A DNA stretch of 33,580 bases from Vermamoeba vermiformis. Its lineage: Eukaryota. The DNA lies in contig JBEWZL010000029.1 of NCBI GenBank assembly GCA_045837725.1, forward strand, positions 1 to 33,580. Direction: 5' to 3'. Shown here piece after piece: positions 1 through 33,580 of this stretch (position 1 is its first letter; every line of letters starts with the position of its first letter). A model generated the notes under the pieces. That model was not told where the DNA came from. It ran no database searches and saw only the letters and a program-made list of their open reading frames with translations. A program made the position numbers and the translations under genes.

Positions 1-291
1 AAACCAATTATTTATGTTGGAAGCTTGATGGTGTGTTTTGTTTGTGTTTTTAATTCACAACTTGTCCCCTGATTGATCAAGGGCGGCAGTTCCTGGCACG
101 CTAGCATTAGTAGCACTCTCTATGGCAAAGAGAGTGTCTTGAGTGCTATCGTCTACTTGTAAGCTCCTTATTTGATCCGCTCATTCCGATCCTAGTTTAA
201 TCTGCTTTTGTTAAATCAAGGACAGACGAACTGATGCGCCAAAAAAGATTGCAGATCTTCGTCCATCAGTTTTGTAGCAAAAAATTGTTTA

Positions 292-2184
292 TTATGACCG
301 AAAGTCTTTGGAAGCCAAGCGAGTTAATTTTTCAATGAGCAGATGATTCTTCTCGTAGAGTTTTCTCGCTGGTTTCGAAATGAAATATAGTGTTTGCAAG
401 GTGGTCAGTTTTGTCAAGTGAATTCCTTTGACTTTATGCGATCTTCTCATATTAAGCACTTTCAAGTTTGTTAATACTGAAAATGACTCTATAATGTCTT
501 CGGAGTCCACTCGCCAAACATCCAAATGTTCCAAGTTGGTCAAACACGTCACCCAGTCCCATAATCGATCCGATGAGACTTGTTTCGAGAAAGCCAACTT
601 TCGTAATTGCGTCATGTGACTTAACACATAGGGATTTTGGCTGAATTCTTCGGCGGATAAGTTGATGTCGATGCACGTTAATTGAGTTAAATAAGATAGT
701 CCTTCGTATAGTGTTTGCGAAGTACAACAGCCAAGAAGTAGTGCTTCCAAATTGGTCAAATTGCTGAACGTCAGATCCGGATGCGTGTAAGTGACATCAG
801 TGTAGTGTGTAGTAAATTTGAGCTCCTTTAAGTGCGATAAGTTATTCAGCACTGTAAATCGACTTGAATTTGGTGTTTGTGTTAATAAATACAAGAAGGT
901 CAAGTTCGTCAAGCTCATCAGTGCATCGTAACTTTTTTCAACTTTTCGGACGTTTTGAGTAAATTCGCTTATTCGAAGCTCTCGTAGAGTTTGAAGTGTT
1001 GATAATAGATCCGCATTGAAGAATTCCTCTGCGTTGATAATCTCCAATCGAGTTAATTTCTGAGAATTTATGAATTTTAATCCTTCGCTGCCCACACTGG
1101 CCCCAACGTAATGAAGCTGCAACTCTTCCAACGCTGTCAACGATGCTAAAAATGAATAGTTCTCGTTCTTTGTCCGCGGCATTAGGAGTTGCTTCAAATT
1201 TTGAAAAACGGATAGCTGGTCAATAATGTCTCCTCGATCCACAAGAGAAATTCCGATCAAGGACGTCAATCGAGTCAACAGAAGTATATCGTCTTGTGGA
1301 AAGCCACGACATAATTCTAATCGTTCTAGACCCGTTAAATATTGAAATATTCTCGGTAAAGTTCCGTCTGCAATTTGATAATATTTCATCGCTTTCAAAT
1401 TTTTGAACTGAGTCATCAAGTTGGCGCAATCTGATGAGACTTCCATTTGCGATACTCCGATATCAAATTTGGTTAATAAGCTAGGGTTGGCGACTAGTTC
1501 AAATGGATTTCCTTTGTATTGATATAAGCCGATTGCTAGCTCGCGCAGCTTGGTGTAAAGTGTGAGGTGAGCACGTGTTTTTTCGTTGCCAAACACGATT
1601 GATGTCAAGTTGGTAAATTTACCATCATTAACGTGCGCTGGTGATAAACGGAGTAAATTTGTCAAACTCGTTAGTGTTCCTTCATTTTTGAGACTGCCAA
1701 GTGATCCTAGGCTGAATTTGACTGATAACGATGTCAGATTCGTCAACTGAACCAGATGCTGAACTGGATAATCTTCTAATTTGCCTATAACGACCTTTTC
1801 TAACGATATTCCTATTGATCGATCTCCGTATAGTTGCTGAAAATGCTGCACAATGTTGGGAAGTGTTTTTGGTCGTGCAAAATAAATTGTAAATTCGTCT
1901 AATTTGATGTAATTGAACCAATATTTGTTCGTTGATCGCAGGATGCGTTTTGCTTTAATGTTCATAAACGACCTTATTAACTCGATGATCTCTTGTGGTA
2001 AGGTATCGCGGATGTAGTCCTGTGGCGAAAAATATTAGAAAATAATTCAGGAAATTAATTTCCACCGTTCAAATAAATCAATTAATACTCTGCACGAGGG
2101 GTGCGAATTTATTACTTCAATAAAATTGTTTAAAAGACTACTATTACGGATGAGTGTTGCATTATCGGTCCGATAGCTTACCAT
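292..2184 (-). CDS. F-box + leucine-rich repeat protein
   Basis: ATG-only exon 2182-2184 (ATG|gtaagc), intron 2020-2181, then exon 292-2019. N-terminus MDYIRDTLPQEIIELIRSFMNIKAKRILRSTNKYW is F-box-like, followed by many LxxLTNLxxL repeats. Confidence 0.85.
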
Positions 2185-2472
2185 GATGATTCCGATTAAT
2201 AAGATGCCGTACAACAAAATCAGTTTCGCAGCGGACCGAATGGTGCTGTTTCTGTAAAACTGTGGAGGAAAATAAAAGCGAGGTGTTATTTTTCAAACAA
2301 AGATTCTATGAGACCACTCATCATTATCTCAATAACACCTCTTTAACATATCGATCCGCTTGTATAAGAAGACGAACCCGGGACAGTGCTGCTAAACCAA
2401 AAAAAATAATTAATATGACCAGTAGTGCAGATCCACATCCACAAGTTAGGTTCAACTGTACACGACTTTATT

Positions 2473-4188
2473 CTACTGGAATGACACTACAATGCGACCA
2501 TTAGTGCCGTTTTCTTTGCCCGCAACGCCACCGTCACCAGCACCTTGTCTGTCCGCGTGCTCTGCTTCAGCGGGCACGTGTGCATTGCCAGCCTTGCTGT
2601 AGCTCACAGCTGCATCGGCCAATTCGCTCACGTAGCCTGCGCCACCACCGCCGCCGAGTGCCCAGAGACCACCGCCTCCGCCGCCGTAGCCACCGCCGCC
2701 ACCGCCACCGCCCATGCGATGAAGTGTAGCACCGTCGCCACCGTGCTCAGCTGTGGCTGGTCTGCACTGCGAGGATGAAAGTCCGCCGCGACCTCCACGT
2801 GCACCGCAGCCAGGTACTCCGCCGTACGTGCCGTTGAATCCGTCTTGACCGCACTCGCCACCGCCTGCACCGCCGAAACAGAGGCCCCAACCGCTGTTCA
2901 TGAACGATAATTAGCGTCGATTACTCGGGCATGATATTATACATATGATAGTGTAATATGATATTGCATCTGTGCGTCGTTCAGCGAACACAAACACGAG
3001 ACCTAACACTCATAAAATTTCGTTGTGTAATTGATATTGTTTGACTTCTGAGTGGTGAGTCGATCACGTGGCCATGCTTGTATTCACTGAAATAACCGTT
3101 GCACTTACCCTCCGCCACCGCCTCCGCCAGCAGCAACTGCGAGACGAGTTCCGTCGCGTGTCCGAATGTCCGAGGCACCGCCGCCTCCGCCTCCGCTGTG
3201 ATCTCCGATGCCTCCTGTGCCGCCTCCGTTGAATCCTCCGTACGATCCGTCGCTATTTTTAGCTCATTAGCAAAAATGTCAATTCCAAAAATAAACGCCA
3301 ATTCAATATCAACGAAAGGTATCAGGACATAGAAGGTGTAATTATTATAATCCCTAGTATATATAGAGAGAACTTACGCTCGTGATTTGCCACCACCGCC
3401 AACGCGGAATCTGAAAATATCACCTTCTTTGACGGAGATTGTCATGGTAGTAAAGCCTAATTAAGCTATTAATTATGGTATTAATCAATTAAACGTCATA
3501 TATTTGAATGAAATTAGCAGAATTTAATGCTGTAATATTGCAATTTAATGAAGGGACACTTAGAATCCGTTGGGACCAAAAAAATGAATTGAAATTGACA
3601 ATGGACTTACCACCAGCACCTCCGTTATTGTTGTTTTGGCTATTAAGATAATCAAGGCCAGCATCACCACCAAATCCACCGCCAGCACCCCACATTTTGA
3701 CTGTCATTTTTGAGACGCCAGCAGGGACTTTATAAACTACTTCATGGCCTGAATAATTTAATACGAATGCTTTGTCGCTAGGCAATACTGGAATTTTCTC
3801 TGGTAAACCGCCGTCGGCTGATAAAATTGGCACAATTTCCAACAGATGTGCTAAAAATTCAATAAATTAGTTTTTGATGCTCTAAAATATGAATAATATT
3901 ATTTAATAACGTAGTATATTTTTTGATAGATAAATCAAATTTTTAACCAATTTTCTTACCCAACACTGGTAAGTTTTTGCTAGCAGCCTCAGCGTTCAAT
4001 CGTTCAAGCAATTCAGGATCCAACTTGGCCAACTCGAGCACTAATTTATGCTCCTTAATAGTAGAAGGGCTCTTTTGTTGCTCGAGAAGCTCAAGAGATG
4101 ACGTTAACTGAAGCAAAAAGTCATCGAGCAACGCGTTCGTTTTTTCCTTCAACGAGGTTGCTGCACCTACAATACTGCTCTTCTCCAT
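2473..4188 (-). CDS. Glycine-rich domain protein (ALK/LTK GRD-like) with N-terminal helical region
   Basis: About 5 exons (~3960-4188, ~3611-3850, ~3378-3457, ~3109-3253, 2473-~2893). Spliced product has VVYKVPAGVSKMTVKMWGAGGG, ISVKEGDIFRFRVGGGG, GGGGASDIR, LAVAAGGGGGG and final GRIVVSF, typical of the Gly-rich (GRD) fold. Confidence 0.75.
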
Positions 4189-4398
4189 ATTTTACAAATA
4201 CAGTATGAACTGAAAATTTCGTTTCACGACCAAATTCTCCAATCAAACTCGTTCATGAAAAATTGTCGAATAAAATTGATAAAAATTCTGCGCTCCTACG
4301 CTAGGTGCAATATTGCAATTCAAAAATAGAAATTAGTTTATTATGCATTTTAACGCGTTGCAAGCAAAATTTACAAGGAATTATTAGGCAGTCCGATC

Positions 4399-7300
4399 TT
4401 ATTTGTGATCCCTTAAGAACTCTAACCAATGAGTCATTAGTGTTGAAGTTACATCTGCCACTGCTTCGTCGTACAATTCTGAAAATTGACGCGTAATATC
4501 TTTCGGCTCTGTTGCCTGCAATTTCTCATCTGAAAAAAAACGAACGATCAGCTTCAAAACTCCAACAACATCGCATATCCATAACATATATATATATATC
4601 TTTAGTTCTACGTACTTATATCTTGCAGATTTACAGTGGGACTAAATGCCAGTTGTTTTGCTGCTCCATCTTTTACAAACGTTGAATAGATCAACAAAGC
4701 GGTATCTAATACGCATCGTTAGCAGTGCTATAAATGGTCGATATAATCGTTTATAAGTGACCTACCTTTAATAGCCCTCAAATTGTGCGTGGATCTGTCT
4801 TCGAAGATGAATCTCTTGAACGTGAAACACAAGCCATAAAACTCCAAGTTTTCATCGCAATACCTTTACACGAAGATTAGTGTCAATTATAATTGCAATC
4901 CTAAGTTAATATGACGAAGCTGCTCACTTTTTCTTCAGATGCGCGTCGAAATCGTTGTATAATTTCGTGTCGGTCAAAACATCGTTCAGCGGAATTCTTT
5001 CGCCAGGAACACCCGCCTATAATACAATCAGTCATTTAACAATCAAAACAGAGCATTTCCATATTTGGAAATAAAACGTACTGGTTTCAAAAACTCGGCG
5101 AGTACTACCGAATTCGAATGAGCAGGACTGCCTAAAATACTATTGAGCCATTTTCTCAGCCACAACGCCTGATCGACAATCGATTCTTTGGTGAAATCAT
5201 TCGACACCGATTTTGTTAGCTTGCGCTCGAAGGGAAGAACTGGATTCTTCTTCGAAATCGCCTCGAACTCCTTCATCATCTGCAGTTCCATATTAGTATA
5301 TTAATACAAAGAGTAAGATTGCGTGGCTTACCTTTGCTTCTAATTCGCAGAAATGATTGAACGTCCTCGTCACACTCACGTAGAAAACACCTTGCTTCAG
5401 TACTTCGATTTTGTATTTCTAAATAAGGAAGTGTAATTACGATATGTCCCTCTTCTAGACTAGCAGAATACTTACAACATAGACATCGTCCCCTTTTGGC
5501 TTCACGATTGTCGCTCGTTTAAACTCGACGGTGACTCGCAGCATCTATGTTGAGGTATTAATAAATGTTAATTATGGTGCGATGATAAAGGTACCTTATT
5601 TAACTCTCTATCAGCTCTTCGTTGCAAAACATTAATCTTCGTCGTAATTCTTTTCAACCGTCCGACTGCTTCTTGCAACGACTCAAACTCTGGATTGGTC
5701 GAACCCGTGTTTTTCATCAATTCCTATTCAAGATTATATCAGCATTAATGTTATATTATAATCATCATGTTCTTACATTTGCGAGCAAAATGTATCTCGG
5801 TGGACGTTGCACGGGCATGATCAAAAAGTCCTGCAGTCTTCGTCCGCGCAGATCTGGATTCTTTTCTCGCTCATCGAGCCACACTTCGAAATTACGGTTC
5901 TTTTTTATCAATTGTTGCAGCAAATGATTTGCGCGAGGGAAGTTGTTCGTGTACTTTGCAAAAACTTCAAATAGATTGGCTCCCTAATTTGCAAAATGTC
6001 GTCGGTGAGCATTACTTAAAAAGGAAATGTTCGATAACAATCAACTTACGGCACCAGAGAATACGGATTTGAAAGTTACATCAGCCTTATTATCCAGGTA
6101 ATCTTTGATCGCTGCAACCAGATTCGTTGAAAACGCAGCAACTTCTTCAATGTTATTAAACAACGTGTCTAAGTCATTCTTGTTGCCAATTATAGGCACG
6201 CGATTATCGAGTGATTGGTACAACGGTCGAACGAATACCTGCAAAGTCAATGCGCCCGATCAGAATAGCATGTTCACAAACATAATATAATGATACATAC
6301 CGTAATGAAGATCTGCATATCTTGACACAATCTGTTTTCAGTCTCGTACAGCTCTCGACGCACTTTGTCCCTGTCAGGTTTGTCCACAAGCAAAACACCG
6401 CCTGAACTCGTCAAATTGGGACTCGATGGATTTGATCGCACTAACAAGAATTAATTGTTAGTAAATTGAGCATAATATAAGACGAATGCTTCTGATCCGG
6501 ATCAGATCCACTGCCTTTAAACGAAAAACTGTTTCTTGAATATTTCACGCGGCAAAATAAATAAAATATCTATAATTTGTGCCCAGCGAAAGTTAATGCA
6601 TTTATCTGAGCTCAAGTCTCAGACTACGTACCAATAGCATCACTCGAGTCTCTCCTCGCAGGTGTACCAGGCGCAGAAGACCGACTTGGACTCCACGCGT
6701 GATGTTGCACTTTAGGACTTGAAGGAGCACTAGCAGGACCTGACGATGCGTGCTGAAGACCCGCTGGTACGTGACGGCGCAATACTCCTGGAGAACTCGA
6801 TACTCGCTGTCCTCCGATTTCTAAATAAGGATCGTATCAATATTAATAAATCGCCCGAAAACAACACTCTAATTTTTTTTGCAATAATTTGTACGGATAA
6901 AAATTTTAGTTTGGGAATTTTTTAGTTCGCTGTATTATGGCAATAATGTACTACTTACTAAATTCTGACAACGATCTAGTTAATTTTGGAATTTCTTGTA
7001 CGTCGGTTGCGGATTCATCCAGTTTCTCGCTTTCGTTATTTTCATCGCCAATACTCTCACTTCCAAACTCCGTATTTGACTTATAAGATTCTGAGTTACC
7101 AGAACTTTGAGAACCAAATGTATCGCCATTATTTGAATTATTAGTGTTATTTTCGGATGCGTTGCTCGTGATCTTCGTTTGTCTGTAAGCACTGACTGAT
7201 ATTCTGCCCCTTGAGCGTGGTCCGCTGTTATTAGAACTGTCGTTTGCAAAAGAGCCGGTACGAGGAGATACGGGCTCCTCATCTGAAAGAGCTCCTTCCT

Positions 7301-7466
7301 CATCTGAATCTGGAAAAGGTGCAATTCCAAAGGAAGACTCTGTTGCTCCTGCATTACTAGGCTCTAAAAATGATACCACCAACTCTTTGTCGCGCTTATC
7401 TATCGAGTTGACTCGTCCTTTGAGCTTTCCTTTGCTCAACGATCTCGTTAGCCGTTTTTCAGACAT
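4399..7466 (-). CDS. RhoGEF (DH)-PX-RGS multidomain signalling protein
   Basis: About 13 exons spliced in frame. DH motifs RDKVRRELYETE, LFNNIEEV, LQDFLIMPVQRPPRY; PX motifs VKYKIEV, TRTFNHFCELE, LRKWLNSIL; RGS motifs FDAHLKKKYCDENLEFY, IYSTFVKDGAAKQL, TLMTHWLEFL. Ser/Asn-rich N-terminus; stop at 4399-4401. Confidence 0.85.
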
Positions 7467-7793
7467 TTAAATAAATAATACTATTATATTTCTATATTAC
7501 ACTATAAACATCGATGTTGCTTCAAGCTAATTTTACAACGAATTGTAGAAATTTGGCTAACGGTACAAAAATACTGGTCAAAATTTGGTCAAAGTGCTAT
7601 TGAAGCTAATTACGCACCATCTGCAGCAAAATCGAGATGATTCACCATTGGGTATTAAGCAGCCTAAACTAGAATATTTAAATATATTTTTGGACCTAGC
7701 GAACGAAATCTGGTAAGTTTTCTCGAGTAGTTTAAACGTAATTGGGTTTATATTCACAGTAAATAACAATTTTGCGTAAGAGTGAAATAGATC

Positions 7794-8619
7794 TTAAAGT
7801 TTAGCAGCAGTAGGAGCAGGAAGGGCTGCTTGTTGAGCGGCGTGTTCTCGATCGTACCTGCACAACGTTAGTACTGTTCGAGCTACACTTGCTGATACTT
7901 ACTTCACCTTTCTGTATACGTTATATCCATTAACAGAGAATAAAGCCAAATTGACAGCGCACAAGAGCTCCGATCGAGGAGAAATAATTAAAGCGTAGTA
8001 AGTCCAAACGGCACCAGTAAATGTCAAAGCTATACATCAACATGTTGTTAAGGATTATGTTCGCGCGAATTTAATCGAAGAAACGTACCAAGCGATTGGT
8101 TAAGATCGAGATCTTTAGCGGCGGGTTTGCCAGTGAAAACTCCGTACAAAGGCATAACAGAAAGACCTAACATAATGAATATGCGATCAATATCGTGCTT
8201 TTTTTAGAAGGAATATTAATCGGAATCTTACCCCACTTGGCGAGCTGTAAGTTTGCAAGATGACACGATCTGTTAGTTAATTGCAATAAAATAATTGTAG
8301 AATTATACTTACAGGAGCCACATTAAGCACTATAATTAATTGTATTAGATATCAACGTCAGATTATGCATACTGCTATTTATTTACGATAACGAATAATT
8401 AAGCAATAAATGGATAATAATTTTCTTACGCAAAATAAACAAATGAATTAATGCTAATTTATATATTATCCGGCAATACTTACCGTTATTGAACCAACCA
8501 GTAACTGGATTCTTGTCGAGAGCGTCGCCAACTTTGCCGCCAATAAGACGTCTAGTGCCCAACATTCCCGTTCGGGCAAAAAACGCGTCTAATTTAGTCT
8601 CAAAAGCTCTCCAAGCCAT
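7794..8619 (-). CDS. Mitochondrial pyruvate carrier subunit (MPC2-like)
   Basis: Exons 8484-8619, 8313-8329, 8232-8244, ~8089-8166, ~7903-8029, 7794-~7857 give NVAPLAKWGLSVMPL...DLNQSLALTFTGAVWTYYALIISPRSELLCAVNLALFSVNGYNVYRK, matching the MPC family APxxKWGL / QS-AL--TG-IW / P-N-LL-AVN pattern. Confidence 0.8.
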
Positions 8620-8735
8620 ATTGCGTGCTTATTATTACAAAGTGAAATAAATCATTAAATTTTCAGACCAACGACTTTTCACCGTAGAATCTTTTCAGTT
8701 CAGTTCTATCTAACTTATATAACCACATATTCAAT
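8620..8735. promoter_or_regulatory. Probable bidirectional promoter between the two MPC genes
   Basis: Only 116 bp separate the two divergent start codons (8619 on -, 8736 on +). Confidence 0.6.
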
Positions 8736-9755
8736 ATGAGTCGAGGTTGGGTTCAATTTGTTGGTTTGATCGGAGCAGGTAAGTCTAAAGCCGTAACGGA
8801 TTTGTTTATCAATTTCGCCGTTATCGTTGCTTAACAAGAATCGGCTAAATATTTAATTTTAATAATTACTATGAATCATCAATAAGATATTTATGGTGCT
8901 AATACTGAAAGATCCACGTCACAGTCCGATTTTTTATTTGTTTATTTAATAATTGTGACTTCTTTGATTTTCGAGTATTTAACGAGCTGTATCTAATGTA
9001 TATATTTTTAGTTGCTAACTGGGGTATTCCTGCTGCCGTAAGTAGTCGATAAGCTATTACTGGCCAAGATCATGATTTTTAATTTCTAAATTATTAACAG
9101 GCTATTAGCCATGCAATTGCTAACAAAGACCCTTCAAAAATTGATCCTAGAATGACCTCAGGTACGAGCAATTCAAAGCAAACCTTTTGTTCGCAGTCCG
9201 TCAGATCTCTGATTTTTTCGCTAGATCTGCTCTTTTACTCGTGTAACTACTAATATCCGTGTTTTATTATTAGTTTTGACTGTATATAGCGTTCTTTTCA
9301 TGCGATGGTCATTGGCAATCTCACCGCCAAACTACCCTCTGTTTTTAATGCACGTTACAAACATCTTTGCGCAAGGCAACCAAGTGCGCCGTTACTTGAC
9401 GTAAGTCTATAACATAATAGAGCTATAGTGGTGTTATTTAGTGCACGCAAATTATCCCAAAACTTTTATCGCTGTGTTGTGAAGCGGGTATGACAACGGA
9501 TTCTGGATGTATTTTGATTGCCTATGATGAATTGGTACTCTTGATACATAATGATTTGCTTACAATTTTACCAGGCATTCTGAGGCTATTCAAAACATCC
9601 TTATTATTGTTCATAGCAATTCACAAAAAAGGAATTACGGATCTTTTTCTGTTTCTTCAATAACCCTTTGCTTTTTAATATGCTCAATTTAGCTTTATTT
9701 TTGCATTTATTGACACTATTTTTCATCAATTAGTGCTCCTAAGACCTCTGATTAA
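8736..9755 (+). CDS. MPC1: Mitochondrial pyruvate carrier subunit 1
   Basis: Exons 8736-8778, 9012-9037, 9101-9161, 9274-9400, 9734-9755 give VANWGIPAAAI...PRMTSVLTVYSVLFMRWSLAISPPNYPLFLMHVTNIFAQGNQVRRYL, which carries the MPC1 ANWG.P.AA, FMR and P.NY.LF..H..N signatures. Last exon less certain. Confidence 0.88.
9520..9586 (+). ncRNA. Intronic box C/D snoRNA candidate
   Basis: In the long last MPC1 intron: terminal stem GCC/GGC, box C ATGATGA (9524-9530), D' TTGA (9541-9544), C' ATGATTT (9551-9557), box D CTGA (9580-9583). Confidence 0.72.
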
Positions 9756-9974
9756 GTACCAGCGCCGGTAAATAACATTTTTGTGGATATCTAAACTAGA
9801 CTGTTACAATAAACTACTTTATGTGTATACCATTGAACAGAGCTCTAAATGTCTTTATTTAACTTTCTGGAGCTATTTTTAATTCGTCGATCGTGATCCA
9901 CCGAACCAAAAAAAAGGCGGTTCATTGGTTCTAAATTCCCAACGAAGAAGACAACACCTCGTATACTTCTCAAC

Positions 9975-10828
9975 ATGGAGGCATTATCAAAGATGGACTT
10001 CCCTACGCTGCTTGGCTTCTCCGAGCTCGGCATCTTGGCGGTAGTGGCGCTTGTTGCAACAGCCATTTACACTAAGAACAAATCCTTCGGAACTAAATTA
10101 ATATTTTTGTGGTATTTTTGGGACTTAGGAGTGCACGTCCTTGTCGAAGGCGCCTTTTTGTATTTCCAATTCAATGGCCTCGTAGATAAATCGGATCACC
10201 CCTTGGCCGGTCCCTGTAAGTAATTTAGGAATATTTAAATATTATTCGGTATTATCACCGTAAAAATAAATTAATTTCGCGTGTCAAAGATATTTTTCTG
10301 ACCCCGATAATGCCGTTTAGGGAAGATCTATGCCTCCACCGACTATCGTTGGGGCAAATTCTTCGATTCTACCGTCATTTCCGTCGAGACGTAAGTATAG
10401 GACCAGTATAACCAATAAAGGAAAGAACGATTATCTAATCCGTGAATGCAGCTTGACCGTTTTTGGTGTCTCACCCTTGTGCCTTGCGATGCTCTATGCT
10501 GTAAGTATTACCTCGAAGACACAATATATAGAGCTTATCTTATTAATGATATCGTTAGACCGTCAAGAACCCTTGGTGGAAACACTACATCCAATTAGTG
10601 CTCTGCACTGCCGAGTTGTACGGTGGTTGGATGACCTTTGCACCTGAATGGTTCTCTGGCAATCAAAATTTGAACGCTAGCGATCCCTTCTTGTTCTGGT
10701 TCTACTTGGTGATCCCCAACGCCATCTGGGTCGTTATTCCTTTGATCCTGATGATTCAGTCCTGGTACGAATTAAAGCACGTGCACCAAGCATTCAATGC
10801 TAGCAAGCCTAAGCCCAAGCGCGCTTAA
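9975..10828 (+). CDS. Emopamil-binding protein family (EXPERA) membrane protein, EBPL/sterol isomerase-like
   Basis: 4 exons (9975-10216, 10321-10390, ~10452-10500, 10559-10828). Motifs HVLVEG, WKIYASTDYRW, VISVE, LCTAELYGGWMTF, FWFYLVIPNAIWVVIP. Confidence 0.88.
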
Positions 10829-10980
10829 AGACTCAACGAGATCCGAACAGAATAAAACAAGACCTCTGTTTTTAGATAATACTTTTTATCTATCGCAGTT
10901 CAGTACTGTTATTATTACAATACTTCACAAATAATACAGCTATATCACAAAATTAATAAGAGACCTACGATTAGACTCTT

Positions 10981-12572
10981 TTAAGCCAATCGTTCGTAGA
11001 TCTTCAAAATCGTGCTGGCGTACTGCTTTTCTTGTTCGTCAGCACTCTCAGCACATCGCTTCAAAGGCTCCTGTATTACAAAAACTATTAGGGCCCGACA
11101 CCTACTATCGAAATAAAACAAAACCAATTGTAATCTCGCGCTGCACTTACCAAAGGAGGGATGCCAAATGGGTACCAGTCAGTGAGACCCATCATCGGAG
11201 CCATAGACATAGCCTTGAGAGCACGCTTGAACCAAGCCATGTCCTCGCTAGGACTCGGCATGTAAGCTATTATAATAACCAAACATTAGTATTGCACGTG
11301 TAACAAGTAAAGATCCAGGAACTAAGTAAAGGAACGTTACTTACCGTTGAGAGACTCAACTGCATCGAGAATGGCCTTGCGATAAGCTTGTTCCTCAGGT
11401 GAAATTTCGCGCTCGCTGAACTCGACGTCTTCATCTTCCTCGTCGAATTCACCCTCTTCTTCGTCACCTTCAGCTTCATCGTCTTCCTCTTCGTTGTTTG
11501 ATTTCTCTTCTTTTTCCTTCTCTTCGCGGTTGCTCTTCTCTTCCTTTTCTTTTTCTTCGCCCTCAGCAACGTTTTCGCCTTCATCTTCAGCGTCGTCAAT
11601 TTCCGAATCTGCTTCATCCGACTCGCCATCGTCTTCTTCCTCTTCTTCATCAGGGTTGAAGTCATCGTCGGCATCTTCGTCGTCATCGTCCATCATCATC
11701 ATGCCTTGAGGACCAGACATCAAGGACAAGAAAGACAAGCCTGCTTCTTGCATCGTAGCGGCAGTTTCAGCTTCTTCTTCCTCGTCTTCAGGAGAGGCCT
11801 CGTAGTCGATTTGAGTAGCAATATGGTACCAGCTATGCATTATAATATTAGTAAGAACGAAGGAGCTAATAAAAGAAGTTGAACGAATTTCGAATCTGAT
11901 CGGTAAAAAGTACTGGTCACCAAGTCTTACCAAGCTGCGAGACGGCGTGCCAAGTGCTTGTGCTCGGCATTAACATGCTTGAAGATAGCAAAGAGATCCT
12001 TCATCCAGTCAGCAGACTTGATGTTAGGGCTCTTGGCGTCGTCGCCAGTAAGCTTGCCTGAATCTACGAGCGACTTCCAAGTGTCTTTGCCAGCGAAGCA
12101 GTGGATCTTGCCGTCAACAATGACACCATCATCTGTTATAATTTATTAGCGAGTGTCTCTTGGCAAAAGAAAATTTCTTCGCTAGATTTGATCGAGCCAT
12201 CTGAAACTCACCTTGACGCATAGTATTTCTGTTGTCATCGACGGGATATGCGAACTTGTATTTCAACAAGACATTCATAGGCTTAGGAGTAGGCAAGAAG
12301 CGTGACATGTCTTGAGGACGACCGAATCCCATTGGTAAATCCATCGGGGCTTTGAAAATAAATTAATAACAATTCAATTCATCGTCCACGAGATCAAAAT
12401 AAGTACCTGCAAATCTGAATTGGAAATCAGAGATATTGGCAATCACATCTCGCATCTTCGGCAAAACTTCAGCAGGGATCTCATTGTCACCGAGCTTCTC
12501 GATGAATTCGAGCGTTTTGAACGCAAGATCTACTTCGTGTTGATTGTTCTCGTCGACGTTGTTAAGATTCAT
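10981..12572 (-). CDS. Hypothetical protein with a long Asp/Glu-rich tract
   Basis: 6 exons splice in frame (MNLNNVDE... to ...KIYERLA*). Acidic tract at ~11430-11790. No family recognised. Confidence 0.7.
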
Positions 12573-12727
12573 CGTTACGTGTTGTTACAGAAGTCAAAAT
12601 AATATTCAAAATGCTGAAAAAAACGGTAAAAATAAAGAGCGCGAAACCGGATTTGACGAAGTTTGACCGAAAACAATCGTTTTGTGGCGTCCTTAGCTTT
12701 ATTTATTAGATTTTCAGTATTCCAACC

Positions 12728-14056
12728 ATGGATCAAATCATTTCATTGTGTAAGAAACAAGGATTATTGTAATACGCTCGATCTAGCGCTGATCTTCGAT
12801 ACTTTTAGTGCAGCGAGCGGGATTGGTCTCTCCTCAATGCGCAAAGACTTTCTTTATCGATCATAATTTTTTTGGTACGTATAATAATCCATCGCACGAT
12901 GAATAAACGCACTGTGGTCGCTATAATAAATGGAAAATTTTGTGACGTGGATGATATTTTTGCTAATTAATTATATTAATTCAAATAGATGTTCCTTGCT
13001 TGACCTACGTACTCAGCAAGGCACTCGGATGGCTCGTATTATTGGGTGCCGTTTTTGTCAAAGTGCCCCAAGTTCTTGCCATTCTTAACAAGAAATCTGT
13101 TGCTGGTTTGTCGCTCACTATGTTCTTGTTGGAGCTTCTCGGGTAAGGCTAAAATTTTCATCGATTTAATATTGTATACGTCTTGTAATGACAATGTCAA
13201 TTTGCTAGTTACTGCATCAACTTTTCGTATGGTTACGTTCAACAATTCCCTTTCAGCACTTACGGTGAAAGCGGTATCATTTTGATTCAAAGTAAGTACA
13301 TCCATGATAATATTGTGCACGATAAATACGGACAAAACAATAATCTGGAGCTAATTTTGGCTTTCACGATCAGATTTGATTATTATCTACTTGTTCTCTG
13401 TCTACGGTAATGTTGGCAAGATGGGAGCTCTTGGTGCCGTCTTGGCTGCTGTTGGATTCATGTACTCGGCTGTCAATGGCTTGGTTCCTCACAACATTTT
13501 GGAGACTCTTCAAGTACGTTACTTACCGCACCTTATCTGTGCTATAATCGTCATATTGAATGATATAATACGGATATGATTATTGTAGATGTCGGACGTT
13601 ATATGGTGAGCTAATTAATGTTATTGTAGGCTGGTTCTATTGTCATTTTCTCTGCCTCCAAGATCCCTCAGATCTTCTCTAACTTCAAGGTAATTTAAAC
13701 CGATTAATTAGCTATTTATGAATTTTGAACTTATATTATGATAATATAGAACAAGAGCACTGGTGCTTTGTCTTTCATCACTTTCTTCTTGAACTTTGGT
13801 GGATCGATGGCTCGTGTCTTCACTACCATGAAGGAGCTCAACGACAACGTTGGTACGTTTCGTAAAATATAGCTAATGTGCATATATACACACACACATA
13901 TATATATATTGATTCATGTCATTATTAGTCTTGATGGGCTACGTTATTGGTGCTGCTTTGAACGGCATTATTTTGTTGCAGATCATGTTCTACGGTGACA
14001 AATCGACCTCAAAGGCCGTTGCCAACGCTAGCAAGAAGAAAAAGAAGATGATGTAA
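12728..14056 (+). CDS. MPDU1: Mannose-P-dolichol utilization defect 1-like PQ-loop protein
   Basis: Spliced product has [17 protein letters not shown]...[43 protein letters not shown]: two PQ loops in MPDU1 context. Confidence 0.9.
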
Positions 14057-14297
14057 AAGATCTAAGAGAGACCTATTTACATATACAAGGAATATGGATT
14101 ATTTCTTTAAATAAACTACTTTCGTTACGAAGATCGCATCTGGATCGTGCAAACATTCCGAGGCTACGTATATAACGTTACGAAGGGATAATGAACAGTT
14201 ATTGCCAATTTGATTAGGCCTTTGATTTGTTTGAAACCCGCTGGAAAGATTTTGTCCCCTTTTGGTACTAAACCGGATCGAGCAGCAACACAACACG

Positions 14298-16964
14298 ATG
14301 GGCTCCCCAAAGACCTCGAATGCGCTCTTATCTAAGTCTACTATATTGATGTTCATAGCTCTATTGACGGGCATTATTGCTTACAACACTTTGACTGTAA
14401 AGTCACGCCAACCTCCATACGAGCCTATGCCCGCGGAGGATAGAATCGAACATAATGAAGATATTGTACAGGTAAGAATAGTAATTACTAACGATAATGA
14501 CGCGACTAGTATTGCATAATAACGCTCCGTACTAGAATAATTATTGCAGTAATTTTGCAGAGCACCAAAATATCATTTAAATAATTTTTATTGTAATTAC
14601 GCAATTAATTAGCGATAATCAAGAACCCAGATATTTTTTTCTCATTTTTATTCCGGATCTTTTATTCTGACGTTTTGACTGACGCAGAAATTTGCGCATT
14701 CCATTGCATTTTCAACTATCAGCCATGAAAATAAGGAGAAGATGATGTTCGAGAAGTTCCCCTTGTTCCATAAGTACCTTGAGAACAACTTCCCTTTGTT
14801 GCATAAAACTCTCAAGAAAACAGTTGTCAACGAGTTCTCATTGGTCTACGAATGGATTGGCACTAACGTATGATATTAATATAAGATACTACGATCATTT
14901 TCAAATTTTAATTCGAATTTTCATAAGCCGAACTTGAAGCCAATATTGTTGATGGGCCATCAAGACGTTGGTAAGTGATTCTAATATGACCAACGACGCA
15001 TCATATAGGAGTATATATCAATTGCATAAATTTTAATCGTATTGTTTAGTTCCTGTCGAAAACGGGACTGAAACGCTGAAATGGGACGTTGATCCGTTTG
15101 CTGGTAAATCAAATTGATGATTTAGTGAGTATAAAGTATCTAATATTTATATAGGCGAGATTAAGGACGGATTTATTATTGGTCGTGGAGCTATGGATCA
15201 AAAGGTACAATTTTAGATATTTAGTACGATTTTACGGAACCTTACTAATCTTTGCAACTATTTTAGCTGGCTATTCTCGGTGCTATGGAGGCCGTTGAAC
15301 ACTTGATCAAGCGAAATTTCAAACCCACTCGTACTGTTTACTTGGCCTACGGACACGACGAGGAAATCGGTGGCAAAGATGGTGCTAAACAAGTACGCTT
15401 AAAAACAATAATAATTTTGATAAAATTAGCCTGGGAAAGCCTCCACATCATTTTTTGCTAAACGCTACTTGAACGAATCAAGCTAAAATCAATTACAAAG
15501 AAATTTCAGTTTTCTCGTACCCGAGGAGAAACATACTAATTGTTCCGCTATTAGATTGCACGCATGTTCCAAGAGCGCGGAATTTCCTTCGAATTCATTC
15601 TCGATGAGGGTTTGGCCGTGTTGATCGATTTAGCACCTGGTGTCAAGGGCAAGGTTGCAATGATCGGCGTCGCTGAGAAAGGACGCGTAACTCTCGACTT
15701 AACGTACGTCTGATTATAGATAGGCACCTATTATAGTAATATACTAACTATTGGTCTATCTTCGTAGTGTCAGATCCGGTGGAGGTCACGGAAGTATGCC
15801 TCCTAAACATACCGCTATTGGTGTCATGGCTCAAGTACGACATTAAAAACTCTCAATTCTTATATAAATAGTACTAATATGACAATTTAAGGCTATTACT
15901 AAGCTGGAGAACAATCAAATGCCTGCTAAGCTAACTGTAAGTACATCCGGTACCTACCTTTTTTGCCGGCAAGTCTTATTTTTCTAATCGTTATTATCAG
16001 AGCACCGCTCGTACGATGTTTGAGCACTTGGCTCCAGAAATGACTTCTTTGCCTTTGAAAGTCATCGCGAGCAACTTGTGGATCTTCGAGAGACCTTTGC
16101 TCTACATTATGGAGTCTTGTAAGTATAGTATACTAAAAGCAGCAATAACATATTGAAGTTATATTGTACACATTATGAGAAATCTAATACCTATTGTAGT
16201 GTCCCATGCGGCCAATGCTTTGATCCGCACGACCACATCCATCAGCATGATTCAAGGTGGCACTAAGATCAATGTGTTGCCTAATAAGGTAGTCGCATCG
16301 ATCGATCACAGAATCATCCCGACTGAAACTGTTGAAGGTACATTTGATTCGCAAAGGCAAAGCTTACATCGGATCTAATTTCCTTATTTAGACATTATTA
16401 AGCACCATGAGGCAGTTATTAATGACCCTCAAGTTAAAATCGAAGTAAGAATTGCCTGAAAAATGTTTAAAAAAGTCAAGTAGCGTTTTTACTGAATTTT
16501 TGTCGAAGGTCATCGAGTCACTTGCCGCAGCTCCCGAGACACCTGTTGGAACACCTGCGTATACTTATATGGCCAAGTAAGTATAGCGCAACACCTATTA
16601 TCGATATGAAGTTGTTGTATAAGTGCATAGTGCTACTGTTCAAAGAAAAAGTTGTCACAACTAGCCGGATCTGGCTAACAGATTTTTTTTCGTTTGTTTG
16701 AGGTAATTTTAATAGTATTATATTTGTAGATCTATTCGCAGAACTTTTGGTGAATTGCCAGTGGTCCCTGGCCTGATGATGGGCAACACTGACACGGCGC
16801 ACTTTTGGGGCTTGTCAAAGAACATTTTCCGATTCTCGCCAATGGTAATGACGCAGCTCGATACGACTAGAATTCACGGATTCAATGAGCGTATTTCTAT
16901 TGAAGGATATTATCAAGCTATTGAGTTTTATTTGAACGTTATTAAGCACTCTGCGAATTTGTAA
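14298..16964 (+). CDS. M20 metallopeptidase, PM20D1/carboxypeptidase S-like, with N-terminal TM or signal anchor
   Basis: About 14 exons. Motifs ILLMGHQDVVP, IIGRGAMDQK, GHDEEIGG, DEG, AEKG, GGHGSMPP, GGTKINVLP, GNTDTAHF, IHGFNERI. Confidence 0.92.
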
Positions 16965-17108
16965 TTTCGCAAATTATTAAGAAAAATCAAATAAATATGA
17001 AACAATAGTGTTTTATTCATACAAATATTAAACAGATTTTTCTCCAATTATTGCAATATTGTAATTTTTTAGTCAGCAAGATCTTGCCAACGAATCTAGA
17101 ATTCTCGA

Positions 17109-17339
17109 TTATTCCTTTGCCAATTTAATTTGATTTTTATGGTGATCCTGCTGCATAGTGTTTATAATAAAATACGTCTTGTTATTTGTGAGGTGAGTCG
17201 CTTTACTCGTAGATCTTCCTCCGCCAACCATTTTAGCACAGCTGTAAAACTGGCTTTGGCCCAATTGAGCGTGAAAAGCTTCATATTCTTCTTTAGTGAC
17301 TTTATTGTCTTCGAGGTAGTATTCTGTGTTGTCTGACAT
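17109..17339 (-). CDS. Small (76 aa) intronless protein of unknown function, paralog of 17629-17889
   Basis: MSDNTEYYLEDNKVTKEEYEAF...SCAKMVGGG...KATHLTNNKTYFI...HKNQI aligns by eye with the neighbouring ORF. Confidence 0.65.
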   Translation of the reverse strand: MSDNTEYYLEDNKVTKEEYEAFHAQLGQSQFYSCAKMVGGGRSTSKATHLTNNKTYFIINTMQQDHHKNQIKLAKE

Positions 17340-17628
17340 TGTGCGTTGAATTAAATGAAACAAAAATTTGCTGTCGTTCAATAACCCAGACGGCAATTCA
17401 AGAAAAATTCATTAAAATGTCAACGATCCTATATTGTTTCTGGGTTAGTCGAGTTACTAACGTAAAATCGTATTGGAGCTTTAAAACTTTGCTATTGTCC
17501 TTAATTCTGATTATTTGCACGACAAAGACTGTACCTGGCCAAAATTAATTTTGCGAATAATTTAAATACACTATCATGGTCGAGTAAATGGTATTTATTA
17601 CAATTATGAGGTACAGATGAATTTTTAA

Positions 17629-17889
17629 TTACATTATTTCGCATCTGCCTTTTGAGCTCAAATATTCTTCGCTTTCTATTCTATTTTGATGAAACATGCC
17701 AAATGTAGTCTCGGACGTAATTTTATAATTTTTACCGTTGGTTTTGTGAACTCCTTGCTTTGTATTGGTGCCGCCGATGCTTGTAACGCAGAGCACGCTG
17801 ACCGGATCTATTTCAATTTCTTCTTTAAAGGCGTTGAATTCATCGACACTGACCTTTTTGCCATCGATGTAATGCGAGACGAACCCCAT
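17629..17889 (-). CDS. Small (86 aa) intronless protein of unknown function, paralog of 17109-17339
   Basis: MGFVSHYIDGKKVSVDEFNAF...LCVTSIGG...KQGVHKTNGKNYKI...HQNRI shares a motif pattern with the downstream ORF. Confidence 0.65.
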   Translation of the reverse strand: MGFVSHYIDGKKVSVDEFNAFKEEIEIDPVSVLCVTSIGGTNTKQGVHKTNGKNYKITSETTFGMFHQNRIESEEYLSSKGRCEIM

Positions 17890-18205
17890 CGCGTAGGTAT
17901 ACTGCAAGTTCAGATCTTTAAGCTGTTTCTAGCCGATAGTTGTAGTCTACTAGTGGATAATATTGATACAATGATACATTTTTTTTTTGAGCGTTCTGTT
18001 TTTTCTGTTACAAAATTTCAAATAACCGGATGTGACCGAAACTGGTAGTACCAAGACTTAAATACCTACAAAACCGTAATAAAATATGAAAACTCGAACT
18101 TACAAAAGGTACAGTCTTTAATAGGCTATCTTCTAATTAATATACAAGCTAAAGCCTTTGTTTCTTTCGTTGATTTAAAATTGGATCTCAGATCTGATTC
18201 CGTAT

Positions 18206-20380
18206 TTAATCCTTATGTAATATTACTGTGCCTTCAACATCGTATTCTTCGCCAGGTCGTTCAATTAGCGGCAAGAAATCTTCGAATTTTACCGTCGCAG
18301 ATCCGATCAGTTTTCTGTCGCCTCCGCCAGCCATATTATAAACGCTTATTTCAAGACTTCCAAAGTCAAATTGCGCTACTTGAGCAAAATTGAGGGGATA
18401 TTGAAATTTCTGATCGAAGGTTGGGTTCTGCGTTGATTTTTTGGTCTCCGTACATTTGCGACTTCTCAAGTACGACAACGCCACGCTAAAAATAGGCTAT
18501 TTTTAGTGCTTATTACCAAATAAGGAAAAGACATACCATGGGTCGCAGTGGCCAGTGGCTTGTAAATCTTTGGCTTCTTTGACGTGAATTGTAATGCTGC
18601 CGCTCCACGGACCTTTCGGCGGAATATATTTGAATCTGCAAATATACATCAGTACACTATACCAAATAAGGAAATAGACTATGTATGGCGTACCCTAATC
18701 TCAACTCGCCAGTTTTGGGCTTTGAATTGTGTTCCATTGGAGGTCGTTTTTTGGCGGCAATTGTAACTTCATCAGTCGGCATTAATTCTTGCAAGAATGG
18801 TCCGAGACCAGTAGGATTCTATATAAGGAAATATGTTATATTAGGCAATAATCATATTAGACCAGTATTGATTATCAGCTTTGAATCGGATCCGGGATCT
18901 GACACCTGTCACAATAAGGCTTTTGCTTCACAGCCGTCCCGTTGAATAAATTTGATAAAATTTTGATCGTGTTTGTACAAATAAGGAAAGTTGTTTTCGA
19001 ATACTTTGCAGTTGTTCTTTGGAGTTAAAAATAACTTACGTGATAAAACAGTCGCAACTTCAACAGACCAGCAGCATTGACTTGCTTATCGATTTCGTTA
19101 AATATGAACCAGTGCTCGACTTTAGTATTGAATGGAATTGAATTCAGCGGAATATTCACGAATGCCTAAATTGGGCAAAAAAAACAAATAATATATTAGC
19201 GCGTGCATAAAATATCAGTAGATTCTTTTAAGTACCTTCTTAGACGATGATTTTTTGTCCCATAAATTAATTCTAATACCTTGTACTTCAGTATCGACTA
19301 GCGGGCTAAAAATAAAAAAAATTAGTTTTGTTTTTGGATCCGGATCTCGCGTTAAAAAATTTCAAGGTTAGGAGATAGGACTTACATAGTGAACTCATCG
19401 TTCTTATAAACCGCGTCACTCTCTTTTGCTGAAGCAGTATAATCAGATTTTCCTATTTTCTGACGACCCACAACGTCTTTGCAACAATAGATCTCGAAGA
19501 ACGGATAAATAATTGAATCTGTGCAAGGGATTGCCTAATTAGGACGCGCTGTTCATGAAAGAATAGTAGTTATACTTACCTCGCGTATAATCATTGAGAT
19601 TATGGCTCTCCAAAACTGTAATTAAAAATATCTAATTAATTTACGCCTTGACACGTGTCAAACTTTGGATCAGATCGAATTCGAAGCAGAATTTAACATG
19701 TGATAGTAAATTCGTATGTTCGTACTAACGTTTACCTGATACTCGCAAATAAGGCTTATCTTTCTGCGAAATATTTAAAAATGACAAAACTCGTGGATCT
19801 TTGCTAATTGTGTCGTATTTCGTTATTTCTGTCAAAAATTCGTTGAATTTATCGACTCTCTTTTGTACTACGGCCTAGTAAATATTATACGAATCAATAT
19901 TGCGAGCAAAGTAAAAGGTTTAATTTAAACTTACCGCATCTAGCTTGCCAATAGCTTTCTTCTCCGGAAACTCAAACTCTCGAATATTTTTATGTGCTTT
20001 TCTGAGCTATTTTAAATAAATTAAGTTAAATTAAGGCGAAGAATCTTTTTTAGAAAATTAATTGGAAATTTATTGTCGGGATCTGCAGCAGAAATAGAAC
20101 ACTTACGTCGTCATATAGCTCTCCGAAGTCATTGTATCTCTTATTTACATAAATTAAGTCGCAATTGTCTTGACTGTCATAAGGGACCACTCTAATTTTA
20201 TACGTCTTGACATCCACGCAAAAAAAATAAATTAGATAATTGTCTAATGAATAAAATAATATGTAATATCATTAAATATATCATAATTAAGTATTAAATC
20301 CTTACGGTGTAATGATCTCCGCCGATCTTGACATTAAACGTTGAGACAACGGATGCTTGATATGTGAAGTTCTGTTCCAT
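18206..20380 (-). CDS. PX domain + tandem C2 domain protein
   Basis: About 11 exons. PX motifs TYKIRV, NKRYNDFGELY, FPEKKAIG, VVQKRVDKFNEFL; C2A motifs RINLWDK, AFVNIPLNSI, EHWF; linker TGELRLGFKYIP; C2B motifs ITIHVKEAKDL, CDPCV, KKSTQNPTFDQKF, LEISVYN, LIGSATV. Exact 3' end uncertain. Confidence 0.8.
19648..19661. repeat. Single intronic TTGACACGTGTCAA palindrome
   Basis: Perfect 14-bp palindrome in an intron of the PX-C2-C2 gene. Confidence 0.8.
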
Positions 20381-20690
20381 GTCAAATTATAACAATATGT
20401 ATACTTAATATATACTAGACTGTTGCTCTATTGATTTGCAACAATAGATGTTTCTAGAGGCCGTCAGAATATTTTTTTAGTACGGCCGAAGCTCGAAAAT
20501 TCCATGTGCTTGTGATACTTTCCACGTGCTGTTGCAAATTTACAGGTGCATGGGTCATACTTGGTAGTAGTATTATTTTTTTTTACTTTGATAGCAATAC
20601 ACAGGAGGTGGATCGAGATATTTTTAGATTCGATCGAGCAAAAATACAAGAATAAGGCTGAATTGATTATATATGTTGTATTCGTAGTAT

Positions 20691-21091
20691 TTACCAGCCT
20701 TTCATTGATTCAGCCATACTATAAGCCATAGACATTGACTCCATAAAAGTTTTAAACTCGTCAAAGCTGATCACGCCATTTTGATCCTCGTCAATTTGCT
20801 TAAATACTTCTGTTACCACTTCAGCACCATCAGCACCATCTTCATCTTGCGATCCTTGTGATTCAAGGATTTTTTCAAGGTCAGTAAAATTTTTTAAACT
20901 CATCCAAATCCAAAGATTGATTTCCATCAGAATCGTACGATAAAAATAGCTGCTTTACATTTGCACCAGGATTACGCAATACGGCAGTCAAAAACGCTTT
21001 AAATCCTTCTGCTGCTTTATCACTCTGTAAGAAAAAAAATAATTCAAAATTAAATCAACAAAAAATCCGATTGAAAAGTCGGCCTTACCAT
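20691..21091 (-). pseudogene. Two-EF-hand calcium-binding gene with a frameshift (pseudogene or sequencing error)
   Basis: ATG-only exon 21089-21091, intron 21026-21088. Exon 2 reads ...SYDSDGNQSLDLDEFKKFY* (stop ~20881-20883); the paralog-like continuation (TDLEKIL...DEDQNGVISFDEF) is in another frame. Confidence 0.7.
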
Positions 21092-21368
21092 TATGATAGT
21101 ATCTATTATATGGTGCTACCGTTCGATCGTAAAAATTAATGCGTGGAAGAGCAAAAAACTGAACTTAAATCGAAACCACGTGCAACCGTTAAAAAAATCG
21201 AAAACCTGCAATTCCAATTCAAAAAACCCATCAAATATACTAAAAATACAAATTATATTATAACATTAAAGTAGAGTACAAGCTACAAAGCTAATTAGGA
21301 ATGCAGTACTGGAATTGCAAATTTTTTCAACGCTCTCAGTGCTATTCGAATGCCGTAAATATGACTAA

Positions 21369-21764
21369 TTACCAATCATTCATCATCGAGGCCATATTAT
21401 AAGCCATAGACATGGTCGTAATAAAGGCTTTGAACTCGTCGTAAGTAATCGTACCGCTGTTGTCCTGATCTACTTGCTTAAAGACGTCTCCAGCGACGTC
21501 AGTACTCTTTATATTATCTTCATCTTTCCAACCTTGTTTATCCAATATTTTTTCGAGATCTGCGTAGAATTTTCTGAACTCTTCTAAATCCAACGATTGG
21601 TTTCCATCAGAGTCGTACGAGAGGAATAATTTCTTGACATTAGAGCCGGGCTTTTTCAATACAGCAGTTAGCAGCGACTTTCCTTCGTTTCCTCCGAGTT
21701 TGTTGCCCTGCACATCCAAGATCAATCAACCGCTAGAAAAACATTATTTAGACCGCCTTACCAT
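21369..21764 (-). CDS. Two-EF-hand calcium-binding protein with probable N-myristoylation site
   Basis: ATG-only exon 21762-21764, intron 21708-21761. Starts MGNKLG; EF loops DSDGNQSLDLEE and DQDNSGTITYDE. Confidence 0.88.
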
Positions 21765-22087
21765 CCCTATTGTTGTATCCGTTTAGTTAGATAATTATAC
21801 TAAACGACTTTTCAACAACATTGTGGTACATTTTTCTTTTTGATGTTCTTCAATGAACGTACCACGTGCCTCCAATTACGCTCTTCAAATGAAAGGCCGG
21901 GTACTGCACCACGGGCCTAATACCTGAAAAAACAAACGGCATTCAATGATAGGGTATACATATAAATGCTTTAAATGAAATGGTTGAAACTGGAATTTCG
22001 GATCTCTTCTTCTATTACAAAAATACTTAAACGAAAATTGAAACGTTTAATTATAAGTGTATAAGTATACTAGTATATATAACATGA

Positions 22088-24653
22088 TTATTCGACTTTA
22101 GCCTTAGTCTCAGGCAACATAATAAAGAAGATGATCAACATGATGACACCAACGCCGCCAAATCCGAAAAATACTCCAGCTTGACCAACAGCCTTAACAA
22201 CAGCTATAATAAAACAAAATGCGATTATTAAGGGCTATATAATAATGGATATTATTGACGTACTAGGGAAGAGCAAGCCAATCAACAAAGTGAAAGTCCA
22301 TTGCAAGACGTTAGCGTAAGAGCTGCCGTAGTCACGTGTTTCACTGAAACATAAAATAAAGTTAATAAAATGTCGTAAGAAATACTTCAGTCATATTTTG
22401 ACGAAGACTTACGCAGGGAAAATTTCGTTGATGATGATCCAGAACAAAATGCCGGGACCAGCAGCAAAGGCCGCAATGAAGACAGCAATGGCGACGAGTG
22501 ACAAGTATCCCCTAGATTAGTGTGCGTATTAATAAGGGTCTGCTGTGATAGTGCAAATGACACGTGTCAACTGAAGCCTTGGATCAGGAGACGACAAGAA
22601 GTTGACACGTGTAAACTGGAGTTTTGTATCAAAAACTAAAGTTTGACACGTGTCAAAGAAGTGACTCTAGTCACTGTAATTTGGAGCATATGACACGTGT
22701 CAAACTGAAATAGAACGGAGGTGTTGTGTTCGTTATTAATAACTTACTTGACTTCCTCGTTTGCTATGACGTTCGTTTGAGCAAATCCAACGACAAGAAG
22801 TGACACCGTCAACACGGAGACAGTGAACAACTGCAAAGATATTATCACGATTAGTACTCGAGAATACTATACAGATAAATTGATTATGCTTACCCAAATA
22901 GGACGACGACCGAGTCTGTCAACCAAGTTGGACAGCACAGCCACGAGTGTGATGAAGAAGTTCCAGCCACCAACGATCTATTTTGAGGAAAGTAAAGTGA
23001 GTTATTGTAATAAGCGAATGACTATTTTTCCAAATTTGGAAGTGCTTACGATGGTGAGGATCAACGGATCTTGTTTAATTCCCGAAGCTTGCAAAATTGA
23101 CGGGGCGTAGAGAATGATGGCGTTGATACCTGTCAAGCATAACATGTCAAAATGAGGTCTCTACGATTGAAACCGCGTGGGTTATTTGCCACGTGTCATG
23201 AAGTTAAAATAACAAGCTGTTGTAAGAATGAGACTTTTGACAACTTGACACGTGTCACATTGAGACTTCCACGGATAATTTTCATGAAACTATACTAGGC
23301 CTGACAGCCCTAACGACTTGGCACGTGTTAATCAACTCTCAATCTTACCTGTCATTTGCAAAGTGATGGACAAACAGGTGGTAATGAACAACGTCGGCAA
23401 TGACTCGCGAGAGCACAAACCAGCAATACCGGTCTTGCCCGAAGCAGTGTGTTGAAGGTTAAGGCCTTCTTCGCCAGAGAATGAAGGGTCAGTCAACAAG
23501 GGTTGTCGGTCTTTCTTTTCTTTCAAGCGGATCCACGATTGCGATTCGCGCATGGACATTGCGACGAGAAATCCGAACAAGCCCGGAATTCCTCCCATTC
23601 CAAACATCAATCTCCAGCTAAGGCCCTACAGTCTCATATTAAATATACTATATGCGGTCATAATAATCATTTACTAAGAGTACTTACGGCGTTGACTTCG
23701 GTTACCATGAAATATCCAAAAACGTAAGAAATCAAAATACCAAATGTAATAGCGAGCTAAAAATAGCATAAGGGTTATTACCAATACAACGTTATTATAC
23801 AGAAGTATTTAATATAGTTACCTGGAAGAAGCTGCCCAAAAATCCTCGCTTTTCGGCGGGAGCGGATTCAGACACATACATCGGGCATACGACGCTAGCC
23901 CAACCGACGGCTATTAAAATATGGTTAATTAAGAGTATGCTGATAATATTTGCAGTAAAGATATTAAATAGGACTGTTTCTTACCTGCTCCGAGAACGAC
24001 TCTCAAAAGGCATAATAAAACGTAATTAGGCGAGAAAGCCAATGCGGTGTTTGTACCAATAGATACGATAGTCCAAATAAGCATTAACTACATATGAAAT
24101 CGTTAATAAGGTCCATTTGCAATACGAAATAAGGAATAAAGTTTTGAAATGTCAATTCAAAAAATGCGAATTGGTTTCATCATTGGTAAATAATTAAAAA
24201 ATACGTGTATTTTAGCTAAAAAGGATTATTTTTGAAGTACATACCCGTTTTCGACCAAGAGCGTCAGCGATCGCACCGCCTGAAAGTGATCCGATCATAG
24301 TGCCCAACAAAAAGGCGCTAGTCAAAATTCCTTGCTATAGTAATATTATTTTAGTATTTTAAGTTGCAAAAGTAGCGAATCTAACGTACCTGGAAGTCGT
24401 CTAAAGTAAAAATTTGAACCATAATGCTTAAAGCATAGGCAATAATTCCTACATAATAAGAGCGTTAATATATTGAATGCGGCTAATCAATTAATAATTT
24501 TCGCCTCTAAATGCTCGTTTCAGCGTGCGAGATCGTGATCAAAATCTTTGGTATTTTTATTTACGCAATCATACCGAGGTTATAACCAAAGAACAAGCCA
24601 CCTGATATGCTAACCAAGGCTAAGAAGCCCGGTGACGGATTTTGAGACGACAT
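22088..24653 (-). CDS. MFS sugar porter family transporter
   Basis: About 14 exons. Motifs GGLFFGYNLG, ADALGRKR, PMYVSESAP..RGFLGSFFQL, WRLMFG, LQMTGINAIILY, VDRLGRRP, WIIINEIFP, PETK. Confidence 0.92.
22558..22702. repeat. Intronic array of four TGACACGTGTCA palindromes
   Basis: Copies start at 22558, 22603 (1 mismatch), 22644 and 22691; period 41-47 bp with non-identical spacers. Confidence 0.85.
23187..23330. repeat. Intronic cluster of three TGACACGTGTCA-type palindromes
   Basis: TGCCACGTGTCA at 23187, TGACACGTGTCA at 23246, TGGCACGTGTTA at 23319, all in one sugar-porter intron. Confidence 0.75.
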
Positions 24654-25121
24654 CCTGTTCTGTTGTGGTTGATCGAACAAAAATTTGAACTAACTGAGCG
24701 TTTAACCACCGATTCCATTATATTTATACATTTTTAGTGAACAGGTCGTGCCTCACGCGAGACATTGCCCTGATTGAATCACAGAAGCTTCCACAAGGTT
24801 CTCCCTGGCTTCTCCCCAGCTTCTCCTGGTCTAAAAATCACATTTGGAAGCTCAACGGCCACAAGAAGTTGTGAAAACTTAGTTACGTGGTCATGATAGC
24901 TCACTATTGTCGTTTATTATTATTATCGCTGCATTTTTTGCGTTCATTTCTTTGAGCATCCACCGCCGATTGCTTATTCTCTATGACAACCACAATCACC
25001 ATATTATTAACACCACCATTTTAATTAATGGTATCCAGCTGAGCGACAATTGACCAAGAACGGGCGATCGCGATCTGCCTGTCGACTACCATATTTTTAT
25101 TTTTATGTGCGTGAATGAACT

Positions 25122-26788
25122 TTATTTTCTGTAAAGAGGTATATTCTCCCAATAATACTGCGGTACTTTGCGACTGACATTAATGCGTTTTTGCATGCTC
25201 GTGTACAGTGCACACATCGCTGCGAATTCTTCATCGGCTAGATTTTCCTTCACTTCTGAGAGCTTGAATACATAGCGCGATAAGAAGAACGAAATATCGT
25301 ACATAACATCTGCATTTAGAGCGTTCAACTGCAGATCTTCCGTCCAGTTGTGTGGATCAAGCGCTGAAAGGACGAGATCTCCGCAACATTCGATCGTATT
25401 CGTCTTTTCGTTTAACTTAAAACGAAAGTCAATAAAAATAGTTGTGATCGATGCAAGATTCGTTCAACAATTCCAAATAAGGAAAAATGGATAAGGATCG
25501 TGCGCGAGATGTGACTTGTTTTCGAATACTTACGGATATATAATGAATTTTTGTGTAGTACCCGAAGTCTATGAAGAATATTACGGACTTGTTCTCATCG
25601 ATATATTTTTTTCTAACCGCGAACGATGGTTCATAGGTATGAGTGAACTTGACGTTCAACAGGTCGTAGTAACCTTCAAAATCATCGTCGCGTTCAGGAT
25701 ACTTTTGGACTCTAAGATTTTGGACTCTAAGATCATCCAAAATTTCGCACGCTAATAACATAATCTAGTTAGTTTCAGATCTCGGGATCTCGGTACGAAT
25801 TGTTTTTGTAACGAACTAAATTGATATTTTTGGGATCTAAGATTCAAAATTATTTCTTAATTAAACCAAATATTAACGGTAAGAAAGAGCTTACATTCTT
25901 CTTTGGACTTGATCTCGGCTTCCCGAATGAGAACCATCTCCGAGAATTCATCAAAGTCGAGGAATGATAAAGCGTCCGAATTGACTCGTATTCTTTCGAG
26001 GACAATGTACGCTTCACTAGTAAACGTCCTTTGGGCAAAAAAATGTTCGAGACCCGTGTTGAGTAAGACTTGATCTTCAAAGGTTAGATCTACGGCTTGG
26101 CTAATCGGCCTATAAGTCTAAATTTAGTATCGCAATAATAAATATATGGGAATTAATCGAAATTGACAAATTAAACCGTTAATAAAGGGCCCTTTAGTCG
26201 TACTTGGTGAGTTGGCTGTTTAGGTTCAAATTGGCAGTTTGCGCATCGTATTTCTTCTGTATGTAGTCTCTTCGAATCCCAATCAACAATTTTTTAAGTG
26301 CTTGTGGCTCGATAGTATGGGTCTTGCTGAGTTTTTCAGTGAATCCTAATCGCGTCCAAAATGAGGTGGAATGGACAATGGCGTTGTGTCTGAAAATTGC
26401 AAATTTTAATTTTTAAATTAGTTATTAATGTTAGAATAAATATTTGGTTGTTTAATACGGGAAGGAACGAAGGAAACATTGAGTGTCAATTAAAATGTCA
26501 TTAAAAAATACTTCGAAAAATGTTTAAAATTAATGAGTACCTTCTGGATACTTTTGCAATGCTAAGAACCGTCTCTGGTCGTCGTATTAAATATTTTAAA
26601 ATATTCTCGACCAGTTCTGTGATGTCAAATACTTGCGAGCCCACTTCTTGCTTCAGATCCGGTTGTTTTCCTTTATTTTTCTTCTTTTCCTTCTTGTCCT
26701 TCTTGTGCTTTTTATCTTTCGATATTTTCGCTTTTTTATTTGATTCTTTCAAATAATCGTCATCTTCTCTTTCTCTCTTTCGTGACAT
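25122..26788 (-). CDS. F-box-like protein with Lys-rich N-terminus, tandem paralog A
   Basis: 5 exons. MSRKRERE...KKDKKEKKK (NLS-like), then VFDITELVENILKYL...LSIAKVSRRHNAIVHSTSFW (F-box-like); ends KVPQYYWENIPLYRK*. Confidence 0.72.
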
Positions 26789-26934
26789 GTTTGGACTGCC
26801 CTCGGCAAAAACTTTCGAAATTAGAGCAAAAAATAATACGGCATTACTCAACCGAGCTATTTTCGGCTCTAGTAAAGTTGACACTGTCAACCAAAGCAGA
26901 TCAAAAATGACGCGGATTAAGCACGATGAATTCT

Positions 26935-28524
26935 TTATTTTTTATAAAGAGGAATATCCTTCCAATAATATTGCTTTACTTTTCGGTCCACTCTTATTTC
27001 ACGGCCCCCCGACAAACAAGGCAATTCTTTCTTTGCTAGCTTTTCATCAATGTTTTTCAGCTTGAAGATAGACGTCGATAAGAATACTGAAATGGTGCGC
27101 AGGACGTCTTGGGTCAACATAGTGACGGACCGATTTTCCTTCCGGTTGTGCGGATCTAGCGCTGATAGGATAAGATCTCCGCAACATTCGATCATATTGC
27201 TCTTTTCGTTAACCTATAATAACATCGGTATTAAGAAAACAACACTGAATCAATCTTCGCGAAGATCGTTTAAAATTTGATCCAAATTAGGAAATGGAGA
27301 AAATCTGAATACTTACGGAGATATAACGGACCGCCGGCATATACCCATGATAAATAATAAATACCACGAACTTATTCTCATCGATAAACTTTTTTCTTAT
27401 CTCAAAAAAAGTGTCATCCTCGGAACCACATACCTCCATTAATATATGATAGCCTTCGAAATCATCGTCCGATTTCGGATAATTCCGTCGTTTGAAACTA
27501 TTTGCAAGATATTCACTCGCTGAGCAAAAGAAAGTTAGTCAAATTGTCGGATCTCAAAAATCTCTAAAGAGAATTACGTAATATATTGTGATGGTCCATT
27601 GAAGAAACAAGTATTATTTTCCTTATCTAGCTTATGAAATCTACGACCTTACTTTCTTCTTTGCGCTTGATCTCAGATTCGGGCATGAAAAGCATCTCCA
27701 AGAACTCATCCATACGATAATAAGAATCCATCTTTGAATTGGATCTTAATCTATCGATGGCAATATAAGCTTCGCTAGTATAAGTTCTTTGAGCCAGGAA
27801 ATGTTCGAGATGAGACCTGACGAGAAGTTCGTCGTCGAAGGACAGATCCAGTGAGTTTCCGATCGGCCTAATGTTAATTAATATACAAGCTGCATGTAAA
27901 TATCGCCAAATTTTCATTCATGAATGGAAAATTACGTACTTGGCACGTTTGCGGTTAGCGTTCAAGATCGCTGTTTGCTTGGCGTATTTCTTCTCGACGT
28001 AATCGTGGCGAATACCAAGCAAAAGTTTTACTAATACTGCTGGCTCGATAGTATCGGTATCACTGAGCTTTTCAGTGAATCCTAATCGCGTCCAAAACGA
28101 TTTGGAATGTACGATGGCGTTGTGTCTGAAAAATGCCAAGGAATTATAAATTAGTTATTTATATTTTATTAATATATATCTCTTGATTATTTAATAAGGG
28201 TACGAACGAGACGTTGAATGTCAATAAAAATGTCAATTAAAAAATACTCAGAAAAATGCTTAAAATTAATGAGTACCTTCTGGATACTTTTGCAATGCTA
28301 AGAACTGTTTCTGGTCGTCGTATTAAATATTTTAAAATATTCTCGACCAGTTCTGTGATGTCAAATACTTGCGAGCCCACTTCTTGCTTCAGATCCGCTT
28401 GTTTTCCTTTATTTTTCTTCTTTTCCTTCTTGTCCTTCTTGTGCTTTTTATCTTTTGATATCTTCGCTTTTTTATTCGAGTCTTTCAAGTACTCGTCGTC
28501 TTCTCTTTCTCTCTTTCGTGACAT
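26935..28524 (-). CDS. F-box-like protein with Lys-rich N-terminus, tandem paralog B
   Basis: Same exon structure as paralog A with a near-identical exon 1; ends KVKQYYWKDIPLYKK*. Confidence 0.72.
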
Positions 28525-28848
28525 GTTTTGGACTGCTGTGGAACTGGACTGATTTTCTTTTTTTCAACGAAGGAATCATTTTCCTCAACGAATTACACCG
28601 CCTAGTAGTGAAACAATAAGGGGATGTCCTGCGTTTATTACTAATATTTCTGGTAGGGAGGTCCCGGATGGGCGGTATGGATCCAACGCTCAACTGTTGC
28701 GTATTTAAATAATGTATTAGCCGGTTTTTTCCGTGTGGATGTCTACCGTAATAAGAACAGTAATTAAACTATCGCACGCTTTTCGGTTTATAGCTTACAT
28801 TGATTTGCAATTTTCACGTTCCAAACAAAGTTTCATATCCAGACGCTT

Positions 28849-30288
28849 TTAATATATATGACCGCTGTTTCCACTCGAGGACAAATCGCCGTTATCGACA
28901 TCGAGTTCATAGTACTCGCCTTGATTGCTCGTCCAGTTGATGAGATCGAATGTTTGGTTGTTGTGAAGTCGCCACACTGAGATCTTGCCGAATGTCAACG
29001 GCGTGTCTGGCTGACACACTGCTGGTGGTCTCTTCGACAAGAAGAAGTACGCGACATGCTCTGTAATGCCGTTAGTAATCTCCGAAGCTCATAGAGTAAC
29101 TTGAAGGCTACTTACTGTCGTGCCACTTGGGTTGCACATTATCAATCCTTGTAGCGACTTTGCCGATGCCTTGTTGAATCATAACGGCTGTTTGTTCGTC
29201 GCAGGCAATGCCTTTAACAACTTGGACTGCAAAGGCTATTAGTTTGATAACACAGGACGATAAACGTACCGTCAGGATAGTCAGTCCAGATCCGTGCTAA
29301 GAAAGCCATTGAACGACCCATACGATCGCGTTGAGCGAAGTGCGTGTCAGTAATGATGTTCTTTAGTATAGGGATGTCCAAGAAGCCTCTGCCAAAGCTC
29401 ATTGTAGCGTCATACGGGTTCTTCAGAACTACCGATGACTCCGCAGACGTTCCGTTTGCTGCAGTGTAGATAAACTATAGACTTAATTAGTATAGCAAAT
29501 GTGGCTTAATAATATTGTCCTTGCCTCTCCGAGAACAGCCATGCCTGCTGATGTGCCACCAATAGTCGTGCCATTGTTAATGCGCATTTGCAAGGACTGC
29601 TGAACACGTGTGTCTTTCCAAATGGTCCAATAATCGTATTGATCTCCTCCGGCAATGAATAAGCTGGCTGCTGAGAGGATGATATCGTTGACAAAATCAT
29701 TGTTTGATCCTTCAATACTGGTGATTATCAATGTTGAGACAGTTCGTGCTCCAAAGGCATGGACATACTGAACAAAATTAGTTTGAATATCAATTAAGCT
29801 CGGTACCTACTTCATTGTACGCATCTGTACCGAATGCTCTAATAATTACAAAGTGTCCGTAGTGTCCTTGTTCTACCATCCACTGCACAAATTTAATTTG
29901 TCAAAAAAAAGCGTCAAATGGCAAACTGTAAGACTAACCTTGAATGCGGGATCATCGTCCGTGCCTCCTCCAGCAAGCACGAATCCACCGATATTTGATT
30001 GTTTGACGCGAGGAGATAGCAGATCGGAATTATCGCAATTGCCAAGACAATACCACTGCATCGAAATTTTTAATTTTTATCCGATTTGAATGTACTAATT
30101 ATCTTCTATAATACTATTATCATCCAGAAATTTTCCAATTAATTGTAAAATCAATAGATCAAAAAATGATTTTGACTTGCTTCCCAACCATCGCCTTGTT
30201 TATGCGCAGATTGTGGTCTGGCCATCGTCGCATGCAGCACGCATAGCGTAAGAACGATGAGAGATGTCGCGGTCCTGTGCATTGACAT
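28849..30288 (-). CDS. Secreted cyanophycinase-like serine peptidase (family S51)
   Basis: About 7 exons. Signal-peptide-like TSLIVLTLCVLHATMA; motifs GGFVLAGGG, LFIAGGDQ, IGGTSAGMAV (catalytic Ser), ITDTHFAQRDRMGR, GIACDEQTA. Confidence 0.88.
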
Positions 30289-30418
30289 AATTGGACTAAC
30301 CCTGGTTTTGTTTCCTTGTCAAGTTGAGTTTGACATTTACCTACGTAATTCCAACTTGGTATCAGATTTTTATTTACATCATCTTATTAAACATTAAACA
30401 CTGCAATATCAGAGTATA

Positions 30419-33169
30419 ATGGAAAACAATGAAGTGCGGATATTGCGTCGGCAAAAAGTACGGTATTGGCGGTATCGTGAGTGGGTCGGTTCAGAACTGA
30501 CTTTGCACAGCAATGGAAAATACGAAATAGAAGGAGAATTACCGGTAATTAAATTAATAAACAATAAAGAGCCGTTGGCAATTCCAACCAGAAATAATTG
30601 ATGAATTTAAAAATATCAGCTTGATTTAATCATAATTAAATAGAACGACATTACTTACGAACACACCACCACAAGACCGAAATATGGCAATTTTAATTAC
30701 GTGTTTGTAATTAACACGAGAGAAGAAAATGAATTTTGGTCTGGCCCTCGCTTTGCCGTTAAAGATAACGAAGTATGTAGATTATTATTATTAAATATGC
30801 TTTATTAGAAATATGATGCTTAGCTTACTTGACGCTAATTCAACTTCAGAGCTGTGAACGTTGGATGCAACTTCTAAATCTGGTCAATCAACGAAAGAAA
30901 GCGGAAAAAGTTCATAACCATCCACTTAGTTTTATTAAACATAAAGAAAGCAAGTTGACGTGCTCAATTTGCAAGTTGGCAAAGGATGGCGTTAAAGGAA
31001 CAGGTACGGGTCTTTAATTTTTTTCTAATCTTGCTTATCCTTGCTGATTACAGAACAATGGACTTGTGAATTTTGCAACTATTTTGAGTGCAATTCGTGC
31101 CACGATAAGATCAATAACGGCGAGTACTTCGTCAAGAGTTCGAGCCATCCACATCCGCTAATGAGAATGCATCAAAGCGACGATCGATGGTTAAGTGTGG
31201 GCAATAGAGGACCTTATAAAGTACGTCTAATAACATTCATATCAATACATTAAATGGAAACAAGTCTGCGTTGACCAACTTTTGGCAAAGTACATCCGCT
31301 TACAAATTTCATTTTCAGTGCAAAGTATGCAACACCACTACTGATAGCGAAGCTTCTCGTTATCATTGCGTTGAATGTGGAGACTACGATGAGTGTCCCA
31401 AGTGCATTGCGAAACAAAGTGCCGGTGGGCCAGCGCAAACATTGGACGATCTCAAAGTTAATCTCGGACATTTAACCCACGTGCTCAAGCCTTCAGAAAG
31501 TCCGGACCTTGGAAAACTCAAAGTAGATCTTGGAAATCTGACTAATATTATCCCGACACTTACCACAGAAGTTTATTCTTTGGACATGAAGGAATGCGGA
31601 ATTGGCCGAAAATATCCGAAGATTTCCCACATGAGCGTCACGACGTCAAAATATTGGGACTTGATGGCAATTGAAAAAGTGTTCCCGACGACTGCTTACT
31701 TCGAAGTGACGTTTTACAAGAAGGAAGGACTGCTCGGGGTCGGTATTGGCAATCAGATCCACCGTCACACTCAAATGCTGGGCTATCAGCAAAACAGTTT
31801 CGGAGTTCTATCCGACGGCACCGTAAGTACCACGCAATCTTGGGTTCGGAAATTTCATTACCAAAGTGACACGTGTCATTCAAAGTGTCACCTACAAAAA
31901 GTTCAATTAATGCTCAGATTTCTTACTGACGTTCCTCAGATATCGTACAATCACAAGAGAAATGCCATTAGTGTTCCAGGAATTAAATTCAGCAAGAACG
32001 ATGTCATCGGCTTGGGCGTCATGTACGACACGTTCAATCAACGACGTTTGTTTTTTACCAAAAATGGTCAATACGTCGGTAAGTACTGATCGCTGAACGC
32101 CAACGCAAATGTACTAATTAGGAAACATAGGGTCGTTCGATCAAATGCTGCATCGTGGCATGGATTGTTATCCAGGTGTTTCCTTTGCAGGCGATTCAAA
32201 GGCAATATTTTCAGTGAATTTCAAAGGACCGTTCAAGTTCGATTTGAAATCTCTGCCTAATAGCTTGACCGAGGAAAAGAAAGATTGGATCTCATCTTTG
32301 CCGAACGAACTTCGAGAAAAAATTGGATCTTACGCCTCTTACGATATTCACGCTTTAACTTGGCGATTAGTACGGCACATTTTTTTACCATATTTGGTAA
32401 TAACTAACGTTATTCTTAGGTGAGCAAGTCGTTCAATTCTGCGATGACTTCGAATACTGTTTGGCGCGCGTTGTTCATGAAAGAATGGCCCAGACAAAAT
32501 CCAAACTTGAAGATCAAATCTTGGATGAATTTTTACAAGAAAAGAATTCAAGCTTTTAAAGGAAAGACGGCTACAAGAACCACTCTTGATTATGGCAAGG
32601 TCGAGAGTAAAAAACACGCCATTGGTACGTCAAATTGCCAGTTTTCCTTCAAATTTACTAATTCTATCTAGATAATTGTGATTTTGAATTTGAATGTCCG
32701 ATGCTTTGGGAGAATTTGACGAGCACCAGTGACGGTGGAGATTTTTCACGAGAACGATTTTGCAACAAGTGTCAGAAGTCAGTTTACAAAGGTACGTTGA
32801 CATTTGCTATGACATCTGTGACACGTGTCAAACGCAAGCCCATCGACTTTGCTCGTACAAATTTCTGTCGGATCCTGGTTGACACGTGTCAAAATTTTTT
32901 GGTTGACACGTGTCAACTTAACCCCCTACAAAAAGTGTTTTTTTTTACTTTTGACACGTGTTTCCTAACAATCGCTAATTTTTGATGACTTAGTGACGGA
33001 CAAAGCAACAGCTGCTAAATACACGGAGATGGGCCGGTGCGTCAGTTTCATCGAATTGACGAAGACTGCAGCTCCGACAGCAAGACCTATGATGATGGGC
33101 AAAGTTGCACGTGTTGAACGAGCTGCGTACAATGACCGAGATCCGTTTGAGTCATCTTCCACTAACTGA
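30419..33169 (+). CDS. PH-like / Cys-His zinc finger x2 / SPRY / F-box / Cys-rich multidomain protein
   Basis: About 10 exons. Zinc fingers HNHPL..CSIC..CEFCNYFECNSC and HPHPL..CKVC..YHCVECGDYDECPKC; SPRY motifs AYFEVT, GVGIG, SFGVLSDG, FSKNDVIGLG, LFFTKNGQYVG; F-box ISSLPNELREKI..VSKSF..VWRALF; C-terminal FECPMLWENL..RFCNKCQKSVY..GRCVSF. Stop at 33167-33169. Confidence 0.82.
32819..32961. repeat. Intronic array of four TGACACGTGTCA palindromes
   Basis: Copies start at 32819, 32880, 32904 and 32952 (partial) in the last intron of the SPRY/F-box gene. A further single copy lies at 31867. Confidence 0.85.
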
Positions 33170-33330
33170 TGTGGGCGAGCTGATGTGGCATTAAACACGC
33201 GTTCTACTTCAATAGAGAATAAACGTACTGGTAATTTGAAAGAAAAATTTACATTTCCCGGGATCTCGTTTTTGTAATCCAACAAGTTTATCCTAATAAT
33301 ACATTGACAATTACGCTTATCACGTGCGCG

Positions 33331-33580
33331 CTAGTTGAGTACAGTTTTAATCTCGTTGGGAACAGCATCACCTCGTTTGATCAAAGTGACTGAGTCTGAT
33401 GCTGGCAAACGAGTCGAGTGACCACTGATCTCTTCATCTGGATACCCAAAGCGAACAACAATCAGTGGCATCTCGTTGTCTTTGATTTGTGGAACAATGT
33501 GACGCAACAGATCCAGCTGTTCGAAGAAGTCAGGTGTTTCTTCTGTCACTTCTGATCGAATCTTTTCACCGAATGCTGAT
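33331..33580 (-). CDS. 3' end of a nitroreductase-like protein (partial, runs off the window)
   Basis: Frame is open to the window edge. PLIVVRFGYPDEEISGHSTRLP resembles the C-terminal 'RxGY...RxP' FMN-nitroreductase motif. Confidence 0.5.
   Translation of the reverse strand, partial: SAFGEKIRSEVTEETPDFFEQLDLLRHIVPQIKDNEMPLIVVRFGYPDEEISGHSTRLPASDSVTLIKRGDAVPNEIKTVLN

Follow-up and report, generated by a model that had tools for sequence, protein, structure and literature searches.

MITE superfamilies of the Stowaway/Tourist type have in common their terminal repeats, their size and a preference for genes and introns, and their internal sequence differs between families. Bacterial REPs are imperfect palindromes of 20-40 nt, confined to prokaryotes and tied to RAYT transposases. 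The hexamer CACGTG is the E-box/G-box of bHLH and bZIP proteins, including yeast CDEI, and such sites are as a rule degenerate and found in promoters. The introner elements of Micromonas, Aureococcus and Amoebophrya are described, in the available part of the source, as repeated, hairpin-forming, intron-associated sequences thought to spread like non-autonomous transposons (PMC7789003). The same part of that source gives the Amoebophrya introners inverted repeats of 8-20 nt, and presents an introner as the entire intron, with its repeats at the intron ends, overlapping the splice sites (PMC7789003).

The window analysed here, which is the whole stretch of 33,580 nucleotides of Vermamoeba vermiformis contig JBEWZL010000029.1, is intron-rich and about 38% G+C; its donors are GTAAGT/GTACGT and its branch sites CTAAT-like. 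The palindrome TGACACGTGTCA is found nine times as an exact match (starts 19649, 22558, 22644, 22691, 23246, 31867, 32819, 32880 and 32904), against 0.00 in 100 dinucleotide shuffles. When up to two mismatches are allowed there are 15 sites, against 1.06 expected and 7 in the highest single shuffle; those beyond the exact matches are 22603, 23187, 23319, 32952, 18900 (TGACACCTGTCA) and 23124, the last of which overlaps the 3' splice site of intron B (see below) and is probably due to chance. The initial annotation had listed about 13 copies, all of which were recovered (the nine exact ones and 22603, 23187, 23319 and 32952), and its view that the motif exceeds background holds for the window. 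The extension of copies to 14-16 bp that it described is real as well, with TTGACACGTGTCAA at 19648 and 32879, TTTGACACGTGTCAAA at 22642 and GTTGACACGTGTCAAC at 32902.

Across the 12 positions the information content is 1.1-2.4 bits; it falls to 0.6 at the adjoining T/A and to about 0.0-0.4 farther out. The repeated unit is the 12-14 bp palindrome only, and flanks and spacers have no significant homology. Flanks of the single copies did not rise above the shuffle null (maximum 7.0, null mean 6.4; in a second comparison 24, equal to the null 95th percentile), nor did longer sequences shared between copies, such as TTGGATCAG following 19649 and 22558. Substitutions are present in 5 of 14 family copies, one or two in each and at 7 of 168 positions overall; every one of them disrupts the dyad, with no compensating change, as would be expected of decaying copies rather than of a selected helix. 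CACGTG is kept in 13 of the 15 sites, and nine of the 13 CACGTG-type copies agree at all 12 bp. The CpG observed/expected ratio of 1.24 indicates that the central CpG of the palindrome is not under methylation-driven decay. All copies lie between 18.9 and 33.0 kb and none in 1-18.9 kb, despite the intron-rich genes there, a clustering compatible with local spread. As a separate and merely suggestive observation, GGATC occurs five times within 30 nt of palindrome copies (1.1 expected).

The copies lie in introns of three unrelated genes, encoding an MFS sugar porter, a ZZ/SPRY-domain protein and a C2-domain protein, and none is in a promoter, in agreement with the initial annotation. The MFS gene (22091..24653, minus strand), assigned by tblastn of P0033, Pfam Sugar_tr and RNA joints, has 12 introns of approximately 125, 55, 157, 74, 65, 62, 219, 73, 63, 236, 69 and 60 nt. 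Its intron A (22512..22747, minus strand; 236 nt, GTAAGT..CTAG) contains four copies and is supported by the X7 RNA joint 22510->22747, while its intron B (23130..23348, minus strand; 219 nt, GTAAGA..ACAG) contains three and is supported by the X7 RNA joint 23126->23346. P0033, a metatranscriptome protein of 94% identity, aligns colinearly across both introns. Intron C of the ZZ/SPRY-domain gene (32792..32993, plus strand; 202 nt, GTACGT..TTAG) has four copies and an X7 joint, 32789->32992, in two contigs. In the C2-domain gene, intron D (about 19616-19735, minus strand; 120 nt) has a single exact copy (19649..19660, within a 14-bp palindrome at 19648-19661), and raw RNA reads skip it at 19612->19736 (4 reads in X21, 18 in X23). 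Intron E of the ZZ/SPRY gene (31823-31939, plus strand; 117 nt), predicted from its GTAAGT..CAG ends and from reading frames open over 201 and 49 codons, carries an exact solo copy (31867..31878) followed 7 nt on by a half copy (GTGTCAC). Intron F of the C2-domain gene (18819-19039, minus strand; 221 nt), known by prediction only, would hold the one-mismatch copy from the search at up to two mismatches (18900..18911; centre G to C).

Four motif clusters are therefore inside spliced-out introns with RNA support, of 120-236 nt, and a fifth intron is predicted. The host introns are, as first suggested, longer than typical, since the motif-free introns of these genes are mostly 55-74 nt, although the transporter gene also has long introns of 125 and 157 nt that lack the motif. 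The proposal that the palindrome is confined to introns stands in so far as all copies in the window are intronic; it is statistically weak, with 5-6 independent loci, and is not established because introns make up about 58% of the non-coding DNA here, so that five of five gives p ~0.07, the intron and intergenic shares being hand estimates and the codon-usage coding score too weak for a full gene model.

The copies in introns A, B and C form modules of almost the same length, each without strand assignment. Module A (22558..22702, 145 bp) consists of the copies at 22558, 22603 (one mismatch), 22644 and 22691, and is separated by 45 nt from the 5' and by 46 nt from the 3' splice site of its intron. 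Its spacers of 33, 29 and 35 nt are mutually unrelated, which bears out the earlier description of distinct spacers of about 30 nt. Module B (23187..23330, 144 bp) comprises copies at 23187 (one mismatch), 23246 (exact) and 23319 (two mismatches), with spacers of 47 and 61 nt, and module C (32819..32963, 145 bp) comprises copies at 32819, 32880 and 32904 (exact) and 32952 (two mismatches), with spacers of 49, 12 and 36 nt. The regular spacing that had been claimed was not found, the start-to-start distances (45, 41 and 47 bp in A; 59 and 73 bp in B; 61, 24 and 48 bp in C) ranging irregularly from 24 to 73 bp. Despite this irregularity the modules span 145, 144 and 145 bp with four, three and four copies, and their outer sites are 132-133 bp apart. 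Sums within 1 bp of each other are given by 2 of 560 regroupings of the eight spacings and by about 2 in 10,000 random draws, figures that belong to a post hoc observation. Subtraction of the module leaves 91, 75 and 57 nt of introns A, B and C, near the 55-74 nt of the motif-free introns and as expected from one insertion into a normal intron.

The modules have no detectable internal homology to one another: in each of six global alignments the score was reached by at least 9% of shuffles. The splice sites are located 18-57 nt outside the modules, in canonical GT..AG introns with their own signals, and the flanks between splice site and module show no homology among introns A, B and C beyond shuffle nulls. 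Identity with introners was rejected on these grounds, given that the element supplies no splice sites and that these flanks lack homology; the modules resemble guests in introns older than themselves. A tandem repeat or minisatellite was likewise rejected, TRF at a minimum score of 30 having reported nothing at 22558-22702, 23187-23330 or 32819-32963 and the spacers being dissimilar, as was a CRISPR-like arrangement, in view of spacers that vary from 12 to 61 nt. A search of the whole window with Rfam covariance models at the gathering threshold gave 0 matches, and a known RNA family, e.g., an intron-hosted snoRNA, was rejected accordingly. One tRNA was predicted in the window, unrelated to the palindromes.

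Tentatively, and at rather less than even probability, we read the palindromes as the marks of MITE-like modules that entered ordinary introns and later collapsed by recombination between copies. On this reading a DNA-binding protein with sequence specificity, in the simplest case a transposase, would recognise the palindrome, and the module would be a small, non-autonomous unit of about 145 bp bounded on both sides by a palindrome (133 bp between centres), with one or two further palindromes inside and an otherwise unconstrained interior. Such modules may have landed in the middle of ordinary introns of 55-90 nt, where they would be harmless because the splice signals lie outside them. Recombination or slippage between identical palindromes would then delete units and point mutations would erode copies, leaving shortened arrays and solo palindromes, and strong RNA hairpins would be a by-product. 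What we infer is that modules insert as a unit, that a protein binds the palindrome and that arrays collapse to solo copies. Among the three options offered by the initial annotation (clustered binding sites, a short mobile palindrome, or hairpins affecting splicing), a copied or inserted element, sequence-specific at the DNA level, is favoured because of the sharp 12-14 bp boundary, the unrelated flanks, the 144-145 bp span, the variation of an array and the copies elsewhere, and the splicing hairpins were left unsupported.

All three modules carry the same sequence at both ends of a short element (<~800 bp) with 0-2 mismatches, as do MITEs, and shared internal sequence among copies, a second MITE characteristic, is absent within the window. 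For a terminal repeat to be a perfect palindrome in its own right is unusual, which counts against the MITE-like reading. No consistent direct repeat that might represent a target-site duplication borders the modules or the single copies, where there is only the T/A extension of the palindrome, and no transposase domain was detected in the 73 ORFs scanned (12 + 61 of 153 ORFs of at least 62 aa). To our knowledge the modules have no autonomous partner. The introns with a solo copy remain long (120, 117 and 221 nt) even when 12 bp are subtracted, and collapse to a solo copy thus fails to explain their length. Finally, a fixed outer spacing with free spacers and a conserved motif is also what a selected protein-DNA architecture is expected to produce.

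Structural variation was seen in the X1 DNA contigs, which carry the same species label. In these, array A is 45 nt shorter and has one palindrome fewer, with a joint at 22576->22633 and 11 nt between; no empty site was seen, the X1 DNA giving this shortened array only. In other DNA contigs the match is limited to about 18 nt at a palindrome, after which the sequence is unrelated, and one of these contigs contains a pair of palindromes at a distance of 35 bp; copies of the palindrome thus exist at other loci. A metagenome scan for palindrome pairs returned at least 120 loci with a G+C content of 19-77%, a mixture of tandem satellites, a family of 42/44-bp repeats from a single assembly, and pairs in presumably bacterial DNA of high G+C. 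Among the matches listed none is from the present organism, and matches to the window extend over only ~22-46 nt around palindromes; the metagenome pairs give no direct information on the present genome. The same pattern was found at 0 loci in the viral contigs scanned. In the literature, the 12-mer TGACACGTGTCA was encountered only inside Ebola virus primers, no use of the 10-mer GACACGTGTC concerning introns or repeats appeared in the accessible portions of the publications, and keyword searches on intronic palindromes returned no description of this motif.

The form of array A with one unit fewer in X1 DNA also fits a mutational process that involves neither element nor function, in which palindromes stall replication and seed template switching or slippage, so that arrays grow and shrink and capture local sequence. 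The window has 37 perfect palindromes of at least 12 nt, compared with 10.6 in block shuffles (maximum 19), and 12 palindromes of at least 14 nt belong neither to the family nor to alternating AT, several of them in predicted or verified introns. Local capture is suggested by spacer S1, which combined with the first bases of copy 22603 matches the adjacent exon (22790-22806) at 17 of 18 nt, by spacer S3, which repeats 10 nt of the same exon site, and by the 12-mer CCTACAAAAAGT, common to introns E and C just downstream of a copy. However, such local matches are few and individually near chance for a 33-kb window: 3 of 15 spacers/flanks beat all 60 distant controls and one more beat 57 of 60, in a tally that excludes an AT-rich low-complexity match. 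Moreover, this process accounts neither for the recurrence of one 12-mer at unlinked loci with unrelated flanks nor for the equal spans of 144-145 bp, and we regard it as unlikely.

The constancy of the modules can alternatively be ascribed to homotypic clusters of high-affinity sites for a host dimeric protein of the bZIP or bHLH-Zip type, arranged in nucleosome-sized modules of 145 bp that would have a regulatory or chromatin-architectural role within gene bodies. The dyad symmetry, the CACGTG core and the sharp information boundaries at 12-14 bp are consistent with this, as are the unrelated spacers and flanks and the outer palindromes held at 132-133 bp while spacers are free. Six of the seven substitutions in the 14 family copies fall outside the central CACGTG (p only ~0.06), the central CpG is free of methylation-driven decay, and the published uses of GACACGTGTC, in the portions of those sources that were available, are mostly as plant G-box/ABRE promoter elements. 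On the other hand, nine identical 12-mers among 13 exceed the uniformity of binding sites that arise by point mutation, so that a copying mechanism would be needed in any case. No copy is in a promoter, the arrays being in mid or 3' introns of functionally unrelated genes, and the shorter array A of X1 DNA indicates that the 145-bp span is not strictly kept. We know of no protein that binds the palindrome, and consider host-protein sites possible but doubtful. That the modules are functional chromatin elements, with dyad sites one nucleosome-core length apart and extra sites near the middle, is decidedly unlikely; a candidate host dimer or tetramer would then clamp a single nucleosome or mark a region in gene bodies.

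Palindromes might also act in the pre-mRNA, their pairing bringing the 5' splice site and the branch point together or otherwise regulating splicing, for which the zipper stems of long yeast introns are the model. Introns A and C fold stably (-66.9 kcal/mol, z -6.8, and -53.1 kcal/mol, z -3.9), 0 of 200 shuffles being as stable, and their helices are made by palindrome pairs. Identical palindromes must pair in any event, and the stability of the fold by itself is therefore uninformative. In intron B the fold is no more stable than in shuffles (z -1.5; 16 of 200 reach its stability), and the solo-copy introns D and E are unstructured (z -0.5 and 0.0). Folding brings the branch point no closer to the 5' splice site than it does in shuffled introns, the folded path length being 11 in intron A (22.4 in shuffles, 18% of which are as short), 17 in intron B (14.0) and 1 in intron C (15.4; 17% as short). 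All variant copies break the pairing with zero compensatory changes, and long introns without the motif occur in the same MFS gene. A splicing function is very improbable.

If the modules are mobile, they would constitute an unusually minimal element that retains nothing but a 12-14 bp palindrome and a fixed length, and would offer a direct view of 60-nt introns becoming 200-nt introns in a compact genome, which bears on intron growth and on the origin of introner-like elements. If instead a host protein holds the sites at nucleosome-length spacing, they would be a new sequence-defined chromatin element inside genes and, should the chromatin-element reading be true, part of a dispersed architectural system not described for microbial eukaryotes. 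On either reading, one 12-mer provides a simple handle for genome-wide and population study.

Among the described systems, the present palindromes resemble REP/BIME sequences as short, clustered and genome-dispersed palindromes with variable linkers in transcribed non-coding DNA, and in the dedicated mobilising protein that is proposed for them. They differ in being eukaryotic and in that no RAYT-like enzyme was found here; we know of none that would serve them. With G-box/E-box sites they share dyad symmetry, a palindromic core of ACGT/CACGTG and an information content that extends over about 12 bp, but the 12-mers here are near-identical, intronic and arranged in 145-bp blocks. As far as the available part of the introner account allows comparison, the likeness is that of a repeated hairpin-forming sequence in introns, whereas the present introns have their splice signals 18-57 nt beyond the module borders, and their flanks are unrepeated. 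Unlike MITEs, the modules lack a target-site duplication, their end sequence is a perfect palindrome repeated inside, and each module in the window has internal sequence of its own. They are like MITEs in their small fixed size (~145 bp here), the same short end sequence, the absence of coding capacity, interiors that vary as between MITE families, hairpin potential, frequent occurrence in introns and structural polymorphism.

The 12-mer TGACACGTGTCA is present in nine exact copies in the 33,580 bp of the window and in none of the dinucleotide shuffles; with up to two mismatches allowed, 15 sites are found where 1.06 would be expected. These include all 13 positions listed in the initial annotation, together with two more, at 18900 (TGACACCTGTCA) and at 23124 (TGATACCTGTCA), of which the latter, partly coinciding with an intron's 3' splice site, is probably a chance match. 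The extension to 14–16 bp, claimed at the same time, was borne out, as several copies are perfect palindromes of that length. Across the 13 CACGTG-type copies, the 12 core positions each hold 1.1–2.4 bits of information; the content is 0.6 bits for the flanking T/A and drops to near zero (at most 0.4 bits) beyond, which indicates that the repeated unit is the palindrome alone. When the flanks of different copies were compared, the outward-oriented, anchored alignments were no better than shuffled (maximum 7.0; null mean 6.4), and the maximum of the local alignments (24) fell exactly at the null's 95th percentile. There is no depletion of CpG (observed/expected 1.24). Substitutions, one or two per copy, affect five of the 14 family copies and 7 of 168 positions in total; each of them disrupts the dyad symmetry, with no compensating change. 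The copies all lie within 18.9–33.0 kb, and the first 18.9 kb has none, though intron-rich genes (e.g., RhoGEF, M20 peptidase) are present there. The pentamer GGATC was observed five times within 30 nt of palindrome copies (1.1 expected; 18888–18899, 19667, 22581, 32870), and two of the copies are followed, at comparable distances, by GGATCAG.

The window is intron-rich, with about 38% G+C, GTAAGT/GTACGT donors and CTAAT-like branch sites near the acceptor, and the palindromes are hosted by a C2-domain gene, an MFS sugar porter and a ZZ/SPRY gene. Public runs were aligned over 18500–33580, and the intron boundaries were then refined to GT..AG. Spliced contigs of the RNA run X7 skip introns A (22512–22747, 236 nt), B (23130–23348, 219 nt) and C (32792–32993, 202 nt), while intron D (~19616–19735; copy 19649) is skipped by raw RNA reads carrying the same species label (X21, 4 reads; X23, 18 reads). 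Introns E (31823–31939, around copy 31867) and F (18819–19039, around copy 18900) are predicted from splice signals and open frames. The metatranscriptome protein P0033 has 94% identity to one exon of the transporter gene and is colinear with the entire gene, spanning both array-bearing introns. The 12 introns of this gene measure about 125, 55, 157, 74, 65, 62, 219, 73, 63, 236, 69 and 60 nt; thus, the array introns are its longest, in keeping with the initial annotation, which had the host introns as longer than typical, but two others that lack the motif reach 125 and 157 nt. Elsewhere, the window holds two EF-hand genes in tandem (20694–20954 and 21372–21725), a tandem paralogous pair of minus-strand genes with a lysine-rich N-terminus whose family was not recognised (25125–26941 and 26938–28563), and an ARAGORN call of tRNA-Ala with anticodon GGC (30434–30509); such a tRNA is unusual in nuclear genomes of eukaryotes, and the call may be false.

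Because an array would wreck a reading frame, absence from exons is trivial, and the informative contrast is between introns and intergenic DNA. For 18.2–33.6 kb we estimated by hand, from inferred rather than computed annotation, about 3.9 kb of introns and 2.8 kb of intergenic DNA. The proposed confinement to introns stands inasmuch as all five independent clusters in the window are intronic, but relative to intergenic DNA it reaches only p ~0.58^5 = 0.07. One isolated observation also points to introns: in one flank of a further genomic copy (a loose end in a contig of the DNA run X1), a GTAAGT-type donor stands about 20 nt away from the palindrome.

Array A (22558–22702) spans 145 bp with four copies, array B (23187–23330) 144 bp with three, and array C (32819–32963) 145 bp with four. 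The spacing is not regular, contrary to what had been described: start-to-start distances are 45, 41 and 47 bp in A, 59 and 73 bp in B, and 61, 24 and 48 bp in C. Tandem Repeats Finder gave no report at the three arrays, and the whole arrays do not align to one another in either orientation. The equality of span was noticed post hoc, yet it is hard to dismiss: when the eight spacings are regrouped, only 2 of the 560 ways yield three sums that agree to within 1 bp, and for randomly drawn spacings the rate is about 2 in 10,000. Without the block, 91 (A), 75 (B) and 57 nt (C) of intron remain, near the 55–74 nt of ordinary introns here, and the block is centred in introns A (45|145|46) and C (27|145|30). 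A span of 144–145 bp is also the length of nucleosome-core DNA, the copy numbers and spacings of the three arrays differing. The main alternative to a mobile origin is that the arrays are clustered binding sites of a host bZIP/bHLH-type factor, since selection on a protein–DNA architecture would likewise leave the motif and its spacing conserved and the sequence in between free; in its boldest form, the modules would be a nucleosome-length chromatin element. We regard this alternative as rather doubtful.

Helices between palindromes make the folds of introns A and C much more stable than those of their shuffles (z -6.8 and -3.9), and intron B has no such excess stability (z -1.5). Identical palindromes pair of necessity, so fold stability alone says little. 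Whether pairing brings the branch point closer to the 5' splice site was examined by measuring the path between them in minimum-energy structures and comparing it with introns with shuffled interiors. This path is not significantly shorter in intron A (11 versus a mean of 22.4; 18% of shuffles equally short) or in intron C (1 versus 15.4; 17% equally short), and not shorter in intron B (17 versus 14.0). The single-copy introns showed no structure, and Rfam gave no match over the window. Since the path is not shortened and compensatory changes are absent, the data lend no support to an RNA helix under selection. The suggestion that the hairpins act in splicing is very improbable. An AT palindrome, TTATTAATA(A), lies near both ends of intron A (22526–22535 and 22732–22743), and in the predicted fold its copies pair and close the entire intron.

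Perfect palindromes of at least 12 nt number 37 in the window, whereas block shuffles contain 10.6 (maximum 19). Among those of at least 14 nt, twelve are neither family copies nor alternating-AT runs, and many of the extra palindromes lie within verified or predicted introns; unrelated GC-containing 14–16-mers include TCTGATCCGGATCAGA (6491), TAAAGGGCCCTTTA (26183), ATCTTCGCGAAGAT (27253) and AATTACCGGTAATT (30537). The first spacer of array A with the start of the next copy (22591–22607) matches the adjoining transporter exon (22790–22806) at 17 of 18 nt, the third spacer (22656–22665) shares 10 nt with that exon site (22795–22804), and CCTACAAAAAGT is common to introns E and C, directly after a copy. 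These matches, each near chance for a 33-kb window, hint that locally templated copying might have occurred; a purely mutational hairpin or template-switch process as the explanation of the modules seems unlikely. A TGACAC half-site adjoins the spacer matches. Predicted intron F, which belongs to the C2-domain gene, and an intron start in an unrelated gene at 25.5 kb have a 16-mer, TTGTTTTCGAATACTT, exactly in common (18991–19006 and 25516–25531), where by our own estimate about 0.004 matches are expected; it may be a second intron-borne repeat.

Contigs of X1, which carries the same species label, contain a version of array A lacking 45 nt and one palindrome, with a joint 22576->22633 bearing 11 other letters. 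Other X1 contigs match the window over about 18 nt around the palindrome, with unrelated sequence on both sides, and one links the surroundings of 23246 and 22691 via 19 foreign letters, which implies that it stems from a different locus, where two copies lie 35 bp from each other. Thus, the motif is dispersed in that genome, with arrays present elsewhere. According to two X21 reads, intron B of a related strain may begin with GTAAGA, as in the window, and continue with another 10-nt linker and then a perfect palindrome of 16 bp in place of the degenerate copy; being just two, these reads carry little weight.

Tentatively, we propose that the modules are small non-autonomous MITE-like elements, which would land in ordinary introns and subsequently erode and recombine. 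This proposal draws on the sharply bounded dyad motif, the constant length of modules that begin and end with the motif, the unrelated interiors, the normal-sized intron remainders, the uncompensated decay, the structural differences within the species and the copies elsewhere. Counting against it, the modules show no target-site duplication, modules A, B and C have no interior sequence in common, no transposase domain was found in the 73 ORFs scanned and no empty site was seen.

A metagenome scan for two copies 12–42 nt apart returned at least 120 loci; among the matches listed, G+C ranges from 19 to 77%, none is from this organism, and tandem satellites and a 42/44-bp repeat family of one assembly are included. 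In that dispersed family (L006, L014, L016, L018, L027, L032–L035, L046, L047, L058, L069 and other loci), TGACACGTGTCA recurs every 42–44 bp, alternating with a hairpin-forming unit of 30–32 nt (ATGGGGCA..TGCCCCAT); the motif is also used in the repeats of another organism. The viral collection contained no TGACACGTGTCA pair at this distance, and a literature search found no description of the exact motif. The nearest published parallel found is provided by the introners of Amoebophrya (PMC7789003), which carry inverted repeats of 8–20 nt at the intron ends and, unlike the modules here, constitute the entire intron.
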